Below, piece after piece: positions 1 through 64,000 of a DNA stretch of 64,000 bases. The stretch is from Escherichia phage vB_EcoM_ACG-C40. The notes beneath the pieces were generated by a model. The model ran no database searches, was not told the DNA's origin, and saw only the letters and a list, made by a program, of their open reading frames with translations. A program made the position numbers and the translations under genes. The stretch lies in sequence record NC_019399.1; one strand, given 5' to 3'. Position 1 is the stretch's first letter. Every line of letters begins with the position of its first letter.

Positions 1-311
1 CAATGGCAATTTCTGAACATCTCATGCTCTACTGGAATCGTATAATAAAATAACTGTAAGTCTTTATTACTAGAATATTTAAATACACCTAGGTCTTCTA
101 GAAGGTCTGGATTATAATTGCTAAAACCGGTCTCTTCTAAGCATTCTCTTTTTGCAGCTTCCAGTGCATTCAAATCAGAACTTTCTACACGTCCCTTTGG
201 AATATCCCAGCGATGTGCCATCATTCCAGGCTTACGAGAACCAGTAACCCGACCCATAAATAAATCTTTATCTTCTGTCATGAAGATAATACCAGCTGAT
301 AATGTTTTCAT
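1..311 (-). CDS. nudE: Nudix hydrolase NudE, N-terminal part (3' end lies beyond window start)
   Basis: ATG at 311 on minus strand; Nudix-box-like GRVESSDLNALEAAKRECLEETG; start overlaps stop of 308..796 (ATGA). Confidence 0.65.
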   Translation of the reverse strand, partial: MKTLSAGIIFMTEDKDLFMGRVTGSRKPGMMAHRWDIPKGRVESSDLNALEAAKRECLEETGFSNYNPDLLEDLGVFKYSSNKDLQLFYYTIPVEHEMFRNCH

Positions 312-796
312 TTTAATTTCCTGCATTCAGTGATAAAGTTATTTAAATTTTGAGTATATTTCTTTTCATCAAAAATCTTTTGTTGTCTGCGTAGCCGCCA
401 TGGCATTTCAATGAACGTGTACCATATCCCAGATAATATTGATGCTGTAAAAATATTAACAAGTATGGTTAAAAGAATCCAATCTCCCGTTCTGTCTACT
501 GGACTTTCTCCAAAGAAGCAAAATACAAATGATGTCACAGGAAAACTAATAATATACCACAGAATCATAATCTTATCTGTGAACCAATCAGTGTTCGTTA
601 ACTTAGCACGACCATTTTGAATACACACGAATTTATCATCTGTTACAGTAGATGGCTTAACTGCTTGATATCCCATTCTAAACTCCCTAATCAGCAAATT
701 TTTCATATCTTCGGAACAGCCATTCCAGTCAACTCTATCAACTGAAATGCCATCATCCCCATCATCTAAATCATACCAGCGAGTTTTTAAAATCAT
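308..796 (-). CDS. membrane protein, paralog A (soluble N-domain + 2 predicted TM helices + basic C-tail)
   Basis: 162-aa ORF; hydrophobic segments IMILWYIISFPVTSFVFCFFG and WILLTILVNIFTASILSGIWYTF; C-tail ...NNFITECRKLK resembles tails of the next two genes. Confidence 0.6.
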   Translation of the reverse strand: MILKTRWYDLDDGDDGISVDRVDWNGCSEDMKNLLIREFRMGYQAVKPSTVTDDKFVCIQNGRAKLTNTDWFTDKIMILWYIISFPVTSFVFCFFGESPVDRTGDWILLTILVNIFTASILSGIWYTFIEMPWRLRRQQKIFDEKKYTQNLNNFITECRKLK

Positions 797-1167
797 TTGA
801 TTTTCCTACAATCATTCACGAATTCTTTCATTGATTCATTTTCAATATAAGACATGTAGTTATTATATTCTTTTAATTGTATTTTGTAATCCTTTTTTCT
901 TTGCCAATTTATTTTAAAATTATCATAATGAAAATATAAAATAATACCAAAGAATGAAAATAATGAAATCGCTATAGTATAATGAAGTTCACTCCAAACT
1001 TCTATTATATCTACTATACCGCTGACATTACTGCGGATGTTTAAAATAATACAGTCAATCATTAATCCAATAAGACTACCCGCAAGAGCTGCAGCCAACG
1101 CCACAGCAAAAATTAAAAATGACTCAGAAAACGAATATTTGACTTTATTTAGTTTTGGCTTTTGCAT
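793..1167 (-). CDS. membrane protein, paralog B (2 predicted TM helices + basic C-tail)
   Basis: 124-aa ORF; TM-like LIFAVALAAALAGSLIGLMI and AISLFSFFGIILYF; C-tail ...EFVNDCRKIK; ATGA overlap with downstream gene. Confidence 0.6.
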   Translation of the reverse strand: MQKPKLNKVKYSFSESFLIFAVALAAALAGSLIGLMIDCIILNIRSNVSGIVDIIEVWSELHYTIAISLFSFFGIILYFHYDNFKINWQRKKDYKIQLKEYNNYMSYIENESMKEFVNDCRKIK

Positions 1168-1541
1168 CGTGATTCCTTAACAAATTTCATAATTTCATCA
1201 AATTCATACGCGGCAAGTTTAAGCTGATGTTCCTTTTTAATCTTTTTACACTGTGCTTTCCAATCACGTACACGTTTACGATAATGTCTTCCTTGATACC
1301 AATATCCTATCCAATTTACAGGTACTAATAAAAGTGGAACTATTAATGGAAGAATTAGCATTAACACAAGTATTTCGCCAGAATCAATATCAGTCATAAC
1401 ATCTAAAACACCTCCAATAATCAATAGAATTACAAATGATATGAGTATAACAGGACCTATTAACACATCAGTAGAAATTATCTGACGCTTTGGTTCATAC
1501 TTCACAGGTTTACTTGGAAGGTATAGTGATGGTTTTGACAT
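1149..1541 (-). CDS. membrane protein, paralog C (2 predicted TM helices + basic C-tail)
   Basis: ORF 1149..1562; likely start is ATG at 1541 (MSKPSL...) 12 nt after TAAGGAA; C-tail ...KFVKESRCK. Confidence 0.55.
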   Translation of the reverse strand: MSKPSLYLPSKPVKYEPKRQIISTDVLIGPVILISFVILLIIGGVLDVMTDIDSGEILVLMLILPLIVPLLLVPVNWIGYWYQGRHYRKRVRDWKAQCKKIKKEHQLKLAAYEFDEIMKFVKESRCKSQN

Positions 1542-2124
1542 ATTCTCTACATTCCTTAACAAATTTTTCTAGTAATAAATCGCTTTCAAAACTAGGATTT
1601 TCCACGAATTTATCAAAAAGATCATCAACAATAGTTAAGATATTCTTTTTACTAAGAATACGTTTATTTTCATGCTTCGTTTCAGAATCAACTATAAGAG
1701 TAAAGAAATATTTCTTTCCCTGAAATTTTACTGTAGTATCAATATAGAATAAATTTGACTTTTGTAAGTTACGTTTAAACCATGCGTCACTTAAACTATA
1801 AACACCGAGATAATCAAAATCGTCGTTTAAATAACATACTGTCCATTCAGGAGAAATGAAATCAGTAAATTCAACATCAAAATCACACGTCAATGAATGA
1901 ATTGATTCAATACTGTTAATAAGTATTCCAGGACGTATTAAAGACTTTTTACCTCTGGAAAATCTTCCAGAAAGACTTTCATTAGTTTCATATGAAGAAC
2001 CCCAATAATAATTACGCCCTTCTGCCATACGTTTAAGAGCATTTAATAATTGGTCTGGAACATCAACTTGTCTTTGGAATTCTTCAAACATTGAATTGAA
2101 ATCACTTTGCATTTTCATTTTCAT
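1510..2124 (-). CDS. hypothetical protein (204 aa), C-terminus carries the same FVKECR tail motif
   Basis: Intact 204-aa ORF; 3' end overlaps the start region of the next gene. Confidence 0.55.
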   Translation of the reverse strand: MKMKMQSDFNSMFEEFQRQVDVPDQLLNALKRMAEGRNYYWGSSYETNESLSGRFSRGKKSLIRPGILINSIESIHSLTCDFDVEFTDFISPEWTVCYLNDDFDYLGVYSLSDAWFKRNLQKSNLFYIDTTVKFQGKKYFFTLIVDSETKHENKRILSKKNILTIVDDLFDKFVENPSFESDLLLEKFVKECREYVKTITIPSK

Positions 2125-2143
2125 TCCTATTTACTCCAAGTAT

Positions 2144-2161
2144 AAGGGGCCGAAGCCCCTT
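2144..2161 (-). repeat. intercistronic GC hairpin AAGGGGC-CGAA-GCCCCTT, copy 1 of 3
   Basis: Perfect 7-bp stem with tetraloop; identical core at 43093..43110 and 63084..63100, each just 3' of a minus-strand stop codon. Confidence 0.6.
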
Positions 2162-2165
2162 ATCA

Positions 2166-2759
2166 TTATTTCAGAGAATTAATGTATTCCTGAACATCGG
2201 CAGAGGTAGTTTCAACCCCAGAAATATTACCGTTAAAGGTTTCAACTCGAGCAAGGGTATCTTCAATATCAACCTTAGTCAGTGCTGCAATTTCAACTAC
2301 ATCATCAGCAGTACTAATTCCAAGGGCATTTGCTGCACGAGTTTCACGGATATATTCCAATTTAACCGCAAGTTCTTGACGAGCATCATCTAACTCAACT
2401 ACTTTCTTGGCGATTTCAATTCGCATTTCAGCATAACCGTCAGCCTTAGTAGTCAACTGCTCAGCTGTTCGACGATATAGCAAACCGAGTTTAGCATGCA
2501 TTGTTACATCTTGGCCTTCGGAAAGAAGTTTACGAATTTCACGCTCTTTTGATTCGGCCTGTCGATTCTTTTCGATAACAAGTTCACGAATACGTTTTTC
2601 TTCGTTAATAGATTTAACAGAAGCAGTTTTTAGATCTTTAATTTTATCAAGTAGTTTTGCTGCTGCGGCAGTATACTGTTCTTCGACAGATAGATTTTTA
2701 GCCATAGCAGAACCAAGTTTAGTGCGAATAAACTCAACAATTTTCTTCAGTGTGTTCAT
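2166..2759 (-). CDS. hypothetical coiled-coil protein (197 aa); weak PspA/IM30-like character
   Basis: Intact ORF rich in heptad-like E/K/R/L/A segments; family assignment is a guess. Confidence 0.5.
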
Positions 2760-2825
2760 AGTATTTCCTTAGGTTGATTAAGATTTAAAATCCGTAAAAG
2801 TAGTATTATACTCTATCATCAAGTT

Positions 2826-2863
2826 ACAGGCTCATAATATCTCAATCATGAGCCTGTGTAAAC
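2826..2863 (-). promoter_or_regulatory. early-promoter stem-loop (PeSL-like): GTTTAC -35 box followed by inverted repeat enclosing a -10-like TATTAT
   Basis: Minus strand reads GTTTAC-ACAGGCTCAT-GATTGAGATATT-ATGAGCCTGT; upstream of 2166..2759. Confidence 0.5.
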
Positions 2864-3190
2864 TTATTTCATATTATTGAAATATTCTTCAGCAATTTCA
2901 TCATTATCATGATAAACTTTAGAAGACAGTTTAACATAACTTTCAGCAGTGAACATGTTAATCACAACCTTTACAGTATACCACTGACCGTCTTCATTAC
3001 CCATTACTGCATAAGTTTCAAACATCGGATGGTCAGGACCGATAACTTTAATATCATTCACTGTACGACCGAAATCTTCTGAAACACATTTCATAAAGAA
3101 GTTGAACAGCTCACCGTAATTATCCATTTCATTCTCCAAGTTGTTTTCTGTATCAGTAGTTGATAGTTGTATAGTACCATGGAAGGACAA
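2864..3190 (-). CDS. hypothetical acidic protein (108 aa)
   Basis: Intact ORF with ATG start at 3190. Confidence 0.5.
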   Translation of the reverse strand: MSFHGTIQLSTTDTENNLENEMDNYGELFNFFMKCVSEDFGRTVNDIKVIGPDHPMFETYAVMGNEDGQWYTVKVVINMFTAESYVKLSSKVYHDNDEIAEEYFNNMK

Positions 3191-3333
3191 GGATGTAAAC
3201 CGTTTTGTGAAAAAATTTTTAAAAAGTTTTGGGGAATTCTAGGGCAGGGAGGGGAAATCAAAGGATAGGATAATATATTATAAAGGGTAGAAACTAAATG
3301 ATGTCTAGAGAGGCCTGGAAAGGCCTAGATACC

Positions 3334-3360
3334 AAAAAGCCCCAACCTTTCGGTTGGGGC
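3334..3360 (-). terminator. rho-independent terminator (minus strand)
   Basis: Minus strand GCCCCAACC-GAAA-GGTTGGGGC followed by TTTTT. Confidence 0.65.
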
Positions 3361-3364
3361 TAAG

Positions 3365-3673
3365 CCTTGCGGCAACCTTGTCGGGGTTCCACCTGCTAAG
3401 GCAAGTGTTTGTACGAAACGCCGGGATTCGAACCCGGTTATTAAGCAGTTGACGCTACTCAATATTTTTTAAAAGGCCATATCTCGACCATATCCGAACG
3501 TTCCGTCAAAAACGCTACTCGGCTTACGGCAAAGATATTTCCTCGAATCGATAATTCGGTGCGCCGTTTCTGCTGTGATGTAAGGGGACATTAACAAAAC
3601 ATAAAGATTTATTAATGCCAGTCCTTAAACAGGGAACATCAGTCCGACGACTTACCGGTAGCGACCCGGTTTC
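3365..3673 (-). ncRNA. candidate small stable RNA region downstream of tRNA-Arg
   Basis: About 300 nt with no ORF, a tRNA-like T-arm (CCGGG-TTCGAAT-CCCGG on minus strand), duplicated GAGTAGCGT motif, ends at terminator 3334..3360. Confidence 0.25.
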
Positions 3674-4024
3674 TTAATATTCTTTTAAAGCATCAATCTG
3701 TTCACGGCGTTTACGCCATAAATCAATTGCTTCATACGCAGATTCAGCATTTCGAATTAGCCGGCATTTATGTAAAGACTTATGATTTTGATATTGTGTA
3801 GATAATGGAATTGTATCTAAAAGGTCTTTACGATCAAAGTATTCGTAACCATCTAAACCAAATGAACGATTTTTGAGAAATTGCCAATGGCCAAATTCAT
3901 TTTCAACATAAACATAATCTGCATGCTGATAAAGTAAATTAATTACACGTTCAGAAATAGCAGTATCATTATGATTAAAATAGAATGTTAAATCATGAAC
4001 TACTAAATAAACATTACCTTTCAT
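3674..4024 (-). CDS. hypothetical protein (116 aa)
   Basis: Intact ORF immediately 3' of the tRNA cluster. Confidence 0.5.
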   Translation of the reverse strand: MKGNVYLVVHDLTFYFNHNDTAISERVINLLYQHADYVYVENEFGHWQFLKNRSFGLDGYEYFDRKDLLDTIPLSTQYQNHKSLHKCRLIRNAESAYEAIDLWRKRREQIDALKEY

Positions 4025-4042
4025 ATTTTCCTCACTTATAAT

Positions 4043-4118
4043 TGGTCGAGGCAGTAGGGATCGAACCTACGACCCAGGACTTAGAAGGTCCTTGCTCTTC
4101 CTTCTGAGCTATGCCCCG
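4043..4118 (-). tRNA. tRNA-Arg (anticodon UCU)
   Basis: 76-nt cloverleaf folded by hand; anticodon loop CTTCTAA; T-loop TTCGATC; encoded CCA. Confidence 0.8.
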
Positions 4119-4122
4119 TAAT

Positions 4123-4198
4123 TGGGGTGACCGATGGGAGTCGAACCCATGACTACGAGAATCACAATCTCGAGTTCTACCAACTGAACTACGGCCAC
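4123..4198 (-). tRNA. tRNA-His (anticodon GUG)
   Basis: 76 nt; acceptor GTGGCCG/CGGTCAC; anticodon loop TTGTGAT; discriminator C; CCA encoded; no encoded G-1. Confidence 0.7.
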
Positions 4199-4312
4199 AT
4201 TAATACCTACTCCAACAATCATGATGTCTTCACACGAAATTAAGAGAAGAGTGATCAGTTCAACCCCTATAATCGCGTCAAGTAGATATTAATGTGACAG
4301 TTGTCACAAATT

Positions 4313-4387
4313 TGGCGGACGTGATAGGATTCGAACCTATAACCAATCGCTTAACAGGCGATCGCTCTGCCATTGAGCTACACATCC
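4313..4387 (-). tRNA. tRNA-Asn (anticodon GUU)
   Basis: 75 nt; anticodon stem ATCGC/GCGAT, loop CTGTTAA; discriminator G; CCA encoded. Confidence 0.75.
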
Positions 4388-4391
4388 AAAT

Positions 4392-4478
4392 TGGTGGGGA
4401 GTGATGGAGTCGAACCACCCGAGTCGCAATGACAATGAATTTACAGTCCACACCGCTACCTCTACGGGATAACTCCCC
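4392..4478 (-). tRNA. tRNA-Tyr (anticodon GUA), long variable arm
   Basis: 87 nt; anticodon loop CTGTAAA; T-arm GGTGG-TTCGACT-CCATC; discriminator A; CCA encoded. Confidence 0.7.
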
Positions 4479-4490
4479 TAATTCATAATT

Positions 4491-4565
4491 TGGTGGCCCT
4501 GGGTGGAATTGAACCACCATCTGGCGATTATGAGTCGCTTGCTTGAACCTTCCAGCTACAGGGCC
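4491..4565 (-). tRNA. tRNA with CAU anticodon (Met, or Ile if lysidine-modified)
   Basis: 75 nt; anticodon loop CTCATAA; T-arm GGTGG-TTCAATT-CCACC; CCA encoded. Confidence 0.7.
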
Positions 4566-4566
4566 T

Positions 4567-4642
4567 TGGTGCTGATTGACGGAATCGAACCGCCGACCTT
4601 CTCATTACAAGTGAGTTGCTCTACCTACTGAGCTAAATCAGC
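4567..4642 (-). tRNA. tRNA-Thr (anticodon UGU)
   Basis: 76 nt; D-arm GCTC-AGTAGGTA-GAGC; anticodon loop CTTGTAA; CCA encoded. Confidence 0.8.
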
Positions 4643-4647
4643 AAAAC

Positions 4648-4737
4648 TGGCGGAGGCGATAGGATTTGAACCTATGAGTCGCCGGAGCGACTGCCGGTTT
4701 TCAAGACCGGTGCATTAAACCACTCTGCCACACCTCC
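4648..4737 (-). tRNA. tRNA-Ser (anticodon UGA), long variable arm
   Basis: 90 nt; anticodon stem CCGGT/ACCGG, loop CTTGAAA; CCA encoded. Confidence 0.8.
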
Positions 4738-4739
4738 AG

Positions 4740-4813
4740 TCTCCATACAAGGATTTGAACCTTGGACCTCCTGATCCCAAATCAGGCGCTCTACCAAACT
4801 GAGCTACACGGAG
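4740..4813 (-). tRNA. tRNA-Pro (anticodon UGG), CCA not encoded
   Basis: 74 nt; anticodon stem CCTGA/TCAGG, loop TTTGGGA; T-arm CAAGG-TTCAAAT-CCTTG. Confidence 0.75.
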
Positions 4814-4823
4814 TAAATTGAAT

Positions 4824-4897
<74 letters not shown>

Positions 4898-4902
4898 AAA
4901 TT

Positions 4903-4989
4903 TGGTGCGAGAAGTGGGACTCGAACCCACAAGGAAATCATTCCGCAGCATTTTAAGTGCTGTGCCTTTACCAATTTGACCATTCTCGC
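4903..4989 (-). tRNA. tRNA-Leu (anticodon UAA), long variable arm
   Basis: 87 nt; anticodon stem CAGCA/TGCTG, loop CTTAAAA; CCA encoded. Confidence 0.8.
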
Positions 4990-4995
4990 GTTATA

Positions 4996-5628
4996 TTATT
5001 TATTACGTGAAAAAGACTGTTCTATCAATTCTGGACACTTTCGTTCTATCCATTTTCTAGCTTTTTGTGGGCTTATACCTATTATTTTAGCAGCTTTACT
5101 AACCCATCCAAATTTAGAATAATCGATTTTAACTAATTCTTCGTAAATTTCATCAGTTAAAATCTTTTCATTAATATTTACCAGTAAATGATATAATTTG
5201 TTATCATTAGCAATTTTAATGAATCTTTTATAGTTTCCGCCTTTACTTAAACCTAATGAAGTAATTGCAGATGATATAGTAGCCGAATTTAATAATGCGT
5301 TTAAAATTTCTTCATCACTAACATTATAACGCTTTTTATTATTTTTAATATTTTTACCAGCAAAAGTATCAGTTTGCGAATGACAGTTTGGACATAATAA
5401 TCTTAAATTTGATTTAAGATGATTTTTGTTATTTCCATCAATATGGTCTAATTGTAGAACAATATGCTTATTTTGCCATTTTGAAATTTTACAAATTGCA
5501 CACTCATATGGAAAAATATTTTCTTTTATTATTTTGTCTTTTAGCTTTCCTGTACTAAAATTTGGATGTTTTCCTTCAAAAATTTCAGCTAATTTAGTAT
5601 CCATAATATGATTCCCAATTATTAACAA
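4996..5628 (-). CDS. HNH homing endonuclease with C-terminal helix-turn-helix-like DNA-binding region
   Basis: Zinc-finger HNH motif CAICK...LQLDHIDGNNKNH...NLRLLCPNCH; ORF start at 5628 is TTG, first ATG is at 5604. Confidence 0.75.
   Translation of the reverse strand: MLIIGNHIMDTKLAEIFEGKHPNFSTGKLKDKIIKENIFPYECAICKISKWQNKHIVLQLDHIDGNNKNHLKSNLRLLCPNCHSQTDTFAGKNIKNNKKRYNVSDEEILNALLNSATISSAITSLGLSKGGNYKRFIKIANDNKLYHLLVNINEKILTDEIYEELVKIDYSKFGWVSKAAKIIGISPQKARKWIERKCPELIEQSFSRNK
4996..5628 (-). mobile_element. freestanding homing-endonuclease gene abutting the 5' end of the tRNA cluster
   Basis: HNH ORF ends 6 nt from tRNA-Leu. Confidence 0.5.
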
Positions 5629-5714
5629 AGGCTCTCAAGCAAGAACCCTTGATGATAGAGGGTATTAATCAGTGCGGTATGAGTTAATAATAACAAATAA
5701 TTCTTAAAGCATAT

Positions 5715-6002
5715 TTACCATTTATGATGATACATACTTACGATGCATTCAAGACCCAAAGGATTCTTGAAAATATCATATTCAAGAGGACCTTTTTCTG
5801 TTTCAATAAAGAAATCAAAATTTACTGTATTAAATTTACGGTCTTCCTTTACTAATTTAACTTGAGAAGATGAACGGTCAATGTAAACCTTTTCAACTTC
5901 AAAACATGTTAAAATGCCATAATCATCAATCAAGGCTTTAGCTGCATCTTGATCATATTTATATCCATTTTCAATGGATGATACTTTAGCATAAAGAATC
6001 AT
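5715..6002 (-). CDS. hypothetical protein (95 aa)
   Basis: Intact ORF; last gene of a tightly packed three-gene set 5715..6588. Confidence 0.5.
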   Translation of the reverse strand: MILYAKVSSIENGYKYDQDAAKALIDDYGILTCFEVEKVYIDRSSSQVKLVKEDRKFNTVNFDFFIETEKGPLEYDIFKNPLGLECIVSMYHHKW

Positions 6003-6004
6003 TA

Positions 6005-6403
6005 TCAGCCTTCATCAACAATAGTGTGAGTATTAGCATTTACGATTTGCCACCAATCAAAGCGATTAGAATCCATCGGTTTGTTTTCATTTTCTTTGAT
6101 AATGTCACGGAGTTCATCTTCAGAGAATGCTTTAGCAATTAAATCGGTATACCCACCACGGGGATAATAATTATCACCTGCAAACAAAAGGAAATTTACC
6201 TTCCCGGAAGCAACATATGCTTCCTTAGGATACTTGTTTCCTGCGTGGTCAACCACTTCAATATAACGGTAAGGAATATCGGTTCTTTCAACCCATTGCC
6301 ATGCCGCCGCAGGGGAATCGAAAGCATCTACACCTAAACGATTATCTTCATCTTTAGACGGATTATTTTCGTAATCCGCATATACATAATATTCAACGTT
6401 CAT
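6005..6403 (-). CDS. hypothetical protein (132 aa)
   Basis: Intact ORF; start overlaps stop of 6403..6588 (ATGA). Confidence 0.5.
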   Translation of the reverse strand: MNVEYYVYADYENNPSKDEDNRLGVDAFDSPAAAWQWVERTDIPYRYIEVVDHAGNKYPKEAYVASGKVNFLLFAGDNYYPRGGYTDLIAKAFSEDELRDIIKENENKPMDSNRFDWWQIVNANTHTIVDEG

Positions 6404-6588
6404 TATTCACCTTTAGAAATTTTATCCATAACAATAGCAATTAAACCAATTAAAAATGCTACTACAAGTGAAAACACATTTTCTGCTGTAGTCAATAATC
6501 CACATATAAATCCAACAAACATTGAAAAACTAAAAGCGGAAGCAGAAATTGCAATAGCAACATTTCGAATTAATTCACAACGTTTCAT
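6403..6588 (-). CDS. small hydrophobic membrane protein (61 aa)
   Basis: Two hydrophobic segments (VAIAISASAFSFSMFVGFICGLL, FSLVVAFLIGLIAIVM); preceded by a PeSL-like promoter. Confidence 0.5.
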   Translation of the reverse strand: MKRCELIRNVAIAISASAFSFSMFVGFICGLLTTAENVFSLVVAFLIGLIAIVMDKISKGE

Positions 6589-6607
6589 TTTATTCTCCTC
6601 AGTAGTA

Positions 6608-6646
6608 GATAGGGTAATAGTATCACTACCCTATCTAAAAGTAAAC
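6608..6646 (-). promoter_or_regulatory. early-promoter stem-loop (PeSL-like)
   Basis: Minus strand GTTTAC-TTTTA-GATAGGGTA-GTGATACTAT-TACCCTATC; -10-like TACTAT in the loop. Confidence 0.55.
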
Positions 6647-6880
6647 TTATTTTTTACGAAAAATTGATTTATTTTCTGCTGCCCATTTTTCAATAACTGC
6701 AGCAGGACCAGTAACAACAATTTTATCACCGTAATCTTCTGCGGCGAGTTGACCGAAATTATCTAATGCATCACGAAGAACTCCATGAGGCATTTCACCC
6801 ATTTTATCTTTCTTGCCAGTGTAAATAAACTCAACTTTTACATCAGCAGTTTCAGCAATAAATTCTTGGTAAGTTTTCAT
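6647..6880 (-). CDS. internal head protein with capsid-targeting leader (MKTYQEFIAE)
   Basis: ORF 6647..6892; leader matches the T4 internal-protein targeting sequence as I recall it, so start placed at ATG 6880. Confidence 0.65.
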   Translation of the reverse strand: MKTYQEFIAETADVKVEFIYTGKKDKMGEMPHGVLRDALDNFGQLAAEDYGDKIVVTGPAAVIEKWAAENKSIFRKK

Positions 6881-6904
6881 TTTGATTTCCATTTGGTTTT
6901 GTTT

Positions 6905-6944
6905 TGATAGGGTAATAGTATCACAACTAAAACCCTATGTAAAC
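6905..6944 (-). promoter_or_regulatory. early-promoter stem-loop (PeSL-like)
   Basis: Minus strand GTTTAC-ATAGGGT...TACTAT...ACCCTAT; flanking sequence near-identical to the copy at 7246..7284. Confidence 0.55.
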
Positions 6945-6956
6945 AACTTTGTGAAA

Positions 6957-7214
6957 TTATTTTAAATCTTCTAATCGTTTCTTCATCTTAGAACCATTTT
7001 TAGCAATTTCTCCTGCATCGGAGCATAATGCTAAAAGTGCTTTAACTTTAGTTTGGTCTCCTTTAAAAGATGAAGGATCGACCGCAGCAGCAAGTTCTTT
7101 AATACGAGAGAAAAGACGCTCAGCTTCAGCTAAAGCCATTCCAAGCTTTACTTCCATACCGTGGGAAGATTCAGTGATAGTAGTTTTTGTAGCAAACTCT
7201 TTGAAAGTTTTCAT
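6957..7214 (-). CDS. internal head protein candidate with variant capsid-targeting leader (MKTFKEFATK...ITE)
   Basis: 85-aa ORF; leader resembles MKTYQEF; candidate gp21 cleavage site after ITE. Confidence 0.55.
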   Translation of the reverse strand: MKTFKEFATKTTITESSHGMEVKLGMALAEAERLFSRIKELAAAVDPSSFKGDQTKVKALLALCSDAGEIAKNGSKMKKRLEDLK

Positions 7215-7245
7215 TTTTATTTTCCTAATTAATTTGATGAGGTAA

Positions 7246-7284
7246 TAGTATCACTACCTCATCAGTATGTAAACAACTTTGTGA
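7246..7284 (-). promoter_or_regulatory. early-promoter stem-loop (PeSL-like)
   Basis: Minus strand GTTTAC-ATACT-GATGAGGTA-GTGATACTAT-TACCTCATCA. Confidence 0.55.
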
Positions 7285-7286
7285 AA

Positions 7287-7983
<697 letters not shown>

Positions 7984-7984
<1 letters not shown>

Positions 7985-8709
7985 TATAGTACCTTTAGTG
8001 TATTTTTAATTTTAGAAAAAAGTTCTTCAAGAGAACCATCGTTTGTAATTACTAAATCGCCATCACGAATTGGCAATCCAGCTTCTGTAATATGTGTATC
8101 ATTGGATTTTTGACCAGGACGAACTACATGAATTACTGTAGCACCCATCGCCCTAGCCGCATCCATTTCATGATCTTGACGAGTATCAGGAACGATATAA
8201 TAATCATAACCTGAGTTAAATTTATCAAGATAATCTAAAGCAAATAATTTTACCCAGTACATGCGGTCGAAGTTATTAACAATCAAATCCGTACCTAGGG
8301 CTTGCATCAGACGACGGACTGACCATTGATCTTCAATATTATTTATAACGTCAATAATCTTGTTAAATGCTACGGAATTAACTGATTCTTGTCCTTCGTC
8401 ATCAAAAACAAACACACCCTTAATTGGGCTTTTACCATTAAGATAGCAAAATGCTTGTTCCATAATCGTGATTACTTCTAATTTAGTCAGATTTAAATTA
8501 GTTTCACGATCATAGTCAATTCCTTCAAACTCTTTACGAGTTAAGCAAGGATAGTCAGTGTTTGCTGCAAATACGCCCCATGCATAAGCCAATGCATCCT
8601 TAATAGGACCTGCAAGTTGGTATTTAACTGCAGAATAATTGCTCATGATAAAATCAGCAGTAGTATCTTTTCCACTACGCTTTACACCGCTTAAAAAGAT
8701 TAGTTTCAT
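7984..8709 (-). CDS. 1: gp1 deoxynucleoside monophosphate kinase
   Basis: P-loop GVKRSGKDT; start placed at ATG 8709 (MKLIFLSG...) after GAGGAG RBS; the listed ORF begins 13 codons upstream. Confidence 0.85.
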
Positions 8710-8758
8710 GTGTTTCTCCTCAAATTTAATTAAGATTATAACACACAAAACTGAAGCA

Positions 8759-9289
8759 TTAAACTTCCGCTATAATTTTTCCATCTTTTTCTACTTGAAA
8801 ATACGTATAAGGAATCGTTGCAGTACATACTAAAGCCGGGTCTGAATCTTCTGTGTAGCTAAATTCTACTTCAGACAGGTCAGAAACCCAAGGCTTATAA
8901 AAATTTATTGACATCACGATTTCAGTTTTGCTATTATCTAAGATGTAAAGCGTAATGTACTCAGGACCTGTTTTTTGGGCAGTATTTTCACCTGTAAGAT
9001 AGTTGCTAGTTCCTAGCATCCATTCATACATTCCTATCCATGACTTAAGTTCTTCATCAACTATAAATCTCACGATGAGTGGATCGTACTCAAATGTAGC
9101 ACCTGGACGTTGTGCTCGGCCCAGTCCAAACGGCCCAGTCACGGTATCAGTAACAGGTATTCTAATTCCTGGAATAGGAACTGACTGAGCATTTAAAGTA
9201 AAAGCAGATGTAGTATTACTATGTGGTATTGATACTACAAAGTTAGTTGTATTTGCTTGGTTAAAAATTTGTTGCAGTGCTTGCGACAT
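8759..9289 (-). CDS. 3: gp3 tail completion / sheath stabiliser
   Basis: Start placed at ATG 9289 (MSQALQQIF...) after GAGGA RBS, giving 176 aa. Confidence 0.8.
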   Translation of the reverse strand: MSQALQQIFNQANTTNFVVSIPHSNTTSAFTLNAQSVPIPGIRIPVTDTVTGPFGLGRAQRPGATFEYDPLIVRFIVDEELKSWIGMYEWMLGTSNYLTGENTAQKTGPEYITLYILDNSKTEIVMSINFYKPWVSDLSEVEFSYTEDSDPALVCTATIPYTYFQVEKDGKIIAEV

Positions 9290-9395
9290 ATATTCCTCAT
9301 AATGCTTTATAACTGTTGGTGGTATAATGGGTCTAAGTCCCTTCCATTCAATTCCATTTAGAACAAACAACAGAAAAGAATGGAAGATAATAGAA

Positions 9396-10220
9396 TTAGA
9401 TATTTGACCAGACTTTGTTTGCAGAGAAACGTTTTCCTTTTGAAACGAACTGCTGAAGTGGCATTAACACAACGTTCGCCCAGTCTTTCGGGGCGATTTC
9501 AACAAGGCTACCCATAATATTACCAGGTATATATGCCTTAATCATTTGGTCTGCACCCCTAAATCCTTTCACTTGACTCCAATCAATTTTTAATTTCGTT
9601 TTATTAGTAATAGTAGGTGTATTTGCATATTGCTTTAAAAGCTCTTCTAGAAACTGTTGACGAGCTTTAGGTGGAATATAGTGCAAGTTTAATCCGTACA
9701 TTAAATTGTGCTTACCTAAACCAAGGTAAATTATCAAAGGAAATTTATCCCAGTAAGGAAGAGTTTCCTTGTGTTTAGCATCATAAGCAAAAGCATATAT
9801 TCGTCCCGGCTGCGGGCGAACAACTTTATGTCCTTTTACTTGCTTAATAGTTTCAGCAAACCATTTTCTAGTTTTATTATTAATTGCTGCGCCTTCATTA
9901 CGAATTTTATCACGCAATGTTTGTCTGAATGAATTTATCATAAGCAGTTGTCTTTCTTGCTTATTGAGTTTATTCATTGGTTTTGATTCAAGCTTTTGAA
10001 TCTTTTCAGCTGTTTTAATTCCTGAAGCATATTTTGACATTGCTGAAGTAAACGTAGAGTATTTAATTCCTCTTTCTTCAGCAAATTGCTTTCCTGTCAT
10101 TCCTTTTGCTTTGGCCTTTTTATATTCAAGACCTATCTGAATCCATTTCTTTTCGTTTAATGATTGCTTAACCTTTGGAACTTGGGGAGTGCTTTCATTA
10201 ATTATTTGAAAAATAGCCAT
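9396..10220 (-). CDS. 2: gp2 DNA end protector
   Basis: 274-aa ORF in the T4 position between 3 and 4. Confidence 0.8.
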
Positions 10221-10672
10221 TATGCCCCCTTAAAGCCAAGAGCTCGTAATCCATCTTCTGTTAGAATTCTAAATTTTATTCCACGCTTTTCAGCTAAAGA
10301 TTGTGCTGCTTTCCATTTATCAGTGTTCACAGACCAGGTATAAATTTCATTCATAAATCTTTTCTTCGCTGCGGTCGTTAGATGTGCTGGTTTAACTGGT
10401 GGTTGTGTTTCTTTTTTAGGTTTTATTTCAATAAAAAATTCTTGTCCAGAAGAATCTTTCATCCAAATATCCATGAAGTATCTACGTTTTTTCCCTTCTG
10501 CATTACAAAAATAAGGAATTACTGCTGTTTCACTACCCCATGCAATAATTTCTGGATTTTTATCTAACCATTCAAAAAAGAATTTTTCCCAATTTGATCT
10601 ATACGTAATTTTTTTAGGGTCACCTCTATACTTTGATATATTTTTAGGAACCCATTTTCCAGAATATGCCAT
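10220..10672 (-). CDS. 4: gp4 head completion protein
   Basis: 150-aa [24 protein letters not shown]...; T4 position and length. Confidence 0.85.
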
Positions 10673-10683
10673 TGGATTCTCCT

Positions 10684-10691
10684 TATAAATA
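10684..10691 (+). promoter_or_regulatory. T4-type late promoter (TATAAATA) for gene 53
   Basis: Exact TATAAATA about 29 nt upstream of the gene 53 ATG. Confidence 0.6.
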
Positions 10692-10698
10692 GATAATA

Positions 10699-10706
10699 TA
10701 TTTATA
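10699..10706 (-). promoter_or_regulatory. T4-type late promoter (TATAAATA on minus strand) for gene 4
   Basis: Plus-strand TATTTATA about 27 nt upstream of the gene 4 start. Confidence 0.5.
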
Positions 10707-10719
10707 AACAGGAGGGCCC

Positions 10720-11310
10720 ATGCTCTTTACATTTTTTGATCCGATTGAATATGCGGCCAAAACGGTGAATAAAAACGCGCCGACTATTCCTATGACAGAT
10801 ATTTTTAGAAACTATAAAGACTATTTTAAGCGTGCTCTTGCGGGATATCGCTTACGTACTTATTACATTAAAGGTTCACCACGCCCGGAAGAATTAGCAA
10901 ATGCTATATATGGAAATCCACAGCTGTATTGGGTTTTATTGATGTGTAATGATAATTATGACCCGTATTATGGATGGATTACTTCACAAGAAGCTGCTTA
11001 TCAAGCATCTATACAAAAATACAAAAACGTAGGTGGAGACCAGATAGTATATCATGTGAATGAGAACGGTGAAAAATTTTATAATTTAATATCATACGAT
11101 GATAATCCATATGTTTGGTATGATAAAGGCGATAAAGCTAGAAAATATCCTCAATATGAAGGAGCACTTGCTGCGGTCGATACGTATGAAGCGGCTGTTC
11201 TTGAAAATGAAAAACTTCGTCAAATAAAAATAATAGCAAAATCAGACATCAATTCATTTATGAACGACCTTATACGTATAATGGAGAAATCTTATGGAAA
11301 TGATAAGTAA
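10720..11310 (+). CDS. 53: gp53 baseplate wedge protein
   Basis: 196-aa ORF with GGAGG RBS; T4 position. Confidence 0.9.
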   Translation: MLFTFFDPIEYAAKTVNKNAPTIPMTDIFRNYKDYFKRALAGYRLRTYYIKGSPRPEELANAIYGNPQLYWVLLMCNDNYDPYYGWITSQEAAYQASIQKYKNVGGDQIVYHVNENGEKFYNLISYDDNPYVWYDKGDKARKYPQYEGALAAVDTYEAAVLENEKLRQIKIIAKSDINSFMNDLIRIMEKSYGNDK

Positions 11311-13024
11311 TAACCTCAACTGGTTTGTTGGTGTTGTTGAAGATAGAATGGACCCATTAAAATTAGGTCGTGTTCGTGTTCGTGTGGTTGGTTTGCATCC
11401 ACCTCAAAGAGCACAAGGTGATGTAATGGGTATTCCAACTGAAAAATTACCATGGATGTCAGTTATTCAACCTATAACTTCTGCAGCAATGTCTGGAATT
11501 GGAGGTTCTGTTACTGGACCGGTAGAAGGAACTAGAGTTTATGGTCATTTTTTAGACAAATGGAAAACTAACGGAATTGTCCTTGGCACGTATGGTGGAA
11601 TAGTTCGCGAAAAACCGAATAGACTTGAAGGATTTTCTGACCCAACTGGGCAATATCCTAGACGTTTAGGAAATGACACGAACGTACTAAACCAAGGCGG
11701 AGAAGTAGGATATGATTCGTCTTCTAACATTATCCAAGATAGTAACTTAGACACCGCAATAAATCCCGATGATAGACCACTATCAGAGATTCCAACCGAT
11801 GATAATCCAAATATGTCAATGGCTGAAATGCTTCGCCGTGATGAAGGATTAAGACTAAAAGTTTATTGGGATACAGAAGGATATCCGACAATTGGTATTG
11901 GTCATCTTATCATGAAGCAGCCAGTTCGTGATATGAACCAAATTAATAAAGTTTTATCAAAACAAGTTGGTCGTGAAATTACCGGAAATCCAGGTTCTAT
12001 TACAATGGAAGAAGCGGTAACTTTATTTGAACGCGATTTGGCTGATATGCAACGTGACATTAAATCACATTCTAAAGTAGGACCAGTCTGGCAAGCTGTC
12101 AACCGTTCTCGTCAAATGGCATTAGAAAATATGGCATTTCAGATGGGTGTTGGTGGTGTAGCTAAATTTAACACAATGTTAACTGCTATGTTAGCCGGAG
12201 ATTGGGAAAAAGCATATAAAGCTGGTCGTGATTCATTGTGGTATCAACAAACAAAAGGCCGTGCATCCCGTGTTACCATGATTATTCTTACCGGAAATTT
12301 GGAATCATATGGTGTTGAAGTGAAAACTCCGGCTAGGTCTTTATCGGCAATGGCTGCGACTGCAGCTAAATCTTCTGACCCTGCTGACCCTCCTATTCCA
12401 AATGACTCGAGAATTTTATTCAAAGAACCAGTTTCTTCATATAAAGGCGAATATCCTTATGTGCATACAATGGAAACTGAAAGCGGACATATTCAGGAAT
12501 TTGATGATACTCCTGGGCAAGAACGATACAGATTAGTTCATCCGACTGGAACTTATGAAGAAGTATCACCGTCAGGAAGAAGAACAAGAAAAACTGTCGA
12601 TAATTTGTATGATATAACCAACGCTGATGGTAATTTTTTGGTAGCCGGTGATAAAAAGACTAACGTCGGTGGATCAGAAATTTATTACAACATGGATAAT
12701 CGTCTTCACCAAATAGATGGAAGCAATACAATATTTGTACGTGGAGACGAAACGAAAACTGTTGAAGGTAATGGAACTATCCTAGTCAAAGGTAATGTTA
12801 CTATTGTAGTTGAAGGTAATGCTGACATTACAGTTAAAGGAGATGCTACCACTTTAGTTGAAGGAAATCAAACTAACACAGTAAATGGAAATCTTTCTTG
12901 GAAAGTTGCTGGGACAGTTGATTGGGACGTTGGTGGTGATTGGACAGAAAAAATGGCATCTATGAGTTCTATTTCATCTGGTCAATACACAATTGATGGT
13001 AGCCGTATAGACGTAGGTTTATAA
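11294..13024 (+). CDS. 5: gp5 baseplate hub / tail lysozyme with C-terminal beta-helix spike
   Basis: 576 aa; lysozyme core DTEGYPTIGIGHL; C-terminal VxGxxxxx repeats. Confidence 0.95.
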   Translation: MEMISNNLNWFVGVVEDRMDPLKLGRVRVRVVGLHPPQRAQGDVMGIPTEKLPWMSVIQPITSAAMSGIGGSVTGPVEGTRVYGHFLDKWKTNGIVLGTYGGIVREKPNRLEGFSDPTGQYPRRLGNDTNVLNQGGEVGYDSSSNIIQDSNLDTAINPDDRPLSEIPTDDNPNMSMAEMLRRDEGLRLKVYWDTEGYPTIGIGHLIMKQPVRDMNQINKVLSKQVGREITGNPGSITMEEAVTLFERDLADMQRDIKSHSKVGPVWQAVNRSRQMALENMAFQMGVGGVAKFNTMLTAMLAGDWEKAYKAGRDSLWYQQTKGRASRVTMIILTGNLESYGVEVKTPARSLSAMAATAAKSSDPADPPIPNDSRILFKEPVSSYKGEYPYVHTMETESGHIQEFDDTPGQERYRLVHPTGTYEEVSPSGRRTRKTVDNLYDITNADGNFLVAGDKKTNVGGSEIYYNMDNRLHQIDGSNTIFVRGDETKTVEGNGTILVKGNVTIVVEGNADITVKGDATTLVEGNQTNTVNGNLSWKVAGTVDWDVGGDWTEKMASMSSISSGQYTIDGSRIDVGL

Positions 13025-13027
13025 ATA
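13020..13027 (+). promoter_or_regulatory. late promoter (TATAAATA) overlapping the gene 5 stop codon
   Basis: Exact TATAAATA 17 nt upstream of the endonuclease ATG at 13044. Confidence 0.5.
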
Positions 13028-13043
13028 ATTCCAGAGGTGAATT

Positions 13044-13910
13044 ATGAAAAAATCTAACACAGTTCAATTTAGATACATATATAAAACAACCGTTACTAAT
13101 CCGAAAGGATTAGTACGGGTTTATATTGGTAAACATGAATCTAGATATTTTGATTTAGAAAATGATAAGTATAGAGGTTCCGGTGATTATATTAAAAAGA
13201 TACGTAATAAACCTGGTTATAAAATAGATTTTGAAATAATTGAATTTGTTTCTACTTATGAAATTCTCAATTCAAGAGAAAGATATTGGATTTCGAAATA
13301 TAAATCATCTGATATTCTATGTACCAATATAAAATCCGGCGGTGATGGTTTTTCATCCGAAGATTTGAAGAGAATGTGGTCTAATCCTGAATATAGGAAA
13401 GCTCAATTGAAGGCATTAGCTAAATCAACGTCAACTAAAGAATTTTCAGAGAAAATATCTAAAATAAACAAAGAAAGATGCGCATCGCCAGAATATCGAA
13501 AGAAAATGAGTAATGCGATGAAAACTGCTTTTGAAAATGATCCAACATTAAAAATTCGTATTTCTAATACCGTTAAATCTTTATGGAAATCCGATGAATA
13601 TAGAAACAAATTAATCAATCATCCAGGAAAAATAGAAGGAACGAAACAATCATGGAATGATCCTTTGATAAGAAAATCGAGATTAGATGCTAGAAATAAA
13701 AAACTAAGATCAGTTGAACCTTGGATTAGTATAGAAAAAGTCAAAAAACTTTGGGAGGATTTGGGAAAACCACATCCACAGAAATACAAATGGTTTAGAG
13801 AAAAAGCAATTGAACACGACCTCCCGGATGTAAGTTATAACGCAATTTTAAAAGCGTTGAAAAAATGTGATTATAAATTTACATCATTAGAGAATTCAAC
13901 AATTGGCTAA
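13044..13910 (+). CDS. GIY-YIG homing endonuclease (Seg-like) with four C-terminal repeats
   Basis: N-terminal FRYIYK...VYIGKH...YRGSG...RERYWISKY; repeats WSNPEYRK / SPEYRKK / KSDEYRNK / NDPLIRK. Confidence 0.7.
   Translation: MKKSNTVQFRYIYKTTVTNPKGLVRVYIGKHESRYFDLENDKYRGSGDYIKKIRNKPGYKIDFEIIEFVSTYEILNSRERYWISKYKSSDILCTNIKSGGDGFSSEDLKRMWSNPEYRKAQLKALAKSTSTKEFSEKISKINKERCASPEYRKKMSNAMKTAFENDPTLKIRISNTVKSLWKSDEYRNKLINHPGKIEGTKQSWNDPLIRKSRLDARNKKLRSVEPWISIEKVKKLWEDLGKPHPQKYKWFREKAIEHDLPDVSYNAILKALKKCDYKFTSLENSTIG
13044..13910 (+). mobile_element. freestanding homing-endonuclease gene between gene 5 and the 5.4/6 block
   Basis: GIY-YIG ORF flanked by conserved structural genes. Confidence 0.5.
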
Positions 13911-14439
13911 TATACTTCCAATGAGCGCTGATTTAGGAGAATCCATGGAAGGTTCTTCTATCGACGTCACCTTTACCGCTCAATTAGAAACAGGTGAAAC
14001 GTTAGTATCTATAAATATAACTAGTTACGAAGAAACTCCTGGGGTTTTAGTAGAAGAAAATCGCTTATACGGAACATATGAATCTGTGTTTGGATTTGGA
14101 AATGACGCGTTGAAATATCGTTTAGGCGATGAATTTAAAACTGCTGCTTCATGGGAAGAACTTCCTACTGATTCTGATACTCAGTTGTATTTATGGAAAG
14201 CTCCTCAAAACCTCCAGAAGACATTCACTTACGAAGTAACATTAATATATGACTACCAAGAACAAAGTGAATCTGGAGGTTCTGGCAGTAATTCTAGGTC
14301 ATCTTCTGATACTACTGAACCGACAGATCCTCCTGCTCCAGTAAGAAAAACTCTCGTTAAAAATTATACTAAAACTATAGTTGGAAATTGGAGTCGTTGG
14401 GCTAATAAATTAAGAAGCTATGTGTATGAGAGGTCATAG
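13903..14439 (+). CDS. hypothetical protein; acidic N-half, Ser/Gly-rich linker
   Basis: 178-aa ORF; a stronger RBS (AGGAGAA) precedes the internal ATG at 13945. Confidence 0.55.
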   Translation: MANILPMSADLGESMEGSSIDVTFTAQLETGETLVSINITSYEETPGVLVEENRLYGTYESVFGFGNDALKYRLGDEFKTAASWEELPTDSDTQLYLWKAPQNLQKTFTYEVTLIYDYQEQSESGGSGSNSRSSSDTTEPTDPPAPVRKTLVKNYTKTIVGNWSRWANKLRSYVYERS

Positions 14440-14733
14440 ATGTCAGGATTAAGTTATGATAAATGTGTTACTGCTGGTCATGAAGCATGGCCTCCAACAG
14501 TTGTGAATGCTACACAAAGTAAAGTATTCACTGGAGGAATTGCTGTTCTCGTAGCAGGTGATCTAATTACAGAACATACAGAAATTAAAAAGCCATATGA
14601 AACACATGGCGGAGTGACACAACCCAGAACTTCTAAGGTATATGTCACTGGAAAGAAAGCTGTTCAAATGGCTGATCCAATATCATGCGGTGATACTGTG
14701 GCTCAGGCATCATCTAAAGTATTCATTAAATAG
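14440..14733 (+). CDS. 5.4: gp5.4 PAAR-like spike tip protein
   Basis: 97-aa ORF directly upstream of gene 6; T4 gp5.4 length. Confidence 0.8.
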
Positions 14734-14741
14734 GATTTAAA

Positions 14742-16724
14742 ATGGCAAATACCCCTGTAAATTATCAATTAACAAGAACAGCAAATGCTATTCCCGAGAT
14801 ATTCGTCGGGGGTACGTTTGCTGAAATAAAACAAAACCTCATTGAATGGCTTAATGGCCAAAATGAATTTTTGGATTATGATTTTGAAGGCTCAAGATTA
14901 AACGTTCTGTGTGACCTTTTAGCTTATAATACATTGTACATTCAACAGTTTGGTAATGCTGCTGTGTATGAAAGCTTTATGCGTACTGCTAACTTACGAA
15001 GTTCAGTTGTTCAAGCTGCACAAGATAACGGATATTTACCTACTTCAAAATCCGCTGCGCAGACCGAAATTATGTTAACATGCACCGACGCATTGAATAG
15101 GAATTACATTACTATTCCTCGCGGAACTCGCTTTTTAGCATATGCAAAAGATACTTCTGTTAATCCATATAACTTCGTTTCTACCGAAGACGTTATTGCT
15201 ATTCGTGATAAAAATAACCAATATTTTCCGCGTTTAAAATTGGCCCAGGGACGTATAGTAAGAACTGAAATCATTTATGATAAATTAACACCTATTATCA
15301 TTTATGATAAAAATATTGATAGAAACCAGGTTAAATTATACGTTGATGGAGCAGAATGGATTAACTGGACAAGAAAGTCAATGGTTCATGCTGGTTCTAC
15401 ATCGACAATTTACTACATGCGTGAAACTATTGATGGAAATACTGAATTCTATTTTGGTGAAGGTGAAATTTCTGTTAATGCTTCTGAAGGAGCTTTGACC
15501 GCTAATTATATCGGAGGTCTTAAACCTACTCAGAACTCTACGATTGTTATTGAGTACATCAGTACTAATGGTGCTGACGCGAACGGAGCAGTCGGATTTT
15601 CATACGCAGATACATTAACAAATATAACTGTCATCAATATTAATGAAAATCCAAACGATGACCCAGATTTTGTTGGGGCAGATGGCGGCGGTGATCCAGA
15701 AGATATTGAGCGTATCCGCGAATTGGGTACTATTAAACGCGAAACCCAGCAACGCTGCGTAACTGCGACTGACTATGATACATTCGTTTCAGAGAGATTT
15801 GGTTCTATTATTCAAGCAGTTCAGACTTTCACTGATTCTACTAAACCTGGTTATGCATTTATTGCTGCTAAACCTAAATCAGGTCTGTATTTAACTACTG
15901 TACAGCGTGAAGATATTAAAAATTATCTCAAAGACTATAATTTAGCTCCTATTACGCCATCAATTATTTCTCCTAATTATCTTTTTATTAAGACTAATTT
16001 AAAAGTCACATATGCTTTAAATAAGCTGCAAGAATCCGAACAGTGGCTCGAAGGTCAAATAATTGATAAAATTGATCGTTATTATACCGAAGACGTAGAA
16101 ATTTTTAATTCATCTTTCGCTAAATCTAAGATGTTGACATATGTAGATGATGCAGATCATTCTATCATTGGCTCATCCGCGACAATTCAAATTGTTCGTG
16201 AAGTACAAAACTTCTATAAAACGCCTGAAGCAGGTATTAAATACAATAATCAAATAAAAGATCGTTCTATGGAATCTAATACGTTTTCATTTAATTCTGG
16301 ACGAAAGGTTGTAAATCCTGATACTGGTTTAGAAGAAGATGTATTATATGACGTTCGCATAGTATCAACAGACCGAGATTCTAAAGGAATTGGTAAAGTT
16401 ATTATTGGTCCATTTGCTTCTGGCGATGTTACAGAAAATGAAAACATTCAGCCATATACAGGCAACGATTTTAACAAATTAGCAAATTCTGATGGACGCG
16501 ACAAATACTATGTTATCGGTGAAATAAATTATCCAGCTGATGTGATTTATTGGAATATCGCTAAAATTAATTTAACATCTGAAAAATTTGAAGTTCAGAC
16601 CATCGAATTATATTCTGACCCAACCGATGATGTTATCTTTACTCGCGACGGTTCACTGATTGTATTTGAAAATGACTTACGTCCACAATACTTAACTATC
16701 GATTTGGAGCCTATATCACAATGA
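14742..16724 (+). CDS. 6: gp6 baseplate wedge protein
   Basis: 660 aa; T4 order and length. Confidence 0.95.
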   Translation: MANTPVNYQLTRTANAIPEIFVGGTFAEIKQNLIEWLNGQNEFLDYDFEGSRLNVLCDLLAYNTLYIQQFGNAAVYESFMRTANLRSSVVQAAQDNGYLPTSKSAAQTEIMLTCTDALNRNYITIPRGTRFLAYAKDTSVNPYNFVSTEDVIAIRDKNNQYFPRLKLAQGRIVRTEIIYDKLTPIIIYDKNIDRNQVKLYVDGAEWINWTRKSMVHAGSTSTIYYMRETIDGNTEFYFGEGEISVNASEGALTANYIGGLKPTQNSTIVIEYISTNGADANGAVGFSYADTLTNITVININENPNDDPDFVGADGGGDPEDIERIRELGTIKRETQQRCVTATDYDTFVSERFGSIIQAVQTFTDSTKPGYAFIAAKPKSGLYLTTVQREDIKNYLKDYNLAPITPSIISPNYLFIKTNLKVTYALNKLQESEQWLEGQIIDKIDRYYTEDVEIFNSSFAKSKMLTYVDDADHSIIGSSATIQIVREVQNFYKTPEAGIKYNNQIKDRSMESNTFSFNSGRKVVNPDTGLEEDVLYDVRIVSTDRDSKGIGKVIIGPFASGDVTENENIQPYTGNDFNKLANSDGRDKYYVIGEINYPADVIYWNIAKINLTSEKFEVQTIELYSDPTDDVIFTRDGSLIVFENDLRPQYLTIDLEPISQ

Positions 16725-19700
16725 CAGTAAAAGCACCTTCAGTCACTAGTCTCAGAATTTCCAAGTTATCCGCAAATCAGGTGCAAGTACGCTGGGATGA
16801 CGTTGGTGCTAATTTCTACTATTTTGTAGAAATCGCTGAGACAAAAACGAACTCGGGGGAAAATCTCCCGAGTAATCAATACAGATGGATTAACTTAGGA
16901 TATACTGCAAATAACAGCTTCTTTTTTGACGATGCTGACCCATTGACATCATACATTATTAGAGTAGCTACAGCTGCACAAGATTTTGAGCAGTCTGATT
17001 GGATTTATACCGAAGAGTTTGAAACTTTTGCTACAAATGCTTATACATTTCAAAACATGATTGAAATGCAATTAGCTAATAAATTCATTCAGGAAAAATT
17101 TACTCTTAATAATTCTGACTATGTTAATTTTAATAATGACACTATAATGGCTGCATTGATGAATGAATCATTCCAATTCAGCCCATCATATGCTGATGTT
17201 TCATCAATAAGTAATTTTATTATTGGTGAAAATGAGTATCATGAAATACAAGGTTCTATTCAGCAAGTATGTAAGGATATTAATCGAGTTTATTTGATGG
17301 AATCAGAAGGGATTCTATATCTTTTTGAGCGTTATCAACCTGTAGTTAAAGTATCCAATGATAAAGGTCAAACCTGGAAAGCTGTAAAGCTCTTCAATGA
17401 CCGTGTAGGATATCCTTTATCTAAGACTGTATATTACCAATCTGCGAGCACAACATATGTTCTAGGATACGACAAGATTTTCTATGGCCGCAAATCGACT
17501 GACGTTAGATGGTCAGCAGATGATGTCAGATTCAGTTCGCAGGATATAACATTTGCTAAACTTGGCGACCAGTTACATTTAGGATTTGATGTAGAAATCT
17601 TTGGTACTTATGCGACTTTACCAGCGAATGTATATCGTATAGCTGAAGCCATTACTTGTACGGATGATTATATCTATGTTGTTGCCAGAGATAAAGTTAG
17701 ATATATAAAAACGAGCAATGCACCTATAGATTCTGATCCATTATCTCCAACATATTCGGAAAGGCTATTTGAATCTGATACAATGACTATAACTGGAAAT
17801 CCTAAAGCAGTATGCTATAAAATGGATTCTATTGGTGATAAAGTTTTTGCTCTTATTATCGGTGAAGTTGAAACATTAAATGCTAATCCTAGAACGTCAA
17901 AAATAATTGATTCTACTGATAAAGGAATATATGTTTTAAATCATGACACAAAAACGTGGAAAAGAGTTTTTGGCAACACTGAAGAAGAAAGAAGACGTAT
18001 TCAACCTGGGTATGCGAATATGTCAACTGATGGTAAATTAGTTTCTCTATCTTCGAGTAATTTTAAATTTTTAAATGATAACGTTGTTAATGACCCTGAA
18101 ACTGTAGCAAAATATCAGTTAATCGGTGCCGTTAAATATGAATTTCCTCGTGAATGGTTAGCTGATAAGCATTATCATATGATGGCATTTATAGCAGATG
18201 AAAAGTCTGATTGGGAAACTTTTACGCCTCAGCCAATGAAATACTACGCAGAACCGTTCTTTAATTGGTCTAAAAAATCTAACACACGCTGTTGGATAAA
18301 CAACTCTAATAGAGCTGTAGTAGTTTATGCTGATTTAAAATACACTAAAGTTATAGAAAATATTCCGGAAACATCACCAGATAGATTAGTTCATGAATAC
18401 TGGGATGATGGTGATTGTACGATAGTAATGCCAAATGTTAAATTCACGGGATTTAAAAAATATGCGTCTGGGATGCTTTTTTATAAATCTTCTGGTGAAA
18501 TAATTTCTTATTATGATTTTAACTATCGTGTGAGAGATACAGTAGAAATTATTTGGAAGCCGACTGGAGTATTTTTAAAAGCATTTTTACAAAACCAAGA
18601 GCATGAGACTCCTTGGTCGCCAGAAGAAGAGCATGGATTAGCTGACCCTGATTTAAGACCATTAATTGGCACAATGATGCCTGATTCTTATTTGTTGCAG
18701 GATTCGAATTTTGAGGCATTTTGTGAAGCATATATTCAATATCTTTCTGACGGATACGGAACTCAGTATAATAATTTACGAAATTTAATTCGTAATCAGT
18801 ATCCACGAGAAGAGCATGCGTGGGAATATTTGTGGTCAGAGATATATAAAAGAAACATTTATTTAAATGCTGACAAACGTGATGCTGTTGCAAGATTTTT
18901 TGAATCACGTAGTTATGATTTTTATTCTACTAAAGGAATTGAAGCATCATACAAATTTCTTTTTAAAGTTCTTTATAATGAAGAAGTTGAAATTGAAATT
19001 GAATCTGGAGCTGGTACTGAATATGATATAATCGTTCAATCTGATTCTTTGACTGAGGATTTAGTAGGACAAACGATTTATACAGCTACAGGAAGATGTA
19101 ATGTTACTTATATAGAAAGAAGTTATTCTAATGGTAAATTGCAATGGACCGTGACTATACATAATCTTTTGGGGCGTTTAATAGCAGGGCAAGAAGTTAA
19201 AGCAGAAAGACTTCCTAGTTTTGAAGGCGAAATTATTCGTGGGGTTAAAGGAAAGGATTTGCTTCAAAATAATATAGACTATATTAATAGAAGTCGATCA
19301 TATTATGTAATGAAAATTAAATCCAATTTACCTTCTTCTCGTTGGAAATCTGACGTTATTCGTTTTGTTCATCCAGTAGGATTTGGATTTATAGCAATCA
19401 CGCTTTTAACTATGTTTATTAATGTCGGTTTAACTCTTAAACACACAGAGACAATAATTAATAAATATAAAAACTACAAATGGGATTCTGGATTGCCTAC
19501 TGAATATGCTGATAGAGTAGCTAAATTAACTCCAACTGGCGAAATTGAACATGATTCAGTAACAGGAGAAGCAATTTATGAACCTGGCCCAATGGCTGGT
19601 GTAAAATATCCTCTTCCTGATGACTATAATGCTGAAAATAATAATTCAATATTTCAAGGTCAATTGCCTTCTGAACGACGCAAGTTAATGAGTCCTCTAT

Positions 19701-19819
19701 TTGACGCATCTGGAACAACATTTGCACAATTTAGGGATTTAGTTAATAAACGTCTAAAAGATAATATAGGAAATCCAAGAGACCCTGAAAATCCAACACA
19801 GGTTAAAATAGATGAATGA
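16721..19819 (+). CDS. 7: gp7 baseplate wedge initiator
   Basis: 1032 aa; ATGA overlap with gene 6. Confidence 0.95.
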   Translation: MTVKAPSVTSLRISKLSANQVQVRWDDVGANFYYFVEIAETKTNSGENLPSNQYRWINLGYTANNSFFFDDADPLTSYIIRVATAAQDFEQSDWIYTEEFETFATNAYTFQNMIEMQLANKFIQEKFTLNNSDYVNFNNDTIMAALMNESFQFSPSYADVSSISNFIIGENEYHEIQGSIQQVCKDINRVYLMESEGILYLFERYQPVVKVSNDKGQTWKAVKLFNDRVGYPLSKTVYYQSASTTYVLGYDKIFYGRKSTDVRWSADDVRFSSQDITFAKLGDQLHLGFDVEIFGTYATLPANVYRIAEAITCTDDYIYVVARDKVRYIKTSNAPIDSDPLSPTYSERLFESDTMTITGNPKAVCYKMDSIGDKVFALIIGEVETLNANPRTSKIIDSTDKGIYVLNHDTKTWKRVFGNTEEERRRIQPGYANMSTDGKLVSLSSSNFKFLNDNVVNDPETVAKYQLIGAVKYEFPREWLADKHYHMMAFIADEKSDWETFTPQPMKYYAEPFFNWSKKSNTRCWINNSNRAVVVYADLKYTKVIENIPETSPDRLVHEYWDDGDCTIVMPNVKFTGFKKYASGMLFYKSSGEIISYYDFNYRVRDTVEIIWKPTGVFLKAFLQNQEHETPWSPEEEHGLADPDLRPLIGTMMPDSYLLQDSNFEAFCEAYIQYLSDGYGTQYNNLRNLIRNQYPREEHAWEYLWSEIYKRNIYLNADKRDAVARFFESRSYDFYSTKGIEASYKFLFKVLYNEEVEIEIESGAGTEYDIIVQSDSLTEDLVGQTIYTATGRCNVTYIERSYSNGKLQWTVTIHNLLGRLIAGQEVKAERLPSFEGEIIRGVKGKDLLQNNIDYINRSRSYYVMKIKSNLPSSRWKSDVIRFVHPVGFGFIAITLLTMFINVGLTLKHTETIINKYKNYKWDSGLPTEYADRVAKLTPTGEIEHDSVTGEAIYEPGPMAGVKYPLPDDYNAENNNSIFQGQLPSERRKLMSPLFDASGTTFAQFRDLVNKRLKDNIGNPRDPENPTQVKIDE

Positions 19820-20816
19820 TTCAAGTGTTATCTATCGTGCGATAGTTACTTCAAAATTTAGAACAGAAAAAATGTTGAATTTTTATAATTCAATTGGGAG
19901 TGGTCCGGATAAAAACACTATCTTTATCACATTTGGAAGATCAGAACCGTGGTCATCAAATGAAAATGAGGTGGGCTTTGCCCCACCTTATCCAACCGAT
20001 TCTGTATTAGGCGTAACTGACATGTGGACGCATATGATGGGAACAGTAAAAGTTCTTCCATCAATGCTTGACGCTGTTATTCCTCGCAGAGATTGGGGAG
20101 ATACTAGATATCCGGATCCATACACATTTAGAATTAACGATATTGTAGTGTGTAACTCAGCTCCTTACAACGCTACTGAATCAGGCGCAGGCTGGTTAGT
20201 ATATCGTTGTTTAGATGTTCCTGATACCGGAATGTGTTCAATAGCATCTTTAACTAATAAGGATGAATGCCTCAAATTAGGCGGAAAATGGACTCCTTCT
20301 GTTAGGTCAATGACTCCTCCTGAAGGTCGAGGAGATGCGGAAGGAACAATCGAACCTGGAGACGGATATGTTTGGGAATATCTTTTTGAGATTCCGCCCG
20401 ATGTATCTATAAATAGATGCACAAATGAATATATCGTAGTTCCTTGGCCTGAGGAATTAAAAGAAGATCCAACTAGATGGGGGTATGAAGATAATCTCAC
20501 TTGGCAACAAGATGATTTTGGATTAATTTACCGGGTTAAGGCAAATACTATCCGTTTTAAAGCATATTTAGATTCAGTTTACTTTCCTGATGCTGCATTG
20601 CCAGGAAATAAAGGATTTAGACAAATATCAATAATCACAAATCCTCTTGAAGCTAAAGCTCATCCAAATGACCCAAATGTTAAAGCTGAAAAGGATTATT
20701 ATGATCCAGAAGATTTAATGAGGCATTCGGGCGAAATGATTTATATGGAAAATAGGCCACCTATTATCATGGCAATGGATCAGACAGAAGAAATCAATAT
20801 TCTGTTTACATTTTAA
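19812..20816 (+). CDS. 8: gp8 baseplate wedge protein
   Basis: 334 aa. Confidence 0.95.
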   Translation: MNDSSVIYRAIVTSKFRTEKMLNFYNSIGSGPDKNTIFITFGRSEPWSSNENEVGFAPPYPTDSVLGVTDMWTHMMGTVKVLPSMLDAVIPRRDWGDTRYPDPYTFRINDIVVCNSAPYNATESGAGWLVYRCLDVPDTGMCSIASLTNKDECLKLGGKWTPSVRSMTPPEGRGDAEGTIEPGDGYVWEYLFEIPPDVSINRCTNEYIVVPWPEELKEDPTRWGYEDNLTWQQDDFGLIYRVKANTIRFKAYLDSVYFPDAALPGNKGFRQISIITNPLEAKAHPNDPNVKAEKDYYDPEDLMRHSGEMIYMENRPPIIMAMDQTEEINILFTF

Positions 20817-20821
20817 ATTAA

Positions 20822-20845
20822 GGGAGCCCATGGGCTCCCTTTTTC
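20822..20845 (+). terminator. rho-independent terminator after gene 8
   Basis: GGGAGCCC..GGGCTCCC hairpin followed by TTTTTC. Confidence 0.65.
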
Positions 20846-20846
20846 T

Positions 20847-20854
20847 TTATAAAT
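20847..20854 (+). promoter_or_regulatory. late promoter (TATAAATA) for gene 9
   Basis: Exact TATAAATA 26 nt upstream of the gene 9 ATG. Confidence 0.6.
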
Positions 20855-20879
20855 ACTATAAACTCATAAGGAAACCGCT

Positions 20880-21746
20880 ATGTTCATTCAAGAACCAAAG
20901 AAATTGATTGATACCGGCGAAATTGGTAACGCTTCTACTGGTGATATCTTATTCGACGGTGGTAATAAAATTAATAGTGATTTTAACGCAATTTATAATG
21001 CGTTTGGCGATCAGCGTAAAATGGCAGTAGCAAATGGCACTGGAGCAGATGGTCAAATTATCCATGCTACTGGATATTATCAAAAGCACTCTATCGCGGA
21101 GTACGCAACTCCAGTGAAAGTTGGCACTAGACATGATATTGATACCTCTACTGTAGGTGTTAAAGTTATTATTGAAAGAGGAGAACTTGGCGATTGTGTT
21201 GAATTCATTAACTCTAATGGATCAATATCAGTTACTAATCCTTTAACGATTCAGGCTATTGATTCAATTAAAGGCGTTTCAGGTAATTTAGTAGTAACTA
21301 GTCCATATAGTAAAGTTACTTTACGTTGTATTTCATCTGATAATTCTACGTCGGTTTGGAATTATTCTATTGAAAGTATGTTTGGTCAAAAGGAATCACC
21401 TGCTGAAGGTACATGGAATATTTCTACATCTGGGTCAGTTGACATTCCACTATTTCATCGTACTGAATATAACATGGCTAAATTGTTAGTTACATGCCAA
21501 TCAGTAGATGGAAGAAAAATTAAAACGGCAGAAATAAATATTCTTGTAGATACTGTTAATTCAGCGGTCATTTCTTCTGAATATGCTGTCATGCGGGTTG
21601 GAAATGAAACAGAAGAAGACGAAATCGCTAATATTGCATTTAGTATTAAAACAAATTATGTAACAGCGACTATAAGTTCTTCAACTGTCGGTATGAGAGC
21701 AGCAGTTAAAGTTATCGCTACGCAGAAAATCGGGGTGGCTCAATAA
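20880..21746 (+). CDS. 9: gp9 baseplate protein, long-tail-fibre socket
   Basis: 288 aa. Confidence 0.95.
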   Translation: MFIQEPKKLIDTGEIGNASTGDILFDGGNKINSDFNAIYNAFGDQRKMAVANGTGADGQIIHATGYYQKHSIAEYATPVKVGTRHDIDTSTVGVKVIIERGELGDCVEFINSNGSISVTNPLTIQAIDSIKGVSGNLVVTSPYSKVTLRCISSDNSTSVWNYSIESMFGQKESPAEGTWNISTSGSVDIPLFHRTEYNMAKLLVTCQSVDGRKIKTAEINILVDTVNSAVISSEYAVMRVGNETEEDEIANIAFSIKTNYVTATISSSTVGMRAAVKVIATQKIGVAQ

Positions 21747-23551
21747 TGAAACAAAATATTAATATCGGTAATGTTGTTGATGATGGTACCGGTGACTACC
21801 TGCGTAAAGGTGGTATAAAAATAAATGAAAACTTTGATGAACTTTATTATGAACTTGGCGATGGAGATGTTCCATATTCAGCCGGTGCCTGGAAAACTTA
21901 TAATGCTTCATCCGGTCAAACATTAAAAGCTAAGTGGGGAAAATCATACGCTATTAATACCTCTTCTGGAAGAGTAACTTTACAACTTCCTAAAGGAACT
22001 GTTAATGATTATAATAAAGTAATTAGAGCTAGGGATGTATTTGCAACATGGAACATTAATCCAGTTACTTTAGTAGCTGCTTCTGGGGATACAATTAAAG
22101 GGTCGTCATCGTCAGTTGAAATTAATATTCAATTTAGTGATTTAGAGCTCGTTTATTGTGCTCCAGGACGTTGGGAATATGTCAAAAACAAACAAATTGA
22201 CAAAATTATTAGTTCAGATATTAGTAATGTAGCACGTAAAGAATTTTTAGTCGAAGTTCAAGGACAAACAGACTTTTTAGATGTTTTCCGCGGAACTAGC
22301 TATAATGTTAATAACATCCGAGTAAAACACCGTGGTAATGAATTATATTACGGCGATGTATTTAGTGAAAACAGTGACTTTGGCTCTCCTGGGGAAAATG
22401 AAGGAGAATTGATTCCTCTTGATGGATTTAATATTAGGTTAAGACAGCCTTGTAATATTGGTGACACTGTTCAAATTGAAACATTTATGGATGGTATATC
22501 ACAATGGAGAAGTTCATATACAAGACGCCAAATAAAAGTATTAGATTCAAAATTAACGTCAAAAACTTCTTTAGAAGGAAGTATTTACGTTACTGATTTA
22601 TCAACAATGAAATCAATTCCATTCTCTGCATTTGGATTAATTCCTGGAGAACCTATTAATCCTAATTCTCTTGAAGTTCGTTTTAATGGAATTTTACAAC
22701 AACAGGCTGGAACAGCAGGATATCCTCTGTTTTTGTGTGAAGGTGCTAACTCAGATACGCAAGCAGGATGTATATCTCTTGGTGGTGAATGGAAAGAATC
22801 TAACACAGATTATTCTATAGAATATGAAGATGGAAAACCTGTCAGTCTTTTATTTGATAGAAAATTTGAATCAGGTGATATAATCGTTATAACATGGTTT
22901 AATAATGATTTAGGAACTCTTTTAGAAAAAGATGACATTATTGAATTAACTGATGACCGTTATGTTAGTAAAGGATCATCTACTGAAGTTACTGGGGATG
23001 TAGCCTTAACAGATTTTGATAAAATCGGTTGGCCAAATGTTGAAAAAGTTGATTCTTATACTAGAACGTATAATTCAATATCATCTATTTTCGATAGCAT
23101 TTATCCCGTAGGTTCAATTTATGAAAATGCTATAAACCCAAATAATCCGGTGACTTATATGGGGTTTGGTTCGTGGAAATTATTTGGTAAAGGACAAGTT
23201 TTAGTAGGATGGAATGATGATGTTACAGATCCAAACTTTGCATTAAACAATAATGATTTAGATTCTAGCGGAAATCCTTCACACACTGCCGGTGGAACAG
23301 TTGGAACAACGTCAGTAACGCTTGAAAATGCAAATCTTCCTGCGACTAAAACTGACGAAAGAGTTTTAATTGAAGATGAAAATGGATCAGTTATTATTGG
23401 AGGTTGTCAATATGACCCAGATGAAACTGGTCCTATATATACAAAATATCGTGAAGACTATGCAACAACAAACTCTTCACATACTCCTCCTACTAATATT
23501 AGTAATATTCAACCGTCTATTACTGTATACCGTTGGATAAGGATTGCATAA
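21746..23551 (+). CDS. 10: gp10 baseplate wedge / short-tail-fibre attachment
   Basis: 601 aa. Confidence 0.95.
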
Positions 23552-24210
23552 TGAGTTTACTTAATAATAAAGCGGGAGTTATTTCCCGCTTAGCGGATTT
23601 TCTTGGTTTTAGAACTAAGAAAAATGATATTTCGATTATGAATAATCAGCCAGTAGGCGCTGTAACAATTTCACAAATATCAAAAGGTTTTTATGATTCA
23701 AATGTAGAATCTGCTATCAATGACGTTAGAAATATGGCAGAGCAACCGGTTGGAGCTGTATTAGTTAATATAAGCGGCGTATCTCCTACTGGCGTGCAAC
23801 AAACCGACTATTGGTCATTTGAAGGAACTGTTACTGATACTTCAGTCAAATCAGGTGACCCAGTTATTGTTAACATGTTTGGTATTCCAGTTAAAGCTAC
23901 TAATGGAATGACTTCAATTGAATTTACTAGTGCCGTTAGAATAGCTCTACAGGAAATGGTTGTAAAATTTATTGCAATTGATTCATTTGAAGACCATCCT
24001 ACCATAGGAAATAAAATACAAGTTAAGTATTTAGATAACCAAGAACATATCTTAGAACAATACTCTGATAAAGGAATTACTTTCAAACAGGAAATAATTT
24101 CTCCTTCTAAACCTGGGTATGGAACTTGGCAATTATTAGGTGCGCAAACTGTTACGCTAGATAGTCACACACAACCTACAGTATTTTATTATTTTGAGAG
24201 AGTAGCATGA
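23551..24210 (+). CDS. 11: gp11 baseplate wedge protein
   Basis: Start placed at ATG 23551 ([10 protein letters not shown]...), giving 219 aa; the listed ORF starts 6 codons upstream. Confidence 0.9.
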
Positions 24211-25757
24211 GTAACAATACATATCAGCACGTATCAAATGAATCAAAATATGTTAAATTCGATCCTACTGGATCGAATTTTCCTGGCACTGTTACGACAG
24301 TACAGTCTGCATTATCAAAAATAAGTAATATCGGCGTAAATGGTATTCCTGATGCAACTATGGAAGTTAAAGGAATAGCAATGATTGCGTCAGAGCAAGA
24401 GGTTTTAGATGGAACTAATAATTCTAAAATCGTTACACCAGCTACATTAGCAACAAGATTATTGTATCCAAATGCTACTGAAACTAAATATGGTTTAACG
24501 CGTTATTCAACAAATGAAGAAACATTAAAAGGCTCAGATAATAATTCATCAATAACACCACAAAAACTGAAATACCACACTGACGATGTGTTCAAAAATA
24601 GATATTCGTCTGAGTCATCAAACGGGGTTATTAAAATATCATCTACACCTGCAGCTTTGGCTGGAGTTGATGATACTACTGCGATGACTCCGCTAAAAAC
24701 CCAAAAACTTGCAATGAAATTAATTTCGCAAATAGCTCCTTCAGAAGACACTGCAACAGAATCGGTGAGAGGAGTAGTTCAATTATCTACTGTTGCACAA
24801 ATTCGTCAAGGAACTCTCCGCGAAGGATATGCAATTTCCCCGTATACCTTTATGAATTCTGTTGCAACACATGAATATAGGGGTGTTATACGCCTAGGAA
24901 CGCAGACTGAAATTAATAATAATTTGGGTGGTGTTGCAGTAACAGGTGAAACACTAAATGGTCGAGGAGCTACCGGTTCTATGCGTGGAGTAGTTAAATT
25001 AACGACACAAGCCGGTATTGCCCCTGAAGGTGATAGCTCTGGAGCATTAGCATGGAACGCAGATGTAATTAATACTCGTGGTGGACAAACTATTAATGGT
25101 TCTTTAAATTTAGACCATCTTACAGCAAATGGAATTTGGTCACGCGGTGGAATGTGGAAAAATGGCGATCAACCTGTTGCCACTGAAAGATATGCGTCCG
25201 AACGAGTTCCGGTTGGAACTATTATGATGTTTGCGGGTGATTCAGCACCTCCAGGTTGGATTATGTGTCATGGTGGAACCGTGTCAGGTGACCAATTTCC
25301 TGATTATAGAAACGTAGTTGGAACAAGATTTGGTGGCGATTGGAATAATCCTGGCGTTCCTGATATGCGGGGTCTTTTCGTCAGAGGAGCCGGCACAGGC
25401 GGTCATATTTTAAATCAACGTGGACAAGATGGCTATGGAAAGGATAGACTGGGCGTAGGATGTGACGGAATGCATGTTGGTGGTGTTCAGGCACAACAAA
25501 TGTCATACCATAAACATGCTGGTGGTTGGGGTGAATATAACAGAAGTGAAGGCCCATTTGGCGCGTCAGTTTATCAAGGATATCTTGGAACTAGAAAATA
25601 TTCCGACTGGGATAATTCTTCATACTTCACTAATGATGGATTTGAATTAGGTGGACCGAGAGATGCTCATGGTACACTTAATCGTGAAGGATTAATTGGT
25701 TATGAAACTAGACCATGGAATATATCATTAAACTATATTATTAAAGTTCATTACTAA
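24207..25757 (+). CDS. 12: gp12 short tail fibre
   Basis: 516 aa; N-terminus [13 protein letters not shown]; Gly-rich C-terminal domain. Confidence 0.95.
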
Positions 25758-25766
25758 GGATTACAA

Positions 25767-27224
25767 ATGATTGAATTAAAAGAGTTACCTTTTGTTGATA
25801 GCGTTCCTGACGAAGGTCAGGAACGTATTTCATGGATTAAAAATGGTGAAGAAATATTAGGAGCTAGTACTAAGTATGGAAATGATGGATCAATGAATAG
25901 ACCAATTGTTTCCGTGTTTAAAAACGTCGAAGTTCTTGATGAAAATGTGGGAATTCTTAAAACTGCCATTGAAACATCACAGAAAGATATTAAAACAATT
26001 CAAGGAGTTTTAGATGTATCAGGAGATATAGAAGCACTATCGCAGATCAGTGTTAATAAAAATGACATATCGAATTTAAAGACACTTACCAGTGAACACA
26101 CTGATATATTAACTGGAACTAATAATACAGTTGACAAAATTATTGCTGATATAGGTCCATTTAATGATGAAGAAAACTCTGTTTATAGAACAATTAGAAA
26201 TGATTTATTGTGGATTAAACAGGAATTAGGACAATATTCTGGCCAAGACATTAACGGTCTTCCTGTTGTTGGTAATGCTAGCACAGGAATGAAACACAGA
26301 ATAATAACAAATAGTACATTATTATCTTCACAGGGCATTCGTTTAAGCGAATTAGAAAATAAATTTACTGAATCTGACGTAGGATCATTAACTGTTGAAG
26401 TTGGTAAATTACGTGATGAACTTGGTAATAAACCAGTAGATTTTGGGCCAAATATTTATAATAGATTAAACACCATAGATGATAAACAAACTTTAATAAT
26501 TTCTGATATAGCAGAAATTAAATCTTCTATTGGATACCCAGAAAATGTTTCTATAATAACAGAAATTAATAATAACAAAAGTAGCATTGAAGCTATTAAT
26601 AATGAATTAAATCAGAGTGAAGGTGTTAAACAGCGCTTAACGGCTATTGAAACTTCTATAGGTTCAGATGATATTCCTTCTAGTATTAAAGGAAAAATTA
26701 AAAATCACACAACTTCTATTGAGTCTTTAAACGGAATTGTTGGTGAAAACACTTCGTCTGGTTTAAGAGCGAATGTTTCGTGGTTAAATCAAATTGTTGG
26801 AACTGACTCCAGCGGAGGACAACCGTCTCCTTCTGGATCTCTATTAAATAAAGTTTCAGTGCTTGAAGGAGAAGTTTCAGTTTTAAACAATAATGTTCAA
26901 AATATACAAGTTGAAATAGGAAATAATAGAACAGGAATTAAAGGTCAAGTTATTGAACTTACTTCACTTATAAATGGAAATAATCCTGACGGATCAACTG
27001 TTGAAGAACGAGGATTAACTAATTCTATAAAAACGAATGAAACCAACATTGCGGCAGTCACACATGAAGTAAATACAGCTAAAGACAATATATCCTCTTT
27101 ACAGAGCAGCGTTCAAGCTCTACAAGAAGCAGGTTATATTCCTGAAGCTCCAAAAGATGGCCAAGCTTACGTTCGTAAAGACGGCGAATGGGTACTACTT
27201 TCTACCTTTTTATCACCAGCATAA
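25767..27224 (+). CDS. wac: fibritin (whisker antigen control) with C-terminal foldon
   Basis: 485 aa coiled coil; C-terminal [27 protein letters not shown]. Confidence 0.95.
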
Positions 27225-27227
27225 CAT

Positions 27228-27243
27228 GGGGCCGCAAGGCCCC
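27228..27243 (+). terminator. GC hairpin after wac (weak terminator or RNA stability element)
   Basis: GGGGCC-GCAA-GGCCCC; no clean U-tract. Confidence 0.4.
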
Positions 27244-27255
27244 AAAGGATTTTAA

Positions 27256-28957
<1,702 letters not shown>

Positions 28958-28998
28958 TAAATATTATAAACTAATTAAAGCCCAGATTAGGAGAAATC

Positions 28999-32139
<3,141 letters not shown>

Positions 32140-32167
32140 TATTAAAGCATATTAAAGAGGATTAAAA

Positions 32168-34147
32168 ATGACTTTATTATCTCCGGGCATTGAGCTCAAA
32201 GAAACTACGGTTCAAAGCACCGTGGTTAATAACTCTACTGGTACAGCAGCTTTGGCCGGTAAATTCCAGTGGGGTCCTGCTTTTCAGATTAAACAGGTTA
32301 CAAACGAAGTAGATTTAGTTAATACTTTTGGTCAACCTACAGCTGAAACTGCTGACTATTTTATGTCTGCAATGAATTTCTTACAATATGGAAATGATTT
32401 GCGAGTTGTGCGCGCTGTCGATAGAGATACCGCTAAAAACTCATCTCCGATTGCTGGTAATATTGAATACACAATTTCTACCCCAGGTAGTAACTACGCG
32501 GTTGGAGATAAAATCACGGTCAAATATGTTTCAGAAGATGTTGAAACAGAAGGTAAAATTACCGAAGTAGATGCTGATGGAAAAATTAAGAAAATTAATA
32601 TTCCTACTGCAAAAATTATTGCTAAAGCTAAAGAAGTTGGCGAATACCCAACATTAGGTTCTAACTGGACTGCAGAAATTTCTTCATCTTCTTCCGGTTT
32701 AGCTGCAGTAATAACTCTTGGAAAAATTATTACTGATTCCGGTATTTTATTAGCTGAAATTGAAAATGCTGAAGCTGCTATGACAGAGGTTGACTTTCAA
32801 GCAAATCTCGAAAAATACGGAATTCCAGGAGTAGTAGCTCTCTATCCAGGCGAATTAGGCGATAAAATTGAAATTGAAATCGTATCTAAAGCTGACTATG
32901 CGAAAGGCGCTTCTGCATTACTGCCAATTTATCCAGGCGGTGGTACTCGTGCATCTACTGCTAAAGCTGTATTTGGATATGGGCCGCAGACTGACTCGCA
33001 GTACGCTATTATAGTTCGTCGAAATGATGCTATTGTTCAAAGCGTTGTTCTTTCAACTAAGCGTGGTGAAAAAGATATTTACGATAGTAACATCTATATT
33101 GATGACTTTTTCGCAAAAGGTGGTTCAGAATATATTTTCGCAACTGCGCAAAACTGGCCAGAAGGCTTCTCTGGAATTTTAACTCTGTCTGGTGGATTAT
33201 CATCAAATGCTGAAGTAACAGCAGGAGATTTAATGGAAGCCTGGGACTTCTTTGCTGACCGTGAATCTGTTGACGTTCAGTTGTTTATTGCGGGTTCTTG
33301 TGCCGGTGAATCTTTAGAAACAGCATCTACTGTCCAAAAACACGTCGTTTCAATTGGGGATGCTCGCCAGGATTGCTTAGTATTGTGCTCACCACCGCGC
33401 GAAACTGTAGTTGGAATTCCTGTAACTCGTGCAGTAGATAATTTAGTTAACTGGAGAACTGCGGCAGGTTCATATACTGATAATAACTTTAATATTAGTT
33501 CAACCTACGCAGCAATTGATGGTAACTACAAATATCAGTATGACAAATATAATGATGTCAATCGCTGGGTTCCATTAGCAGCTGATATTGCCGGTTTATG
33601 TGCAAGAACCGATAACGTTTCTCAGACTTGGATGTCTCCAGCTGGTTATAATCGTGGTCAGATTCTTAACGTTATTAAACTTGCTATTGAAACTCGCCAA
33701 GCTCAGCGCGACCGTTTATATCAAGAAGCTATCAACCCAGTAACTGGTACAGGTGGTGATGGTTACGTATTGTATGGTGATAAAACAGCTACTTCTGTTC
33801 CTTCTCCATTTGATCGTATTAACGTTCGTCGTCTGTTTAATATGTTGAAAACGAATATCGGACGTAGTTCAAAATATCGTTTGTTCGAATTAAACAACGC
33901 GTTTACTCGTTCATCATTCCGCACAGAAACTGCCCAATACTTACAGGGAATTAAAGCTCTCGGTGGAATTTATGAATATCGTGTAGTTTGCGATACAACA
34001 AATAACACTCCGTCAGTAATTGATAGAAATGAGTTTGTTGCAACATTCTACATTCAACCGGCGCGCAGTATAAATTATATCCAGCTTAACTTCGTAGCAA
34101 CTGCTACTGGTGCAGATTTCGATGAGTTAACTGGTCTTGCTGGTTAA
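32168..34147 (+). CDS. 18: gp18 tail sheath protein
   Basis: 659 aa. Confidence 0.95.
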   Translation: MTLLSPGIELKETTVQSTVVNNSTGTAALAGKFQWGPAFQIKQVTNEVDLVNTFGQPTAETADYFMSAMNFLQYGNDLRVVRAVDRDTAKNSSPIAGNIEYTISTPGSNYAVGDKITVKYVSEDVETEGKITEVDADGKIKKINIPTAKIIAKAKEVGEYPTLGSNWTAEISSSSSGLAAVITLGKIITDSGILLAEIENAEAAMTEVDFQANLEKYGIPGVVALYPGELGDKIEIEIVSKADYAKGASALLPIYPGGGTRASTAKAVFGYGPQTDSQYAIIVRRNDAIVQSVVLSTKRGEKDIYDSNIYIDDFFAKGGSEYIFATAQNWPEGFSGILTLSGGLSSNAEVTAGDLMEAWDFFADRESVDVQLFIAGSCAGESLETASTVQKHVVSIGDARQDCLVLCSPPRETVVGIPVTRAVDNLVNWRTAAGSYTDNNFNISSTYAAIDGNYKYQYDKYNDVNRWVPLAADIAGLCARTDNVSQTWMSPAGYNRGQILNVIKLAIETRQAQRDRLYQEAINPVTGTGGDGYVLYGDKTATSVPSPFDRINVRRLFNMLKTNIGRSSKYRLFELNNAFTRSSFRTETAQYLQGIKALGGIYEYRVVCDTTNNTPSVIDRNEFVATFYIQPARSINYIQLNFVATATGADFDELTGLAG

Positions 34148-34163
34148 TACGGTGCATTCTAAA

Positions 34164-34181
34164 GGCCTGTTTCGGCAGGCC
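34164..34181 (+). terminator. GC hairpin after gene 18 (GGCCTG..CAGGCC)
   Basis: Stem-loop between gene 18 stop and the late promoter; no U-tract. Confidence 0.4.
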
Positions 34182-34182
34182 A

Positions 34183-34190
34183 TATAAATA
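34183..34190 (+). promoter_or_regulatory. late promoter (TATAAATA), distal, for gene 19
   Basis: Exact TATAAATA. Confidence 0.55.
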
Positions 34191-34241
34191 CACTATATCC
34201 TTAATTCTTTAATTCTATATGCCCTAGGTTAAACATAGGGA

Positions 34242-34249
34242 TATAAATA
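34242..34249 (+). promoter_or_regulatory. late promoter (TATAAATA), proximal, for gene 19
   Basis: Exact TATAAATA 15 nt upstream of the gene 19 ATG. Confidence 0.6.
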
Positions 34250-34263
34250 CTACAGAGGCTAAT

Positions 34264-34755
34264 ATGTTTGTAGATGATGTAACACGAGCGTTTGAATCTG
34301 GTGATTTTGCTCGACCTAACTTATTCCAAGTAGAAATTTCTTATCTTGGACAAAATTTTACATTCCAATGTAAAGCCACTGCTTTACCAGCTGGTATTGT
34401 AGAAAAAATTCCAGTCGGATTTATGAACCGTAAAATTAACGTAGCAGGCGATCGTACATTCGATGACTGGACTGTTACAGTAATGAACGATGAAGCTCAT
34501 GATGCTCGCCAGAAGTTTGTTGATTGGCAAAGCATTGCTGCTGGTCAAGGAAACGAAATTACTGGTGGAAAACCTGCAGAGTATAAAAAGAGCGCTATTG
34601 TTCGTCAATATGCTCGTGATGCTAAAACAGTAACAAAAGAAATTGAAATTAAAGGTCTGTGGCCTACTAACGTGGGTGAACTTCAATTAGATTGGGATTC
34701 AAACAATGAAATCCAAACCTTTGAAGTAACTCTTGCTCTCGATTATTGGGAATAA
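34264..34755 (+). CDS. 19: gp19 tail tube protein
   Basis: 163 aa. Confidence 0.95.
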   Translation: MFVDDVTRAFESGDFARPNLFQVEISYLGQNFTFQCKATALPAGIVEKIPVGFMNRKINVAGDRTFDDWTVTVMNDEAHDARQKFVDWQSIAAGQGNEITGGKPAEYKKSAIVRQYARDAKTVTKEIEIKGLWPTNVGELQLDWDSNNEIQTFEVTLALDYWE

Positions 34756-34787
34756 AATGAATGGGGAGAAATCCCCATCCTGCTTAA

Positions 34788-36412
<1,625 letters not shown>

Positions 36413-36413
<1 letters not shown>

Positions 36414-36652
36414 TGGAAGGTTTAATTGAAGCTATTAAATCAAACGACCTCGTAGCCGCTCGTAAATTATTTGCTGAAGCCATGGCTGCAAGAACGACTG
36501 ATTTAATTAAAGAAGAAAAAATCGCTATCGCTCGTAATTTCTTAATCGAAGGTGAAGAACCTGATGACGAGGATGATGACGAAGACGAAGATAGTGATGA
36601 TAAAGACGACAAAAAAGACAAAGACTCTGACGAAGACGAGGATGATGAATAA
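36413..36652 (+). CDS. 67: gp67 prohead core protein with acidic tail
   Basis: 79 aa; C-terminal D/E-rich tail. Confidence 0.9.
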
Positions 36653-37077
36653 TGCTTCTGATCCCTGAAACTCATGAATTAGTTCTCGAGAATGTCGAAG
36701 CACTTATTCCTGAAGCACAGGGTCGCTTTGACGAATTGTCTTCTGCTTTAAATAAAGACGATATAAATACAATTGTCGAGAATATGCTTGATGATGAAAC
36801 TGATTTAGCGGTTGCATTAGCTTCTATTAATGAAAATATGCCGTTAAATGAATTTATCGTTAAACATGTTTCTGCCCGTGGTGAAATTACTCGCACTAAA
36901 GATCGCAAAACCCGCGAACGTAATGCATTTCAAACTACCGGGTTGTCTAAAGCAAAACGTAGACAAATTGCTCGTAAAGCTACCAAAACGAAGATTGCCA
37001 ATCCAGCAGGTCAATCTCGTGCTCAGCGTAAGCGTAAAAAAGCTCTTAAACGCCGTAAGGCATTAGGATTAAGCTAA
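36652..37077 (+). CDS. 68: gp68 prohead core protein
   Basis: 141 aa; basic C-terminus. Confidence 0.9.
36762..36769 (+). promoter_or_regulatory. late promoter candidate (TATAAATA) inside gene 68
   Basis: Exact TATAAATA; function unproven. Confidence 0.35.
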
Positions 37078-37715
37078 TGAATGAACCCCAATTACTAATT
37101 GAAACTTGGGGTCAACCTGGCGAAATTATTGATGGCGTACCAATGCTTGAATCTCATGATGGAAAAGACTTAGGTTTAAAACCGGGTTTATACATCGAAG
37201 GAATATTCATGCAAGCGGAAGTCGTCAATAGAAATAAACGTCTTTATCCAAAACGTATATTAGAAAAAGCGGTAAAAGACTATATTAATGAGCAAGTTTT
37301 AACTAAACAAGCTCTCGGAGAATTAAATCATCCTCCACGCGCTAATGTTGACCCGATGCAAGCCGCTATCATTATAGAAGATATGTGGTGGAAAGGAAAT
37401 GACGTATACGGACGAGCTCGTGTTATTGAAGGTGACCACGGTCCTGGAGATAAATTAGCAGCTAATATTCGTGCCGGATGGATTCCAGGAGTTTCTTCTC
37501 GTGGATTAGGTTCATTGACTGACACAAATAAAGGTTATCGTATCGTAAACGAAGGATTCAAATTAACTGTAGGTGTTGATGCAGTATGGGGTCCAAGTGC
37601 TCCAGATGCATGGGTAACTCCTAAGGAAATTACCGAATCACAGACGGCGGAAGCCGATACAAGTGCCGATGACGCCTATATGGCTCTCGCAGAGGCCATG
37701 AAAAAAGCGTTATAA
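37077..37715 (+). CDS. 21: gp21 prohead core protease
   Basis: 212 aa. Confidence 0.95.
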   Translation: MNEPQLLIETWGQPGEIIDGVPMLESHDGKDLGLKPGLYIEGIFMQAEVVNRNKRLYPKRILEKAVKDYINEQVLTKQALGELNHPPRANVDPMQAAIIIEDMWWKGNDVYGRARVIEGDHGPGDKLAANIRAGWIPGVSSRGLGSLTDTNKGYRIVNEGFKLTVGVDAVWGPSAPDAWVTPKEITESQTAEADTSADDAYMALAEAMKKAL

Positions 37716-37718
37716 ATA
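37711..37718 (+). promoter_or_regulatory. late promoter (TATAAATA) for gene 22
   Basis: TATAAATA overlapping the gene 21 stop, 28 nt upstream of gene 22. Confidence 0.6.
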
Positions 37719-37745
37719 TTATTATCTAAACAACAGGACTACAAA

Positions 37746-38555
37746 ATGCTTAAAGAACAACTGATTGCTGAAGCGCAAAAAATTGATGCTTCCGTTGCTC
37801 TTGATAGTATTTTCGAATCAGTTAATATTTCTCCGGAAGCAAAAGAAACTTTCGGCACTGTATTCGAAGCTACCGTCAAGCAGCACGCCGTTAAATTAGC
37901 TGAATCTCATATCGCTAAAATTGCTGAAAAAGCAGAAGAAGAAGTAGAAAAAAATAAAGAAGAAGCAGAAGAAAAAGCTGAGAAGAAAATCGCTGAGCAA
38001 GCTTCTAAATTCCTTGACCATCTTGCAAAAGAATGGCTCACTGAAAATAAATTAGCAGTAGATAAAGGTATCAAAGCCGAACTGTTTGAATCCATGCTTG
38101 GTGGATTGAAAGAGCTCTTCGTTGAACACAACGTTGTTGTTCCAGAAGAATCAGTTGATGTTGTAGCTGAAATGGAAGAAGAACTGCAAGAACATAAAGA
38201 AGAATCAGCTCGTCTGTTCGAAGAACTCAATAAGCGTGACGCATATATCAATTATGTGCAGCGTGAAGTGGCATTGAGCGAAAGTACTAAAGATCTGACT
38301 GAGTCTCAAAAAGAAAAAGTCTCTGCTCTGGTCGAAGGTATGGATTATTCAGATGCATTCTCAAGTAAATTGAGTGCAATCGTAGAAATGGTGAAGAAAT
38401 CTAATAAAGATGAAAGCACTATTACTGAGAGTATAAATACTCCTGATACTGAAGCAGCCGGACTGAATTTCGTCACTGAAGCTGTAGAAGATAAATCTGC
38501 ACAAGGTGCAGAAGATATTGTAAGTGTATATGCGAAAGTCGCATCTCGTTTCTAA
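37746..38555 (+). CDS. 22: gp22 major prohead scaffolding core protein
   Basis: 269 aa, acidic coiled coil. Confidence 0.95.
   Translation: MLKEQLIAEAQKIDASVALDSIFESVNISPEAKETFGTVFEATVKQHAVKLAESHIAKIAEKAEEEVEKNKEEAEEKAEKKIAEQASKFLDHLAKEWLTENKLAVDKGIKAELFESMLGGLKELFVEHNVVVPEESVDVVAEMEEELQEHKEESARLFEELNKRDAYINYVQREVALSESTKDLTESQKEKVSALVEGMDYSDAFSSKLSAIVEMVKKSNKDESTITESINTPDTEAAGLNFVTEAVEDKSAQGAEDIVSVYAKVASRF
38432..38439 (+). promoter_or_regulatory. late promoter (TATAAATA) for gene 23, inside the 3' end of gene 22
   Basis: Exact TATAAATA about 135 nt upstream of gene 23. Confidence 0.55.
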
Positions 38556-38573
38556 TTTTAAAGGTTAACACAA

Positions 38574-40133
38574 ATGACTATCAAAACTAAAGCTGAACTT
38601 TTGAACAAATGGAAGCCATTACTGGAAGGTGAAGGTTTACCGGAAATTGCTAATAGCAAACAAGCGATTATCGCTAAAATCTTTGAAAACCAGGAAAAAG
38701 ATTTCCAGACAGCTCCGGAATATAAAGACGAAAAAATTGCTCAGGCATTCGGTTCTTTCTTAACAGAAGCTGAAATCGGTGGTGACCACGGTTACAATGC
38801 TACCAACATCGCTGCAGGTCAGACTTCTGGAGCAGTAACTCAGATTGGCCCAGCTGTTATGGGTATGGTACGTCGTGCTATTCCTAACCTGATTGCTTTC
38901 GATATTTGTGGTGTTCAGCCAATGAACAGCCCGACTGGCCAGGTATTCGCACTGCGCGCAGTATATGGTAAAGACCCAATCGCTTCCGGTGCTAAAGAAG
39001 CATTCCACCCAATGTATGGTCCAGATGCAATGTTCTCTGGTCAGGGTGCTGCTAAGAAATTCCCAGCTCTGGCTGCTAGCACACAAACCACAGTAGGTGA
39101 TATCTATACTCACTTCTTCCAGGACACTGGTACTGTGTATCTGCAAGCTTCTGCTAAAGTAACAATTAGCGCAACTGACGCAGCTAAATTAGATGCTGAA
39201 ATTAAGAAACAAATGGAAGCTGGTGTACTGGTAGAAATCGCTGAAGGTATGGCTACTTCTATCGCTGAACTCCAGGAAGGTTTCAATGGTTCTACCGATA
39301 ACCCATGGAATGAAATGGGCTTCCGTATCGATAAGCAAGTTATCGAAGCTAAATCTCGTCAGCTGAAAGCTGCTTACTCTATCGAATTAGCACAGGACCT
39401 CCGCGCTGTTCACGGTATGGATGCTGATGCTGAACTGTCTGGCATTCTGGCTACAGAAATTATGTTGGAAATCAACCGCGAAGTTGTTGATTGGATTAAC
39501 TACTCAGCTCAGGTTGGTAAATCTGGTATGACCCTGACTCCGGGTTCTAAAGCTGGTGTATTTGACTTCCAGGACCCAATCGATATTCGTGGTGCTCGCT
39601 GGGCAGGTGAATCCTTTAAAGCTCTGTTGTTCCAGATTGACAAAGAAGCAGTTGAAATTGCTCGTCAGACTGGTCGCGGCGAAGGCAACTTCATTATCGC
39701 TTCCCGTAACGTAGTTAACGTTCTGGCTTCAGTTGATACCGGCATTTCTTATGCTGCACAGGGTCTGGCTACCGGCTTTAACACTGATACTACCAAGTCA
39801 GTATTTGCCGGTGTTCTGGGCGGTAAATACCGTGTATATATCGACCAGTATGCTAAACAGGATTATTTCACTGTAGGTTATAAAGGTCCGAACGAAATGG
39901 ATGCTGGTATTTACTATGCTCCATATGTAGCTCTGACTCCGCTGCGTGGTTCCGATCCGAAGAACTTCCAACCGGTAATGGGATTCAAAACTCGTTACGG
40001 TATCGGTATCAACCCATTTGCAGAATCCGCTGCTCAGGCTCCGGCTTCTCGCATCCAGAGCGGTATGCCTTCTATTCTGAATAGCCTTGGTAAAAACGCT
40101 TACTTCCGCCGTGTATATGTTAAAGGTATCTAA
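38574..40133 (+). CDS. 23: gp23 major capsid protein
   Basis: 519 aa; N-terminus MTIKTKAELLNKWKPLLEGEGLPEIANSKQ. Confidence 0.95.
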   Translation: MTIKTKAELLNKWKPLLEGEGLPEIANSKQAIIAKIFENQEKDFQTAPEYKDEKIAQAFGSFLTEAEIGGDHGYNATNIAAGQTSGAVTQIGPAVMGMVRRAIPNLIAFDICGVQPMNSPTGQVFALRAVYGKDPIASGAKEAFHPMYGPDAMFSGQGAAKKFPALAASTQTTVGDIYTHFFQDTGTVYLQASAKVTISATDAAKLDAEIKKQMEAGVLVEIAEGMATSIAELQEGFNGSTDNPWNEMGFRIDKQVIEAKSRQLKAAYSIELAQDLRAVHGMDADAELSGILATEIMLEINREVVDWINYSAQVGKSGMTLTPGSKAGVFDFQDPIDIRGARWAGESFKALLFQIDKEAVEIARQTGRGEGNFIIASRNVVNVLASVDTGISYAAQGLATGFNTDTTKSVFAGVLGGKYRVYIDQYAKQDYFTVGYKGPNEMDAGIYYAPYVALTPLRGSDPKNFQPVMGFKTRYGIGINPFAESAAQAPASRIQSGMPSILNSLGKNAYFRRVYVKGI

Positions 40134-40146
40134 TCTTTGACGATTT

Positions 40147-40177
40147 AAGGGACCTTCGGGTCCCTTTAGTTGTTTTT
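40147..40177 (+). terminator. rho-independent terminator after gene 23
   Basis: AAGGGACC-TTCG-GGTCCCTT followed by T-rich TAGTTGTTTTT. Confidence 0.65.
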
Positions 40178-40181
40178 ATGG

Positions 40182-40189
40182 TATAAATA
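40182..40189 (+). promoter_or_regulatory. late promoter (TATAAATA) for gene 24
   Basis: Exact TATAAATA 28 nt upstream of the gene 24 ATG. Confidence 0.6.
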
Positions 40190-40216
40190 AATCATATAAA
40201 CTGAAAGGAAAGCGCA

Positions 40217-41500
40217 ATGGCTAAAATCAACGAACTTCTGCGCGAATCAACCACAACGAATAGCAACTCAATCGGTCGCCCAAATCTCGTTGCTTTGACT
40301 CGCGCTACCACTAAATTAATATATTCTGACATTGTAGCAACGCAAAGAACTAATCAACCTGTTGCTGCTTTTTATGGTATCAAATACCTTAACCCGGATA
40401 ACGAATTTACATTTAAAACTGGTGCTACTTACGCTGGCGAAGCTGGGTATGTAGACCGAGAACAAATCACAGAATTAACAGAAGAGTCTAAATTAACTCT
40501 CAATAAAGGCGATTTATTCAAATATAATAATATCGTTTATAAAGTATTAGAAGATACACCATTTGCTGATATTGAAGAAAGCGATTTAGAATTAGCTCTT
40601 CAGATTGCAATCGTTCTTTTAAAGGTTCGTCTATTTTCTGATGCTGCAGTAACAAGCAAATTTGAAAACTCTGATAGCGAAATTGCGGATGCTAGATTCC
40701 AGATTAATAAATGGCAAACCGCAGTTAAATCTCGTAAACTTAAAACTGGCATCACAGTTGAATTAGCACAAGATTTAGAAGCAAACGGATTCGATGCTCC
40801 TAATTTCTTGGAAGATTTGCTTGCAACTGAAATGGCGGATGAAATCAATAAAGATATTCTGCAGTCTTTGATTACAGTATCAAAACGCTATAAAGTTACA
40901 GGAATTACTGATACTGGATTCATTGATTTGAGTTATGCATCTGCACCTGAAGCTGGTCGTTCATTATACCGAATGGTGTGTGAAATGGTTTCACATATCC
41001 AGAAAGAATCAACTTATACAGCAACGTTCTGTGTTGCTTCAGCTCGTGCCGCTGCGATTCTTGCTGCATCAGGTTGGTTAAAACATAAACCAGAAGATGA
41101 CAAATATCTTTCACAAAATGCCTACGGGTTCTTAGCTAATGGTTTACCGCTTTATTGCGATACCAACAGTCCATTAGATTATGTAATCGTTGGCGTAGTA
41201 GAAAATATTGGTGAAAAAGAAATTGTTGGATCAATTTTCTATGCTCCGTATACAGAAGGTCTTGACTTAGATGACCCTGAACATGTAGGTGCATTTAAAG
41301 TTGTTGTTGATCCAGAAAGCTTACAACCGTCTATCGGTTTATTAGTTAGATATGCTTTATCAGCAAATCCTTATACCGTAGCAAAAGATGAAAAAGAAGC
41401 AAGAGTAATTGATGGTGGAGATATGGATAAAATGGCGGGTCGTTCAGATTTGTCTGTTTTATTAGGTGTTAAGCTACCAAAAATTATCATTGATGAATAA
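40217..41500 (+). CDS. 24: gp24 capsid vertex protein
   Basis: 427 aa; gp23 paralog. Confidence 0.95.
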   Translation: MAKINELLRESTTTNSNSIGRPNLVALTRATTKLIYSDIVATQRTNQPVAAFYGIKYLNPDNEFTFKTGATYAGEAGYVDREQITELTEESKLTLNKGDLFKYNNIVYKVLEDTPFADIEESDLELALQIAIVLLKVRLFSDAAVTSKFENSDSEIADARFQINKWQTAVKSRKLKTGITVELAQDLEANGFDAPNFLEDLLATEMADEINKDILQSLITVSKRYKVTGITDTGFIDLSYASAPEAGRSLYRMVCEMVSHIQKESTYTATFCVASARAAAILAASGWLKHKPEDDKYLSQNAYGFLANGLPLYCDTNSPLDYVIVGVVENIGEKEIVGSIFYAPYTEGLDLDDPEHVGAFKVVVDPESLQPSIGLLVRYALSANPYTVAKDEKEARVIDGGDMDKMAGRSDLSVLLGVKLPKIIIDE

Positions 41501-41504
41501 AACA

Positions 41505-41532
41505 AAGGGACCGAAAGGTCCCTTTTTTATTT
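41505..41532. terminator. bidirectional rho-independent terminator between convergent gene 24 and rnlB
   Basis: AAAGGGACC-GAAA-GGTCCCTTT with T-rich flanks on both strands. Confidence 0.65.
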
Positions 41533-42535
41533 AACTTACCAATTCAATCCAAGCCGGACGAAGTACATCTTGTACCATTTTAACTAATTCCTTCTTAATC
41601 AAAGAAGGATTATCCGCTTGAGTTAGAGTAATACCTTCACGAGAAGTTTCTTCCAAAATATCTTGAACAGTTAGCCCCATCACCTTTCCAAAATCTTTTG
41701 GACCAATTTCACCAATTTTAGAAATAACGTTATTTACTCGGTTCAGTGTAACGTAGCAAGCTAAAATTCCCACCAATTTGTTATCAGCTTCTGATAGTTC
41801 AACTTTAGCTTTAATAGGCTTATCAGACTTTTTCTTTTCACTAAATTTGGAATTCTTGCATTTGATGGCTACACGATTTCCATTATGAAGTCAAGAAGGA
41901 TAACAAGGTTTCAATACATATCCTTCAGCGGTAAATACTTCGCCTTTGGCTTCAGCTTTCCAAACACATTTGTTAGCGTCAACTAATCCAGCATGGTCTA
42001 CTGTAAAATTATAATCTTGGACGACAGAATCTAAATCATTTGGCAATTTAATAAGCTCTTCAAATTTACCGCGACCTAAAAGTGGAGCCATTTTAAATTT
42101 AAATGTATTACAAAATGATTCCATCATATAATCATCGACATAAGTCACATCACCACTTTCTGTAGTGACAATAATGTCAAATACATAAAAATCTTTATCG
42201 CCATAATCGACATTCTTCTGAATGCCAGGTCCAGCGAATTCGCCAAAGACTTGATAAGATACAACCGCTGAGGTTTCCATAATATCTTGTACTGCTTTAA
42301 TAGAATCTTCGTAATTCTTTAGAATAATTTCATACCCAAAGAAATCTTCAGCAGGAAGAATCGGTCCAGTACGTTTAGCGCAAGTTACTTTATCACGCTC
42401 AATAATCAATGAGAAATTTGTGCCGTGAATCTTTTCACGAGCTACCCACTCCCCACCAGTCAATCCCAAGCTATAAAGTTTTTCAATAAATTTAGAGTTG
42501 TAATGATTTTCAAGACTGCTATACTTTTTAAACAT
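41531..42535 (-). pseudogene. rnlB: RNA ligase 2 (rnlB) interrupted by an in-frame TGA at codon 215
   Basis: ORF 41891..42535 (214 aa, KxHGxN with K35) stops at TGA 41891..41893; same frame continues ...LHNGNRVAIK... into ORF 41531..41776; total 334 codons. Confidence 0.8.
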
Positions 42536-42544
42536 AATTAATCC

Positions 42545-42823
42545 TCAAAATGTAATTTCTAACCAATCACCATCACGCTGATCACTATTGACTTTAAAGC
42601 TGAATCCTTCTTTTCTCAGCCAATCACCAATTTCTTCAGTAATCAATTTATCACGAGCAATACAATAATAACTAAAATGTGTTTTACCTTGTTCAGCTGC
42701 TTTATTAGCAAGTTCCGAAAAATCTTTAATAAAACACTCTAGCTTAAACTGTTTACTTTTAAGTGCTTTTTCGCGCAATTGATTAGCAAAAGATTCATTT
42801 TCATAAAGATCATACTGTTCCAT
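42545..42823 (-). CDS. hypothetical protein (92 aa)
   Basis: Intact ORF between rnlB and hoc. Confidence 0.6.
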   Translation of the reverse strand: MEQYDLYENESFANQLREKALKSKQFKLECFIKDFSELANKAAEQGKTHFSYYCIARDKLITEEIGDWLRKEGFSFKVNSDQRDGDWLEITF

Positions 42824-43025
42824 TTTTCACCTTTTTATTGATATGTCTTTTTCTATAGACGACTTTTTCTCGAGTTTCAAATTTATTTTTAGCAGTCATA
42901 GCTCGAGCCCATAATACAGCCACTTCTTTTGCCTGTAAGTTTAATTCACGAGCAATTTCAATGAATGACTTTCCAGACTCATGAAGAGTAAACACCACAA
43001 CCTCAGTTCTCATAATCAATCTCAT
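42810..43025 (-). CDS. hypothetical protein (71 aa)
   Basis: Intact ORF. Confidence 0.55.
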   Translation of the reverse strand: MRLIMRTEVVVFTLHESGKSFIEIARELNLQAKEVAVLWARAMTAKNKFETREKVVYRKRHINKKVKNGTV

Positions 43026-43092
43026 GTTATCGAGTTGATGCCATTATATACATCATTTTCTGAGTATGTTTTGTGTGCTTTCAAAATGAAGA

Positions 43093-43110
43093 AAGGGGCC
43101 GAAGCCCCTT
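43093..43110 (-). repeat. intercistronic GC hairpin AAGGGGC-CGAA-GCCCCTT, copy 2 of 3
   Basis: Identical to the copies at 2144..2161 and 63084..63100. Confidence 0.6.
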
Positions 43111-43129
43111 ATGATTATGATTATGATTA
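43109..43129 (-). repeat. hexanucleotide tandem repeat (TAATCA)x3.5 giving four in-frame TAA stops at the hoc 3' end
   Basis: Minus strand CCA-TAA-TCA-TAA-TCA-TAA-TCA-TAA. Confidence 0.7.
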
Positions 43130-44258
43130 TGGATAGGTGTAGATGATACCAGTTTCTAAAGCAGTTTTATGAATGATGTATCCATTGCGTGATTCTTGAA
43201 CATCAACTTCTGGATAGTCTTTCATCATCTTCTGAAGAGTGTAACGATGCAGGTAGTATTTACTGTCTGGATCTTCAGTTTTCCAATCTTTACCTTCTTC
43301 GGTCATTTTTTGGATTTCATCCATAACCCACCAACCGCACCAGATATAAGCTGAAGTACGATGTGGAAGAGGATGAACATAAGGTAGTTCACCTTCTGGT
43401 TCTGGAGCAACTTTATCAGTTACCTGAACTTGACCTTCTGCTGTAATAGTTTTGCTATCATAATCAGTTGCAGTAACGACAGCAGTAACTTCAATAGTTT
43501 GACTTCCAACAGATGAGGTATCGACAGTATATACGTTAGTTGACCCTTCTACAGGAGAAGAATCTTTCTTCCATGAGTAAGTAATTTGTGCTTCTTCTGG
43601 AGCACCCGTAACATTAGCCGTAAATGTAGCCGAAGCATCTTGCTGAACATTAATAGAAGGAGGAGTCAATGTAACCTGTGGATTCATTGTCTTCTTATTA
43701 ACTGTCAATGATACTTCATTAGAAGTAACTTCCTTTTCATTGTAATTTTCAGCAGTTACTTGCGCTACACACTTGATTTTTTTTAACTCCACTTGTGTCA
43801 GGAGTGTAATTGAATGTAGCGTCAGTTGCTTTGTCTACAGGAGAACCGTCAACGTGCCATTGATACGTAGGGTTTGCACCTGATGGCTGTGAAGCTAAGG
43901 CAGCGGTAAATTCAATTGGAGTTCCAATCACTCCAGCATCAGGGCTACCAGGAGTTACAGCTAAAGTAGTTGTTTGTGTCTTATTTTGAACTGTGATAGT
44001 TGTACTAATTTCTGCTGTTTCAGGTTCAGATTCTGCAACTTGATTGGTTGCAACTACTTTAATAGTCTTTTGACCGGCAGGTCCTTTTAGTACATAACTA
44101 AAAGTTGCTGACGTTTCTTCCTGTGGAGCGTCGTCTACAGTCCAAGCATATGTAATAGATCCATCTCCAGTTTGACCACTGGGTGTAGCAGTAAACTGCT
44201 GAGTCTGATCTATAACTCCAGTAGGTGTTTTAGGAGTTATATCAACTGTAAAAGTCAT
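43127..44258 (-). pseudogene. hoc: hoc outer capsid protein with a +1 frameshift in an A8 homopolymer
   Basis: N-terminal ORF 43749..44258 and C-terminal ORF 43127..43792 are both Hoc-like; frames switch at 43777..43784. Confidence 0.8.
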
Positions 44259-44267
44259 AAGTTATCC

Positions 44268-44948
44268 TTATTTTAATGTTACGAAAGAAGAGTTGCGTGT
44301 TTCACGAATTAAAACTGATCCGTCACGGTTAATGTAATAAATTAAGCTAAATAAAGTTTGGTGTGCTGACGCATGTTCAAAACTAGTTGGGTGAGATTTC
44401 CAATCAGGAGTTTCAGCAATCCATTGATAAATCCACCAAGGAACAGTACAGAATCCTGGATTTTTTCCAATCAACTGAAGATTCGGGCTAAAGTTTTCCG
44501 GAAGAGTAAATACAGACGGCTTTTCAGATTCAATAATCTCAGCTACAGCCTGTTCAAATTTTTCTTCAACAAATGGAGTATCTTCAATCAAAACATCGGT
44601 ATTTTCAGGAATTTTATCTGTTTCTACTACTTCAATTTTAATGTCAGATTTAACCGGAGAATCAATCAAAAGTGCTGCTTCTGGATTGACTTCTTCATCG
44701 TCATATTTTAACCCCTCTGCAGCATCAGCAGCATCAATTAAGTCTTTAATAGATAACCCATCAGTCTCCGGCATAGGTTCACTAGCGAGCTTCTGGAGGG
44801 CTTCTTCAATATCAACAACGATATTATCAAAAGATTTATTCTTTTTGACCTTTATACCAAACTGTTCAGCATATTCAGCTAATTTAGCTTTAGCTTCTTT
44901 GTTATCATCAAGAGCCTTCAGCTCTGCAATATAATCTTTATCTATCAT
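44268..44948 (-). CDS. inh: Inh, inhibitor of prohead protease gp21
   Basis: 226-aa acidic protein in the T4 position after hoc. Confidence 0.8.
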   Translation of the reverse strand: MIDKDYIAELKALDDNKEAKAKLAEYAEQFGIKVKKNKSFDNIVVDIEEALQKLASEPMPETDGLSIKDLIDAADAAEGLKYDDEEVNPEAALLIDSPVKSDIKIEVVETDKIPENTDVLIEDTPFVEEKFEQAVAEIIESEKPSVFTLPENFSPNLQLIGKNPGFCTVPWWIYQWIAETPDWKSHPTSFEHASAHQTLFSLIYYINRDGSVLIRETRNSSFVTLK

Positions 44949-44961
44949 AATATTTCCTCAG

Positions 44962-44969
44962 TATAAATA
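44962..44969 (+). promoter_or_regulatory. late promoter (TATAAATA) upstream of the segE-like gene
   Basis: Exact TATAAATA 29 nt upstream of ATG 44998. Confidence 0.5.
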
Positions 44970-44997
44970 TAGATATATTTATTACTCGGAAAATAGT

Positions 44998-45615
44998 ATG
45001 TACCACTTTGTATATGAAACAACAAATCTAATAAATGGTAAAAAGTATATAGGAAAACACTCTACTGATGACTTGAATGATGGTTACCTTGGTTCCGGTA
45101 AGGCAATTCAGCAGGCTATAAAGAAATATGGTGAAAACAATTTCTCTAGAACAATACTAAAAGAGTTTAAAACTTCCGAAGAAGCGTACATGTATGAAGA
45201 AGAAATTATAACTCCTGAAATAATAAAAAGCAAAAATTATTATAATATGAAACCTGGCGGAATTGGTGGAATTGTTATGACTACAGAGGTTATAGCAAAG
45301 ATGAAAGAATCTTCCGCTAAGAGATTTGAAAACTCACCGGGCACGGTATTAGGTACAACTTGTTACACTAATGGAACTAAAAATATTTTTATTAAGCCTG
45401 GAGAACTTGTTCCAGAAGGATTTGTAAAAGGGATGGTTCATCCTAATAGAAAGTCCAGAAAAGGATGTAAAGTCAAACCGACTACCACAGGAACTTTTTG
45501 GGTCAATAATGGTGCAATAAATAAATTAATACAACCAGACGGTATTATTCCCGACGGATTTATTAAAGGTCGTCTCATGAAAAGAGATTCTAAAGGCAAA
45601 TTTAGTAAGGCATAA
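44998..45615 (+). CDS. segE: GIY-YIG homing endonuclease, SegE-like
   Basis: 205 aa; YHFVYETTNLINGKKYIGKH...YLGSG...EEAYMYEEE...YNMKPGG. Confidence 0.75.
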   Translation: MYHFVYETTNLINGKKYIGKHSTDDLNDGYLGSGKAIQQAIKKYGENNFSRTILKEFKTSEEAYMYEEEIITPEIIKSKNYYNMKPGGIGGIVMTTEVIAKMKESSAKRFENSPGTVLGTTCYTNGTKNIFIKPGELVPEGFVKGMVHPNRKSRKGCKVKPTTTGTFWVNNGAINKLIQPDGIIPDGFIKGRLMKRDSKGKFSKA

Positions 45616-45617
45616 TT

Positions 45618-47126
45618 ATGGATATTAAAGTACATTTTCACGACTTCAGTCATGTACGCATCGATTGTGAAGAGAGCACGTTCCACGAATTAAGAGATTT
45701 CTTTTCGTTTGAGGCCGATGGATATAGATTTAACCCTCGCTTCAGATATGGCAACTGGGATGGACGAATTCGTCTTTTAGATTATAATCGCCTTCTTCCA
45801 TTCGGTTTAGTCGGGCAAATTAAAAAGTTCTGCGATAACTTTGGCTATAAAGCCTGGATTGACCCACAGATTAACGAAAAAGAAGAATTATCAAGAAAAG
45901 ATTTTGATGAATGGCTTTCTAAATTAGAAATCTATTCAGGAAATAAAAGAATTGAACCGCATTGGTATCAAAAAGATGCAGTGTTCGAAGGATTAGTTAA
46001 TCGTCGTAGAATTCTTAATCTTCCAACATCCGCAGGTAAATCTTTAATTCAAGCTTTGCTTGCTCGGTATTATTTGGAAAATTATGAAGGCAAAATTCTT
46101 ATTATTGTTCCAACAACTGCTCTGACAACTCAGATGGCTGATGACTTTGTTGACTATCGTTTATTCAGTCATGCAATGATAAAGAAAATCGGTGGTGGAG
46201 CATCAAAAGATGATAAATATAAAAATGATGCACCGGTCGTTGTTGGTACATGGCAAACTGTAGTAAAACAACCGAAAGAATGGTTCTCACAGTTTGGAAT
46301 GATGATGAATGATGAATGTCATCTTGCTACAGGAAAAAGTATTTCATCTATCATATCAGGTTTAAATAACTGCATGTTCAAATTCGGTTTGTCTGGTTCA
46401 TTACGTGATGGCAAAGCCAATATCATGCAGTATGTTGGAATGTTCGGTGAAATATTTAAGCCAGTAACGACCTCTAAATTAATGGAAGATGGACAAGTAA
46501 CTGAGTTAAAAATTAATAGTATTTTTCTTCGCTATCCCGATGAGTTCACTACTAAATTAAAGGGAAAAACTTATCAAGAAGAAATAAAAATTATTACTGG
46601 GCTTAGTAAAAGAAATAAATGGATCGCTAAATTAGCTATTAAGCTTGCGCAAAAAGATGAAAACGCTTTTGTCATGTTTAAACATGTATCGCACGGTAAA
46701 GCTATTTTCGATTTAATTAAAAATGAATACGATAAAGTTTATTACGTATCAGGGGAAGTTGATACCGAAACCCGCAATATAATGAAAACCTTAGCTGAAA
46801 ATGGTAAAGGAATAATTATAGTAGCGAGTTATGGTGTATTTTCTACTGGTATTTCAGTTAAAAATCTGCATCATGTTGTTTTAGCGCACGGTGTTAAATC
46901 TAAAATTATTGTATTGCAAACAATAGGTCGCGTATTACGTAAGCATGGTTCTAAGACAATAGCAACAGTCTGGGACCTCATAGATGACGCGGGCGTGGTT
47001 TCTAAATCAAAAACATCTTCTAAAAAATACTCGCATTTAAACTATCTTTTAAAACATGGACTTGATCGTATTCAGCGTTATGCTGATGAAAAGTTTAATT
47101 ATGTGATGAAAGAGGTTAAACTTTGA
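45618..47126 (+). CDS. uvsW: UvsW DNA/RNA helicase
   Basis: 502 aa; motifs LPTSAGKS and DECH. Confidence 0.9.
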   Translation: MDIKVHFHDFSHVRIDCEESTFHELRDFFSFEADGYRFNPRFRYGNWDGRIRLLDYNRLLPFGLVGQIKKFCDNFGYKAWIDPQINEKEELSRKDFDEWLSKLEIYSGNKRIEPHWYQKDAVFEGLVNRRRILNLPTSAGKSLIQALLARYYLENYEGKILIIVPTTALTTQMADDFVDYRLFSHAMIKKIGGGASKDDKYKNDAPVVVGTWQTVVKQPKEWFSQFGMMMNDECHLATGKSISSIISGLNNCMFKFGLSGSLRDGKANIMQYVGMFGEIFKPVTTSKLMEDGQVTELKINSIFLRYPDEFTTKLKGKTYQEEIKIITGLSKRNKWIAKLAIKLAQKDENAFVMFKHVSHGKAIFDLIKNEYDKVYYVSGEVDTETRNIMKTLAENGKGIIIVASYGVFSTGISVKNLHHVVLAHGVKSKIIVLQTIGRVLRKHGSKTIATVWDLIDDAGVVSKSKTSSKKYSHLNYLLKHGLDRIQRYADEKFNYVMKEVKL

Positions 47127-47815
47127 ATTATAAATTAATATATGATAATTTAATTAATAGAGCCCAGAATCGGGCTCGCCTTAATGGATACACTGAAACT
47201 CATCATATAATTCCTAGATGTATGGGTGGTACAGATGATAGGTGTAATTTAGTAGAACTAACAGCTGAAGAACATTTTATAGCCCATAAACTTTTAGCTA
47301 AAATTCATCCAAATCATTACGGTATAATTAAAGCCGTTATATGTATGGGAATGAACTCAAAGACTCATGAAAGACACGTTAATAAATCTTACGCATGGGA
47401 ACGTCGTAAAATGGCAGAACTTCAATCCGGTGAAGGTAATCCATTTTACGGAAAACACCATACGGAAGAACATAAACAATATATGTCAAAACTCATGAAA
47501 AGTCGTCCAATTACATGGGGAAATAAAATTAGTAAAACTAAAAGAATGAACCCAACAAAATGGACCGAAGAAGCTAAAAGATTACATTCAATCAATCAAT
47601 CGGGTAAAAATAATGGCATGTATGGAAGGAAACATTCCGCTAAATCTATTCAGAAAATTAAAGATAACATGCCAGATAATTCAGGAGCTAATAACCCAGC
47701 TGCTAAACCTATAGAAGTAAATGGTGTTAAATATAAATGTATGAAAGACGCTTCTAAAGCTACTGGATTATCAATGTACAAACTAAGAATACTCAGAAAA
47801 ACAGTTAATTTATAA
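47123..47815 (+). CDS. HNH homing endonuclease with NUMOD-like DNA-binding repeats
   Basis: HNH core THHIIPRCMGGTDDRCNLVELTAEEHFIAH; repeats GNPFYGKHHTEEHK and NNGMYGRKHSAKS; ATGA overlap with the uvsW stop. Confidence 0.8.
   Translation: MNYKLIYDNLINRAQNRARLNGYTETHHIIPRCMGGTDDRCNLVELTAEEHFIAHKLLAKIHPNHYGIIKAVICMGMNSKTHERHVNKSYAWERRKMAELQSGEGNPFYGKHHTEEHKQYMSKLMKSRPITWGNKISKTKRMNPTKWTEEAKRLHSINQSGKNNGMYGRKHSAKSIQKIKDNMPDNSGANNPAAKPIEVNGVKYKCMKDASKATGLSMYKLRILRKTVNL
47123..47815 (+). mobile_element. freestanding homing-endonuclease gene inserted between uvsW and uvsW.1
   Basis: HNH ORF lies exactly between two genes that I recall as adjacent in T4. Confidence 0.55.
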
Positions 47816-47829
47816 GGGCTTCGGCCCTT
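47814..47829 (+). terminator. GC hairpin (AAGGGC-TTCG-GCCCTT) after the HNH gene
   Basis: Tetraloop hairpin immediately before the uvsW.1 RBS; no U-tract. Confidence 0.4.
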
Positions 47830-48071
47830 TGGAGAAAAAGATGTTACTAGAATTTAAACAATTTCTTTATGAAGCTTCTATTGATGAATTTATGGGTAAA
47901 ATTGCCTCTTGTCAAACATTAGAAGGTTTAGAAGAACTTGAAGCTTATTATAAGAAAAGAGTTAAAGAAACTGAATTAAAAGATACTGATGACATCTCAG
48001 TCAGAGATGCTTTGGCAGGAAAAAGAGCTGAATTAGAAGATTCAGACGATGAAGTAGAAGAAAGCTTTTAA
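47829..48071 (+). CDS. uvsW.1: UvsW.1-like small acidic protein
   Basis: 80-aa ORF with GGAG RBS; position and size fit T4 uvsW.1. Confidence 0.7.
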   Translation: MEKKMLLEFKQFLYEASIDEFMGKIASCQTLEGLEELEAYYKKRVKETELKDTDDISVRDALAGKRAELEDSDDEVEESF

Positions 48072-48077
48072 ATTAAA

Positions 48078-48110
48078 AAAGGCCCAACCAAAAAGGAAGG
48101 GCCAAAACTA
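48078..48110 (-). terminator. possible minus-strand terminator downstream of the small ORF at 48127..48294
   Basis: Minus strand GGCCC...GGGCC followed by TTTTTT; stem is short. Confidence 0.3.
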
Positions 48111-48126
48111 TAGACTAAAGGTCACA

Positions 48127-48294
48127 CTATAGCAAAAGTTGCGTTTCATTTAATTGTTCTTCCGAACTTTCTGAAACTGGTAGTTCTTTAATGTAATTAT
48201 AGCAAGGCCCAGGATGTACAGGACCTTTGTCTGTTTCAACAACCAATGCAGAATCGATTGGAGTTTTACAGACAACACAAATCTTATCTGACAT
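48127..48294 (-). CDS. small Cys-rich protein (55 aa), zinc-ribbon-like; not in the ORF track (under 60 aa)
   Basis: Hand-translated: MSDKICVVCKTPIDSALVVETDKGPVHPGPCYNYIKELPVSESSEEQLNETQLLL. Confidence 0.45.
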   Translation of the reverse strand: MSDKICVVCKTPIDSALVVETDKGPVHPGPCYNYIKELPVSESSEEQLNETQLLL

Positions 48295-48322
48295 GATTGT
48301 CTCCTCTGAATTATATATCTAT

Positions 48323-48547
48323 TTATACAACTCTCATATGCATATCAATGCCCATATCTTTAGAATAAAAATATTCATCAAGATATCCGGCAAATTTTCC
48401 TTTAATATAAAGAACATCTTCACCGCACGGGTGGTCGGCCAGGATACGAATATCCTGACGCTTGAGATTATACTTTTTCATTAAGAATTGAATTTCCGTT
48501 TCGAATTCTTCTTCATAATTAAAAGCATCATCAATGCTATATTTCAT
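48323..48547 (-). CDS. hypothetical protein (74 aa) downstream of uvsY
   Basis: Start overlaps the uvsY stop (ATGA). Confidence 0.6.
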   Translation of the reverse strand: MKYSIDDAFNYEEEFETEIQFLMKKYNLKRQDIRILADHPCGEDVLYIKGKFAGYLDEYFYSKDMGIDMHMRVV

Positions 48548-48960
48548 TATTTTCCAGCCTCAAATGCTCGCATGTCTTGAATATGCTTAATAGCAAATCC
48601 GCGTGATTTAATAGCATCAAGAGCTCCGCTACAGAAATCCAATAAAATCCCCCAATACTGCAACGAGGTATCAACCTTTAAAACATCCTTATCAGCTGAT
48701 AGAACTGTCTTCATTTCTGATTTCTCGTAACGATCCATACTAAATTCATCACCATCTCCTCGTCCCGAGTAGTAGTCTAATTTAGCTTTAAGAGCAACTT
48801 TTTTCTGTGCATCAATTCTAAGCATTTCCTTTTTAATACTTGAATGCTTATTAAGCCATTTACTATATAACATCACATTATTAGCTGCTTCATACTGTAA
48901 TTTAGTCGAATCTATAAACACATCTTTCTTCAATTCTTCTTGAAGATCTTCTAATCTCAT
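48547..48960 (-). CDS. uvsY: UvsY recombination mediator
   Basis: 137 aa; MRLEDLQEELKKDVFIDSTKLQYEAANN... Confidence 0.9.
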   Translation of the reverse strand: MRLEDLQEELKKDVFIDSTKLQYEAANNVMLYSKWLNKHSSIKKEMLRIDAQKKVALKAKLDYYSGRGDGDEFSMDRYEKSEMKTVLSADKDVLKVDTSLQYWGILLDFCSGALDAIKSRGFAIKHIQDMRAFEAGK

Positions 48961-49000
48961 ATTGTTCTCTATTCAATTGTTATTGGATGGACTTAGATTC

Positions 49001-49028
49001 ATTATACCACGTTTATACGTGAAGCATT
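49001..49028 (-). promoter_or_regulatory. T4 middle-type promoter candidate for uvsY (MotA box + -10)
   Basis: Minus strand AATGCTTCA, 13 nt, TATAAT; about 40 nt upstream of the uvsY ATG. Confidence 0.45.
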
Positions 49029-49425
49029 ATACTCTATTACTGGAAGCCAGTTGTAGTTTTATCTGCTCAATATCATCAGGGTTATCGATGACTGAAAAGC
49101 GTATTTCTACTATCAAAGTATAATCATCATAAACCGGTATTACATTAACTGCTAATTTATCAATACGTGGCTCATAGTTTCTTACTGCGCTTTCGATATT
49201 ACGCTCAACCGTGTCAGCAGTAAGAGGAGTCATATTCTCAAAAAGTTGGTCAGATAAATCGCATCCAAATTCAGGGTCAAACGGTCTTGAACCTTTTCTT
49301 GTTGTAATAATTCCTAAAAGACTATTTTTAATTGACCTTAATCCAAGTGATCTTGAAACGTCTTTGTTCCAATCCATTTTCATCTCTGGGTCAATATCAG
49401 AATAAAGCTTATTAATATTTGCCAT
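49027..49425 (-). CDS. 25: gp25 baseplate wedge protein
   Basis: 132 aa. Confidence 0.9.
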   Translation of the reverse strand: MANINKLYSDIDPEMKMDWNKDVSRSLGLRSIKNSLLGIITTRKGSRPFDPEFGCDLSDQLFENMTPLTADTVERNIESAVRNYEPRIDKLAVNVIPVYDDYTLIVEIRFSVIDNPDDIEQIKLQLASSNRV

Positions 49426-50051
49426 TACAATAGCTCAAAGAATTCTTTGAGTCCTCTTATTACATGAGCGTGAGTTTTTCCACACTCTGGACACTTAATT
49501 GGAACAGCCAAATAAACAGTAGGCTTTAAAAGCATATCTTTTATAGCTACAATATCTGACTCTGTGATGATAGAATATAAATCTTCTAGTTCCTTTTCAT
49601 TTAAGTCTTCAACTGGAATGCTTTCCCCGTTAGCATGAATCGTTTCTATACATGATACTATCATGTGGGCTATATTTTTATCATCAAAAATTTTAGGGTA
49701 TCGGAATTTAATTTTAATGTCACCCAGTGTATACCAAAGGTCTTCTGGTGCATCTATTTGTGTATGTAATAGATTTATATGGGTTGGTATTTCAGTTCCG
49801 CAGGTGCACTTCCAGGAGTTTTCGTGATTAACTTCTCCAAGAGAATGCGCCCATAAATGAATCAACAATAGTTCTGATTCTTGGCGATTTAAATCTTTTG
49901 CATTTGTACAGTCTTTGATTAGCTTTTTAACAATCTCTTCTACTGAACCATTCTTTTTAGCAGTAATAAGTTCTAGATATTCTTTAAGAGTAAATGCGCG
50001 ACAGTTGATTATTTTAGAACCAACTCTCACATCAAATTTGTATTCATACAT
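49425..50051 (-). CDS. 26: gp26 baseplate hub protein
   Basis: 208 aa; ATGA overlap with gene 25. Confidence 0.9.
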
Positions 50052-50072
50052 ATTTAGCTCCTTTATTTATCA

Positions 50073-50080
50073 TATTTATA
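50073..50080 (-). promoter_or_regulatory. late promoter (TATAAATA on minus strand) for genes 26 and 25
   Basis: Plus-strand TATTTATA 22 nt upstream of the gene 26 start; overlaps the plus-strand promoter. Confidence 0.5.
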
Positions 50081-50084
50081 AATA
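50077..50084 (+). promoter_or_regulatory. late promoter (TATAAATA) for gene 51
   Basis: Exact TATAAATA 18 nt upstream of the gene 51 ATG. Confidence 0.55.
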
Positions 50085-50101
50085 GAATAAAAGGAGCATC
50101 T

Positions 50102-50854
50102 ATGGCAAACATTATTCGTTGTAAATTACCAGATGGTGTTCATCGTTTTAAACCATTTACGGTAGAAGATTATCGAGATTTTTTGTTAGTTCGAAACGAT
50201 ATAGAACATCGGTCACCACAAGAACAAAAAGAAATAATTACTGATTTAATTGATGATTATTTTGGAGACTATCCGAAGACTTGGCAACCATTTATATTTT
50301 TGCAGGCATTTGTAGGTTCAATAGGTAAAACTAAAGTACCAGTCACATTTGTATGTCCAAAATGTAAAAAAGAAAAGACAGTTCCATTTGAAATATATCA
50401 AAAAGAATTAAAGGAACCTATTTTTGATGTAGCTAATGTTAAAATTAAATTAAATTTTCCTTCTGAGTTTTATGAAAATAAAGCAAAGATGATTACTGAA
50501 AATATTCATTCTGTTCAAGTAGATGAAATGTGGTATGATTGGAAGGAAATTAGTGAATCGAGTCAAATAGAACTTGTTGACGCCATCGAGATAGAAACAT
50601 TAGAAAAAATTCTCGATGCAATGAATCCTATTAATTTAACATTGCACATGTCGTGTTGTGATAAGTACATTAAAAAATACACTGATATAGTAGATGTGTT
50701 TAAGCTATTAGTTAATCCAGATGAGATATTTACTTTTTATCAAATTAATCACACGCTTGTAAAAAGTAATTATAGCTTAAATTCAATAATGAAAATGATT
50801 CCTGCCGAGCGCGGATTCGTATTAAAACTGATTGAGAAGGATAAACATCAATGA
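50102..50854 (+). CDS. 51: gp51 baseplate hub assembly catalyst
   Basis: 250 aa. Confidence 0.9.
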
Positions 50855-52023
50855 GTATGTTACAACGTCCTGGATATCCAAATCTCAGCGTTAAATTATT
50901 TGAGAGTTATGACGCTTGGAGTAATAATAGATTTGTTGAATTAGCTGCTACTATTACCACATTAACTATGCGTGACTCTCTTTATGGTCGAAATGAAGGA
51001 ATGCTGCAGTTTTATGATTCTAAAAATATCCACACAAAAATGGATGGAAATGAAATAATTCAAATTTCTGTAGCTAATGCAAACGATATTAATAATGTTA
51101 AAACACGAATTTATGGATGCAAGCATTTTTCCGTGTCAGTAGATTCAAAAGGCGATAACATCATTGCTATTGAATTGGGAACTATTCATTCTATAGAAAA
51201 TCTTAAATTTGGTAGACCATTTTTCCCTGATGCAGGTGAATCTATAAAAGAAATGCTTGGTGTCATTTATCAAGACCGCACATTATTAACTCCAGCAATA
51301 AATGCTATAAATGCTTATGTTCCTGATATTCCATGGACTAGTACATTTGAAAATTATTTGTCCTATGTAAGAGAAGTTGCTCTAGCTGTAGGAAGTGACA
51401 AATTTGTATTTGTGTGGCAAGACATCATGGGAGTTAACATGATGGACTATGATATGATGATAAATCAAGAACCATATCCAATGATTGTAGGTGAGCCAAC
51501 TTTAATAGGTCAATTCGTCCAAGAATTGAAATATCCATTAGCATATGATTTTGTTTGGTTGACTAAATCAAACCCGCATAAACGTGATCCAATGAAAAAT
51601 GCTACTATCTATGCTCATTCGTTTTTAGATTCTTCACTGCCAATGATTACTACAGGAAAGGGTGAAAACTCTATTGTAGTGTCAAGGTCAGGTGCTTATT
51701 CTGAAATGACTTATAGGAATGGCTATGAAGAAGCTATTCGTCTTCAAACTATGGCGCAATATGATGGCTATGCTAAATGTTCTACTGTCGGTAATTTTAA
51801 CTTGACTCCTGGTGTTAAAATTATTTTTAATGATAGTAAAAACCAATTTAAAACAGAATTTTACGTTGATGAAGTTATCCATGAATTATCAAATAATAAT
51901 TCAGTAACTCATCTATATATGTTCACTAATGCAACGAAACTGGAAACAATAGACCCAGTTAAGGTTAAAAATGAATTTAAATCTGATACTACCACTGAAG
52001 AAAGTAGTTCTTCCAATAAGTAA
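50851..52023 (+). CDS. 27: gp27 baseplate hub protein
   Basis: 390 aa. Confidence 0.95.
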
Positions 52024-52504
52024 TAAAGAAGTTTCTATTCCTAAGATGGGTCTTAAACATTATAACATTTTAAAAGATGTTAAAGGTCCTGATGAAAATT
52101 TAAAACTTCTTATTGATTCTATTTGTCCGAATTTATCACCGGCAGAAGTTGATTTCGTTTCTATTCATTTATTGGAATTTAATGGAAAGATTAAATCTCG
52201 TAAAGAAATAGATGGTTATACTTATGATATTAATGACGTTTATGTATGTCAAAGATTGGAATTTCAATACCAAGGAAATACATTTTATTTTAGACCTCCT
52301 GGAAAATTTGAACAATTTTTAACGGTGAGCGATATGTTATCTAAATGCTTGCTTAAGGTCAACGATGAAGTTAAAGAAATTAATTTTCTTGAGATGCCAG
52401 CATTCGTTTTAAAATGGGCAAATGATATTTTTACAACTTTAGCAATTCCTGGCCCTAATGGTCCAATAACTGGAATTGGCAATATTATTGGATTATTTGA
52501 ATGA
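51971..52504 (+). CDS. 28: gp28 baseplate hub distal subunit
   Basis: 177 aa; overlaps the gene 27 3' end. Confidence 0.85.
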
Positions 52505-54273
52505 AAAAGCCACAAGAAATGCAAACGATGCGTAGAAAAGTTATTTCAGATAATAAACCAGTTCAGGAAGCGGCTAAATCCGCTTCTAACACTTTATCTG
52601 GGCTTAATGACATTTCTACAAAATTGGATGATGCTCAAGCTGCTTCTGAATTAATAGCTCAAACCGTTGAAGAAAAATCGAATGAAATAATTGGAGCAAT
52701 TGACAATGTAGAAAGCGCAGTGAGTGATACTACTGCTGGTTCTGAGTTAATTGCTGAAACTGTAGAAATTGGCAACAATATTAATAAAGAAATCGGTGAA
52801 TCACTCGGAAGTAAATTAGATAAATTAACGAGTTTACTAGAACAAAAAATTCAAACAGCTGGAATTCAACAGACAGGAACCAGCTTAGCTGTAGTCGAAA
52901 GTGCTATTCCCGTTAAAGTTGTTGAGGATGATACAGCTGAATTTGTTGGTCCATTATTACCAGCTCCTGAAGCAGTTAATAATGATCCTGACGCTGATTT
53001 TTTCCCTGCCCCTCAACCAGTTGAACCTAAGCGAGAGTCACCGGAAGAAAAACAGAAAAAAGAAGCATTTAATTTAAAATTATCTCAAGCTTTAGATAAA
53101 TTAACAAAGACTGTTGATTTTGGATTTAAAAAATCCATTTCAATTACTGATAAAATATCAAGCATGCTATTTAAGTATACTGTCAGTGCTGCTATTGAAG
53201 CTGCTAAAATGGTTGCATTAATAATGGCTGTTGTTATTGGAATAGACCTACTGATGGTTCATTTTAAATATTGGTCAGATAAATTTTCAAAAGCCTGGGA
53301 TTTGTTTAGCACTGATTTTAAAACTTTTTCAAGCGAAACCGGAACTTGGGGTCCTTTATTACAGAGCATCTTTGAATCTATTGATGAAATTAAAAAGTTC
53401 TGGGAAGCGGGAGATTGGGGCGGTTTGACGGTAGCTATTGTAGAAGGGCTTGGAAAGGTTCTTTATAATTTAGGAGAACTTATTCAGCTTGGAATGGCTA
53501 AATTATCAGCAGCAATTCTTCGAGTTATTCCTGGTATGAAAGATACTGCTGACGAAGTAGAAGGAAGAGCACTGGAAAATTTCCAAAATTCTACTGGAGC
53601 ATCTCTCAATAAAGAAGACCAGGAAAAAGTTGCGAATTATCAAGATAAACGAATGAATGGAGACCTTGGTCCGATAGCAAAAGGATTAGACAAAATTGCG
53701 AACTGGAAAACTCGTGCATCTAACTGGATTCGTGGTGTTGATAATAAAGAAGCATTGACAACTGATGAAGAACGCGCAGCAGAAGAAGAAAAATTAAAGC
53801 AGCTTTCACCAGAAGAAAGAAAAAATGCTTTAATGAAGGCTAATGAAGCCCGTGCCGCGATGATTCGTTTTGAAAAATATGCTGATTCAGCTGATATGAG
53901 TAAAGACTCAACAGTTAAATCAATTGAAGCTGCTCATGAAGACCTTAAAAAACGAATGAATGATCCGGATTTAAATAATTCACCAGCAGTTAAAAAAGAA
54001 CTTGCTTCTAGATTTGCTAAAATTGATGCCACTTATCAAGAGCTCAAGAAAAATCAACCTGAAGCAAAACCTGAAACTTCTGCTAAATCACCAGAAGCAA
54101 AACAGGTCCAGGTGATTGAAAAGAACAAAGCACAACAAGCTCCTGTTCAACAAGCATCTCCTTCAATCAATAATACTAATAATGTTATTAAGAAAAATAC
54201 TGTCGTTCATAATATGACACCTGTCACAAGCACAACTGCTCCTGGTGTATTTGGTGCGACGGGAGTTAATTAA
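52501..54273 (+). CDS. 29: gp29 tail length tape-measure / hub protein
   Basis: 590 aa. Confidence 0.95.
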   Translation: MKKPQEMQTMRRKVISDNKPVQEAAKSASNTLSGLNDISTKLDDAQAASELIAQTVEEKSNEIIGAIDNVESAVSDTTAGSELIAETVEIGNNINKEIGESLGSKLDKLTSLLEQKIQTAGIQQTGTSLAVVESAIPVKVVEDDTAEFVGPLLPAPEAVNNDPDADFFPAPQPVEPKRESPEEKQKKEAFNLKLSQALDKLTKTVDFGFKKSISITDKISSMLFKYTVSAAIEAAKMVALIMAVVIGIDLLMVHFKYWSDKFSKAWDLFSTDFKTFSSETGTWGPLLQSIFESIDEIKKFWEAGDWGGLTVAIVEGLGKVLYNLGELIQLGMAKLSAAILRVIPGMKDTADEVEGRALENFQNSTGASLNKEDQEKVANYQDKRMNGDLGPIAKGLDKIANWKTRASNWIRGVDNKEALTTDEERAAEEEKLKQLSPEERKNALMKANEARAAMIRFEKYADSADMSKDSTVKSIEAAHEDLKKRMNDPDLNNSPAVKKELASRFAKIDATYQELKKNQPEAKPETSAKSPEAKQVQVIEKNKAQQAPVQQASPSINNTNNVIKKNTVVHNMTPVTSTTAPGVFGATGVN

Positions 54274-54281
54274 GGAATAAT

Positions 54282-55376
54282 ATGGCAATTGTTAAAGAAA
54301 TAACTGCTGATTTAATTAAAAAGTCCGGTGAAACAATTTCAGCCGGACAGAGTACTAAATCAGAAGTAGGAACTAAAACATACACAGCCCAGTTTCCAAC
54401 TGGGCGTGCTAGTGGTAATGACACTACAGGGGACTTCCAGGTAACAGATCTATATAAGAATGGATTATTATTTACTGCATACAATATGTCATCTAGGGAT
54501 TCTGGAAGTCTTAGAACGATGAGATCTAACTACTCTTCTTCATCTTCGAGTATTTTACGTACAGCCAGAAACACTATCAGTAATACAGTATCAAAACTAT
54601 CAAATGGACTAATATCAGATAATAATTCAGGAACAATAAGTAAAGTTCCTGTTGCAAATATTCTTTTACCTAGATCTAAATCTGACGTCGATACGTCATC
54701 ACATAGATTTAATGATGTTCAAGATAGTCTTATTACAAAAGGTGGAGGTACTGCTACTGGTGTGCTAAGCAATATGGCTTCAACCGCAGTATTTGGAGCG
54801 CTGGAAAGTATAACACAAGGTATAATGGCTGATAATAATGAACAGATTTATACGACAGCCAGAAGCATGTACGGCGGTGCTGAAAATAGAACTAAAGTGT
54901 TCACTTGGGATTTGACTCCGCGCTCAACAGAAGATTTAATGGCTATTATTAATATCTATCAGTATTTTAACTATTTTTCTTACGGTGAAACTGGTAAATC
55001 TCAATATGCTGCTGAAATAAAAGGATATTTAGATGAGTGGTACCGTTCTACTTTTATTGAGCCGTTAACTCCAGAAGATGCAGTTAAAAATAAGACGTTA
55101 TTTGAGAAAATGACATCGAGTTTAACTAACGTTCTTGTAGTTTCAAACCCGACAATTTGGATGGTGAAAAACTTTGGTGCAACATCTAAGTTTGATGGAA
55201 AAACGGAAATATTCGGTCCATGTCAAATCCAGAGTATCAGATTTGATAAAACACCTAATGGTAACTTTAACGGATTAGCTATTGCTCCAAATCTCCCTAG
55301 TACATTTACTCTCGAGATTACTATGAGAGAAATTATCACGTTAAACCGTGCTTCTTTATATGCGGGGACTTTTTAA
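54282..55376 (+). CDS. 48: gp48 baseplate tail-tube cap
   Basis: 364 aa. Confidence 0.95.
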   Translation: MAIVKEITADLIKKSGETISAGQSTKSEVGTKTYTAQFPTGRASGNDTTGDFQVTDLYKNGLLFTAYNMSSRDSGSLRTMRSNYSSSSSSILRTARNTISNTVSKLSNGLISDNNSGTISKVPVANILLPRSKSDVDTSSHRFNDVQDSLITKGGGTATGVLSNMASTAVFGALESITQGIMADNNEQIYTTARSMYGGAENRTKVFTWDLTPRSTEDLMAIINIYQYFNYFSYGETGKSQYAAEIKGYLDEWYRSTFIEPLTPEDAVKNKTLFEKMTSSLTNVLVVSNPTIWMVKNFGATSKFDGKTEIFGPCQIQSIRFDKTPNGNFNGLAIAPNLPSTFTLEITMREIITLNRASLYAGTF

Positions 55377-56341
55377 TGTATTCTTTAGAGGAATTTAATA
55401 ATCAAGCAATAAACGCAGATTTCCAACGTAATAATATGTTCAGCTGTGTTTTTGCTACAACTCCATCAACTAAAAGCTCTTCGTTGATAAGTTCAATTAG
55501 CAACTTTTCTTATAATAACTTGGGCCTAAATTCAGATTGGTTAGGATTAACTCAAGGCGATATTAATCAGGGAATTACTACGCTAATTACAGCTGGCACA
55601 CAAAAACTGATAAGAAAATCAGGGGTTAGTAAATATCTTATTGGTGCCATGAGTCAACGTACAGTTCAAAGTTTATTAGGCTCATTTACAGTTGGTACAT
55701 ATTTAATTGACTTCTTTAACATGGCATATAACTCATCTGGATTGATGATATACTCTGTAAAAATGCCAGAGAATAGATTATCCTATGAAACTGACTGGAA
55801 CTATAATTCTCCTAATATTCGTATAACTGGGAGAGAATTAGACCCTTTGGTTATTTCATTCAGAATGGATTCAGAAGCTTGTAACTATCGTGCAATGCAA
55901 GACTGGGTTAACGCTGTTCAAGACCCAGTAACTGGATTGCGTGCTTTGCCGCAAGATGTCGAGGCAGATATTCAGGTTAATCTTCATTCTCGCAATGGAT
56001 TACCACATACTGCGGTGATGTTCACTGGATGCATTCCAGTGTCCGTAAGCGCTCCTGAGTTATCATATGATGGAGATAACCAAATAACTACATTTGATGT
56101 TACTTTTGCGTATAGAGTGATGCAGGCTGGAGCAGTTGATAGACAAGCTGCCCTTGAATGGCTTGAATCTGCTACTATAAATGGTATTCAAAGCGTTCTC
56201 GGAAATAGTGGAGGTGTTACTGGACTATCTAATTCGCTTTCACGACTTAGTAGATTAGGGGGAACTGCAGGAAGCATTTCAAATATTAATACTATGACAG
56301 GAATTGTCAATTCGCAGAGTAAAATATTAGGAGCAATATAA
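55376..56341 (+). CDS. 54: gp54 baseplate tail-tube initiator
   Basis: 321 aa. Confidence 0.95.
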   Translation: MYSLEEFNNQAINADFQRNNMFSCVFATTPSTKSSSLISSISNFSYNNLGLNSDWLGLTQGDINQGITTLITAGTQKLIRKSGVSKYLIGAMSQRTVQSLLGSFTVGTYLIDFFNMAYNSSGLMIYSVKMPENRLSYETDWNYNSPNIRITGRELDPLVISFRMDSEACNYRAMQDWVNAVQDPVTGLRALPQDVEADIQVNLHSRNGLPHTAVMFTGCIPVSVSAPELSYDGDNQITTFDVTFAYRVMQAGAVDRQAALEWLESATINGIQSVLGNSGGVTGLSNSLSRLSRLGGTAGSISNINTMTGIVNSQSKILGAI

Positions 56342-56343
56342 CA

Positions 56344-56373
56344 ATGGGGACCTTTCGGTCCCCATATTTTTAT
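56344..56373 (+). terminator. rho-independent terminator after gene 54
   Basis: ATGGGGACC-TTTC-GGTCCCCAT followed by ATTTTTATTT. Confidence 0.65.
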
Positions 56374-56660
56374 TTACGGAATGAAATGAAAGCAGAAACT
56401 GAAGCAACTAAACTGTCTTCAATATAAACTTCAATTTTTACCGGAGCTTCTGACTCAAATTTACCTGTTACTACACCTTGGAAAATACTTTCAGTCTGTT
56501 CTGGTTTTGAAAAATTTTCAGAAGGAAAAATTCCGAACTTTTTATCTGTTCCAAAAATTTTAATAAATTCATCGTAAACTGCTTCATTAAAAGCATTATC
56601 AGCAGGAATAACGCCTTCAACGACGAGCTCTTGGCCTAAAAAGCGTAAAGAAGATTTCAT
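56370..56660 (-). CDS. hypothetical protein (96 aa) downstream of the alt region
   Basis: Intact ORF. Confidence 0.55.
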   Translation of the reverse strand: MKSSLRFLGQELVVEGVIPADNAFNEAVYDEFIKIFGTDKKFGIFPSENFSKPEQTESIFQGVVTGKFESEAPVKIEVYIEDSLVASVSAFISFRK

Positions 56661-56689
56661 TTTGTGTTCCTCATGTTATGTCAGTAAGA

Positions 56690-57078
56690 CTACTGTAACA
56701 CAACACGAGGGACTTGTAAACTACATTTTGAACTTTTTAGTACGCGTAATAGGCATGCGTCGATTTTATACTGTTTCATTGTTTGAAGAGCAGTATCAAA
56801 AACAGCATTAATGACACCAATTGGATTTCCACCCAAGTTTTTAAGCTTAACTAATGATAGTTTCTCATTAACACCTATCATTACGATATGCATCATTTTG
56901 TCGCCTGGTTTAACGTTTTATCTGTATCACCGCCAGAGGTGTATGTACAAAATCTAAATCCAGGAAGCACGCTTTCTTCGCCGGCTTGAATAGCAAAAAT
57001 TTGTGGTATTTTATGCTTAGGATTTAAGTTAACAACCGGCGCCGAAGCGCCGTCAAATAATTATGTAATAAGTTCCAT
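56690..57078 (-). pseudogene. degenerate tandem duplicate of the alt 5' region (about 125 codons) with a nonsense codon and a frameshift
   Basis: Starts 3 nt after the alt stop: MELIT-TAA-LFDGASAPVVNLNPKHKIPQIF...CTYTSGGDT..., then MMHIV...QYKIDACLLRVL in another frame. Confidence 0.7.
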
Positions 57079-57081
57079 GAT

Positions 57082-59133
57082 TTATCCTTGAACGAACTTG
57101 TAAGGCATGTTTGCAATATCTATGCAAGACGCAATAATTCCAAGAGATGATTCTACTTTCTGTTTAACATTTGATGAAACAAATGATGCAAAGTCAACTC
57201 TGTCTTCTATATCACCTGTCATTGTAACCAATTCACCAGTTTCCATTAAATGGTCTCCGTCATAGATTACCGATTCGGTGAGTTCTTCTGTGGTCATAAC
57301 TTCAGCTTGAATAAGCTTGTTGTTAGTTCTAACTGTTCCATCGTTGTAAGATGCATCGGTTATTTTATTAACTTTGACCATTAATCCACGTGGCAAAATG
57401 ACTTCCATTTCATTTGAAGGCGCTAAACTTCCACCGGGTAAAACAACATTAACCTTATCAGCCCCAGTAATAACCCATCCAATTCCAACTAAATTATCGC
57501 TAGAATTTACTAGTCCTTCATCAGTTTTATCAATAGAAACACTTAGACGCTTTTCGTCTGGTAAAACACCCACAGATGAATCAGTCATCCAAGTACCAAA
57601 AATATTTGGATATAATGATGTTGACACAAAGTTTCTAAAATAAAAAACTCGATTTTTTACCATTGCTTCGTATATTGAAGGTAACATTCGTTGTGAACGA
57701 TACAAAGTAATACCTTTTGGTAATCGTTCACCATTTTTAAAGGCTGAATCTAAATTATCAATGGCTTGTTCTATTTCAGGTGCTGTTAAAATACTTGTAC
57801 GCTCATCTGGATTATATAATCCCAAAAGAGCATTATTTATGTCTACATATCCTGAACCTACGTATTCACGAATTCCGCGTTTTTGTGCTGGTGTGTATTT
57901 AGATGAATCTTTATTTTCGACTATAGGATGTAATGACCATCCAGCGGTAAGAGCATATCCACGTAATTCTCTTCGAATAATCTTTGTTTTTATTGCATTC
58001 CAAGAATTTTGTACTAACTCATTTGCAGCATCTTGGTTTAAATGCGAATGTCTGTTAATATTTCTTTCAAACCAAGCACCTTTATATTTTTCTAAAGTAT
58101 CATCGACGATAGAAGCAATAGTTTCTAAAGTTTTTATTGAAGTAATAGATTCTTTTCGTAATTTTTCTAAAGCTTTATTTTTTATTTCTGCATTAATAAT
58201 GGATTCTTTATCTTCAGGAATTATAGAAGCTTCTCTGAATGCCATCCCAGCTGTAACACTGCTAAGAGCATTCTCTAGTGCAAATCCTGAAGTAGAAATT
58301 ACCGTTAATTCATTAGAATCAGAAATTAAAGGAGCGTCCGCTGGTTTATTTAATTCTGCCGCTGAAGCCTCAAATTTTTGAAACATCGGTGTTTCAAATC
58401 TAGAAGATTCCAACGACTGACTTTGTGCAATTGCTCTACGGGAAATTTTAACTTTAACGATTACAGCTTGATCAGAACGTTTATCATTTTCTTGTGCAAT
58501 AGATGCTGCAATTGCCTCATTTTTAGTTACTTGAGCTCCAGTATCTTTATTGATATAAACATCACCGACCTTCGATTCAACTTTAGTAAAGAGCTCGGTA
58601 CTAATTTCCGGAACCCCTGGAATGTCTTCTAGTGATACATTTTTGCGATGTATAAGAATATATGCATACTTTTTATCATAATCCCAGAGTTCCTTAAGAA
58701 GGACGTATCTGCCACCTGAACGACTACGGATAAGTCTATCAGCAATAACTTGAATTTGTCGAGCTTGACCAGCGGTTTTAGACTTAAGAATACGGAGCAT
58801 ACAGGCATCAATTTTATACTGACGCATCGTTTGCATTGCAACAGTAAAAACCGAATTGATATAATTAATTGGGCTTGGACCAAGACCTTTCAATTTAGCA
58901 ATTGAACCTTTAGCGGTTAATGTAAAAGGAACAATATGCATCATTTTATCGCCCATCTTTAAATCACGATTAGTATCACCTCCAGATGTATAGGTACATA
59001 AACGAAAGCCTGGTTGTTCAATTGCGTCATCAACATGAACTGAAAAAATTTGCGGTATTTTCTTCTTTGGATTTAAGTTTGTAATCGGAAGAGTAGTATC
59101 TTCGTCAAATAATTCTGTAATTAGTTCCATCAT
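57082..59133 (-). CDS. alt: Alt ADP-ribosyltransferase (head-packaged, modifies host RNA polymerase)
   Basis: 683 aa; N-terminus MMELITELFDEDTT; T4 position. Confidence 0.9.
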   Translation of the reverse strand: MMELITELFDEDTTLPITNLNPKKKIPQIFSVHVDDAIEQPGFRLCTYTSGGDTNRDLKMGDKMMHIVPFTLTAKGSIAKLKGLGPSPINYINSVFTVAMQTMRQYKIDACMLRILKSKTAGQARQIQVIADRLIRSRSGGRYVLLKELWDYDKKYAYILIHRKNVSLEDIPGVPEISTELFTKVESKVGDVYINKDTGAQVTKNEAIAASIAQENDKRSDQAVIVKVKISRRAIAQSQSLESSRFETPMFQKFEASAAELNKPADAPLISDSNELTVISTSGFALENALSSVTAGMAFREASIIPEDKESIINAEIKNKALEKLRKESITSIKTLETIASIVDDTLEKYKGAWFERNINRHSHLNQDAANELVQNSWNAIKTKIIRRELRGYALTAGWSLHPIVENKDSSKYTPAQKRGIREYVGSGYVDINNALLGLYNPDERTSILTAPEIEQAIDNLDSAFKNGERLPKGITLYRSQRMLPSIYEAMVKNRVFYFRNFVSTSLYPNIFGTWMTDSSVGVLPDEKRLSVSIDKTDEGLVNSSDNLVGIGWVITGADKVNVVLPGGSLAPSNEMEVILPRGLMVKVNKITDASYNDGTVRTNNKLIQAEVMTTEELTESVIYDGDHLMETGELVTMTGDIEDRVDFASFVSSNVKQKVESSLGIIASCIDIANMPYKFVQG

Positions 59134-59154
59134 ATCCTCTCTAGTGTTTATTCT

Positions 59155-59162
59155 ATTTATAA
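59155..59162 (-). promoter_or_regulatory. late promoter (TATAAATA on minus strand) for alt
   Basis: Plus-strand TATTTATA 22 nt upstream of the alt start. Confidence 0.5.
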
Positions 59163-59167
59163 AATTA

Positions 59168-59185
59168 AAGGCCCGAAGGCCTTTA
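59168..59185 (-). terminator. GC hairpin AAAGGCC-CGAA-GGCCTTT overlapping the 3' end of the 62-aa ORF
   Basis: Perfect 7-bp stem with tetraloop. Confidence 0.4.
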
Positions 59186-59371
59186 GTAATCTAGTGGTAA
59201 GAGAGTACGATATATTTCAAACTTTGGTCCTTTTTCATAGGCATCAAATGCTTCTGTGAATTTATTATAAGCGTATGCATCTACAAATTCGAGAATGACT
59301 TGTGATACAGAAGTAGAAACATCTCCACCTTCTTTTTGAGCAATGACAATTGTTTCTAAGTAAGCTTTCAT
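59183..59371 (-). CDS. hypothetical small protein (62 aa) between gene 30 and alt
   Basis: Intact ORF; start overlaps the gene 30 stop. Confidence 0.5.
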   Translation of the reverse strand: MKAYLETIVIAQKEGGDVSTSVSQVILEFVDAYAYNKFTEAFDAYEKGPKFEIYRTLLPLDY

Positions 59372-60831
59372 AAACCAGTTACCTCATGAAAATCACCAAA
59401 TACATCTTCGAACGTATTAGCTTTAGTTTTATCTTCGCGTAAACGAATCGCAATCGGAAGAAATAATTTAACGTAATCAGTGCGGCCATCAGATTTTAAC
59501 CAACCGTTGCATTCGCACTCTAGAATTTTTCCAATATAATAATTTTGGTTTTCCATAATGCGAGTACGGTCAAGTTCATGCGATTTTACACCGGCTTTAT
59601 CTTTTAAGCCTGAACCAGCATTTACTTTAATTTTTCCACACTCTGACTCAAGAATAAATCCGCCTGCTTTAGTAGGGTCTTTACGGTGAGGATAAATTCC
59701 TACAATTTTTAAATCAACATCAATTACTTCTTTAAATTTATAGAGATTTTTTGAACGGGCATTTTCCCATAACCCATCAACGTTTTTGAGAATAATACCT
59801 TCAAGACCTTGGTCAATATACTTTTTGTAAATTACCTTAGCTTCATCTAGGTTATTTACTACCTGGTTTTCAATTAAAATTACTTTATCACAGCCTGATG
59901 TCATTTGTTCTAGTTTAGAAAAACGTACATCATACTTTAAACGAAATGCAGGAAGACCATATATTTCTACTAATGGAACATAATCCCAGACCTGAAACTT
60001 CATGCATTGAGCTTCTTTTTCTGAAATAGTTCCCTTTAAAGATTTATTAGCGATTCCATTAGAAGCAGTACGTGATTCAGCTACTTCGGCGAATTCTTTA
60101 GCTTTACTAATTTCAGGATAAGCATCAAAAAGAAAATCTAGGCCTTCTGGCTCCTTTTTAACTTGCTCATGGTATACCAATTCGCCATCAATTAACACGC
60201 CTTCTGGATGAATCTGGCGGGCTTCAGCGGTCATTTTGATTAATTCTTCCTTAAGAAGATCTAATCCTAGATATTCATTACCGGCTCGTGATAAAAGACG
60301 AACATCATCTAATTCATCACCTCTGACTTCGGCAAAGCACCGAGCCCCATCAGCTTTTAACTGGGCAAAGGCTGGAAATTTGATATTCTTATTAATGCCT
60401 TTTTCATCATAAGAACTTGCAAGCATTTGAGGTTGTTCAGGAATTAAACCTGGCCAAACTTTGTTTGCAATAGATACTGAAGCACCACATTCAAGGTCTC
60501 GCATCATCACTCGACGCAAAACTTCAACATCATCTTTTTTACCGTCAGTAATATATCCAGTTAATTCCTCAATTGCTGCATTTCCAGTCAATTTCCGAGT
60601 AGCTAATGTGAATTCAATGAAGTCAAGCATATCGGTAAGAGTCAACATTCCAAAACTCTGGGTAGCAATACCAGGTTTAGGCCATTTCTTGATATAATAC
60701 TGCAGCCCACGAGAATAAGTCAGACGATATACTCGTTTAAGCAATTCATTATCTTTATTCTTTTCAAGAATTGCTTGCTTCTGCTTAGTTGAACCAATAG
60801 ATGCTATTTCGTTCAGAATTTTAAGAATCAT
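59368..60831 (-). CDS. 30: gp30 ATP-dependent DNA ligase
   Basis: 487 aa; adenylation motif QLKADGARC. Confidence 0.95.
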   Translation of the reverse strand: MILKILNEIASIGSTKQKQAILEKNKDNELLKRVYRLTYSRGLQYYIKKWPKPGIATQSFGMLTLTDMLDFIEFTLATRKLTGNAAIEELTGYITDGKKDDVEVLRRVMMRDLECGASVSIANKVWPGLIPEQPQMLASSYDEKGINKNIKFPAFAQLKADGARCFAEVRGDELDDVRLLSRAGNEYLGLDLLKEELIKMTAEARQIHPEGVLIDGELVYHEQVKKEPEGLDFLFDAYPEISKAKEFAEVAESRTASNGIANKSLKGTISEKEAQCMKFQVWDYVPLVEIYGLPAFRLKYDVRFSKLEQMTSGCDKVILIENQVVNNLDEAKVIYKKYIDQGLEGIILKNVDGLWENARSKNLYKFKEVIDVDLKIVGIYPHRKDPTKAGGFILESECGKIKVNAGSGLKDKAGVKSHELDRTRIMENQNYYIGKILECECNGWLKSDGRTDYVKLFLPIAIRLREDKTKANTFEDVFGDFHEVTGL

Positions 60832-61097
60832 TGTTCATCCTTTAGAGTTTGGTTTACAGCTCTATTATAAATCAATTCATCATTAAGCTCAGTCAAAGAC
60901 TTATGATATGTGGTTCTAACTTTATTTCCTTGCATCCAGTGCTTGACGTAAATGAAACCTTGCTCTACGCATTTTTTAAAAATTCGTTCGTCTTTTTGAG
61001 CTCGGAATTCTGGATTGCATCTAAAAAATTGATTTACGTGACCGTAATCACGTGTAGTATTACCTTCATTTTCATAAATAGTGTGAACAACAAACAT
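60828..61097 (-). CDS. hypothetical protein (89 aa)
   Basis: Intact ORF coupled to gene 30. Confidence 0.55.
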   Translation of the reverse strand: MFVVHTIYENEGNTTRDYGHVNQFFRCNPEFRAQKDERIFKKCVEQGFIYVKHWMQGNKVRTTYHKSLTELNDELIYNRAVNQTLKDEQ

Positions 61098-61933
61098 TAG
61101 AATGCTCCTTGGAAAATATTATCACCACAAGTAGGTCTATTATACAAATACTCTATGCCACCGGGTTTAATATAGTTCCATGTCTGAAACGGATGCGTCT
61201 GATATGGATGATATGGATTATAAGGATTAAATCCAGGAGTTCTCCAGGTAGTGTTCCAAGGAAAAGAATCGTTTTTAATCATCTTTTCAATTACATCTTT
61301 TATAGCTTTTTCACTATCAAAACTTTCTTTATTTTCCTTCGGTGAAAAAAGCTTATTTTCTACATCATTCCATGTATAAACTCGCTGAGCAGTTTTTGGA
61401 ATATTGTCACGCTCTCCTCGAGCCATCCAATAAACAGGAACATTTAATATTTCACTCGCATGATCGCAGTGGTGAGCGAGATCGTCAATATAACAAATTA
61501 CGTTATATTTCTCTTTTGCCTTTTTGAACAGCTCTTCTTTTGAAGAATCATGACCACACATCAGTACTTCTGAGAAGGCACCAGGAAAAAGAGCATTCAA
61601 ATTAAATTGACGATTCAGCAGAGCGTCAATAGAATCACCCAGCGCTGTAACAGCTACAAAATTATAATCTTCTTTTAATTTGTTAATTACACACAGAGCA
61701 TCTTTATATGGAGACAAGTAACGAATAAAATCTGAACGATTGTATTTTTCAATTAACTTGACACCAAGTTCTTCATCACAATTAAAAAGTTTACCAGGAG
61801 AAATAAATTTTTCATCTTGGATCATTTTTAAAATATGTTCCAACGGAAGATTATATTTCTGAGCAAAATAAGGAAGGCCTGATTGCCAGCTTAAACATAC
61901 TCCATCAATATCAGTTAAAATAGTAGGCTTCAT
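61097..61933 (-). CDS. HAD-superfamily hydrolase, deoxyribonucleotidase-like, with aromatic/Pro-rich C-terminal extension
   Basis: HAD motif I ILTDIDGV near the N-terminus; later ICYIDDLAHH; tail ...WNTTWRTPGFNPYNPYHPYQTHPFQTW. Confidence 0.6.
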   Translation of the reverse strand: MKPTILTDIDGVCLSWQSGLPYFAQKYNLPLEHILKMIQDEKFISPGKLFNCDEELGVKLIEKYNRSDFIRYLSPYKDALCVINKLKEDYNFVAVTALGDSIDALLNRQFNLNALFPGAFSEVLMCGHDSSKEELFKKAKEKYNVICYIDDLAHHCDHASEILNVPVYWMARGERDNIPKTAQRVYTWNDVENKLFSPKENKESFDSEKAIKDVIEKMIKNDSFPWNTTWRTPGFNPYNPYHPYQTHPFQTWNYIKPGGIEYLYNRPTCGDNIFQGAF

Positions 61934-62394
61934 AGAGAGTCTCTTAATAGGTTTAACACATCAATAAATTCAGCTTCGGTTAGTATTGTATCATCTTTTG
62001 TTAGACCACTAGCCATGCTGTGCTTCAAAACTTTTCCTTTCGAGGCTTGTAATGCATCGCGAAAGCCCTTGTTTTGAATCGCTGCTTCAAAATATGCATT
62101 TGTGTATAATTCTTTCCACGCCGGGGAGTATCTTGAAAACGGAACTCCAAGCCAGAAGAGGGTCCCACGGTCCTGAGCTCTAGCATAAGACCTTCCAGCT
62201 TGTTGAGCGGCAAGCCCGGATAACCCAAATATACGTTTTTGTTGTTCAACGTTTTTCACCTTGCATCCTTGGAGGAATCCTTCAAGACCTCCAAATTGAA
62301 TACCATCCATAACGAAAGGCCATTGGGCGAAATTACTTAATGCACATGATGGCCACCTAAAATTGCTTCTAATCTCTAACTCAGACATTTTCAA
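61930..62394 (-). CDS. NADAR/YbiA-like domain protein (candidate N-glycosidase / ADP-ribose-processing enzyme)
   Basis: 154 aa; motif ALSNFAQWPFVMDGIQFGGLEGFLQGCK resembles the YbiA signature as I recall it. Confidence 0.5.
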   Translation of the reverse strand: MKMSELEIRSNFRWPSCALSNFAQWPFVMDGIQFGGLEGFLQGCKVKNVEQQKRIFGLSGLAAQQAGRSYARAQDRGTLFWLGVPFSRYSPAWKELYTNAYFEAAIQNKGFRDALQASKGKVLKHSMASGLTKDDTILTEAEFIDVLNLLRDSL

Positions 62395-62587
62395 TGCTTA
62401 TAATTTCAACATCAGCCCAATGACCATAGCAAGGAAGACGAAATTCAACTGGCCAGTTAGGGTCCTTTTCTAATATAATAGACTTAACTTGTGGTTCTTC
62501 ATGTTCATCAGTATATGGATTTTTATCTGTTACTTTATATGTGACCTTAATGTACTGAATTCCAAAAATCTTATTAATTATATTCAT
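62381..62587 (-). CDS. hypothetical protein (68 aa)
   Basis: Intact ORF. Confidence 0.5.
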   Translation of the reverse strand: MNIINKIFGIQYIKVTYKVTDKNPYTDEHEEPQVKSIILEKDPNWPVEFRLPCYGHWADVEIISIENV

Positions 62588-62781
62588 ACTAGTTCCTTTA
62601 ATCCGTAAATAGGAGATAATTCATCACCCATACGAAGGTCTTCATTTCCATCTACCCAGGAAACAATATAAGCCTCTTTTATTTGAACACCACTCCATTT
62701 AAATGGAGGTAGAACCTTAGAAATTAATCCAGGTATACCAATTCCCTTTAATTCAACAGTTTGACCTAAAAAGAATTTCAT
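62584..62781 (-). CDS. hypothetical protein (65 aa)
   Basis: Intact ORF. Confidence 0.5.
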   Translation of the reverse strand: MKFFLGQTVELKGIGIPGLISKVLPPFKWSGVQIKEAYIVSWVDGNEDLRMGDELSPIYGLKELV

Positions 62782-63068
62782 TAGAACCTCATCTGAAAAC
62801 CGTGCGATTTAACATTACCGCCGCCAATATCAGAGATATTAATTTCGCGCGCAATTGTAGGGTCAATGTCAATTTCACGATTGAGTTTAGTGATAGCTAA
62901 AGTATCGCGCCCATTTACAGTACGAAACTCTAAAGGACAAACCACATCAACGTAGTTTTTAATCGATTCACTGGTAGGCTGCAAATGAGCAGGAAGGTCT
63001 TTAGGCGCCTTTGAGAAAACCACTTCACAGAAATTTTTGCGGGTATCAAAATAAGTAGTCATAAACAT
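62781..63068 (-). CDS. hypothetical protein (95 aa)
   Basis: Intact ORF. Confidence 0.5.
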   Translation of the reverse strand: MFMTTYFDTRKNFCEVVFSKAPKDLPAHLQPTSESIKNYVDVVCPLEFRTVNGRDTLAITKLNREIDIDPTIAREINISDIGGGNVKSHGFQMRF

Positions 63069-63083
63069 AGTATTTTCCTCAGT

Positions 63084-63100
63084 AAGGGGCCGAAGCCCCT
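63084..63100 (-). repeat. intercistronic GC hairpin AAGGGGC-CGAA-GCCCCT, copy 3 of 3
   Basis: Same core as the copies at 2144..2161 and 43093..43110. Confidence 0.6.
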
Positions 63101-63109
63101 CATTTTATT

Positions 63110-63475
63110 TTAAATATCAAATTCGTTAAGAACTACATCAAAGATTGCTTCAAGATGCTCAGGTTTAGCTCTGTTACTCAGAATATGACGAATCCAAGTT
63201 TTAACCAGAAGCTTGCGATTAACGCCATTCCAGCAAGGATGAGTCCCTAAATCGCGTTGACGAAAATCATCATCCAAAGCAATTTTGAAGTTGGAACCTT
63301 CCATTGTGATTGAAACCGTGATGCCATTTTCAAATCGCATATAAACGTAGTTAGGAGTCATATACTGTTCAATTTCGCATACTGATCCATTTTGATGTTT
63401 CCAAAGGCAAATAGTATCAATAGAACCTGCAATACCATTAGAAACATATTTACGTTCAAAGTTGATGTAGTTCAT
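63110..63475 (-). CDS. hypothetical protein (121 aa)
   Basis: Intact ORF preceded by GGAG RBS and a PeSL-like promoter. Confidence 0.55.
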   Translation of the reverse strand: MNYINFERKYVSNGIAGSIDTICLWKHQNGSVCEIEQYMTPNYVYMRFENGITVSITMEGSNFKIALDDDFRQRDLGTHPCWNGVNRKLLVKTWIRHILSNRAKPEHLEAIFDVVLNEFDI

Positions 63476-63501
63476 TTTTATTCTCCGAGATGTTTAATTG
63501 C

Positions 63502-63541
63502 GGTACAGGTATATAATATCATATCCTGTACCAAAGTAAAC
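63502..63541 (-). promoter_or_regulatory. early-promoter stem-loop (PeSL-like)
   Basis: Minus strand GTTTAC-TTT-GGTACAGG-ATATGATATTATATA-CCTGTACC. Confidence 0.55.
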
Positions 63542-63543
63542 AA

Positions 63544-63876
63544 TTATTTTACTACTTTCCAGTGCTGCATGTCAAGTTTACCAACTTTTTTCATCTTCTC
63601 AATTAAGCGTTCGGCGCGTTGGCGAGCTGTAACATAATACCATTCACCTAATTCATTTTGTTCAATTTTTCCAACGATTACTGTGTTCAATTCATAAATC
63701 CAACCAGTAAAGAAATTATGAACTTGAATTGTAAAGGTGAAATCTGTTCCCATGCCTTCTGTTGTTTCTACTTCAATAATATCACCTTCAACTGCCATTA
63801 AGAACCACATAGTTTCATCATATTTACCGTTGAAGCATTTAGTTTTAACTGCAGCGTTCAGATTAATCGTTTTCAT
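63544..63876 (-). CDS. hypothetical protein (110 aa)
   Basis: Intact ORF. Confidence 0.55.
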   Translation of the reverse strand: MKTINLNAAVKTKCFNGKYDETMWFLMAVEGDIIEVETTEGMGTDFTFTIQVHNFFTGWIYELNTVIVGKIEQNELGEWYYVTARQRAERLIEKMKKVGKLDMQHWKVVK

Positions 63877-63883
63877 TTTATTC

Positions 63884-63934
63884 TCCTTTGTTTGTGTAAG
63901 ATAATACTATCACAAAGGAACCATACTGTAAACA
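63884..63934 (-). promoter_or_regulatory. early-promoter stem-loop (PeSL-like)
   Basis: Minus strand GTTTAC...TCCTTTGT-(loop with TAGTAT)-ACAAAGGA; upstream flank matches the copies at 6944 and 7284. Confidence 0.5.
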
Positions 63935-63949
63935 ACTTTGTGCAATCTT

Positions 63950-63981
63950 TGGAAAATAAAAAAGGACTCCCGAAGGAGTCC
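63950..63981 (-). terminator. rho-independent terminator (minus strand) at the window end
   Basis: Minus strand GGACTCC-TTCG-GGAGTCC followed by TTTTTTATTTTCC. Confidence 0.6.
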
Positions 63982-64000
63982 TCAACTTATGCTTTCTGCT

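Follow-up and report, generated by a model that had tools for sequence, protein, structure and literature searches.

The analysed DNA, a stretch of 64,000 nucleotides from Escherichia phage vB_EcoM_ACG-C40 (NC_019399.1; hereafter the window), is a T4-like (Tequatrovirus) genome. The region under study is matched by 658 phage records, which belong mostly to Tequatrovirus and reach identities of up to 98-99%, and the gene order around it is the same as in T4. Two open reading frames (ORFs), which the preliminary description had presented as a NADAR/YbiA-like gene coupled to the gene of a HAD-type hydrolase, were found on the minus strand together with the peptides quoted for them. Judged by their sequences, they are orthologues of the T4 genes 30.3 and 30.2, respectively. 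The features of the locus are:

61930-62394, minus strand: ORF of the NADAR gene as originally listed, 154 aa from a TTG.
61930..62388, minus strand: gene 30.3 (adfN), 152 aa from ATG 62388; 459 nt in the T4 annotation.
62381..62388, minus strand: 8-nt overlap ATGTCTGA between the gene 30.4 stop and the adfN start (sequence reading).
62281..62283, minus strand: codon of the catalytic Glu36 of AdfN, translates to E.
62260..62262, minus strand: codon of the catalytic Lys43 of AdfN, translates to K.
62020..62022, minus strand: codon of His123 of AdfN, the last-strand residue that characterises the phage NADAR clade, translates to H.
61930..61933, minus strand: ATGA overlap of the adfN stop and the gene 30.2 start, by which the genes are translationally coupled (sequence reading).
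61097-61933, minus strand: ORF of the HAD gene, gene 30.2, 278 aa.
61349..61933, minus strand: HAD core of gp30.2, aa 1-195, in which about aa 16-90 form a helical C1 cap.
61100..61267, minus strand: C-terminal tail of gp30.2, aa 223-278, predicted to be disordered and hypervariable between phages (AF2 and 100 homologues).
61142..61159, minus strand: GIEYLY, aa 259-264 of gp30.2, a conserved island of the tail and candidate clamp-binding-like motif.
60828..61097, minus strand: gene 30.1 (DUF3045; PF11243, E = 1e-63).
59368..60831, minus strand: gene 30 for the ATP-dependent DNA ligase, which follows further down this gene string.
60127-60144, minus strand: gp45-binding loop GLDFLF of the ligase.
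59166..59185, minus strand: terminator-like hairpin after alt.1, which ends the early gene string.
59154..59161, minus strand: T4 late-promoter box TATAAATA, upstream of alt.

The two ORFs represent genuine genes and not chance reading frames, since gp30.3 matches the Pfam family PF08010 (Phage_30_3, E = 3e-70) and phrog_652 (E = 2e-51), and gp30.2 matches phrog_420 (E = 1e-93); PADLOC and NCBIfam returned no match for either protein. The true start of adfN is the ATG at 62388 and not the TTG at 62394, so that the product comprises 152 and not 154 aa, in agreement with the T4 annotation and with the numbering of E36 and K43 in the literature. In T4 numbering, the peptide ALSNFAQWPFVMDGIQFGGLEGFLQGCK corresponds to aa 16-43 of gp30.3. 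The protein is identical to T4 gp30.3 at 150 of 152 positions (99%), from which it differs by the conservative substitutions R51K and I125M alone, and gp30.2 is identical to its T4 counterpart at 276 of 278 positions (99%).

The HAD gene had been described as lying upstream of the NADAR gene, but by the direction of transcription gene 30.2 stands downstream of it; its stop in turn overlaps the start of gene 30.1 as TAATG (sequence reading). From gene 30.6 to alt.1 the genes follow each other without gaps and without an internal terminator, with overlaps of 1-8 nt at every junction except one, and the transcription unit shared with the DNA ligase gene that had been proposed for the pair is therefore plausible. 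A hairpin at 63085-63100 between 30.7 and 30.6 was considered as a terminator and rejected; its coding strand lacks a T-run, and the transcription unit is therefore not broken there. As had been noted, alt is indeed close, at a distance of about 2 kb, but the terminator hairpin and a late promoter of its own lie in between, and nothing supports a significance of this closeness. We also rejected the idea that the NADAR protein reverses ADP-ribosylation by Alt, as alt is a late gene with a separate promoter; such a link is further contradicted by the target of Alt, which according to the T4 annotation is protein (RNA polymerase) and not DNA, and by the specificity of NADARs for guanine-ADPr.

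T4 gp30.3 was identified in publications of 2024-2025 as AdfN, a guanine-specific DNA ADP-ribosylglycohydrolase (PMC11825919, PMC11125620), and we conclude that gp30.3 of the window is AdfN, a NADAR of the phage clade. The NADAR/YbiA assignment made from the sequence was thus correct, as indicated by PF08010, by family-level links to PF08719 and YbiA and by the experiments on the 99% identical T4 protein. The search against the NADAR profile, which had been suggested as a check, gave a divided answer. As a single sequence, gp30.3 did not match the Pfam NADAR family PF08719 even at E <= 10, where PF08010 alone was found, and phmmer detected nothing significant among PDB sequences. However, 16 of its 42 PF08010 homologues matched PF08719 (best E = 1.5e-7), and the sole PDB match of the family profile was E. 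coli YbiA (2b3w, E = 0.0067), which was aligned over the catalytic SNF...E...K segment. gp30.3 misses PF08719 because Pfam models the phage clade apart, as PF08010, and a match to PF08719 is a criterion of detection and not a structural definition of NADAR. Several of the homologues carry the JGI names YbiA/DUF1768.

Absence of the catalytic residues from an alignment had been named as evidence that would count against a NADAR protein, yet E36, K43 and H123 are all present. E36 and H123 are invariant among the 42 homologues of the family alignment, K43 is kept in at least 90% of them, and in the family profile E36 and K43 align with the S-E-H...Q-K segment of YbiA. T4 AdfN is impaired by E36A and likewise by K43A (PMC11825919), and the conserved catalytic Glu/Lys of other NADARs are E43/K50 in Pn and E88/K95 in EcC7. 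The residue in the last strand distinguishes the NADAR clades, being His in the phage proteins, Glu in the YbiA-type and Asp in the DarT1-linked ones (PMC11125620, PMC11543638).

Compared with T4 AdfN (Johannesman et al., Nat Commun 2025; Toxins 2024;16:208), the window protein has the same length, the same place between 30.4 and 30.2, the same E36/K43/H123 and an intact C-terminal helix. RB69 30.3, in contrast, is of a truncated type (414 nt), whereas gp30.3 of the window is full-length with 152 aa and a C-terminus as in T4. The literature regards the NADAR antitoxins associated with DarT1, i.e. DarG1 (BC4488 subfamily; Schuller et al., Mol Cell 2023), as the cellular proteins most closely related to the phage clade; the two have the NADAR fold, the Glu and Lys and the chemistry of a guanine-ADPr hydrolase in common. 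Unlike DarG1, the phage protein has a His instead of the catalytic Asp, is not encoded beside a DarT toxin (orphan antitoxin) and does not neutralise DarT1 in uninfected cells. The likeness of gp30.3 to E. coli YbiA (2b3w, PF08719) is very remote and extends over the SNF...E...K segment; YbiA, whose substrates are riboflavin intermediates, has a Glu in the last strand, whereas gp30.3 has the His.

The HAD call for gp30.2 was confirmed by its motifs and its predicted fold. The peptide ILTDIDGV occupies aa 5-12 of the 278-aa ORF, and the four HAD motifs are D8-x-D10-G-V12 (I), T96 (II), K132 (III) and D150-D151 (IV). Among 63 homologues, D8, D10 and K132 are invariant and T96, D150 and D151 are kept in at least 90%, and D8, D10 and K132 are still invariant across 60 distant relatives. 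An AF2 model from the single sequence was unusable (pLDDT 36) and was replaced by a model based on the 63-sequence alignment (pLDDT 84.5), which predicts a Rossmannoid HAD fold with a cap domain. Foldseek comparison of this model with the PDB gave HAD-superfamily proteins throughout the 50 matches listed, at E values of about 4e-8, with the cdN/mdN deoxyribonucleotidases among them.

At the level of sequence, gp30.2 alone had no significant match in Pfam (at E <= 10), NCBIfam or PDB sequences (phmmer), and its profile matched 2jao weakly (E = 0.1), with the common segment D-x-D-G-V-x-x-x-(W/F)-x-S-G-L. PF06941, which does not match gp30.2 itself, is the commonest Pfam match among its relatives and was found in 11 of the 63 close and 17 of the 60 distant ones (best E = 1.5e-9). 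The cdN/mdN enzymes and the bacterial NT5C-like proteins (PF06941; 2jao, 2i7d, 1q92, 3bwv) have the same HAD core, helical C1 cap and four motifs at 14-22% identity, and differ from gp30.2 by its additional C-terminal extension of about 85 aa, which includes the disordered tail. We therefore read gp30.2 as a C1-capped HAD phosphatase and lean towards placing it nearest to the NT5C branch of 5'(3')-deoxyribonucleotidases; most likely, its substrate would be a small molecule, such as the monophosphate of a nucleoside or deoxynucleoside, or a related compound. gp30.2 is widespread in T4-like phages, and its wider family comprises 1279 clusters at 50% identity. In the searchable literature we found no experiment on gp30.2, and searches by gene number gave irrelevant papers only.

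The unusual aromatic and proline-rich tail that had been pointed out in gp30.2 is real, with P, W, Y and F making up 39% of aa 223-278. Its pLDDT is mostly below 55 and falls below 50 at 226-231, 242-260 and 268-278, and the tail of RB69 gp30.2 is unrelated to it. Within aa 250-278 (...KPGGIEYLYNRPTCGDNIFQGAF) lies GIEYLY, a position-by-position conservative variant of the T4 sliding-clamp-binding motif (S/G)LDFL(F/Y), as known from gp43, gp55, gp33 and DNA ligase (LDFLF; Shi et al., NAR 2018) and present in the ligase peptide EPEGLDFLFDAY. Like these motifs, it is found in a flexible, near-C-terminal region, but it is not identical to them, not terminal (14 residues follow) and not kept in RB69 or in all Tequatroviruses, and binding is only putative.

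It is conceivable, though unlikely, that gp30.2 is tethered to the replisome, its disordered tail docking on gp45 via GIEYLY and holding the phosphatase near the ligase at the fork, where its substrates could be nucleotides or, as for the phosphatase domain of PNKP, DNA ends. Six-frame ORFs covering about 153 kb of T4 and the window (55.7 k residues) contain four matches to the pattern [STG][LIVM][DE][FY][LIVM][FY], compared with a mean of 0.44 in residue shuffles, and the three besides GIEYLY lie in gp43, in gp55 and in the ligase loop, all of them known gp45 binders; however, the pattern was drawn up after GIEYLY had been noticed. A relaxed pattern is not specific, since it gave extra matches, including a probably spurious antisense ORF at 45438-45686, which ends in FLDFLLG and has two structural genes on the opposite strand.

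GIEYLY falls in a low-confidence and presumably disordered segment (pLDDT about 50 or lower) and is, in about 20 of 100 homologues, the one island of the tail that is conserved, but about 45% of these 100 homologues lack the tail entirely, RB69 gp30.2 lacks the motif and some Tequatroviruses have GDAGYF in its place. Moreover, position five is often polar (e.g. IEYLN), the island runs on to ...xxQPT, an extension which clamp motifs do not have, and the motif does not co-vary with that of the ligase, since GIEYL is kept where the ligase has LDDIF or LGFLF. In 68 of 80 loci, the ligase gene directly follows gene 30.2, although synteny is strongly conserved in T4-like phages in general. Weak matches of gp30.2 to a polynucleotide-kinase PHROG (E = 0.0026) and of one distant relative to HAD_PNKP would fit a DNA end as substrate, whereas the C1 cap favours a small one.

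The preliminary description had further treated the two genes as a functional pair. To judge this, reciprocal surveys were used, comprising 80 viral loci found by the gp30.3 profile and 80 found by the gp30.2 profile. Only 20 of the 80 gp30.3 loci contain a gp30.2 homologue within 6 kb, which is absent from the other 60, and at the gp30.2 loci a NADAR gene is found in the flanks of 37 and directly adjacent in only 20 of 80. In several T4-like genomes, about 60 kb separate the NADAR gene from 30.2, many phages keep gp30.2 without a nearby NADAR gene, and what gp30.2 tracks is the DNA ligase gene, at the 68 loci mentioned above. On these grounds we rejected a conserved NADAR-HAD operon: the adjacency of 30.3 and 30.2 is specific to some lineages and does not represent a conserved module, the functional pair is unsupported, and there is no supporting evidence that both genes act in one pathway.

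A two-enzyme module, in which gp30.2 is the T-even-specific factor that AdfN-T4 needs in vivo or processes the ADP-ribose released by AdfN, is accordingly very unlikely, even though adfN and gene 30.2 overlap by ATGA and the pair is adjacent in all Tequatrovirus-, Mosigvirus- and JS98-like loci. It would fit the published findings that AdfN-T4 cannot counteract DarT1 when E. coli is not infected and gives hardly any rescue of T5 or Bas25, as well as the fact that RB69, which is rescued by ectopic AdfN-T4, has its own gp30.2 with a nearly identical core (71% over 262 aligned aa, with the divergence in the tail). Against it stand, besides the surveys, the dozens of other T-even-specific T4 proteins that could be the missing factor, and the AdfN reaction itself, which offers a HAD phosphatase no evident substrate. 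The broader proposal that gp30.2 is a clamp-recruited nucleotide or DNA-end phosphatase, a T-even-specific factor explaining why AdfN-T4 works only in T-even infection, or both, appears quite improbable.

We thus read the locus, with a probability of roughly 0.88, as the T4 early genes 30.3, the anti-DarTG1 gene adfN, and 30.2, which encodes a HAD phosphatase, without evidence for one pathway. In a host carrying DarTG1, DarT1 would ADP-ribosylate guanine N2 of phage ssDNA and thereby block replication; AdfN would cleave the N-glycosidic bond, so that ADP-ribose is freed and replication is restored. The protein, which belongs to the phage clade and consists of a stand-alone NADAR-fold enzyme with the catalytic residues E36, K43 and H123, would work as an orphan antitoxin. 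For T4 AdfN, both the removal of ADP-ribose from guanine and the counter-defence against DarTG1, which had been put forward as possible roles, were shown experimentally (PMC11825919, PMC11125620). T4 AdfN strips ADP-ribose from DNA in vitro, adfN is necessary and sufficient for the DarTG1 resistance of T4 and T2, both phages become DarTG1-sensitive upon its deletion, and RB69 is rescued by ectopic adfN (PMC11825919). A separate in vitro study found activity on G-ADPr and none on T-ADPr. From its orthology with T4 AdfN, we infer the same activity for gp30.3 of the window.

That gp30.3 mainly targets soluble ADP-ribose-derived molecules (immune signals or RNA-repair by-products) or riboflavin intermediates and not DNA, as could be argued from contextual grounds on which soluble ADPr derivatives were proposed as the main targets of phage NADARs (Iyer et al. 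2022) and from the riboflavin intermediates that YbiA-type NADARs use as substrates, is most improbable and largely refuted as a main role by the direct genetic and biochemical evidence for ADP-ribosylated DNA and for the need of T4 AdfN against DarTG1, and by the His that the phage clade has at the position of the YbiA-defining Glu.

The proposal that a phage NADAR serves in counter-defence by reversing DNA ADP-ribosylation is therefore correct and was already published in 2024-2025 for this very gene. In that published work, AdfN depends on T-even infection. A real counter-defence gene could thus be recovered by reading the sequence alone, but the finding adds no new biology.

The NADAR/YbiA-like gene and the HAD-like hydrolase gene coupled to it belong to a string of genes in the window, all members of which are encoded on one strand according to the ORF list:

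57082-59133, minus strand, Alt homologue, 683 aa
between the Alt homologue and DNA ligase, minus strand, 62-aa ORF
between the 62-aa and 89-aa ORFs, minus strand, DNA ligase, 487 aa
between DNA ligase and the 278-aa ORF, minus strand, 89-aa ORF
61097-61933, minus strand, 278-aa ORF (gp30.2, the HAD-superfamily protein)
61930-62394, minus strand, 154-aa ORF as mechanically called (adfN, gene 30.3), with further small ORFs beyond

The T4 reference genome (NC_000866) shows the same order, i.e. alt, alt.1, 30, 30.1, 30.2, 30.3 (with the internal 30.3') and 30.4 onward, and identity to T4 amounts to 150/152 residues for gp30.3 and 276/278 for gp30.2. The region 60800-62600 is matched by 658 phage records (494 with at least 80% query coverage) at up to 98-99% identity, nearly all of them T4-like phages of Escherichia, Shigella and Yersinia. 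Since the T4 annotation of 30.3 is 459 nt long, we conclude that the true adfN start is the ATG at 62388 and not the TTG at 62394; the residues published as catalytic, E36 and K43, then land on Glu and Lys codons. Both genes of the preliminary description were confirmed, whereas its start codon and its gene order, with the hydrolase gene upstream, had to be corrected.

The 152-aa gp30.3 matched PF08010 (Phage_30_3; Pfam, E = 3e-70) and phrog_652, but as a single sequence it did not match the Pfam NADAR family PF08719 even at E ≤ 10, nor did it match PDB sequences, PADLOC or NCBIfam; read strictly, the lack of a PF08719 match would refute the initial proposal. At the family level, the proposed NADAR relationship did emerge: among 42 diverse homologues (34-86% identity), all 42 matched PF08010 and 16 matched PF08719 (best E = 1.5e-7), several carry the JGI name 'YbiA (DUF1768 family)', and the 42-sequence profile had a single PDB match, E. 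coli YbiA (2b3w, E = 0.0067), spanning the segment with the catalytic Glu and Lys. Across these homologues, no aligned sequence departs from E36 or H123, and at least 90% have K43. As the NADAR superfamily is defined by the same Glu and Lys (Schuller et al. 2023; Toxins 2024;16:208), the objection that catalytic residues might be absent fails, and the family-level evidence outweighs the single-sequence miss.

The function of the gene is already known from its characterisation in T4 in 2024-2025. Recombinant T4 gp30.3 hydrolysed guanosine-ADPr, not thymidine-ADPr, in vitro and did not protect E. coli from DarT1, the guanine-modifying toxin of the DarTG1 defence system (Toxins 2024;16:208). Phage crosses mapped the DarTG1 resistance of T-even phages to 30.3, which was renamed adfN; its deletion prevented T4 and T2 from plaquing on DarTG1 hosts, ectopic adfN restored RB69, the E36A and K43A mutants were impaired, and purified AdfN stripped ADP-ribose from DarT1-modified DNA (Johannesman et al., Nat Commun 2025). 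The counter-defence role considered in the preliminary description, ADP-ribose removal from DNA guanine, is thus established for the 99%-identical T4 protein, and this orthology supports the same mechanism for adfN of the window. RB69 owes its DarTG1 sensitivity to a 1-nt insertion that removes 15 residues from its gp30.3 (Johannesman et al., Nat Commun 2025), with which its gene length of 414 nt agrees; adfN of the window, in contrast, is full length.

Inside adfN lies the out-of-frame internal ORF corresponding to T4 30.3' (62025-62252, minus strand, +1 frame). Almost every Tequatrovirus-, Mosigvirus- or JS98-like locus retains the 76-codon frame (a single one deviates, with 61 codons), and in distant NADAR genes the length of the open frame at this position varies between 22 and 91 codons.

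The proximity to alt, which had also been pointed out, has no demonstrated meaning. Two elements mark where the early ligase gene string gives way to the late alt gene:

59166-59185, minus strand, terminator-like GC-rich hairpin (AAAGGCC-TTCG-GGCCTTT) followed by T-rich sequence, directly after alt.1
59154-59161, minus strand, canonical T4 late-promoter box TATAAATA, directly after the hairpin and 21 nt before the alt start

Their position between alt.1 and alt indicates that alt is a separate, late transcription unit. Moreover, Alt is packaged in the capsid and ADP-ribosylates proteins (RNA polymerase) according to the T4 annotation, whereas NADARs act specifically on guanine-ADPr (Johannesman et al., Nat Commun 2025; Toxins 2024;16:208). 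Iyer et al. 2022 had earlier noted that T4-like phages carry their NADARs as early genes, close to ADP-ribosyltransferases.

gp30.2 as a single sequence had no match in Pfam, NCBIfam or PDB sequences, and its only PHROG matches were phrog_420 (unknown function) and a polynucleotide-kinase family, the latter weak. Searching 5.8 billion proteins yielded 100 homologues; the named ones come almost all from T4-like phages, with which the size of the large host contigs (160-180 kb) agrees, and a few homologues bear the source labels HAD hydrolase, FMN phosphatase or 5'(3')-deoxyribonucleotidase. The HAD nature of the family is hence already noted in some database records; the searchable literature does not mention gp30.2. 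All four HAD motifs are present in an alignment of 63 sequences:

motif I, D-I-D-G-V, D8 and D10, invariant
motif II, T96, at least 90% of sequences
motif III, K132, invariant
motif IV, D150 and D151, at least 90% of sequences

D8, D10, R108 and K132 are still invariant among 60 far more distant relatives, drawn from the 1279 clusters that an exhaustive search with the profile gave at E ≤ 0.001. From this we firmly assign gp30.2 to the HAD superfamily, as initially proposed. Our best guess for the nearest described family at the sequence level is NT5C: PF06941 was matched by 11/63 close relatives and was the commonest match among the distant ones (17/60, best E = 1.5e-9), and the best PDB match of the family profile was 2jao (E = 0.1), aligned via D-x-D-G-V-L-x-x-(W/F)-x-S-G-L.

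The C-terminal tail of gp30.2 (aa 223-278) consists of 39% Pro, Trp, Tyr and Phe and is modelled at low confidence (pLDDT mostly <55). About 45% of the homologues are only 196-225 aa long and end with the HAD core, and the remaining tails are unrelated in sequence and alike in composition; RB69 gp30.2 shares a nearly identical core with gp30.2 of the window (71% over 262 aligned aa), followed by complete divergence. An island, G(T)GIEYLx(R/N)QPT, recurs in about 20/100 homologues (window form GGIEYLYNRPT) and resembles the gp45 sliding-clamp-binding motif LDFLF:

61142-61159, minus strand, GIEYLY in the predicted disordered gp30.2 tail, aa 259-264
60127-60144, minus strand, ligase GLDFLF, aa 230-235, exact gp45-binding loop motif of the 2018 crystal structure, in which L231, F233, L234 and F235 occupy the gp45 pocket

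GIEYLY corresponds position by position, with conservative replacements, to the T4 motif, which occurs as SLDFLFG (gp43), SLDFLYEAND (gp55) and TLDFLL (gp33); the ligase loop of other T4-like lineages reads LGFLF, LDDIF, LDDMF or DLFSMF. Six-frame ORFs of the window, T4 1-50 kb and T4 130-169 kb (~153 kb, 55.7 k residues in the ORFs) were scanned with [STG][LIVM][DE][FY][LIVM][FY], a pattern picked after GIEYLY had been seen, which gave only four matches, namely gp43, gp55, ligase and gp30.2. Residue shuffles averaged 0.44 matches, with 0/500 attaining four, and shuffled gp30.2 matched with P = 0.003. This is suggestive of a putative gp45-binding motif, but weak: the pattern is post hoc, GIEYLY does not track the ligase motif from lineage to lineage, RB69 lacks it, some Tequatroviruses have GDAGYF in its place through in-frame changes, and a relaxed pattern also catches a spurious antisense ORF. 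We therefore regard the likeness as a lead and not as a finding.

In two Tequatrovirus relatives (L004:6650-6846 and L005), GGIEYLYNRPT is replaced by GDAGYFNRLT through an in-frame change cluster including a 3-nt deletion; the tail is otherwise 90% identical, and the substitutions focus exactly on the conserved island. The antisense ORF (45438-45686, minus strand, 71-82 aa) ends in FLDFLLG, resembling the C-termini by which gp43 and gp33 bind the clamp; lying opposite two plus-strand structural genes, it is probably a chance ORF.

Whether adfN and 30.2 form a unit was considered from their junctions, all on the minus strand:

30.4 stop and adfN start, 8-nt overlap
adfN and 30.2, ATGA overlap
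30.2 and 30.1, TAATG overlap
30.1 and 30, 4-nt overlap

30.4, adfN, 30.2, 30.1 and 30 are thus physically coupled, and no terminator-like site was found on the coding strand from 30.6 to alt.1. Between 30.7 and 30.6, just 5' of the 30.6 ribosome-binding site, lies a GC-rich tetraloop hairpin (63085-63100; AGGGGC-TTCG-GCCCCT, coding strand), which lacks a T-run and is ruled out as an intrinsic terminator; it may serve RNA stability or processing.

According to both experimental papers, T4 AdfN works in vitro and in T-even infection, yet it does not neutralise DarT1 in uninfected cells and hardly helps T5 or Bas25; the authors suggested that some T-even protein is needed for its action. One of many candidates is gp30.2, whose gene is translationally coupled to adfN. 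To its disfavour, the co-occurrence of both genes speaks against an obligate partnership, although it would be compatible with a lineage-specific one. Of 80 IMG/VR loci picked up by the gp30.2 profile, 75 contain a DNA ligase gene (directly downstream in 68), and a gp30.3-family gene lies within the 6-kb flank in 37 (adjacent in only 20). Conversely, when the gp30.3 profile was used to collect 80 loci, only 20 of them had gp30.2 at a distance of up to 6 kb, the remainder being diverse large phages. In at least eight T4-like genomes, a gp30.3-family NADAR gene (~40% identity) is located some 60 kb away from 30.2 and the ligase gene (locus pairs L018/L116 and L022/L146; further, L152, L125, L144, L111, L108 and L161 paired with L025, L076, L035, L041, L067 and L054), which indicates that it was moved or independently acquired within the group. 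The ligase linkage of gp30.2 is itself weak evidence for a common function, because gene order is generally conserved in T4-like phages. Taken together, the comparative data argue against an adfN-30.2 functional module; judging from the locus surveys, the NADAR gene behaves like a mobile accessory and gp30.2 like part of the conserved ligase neighbourhood.
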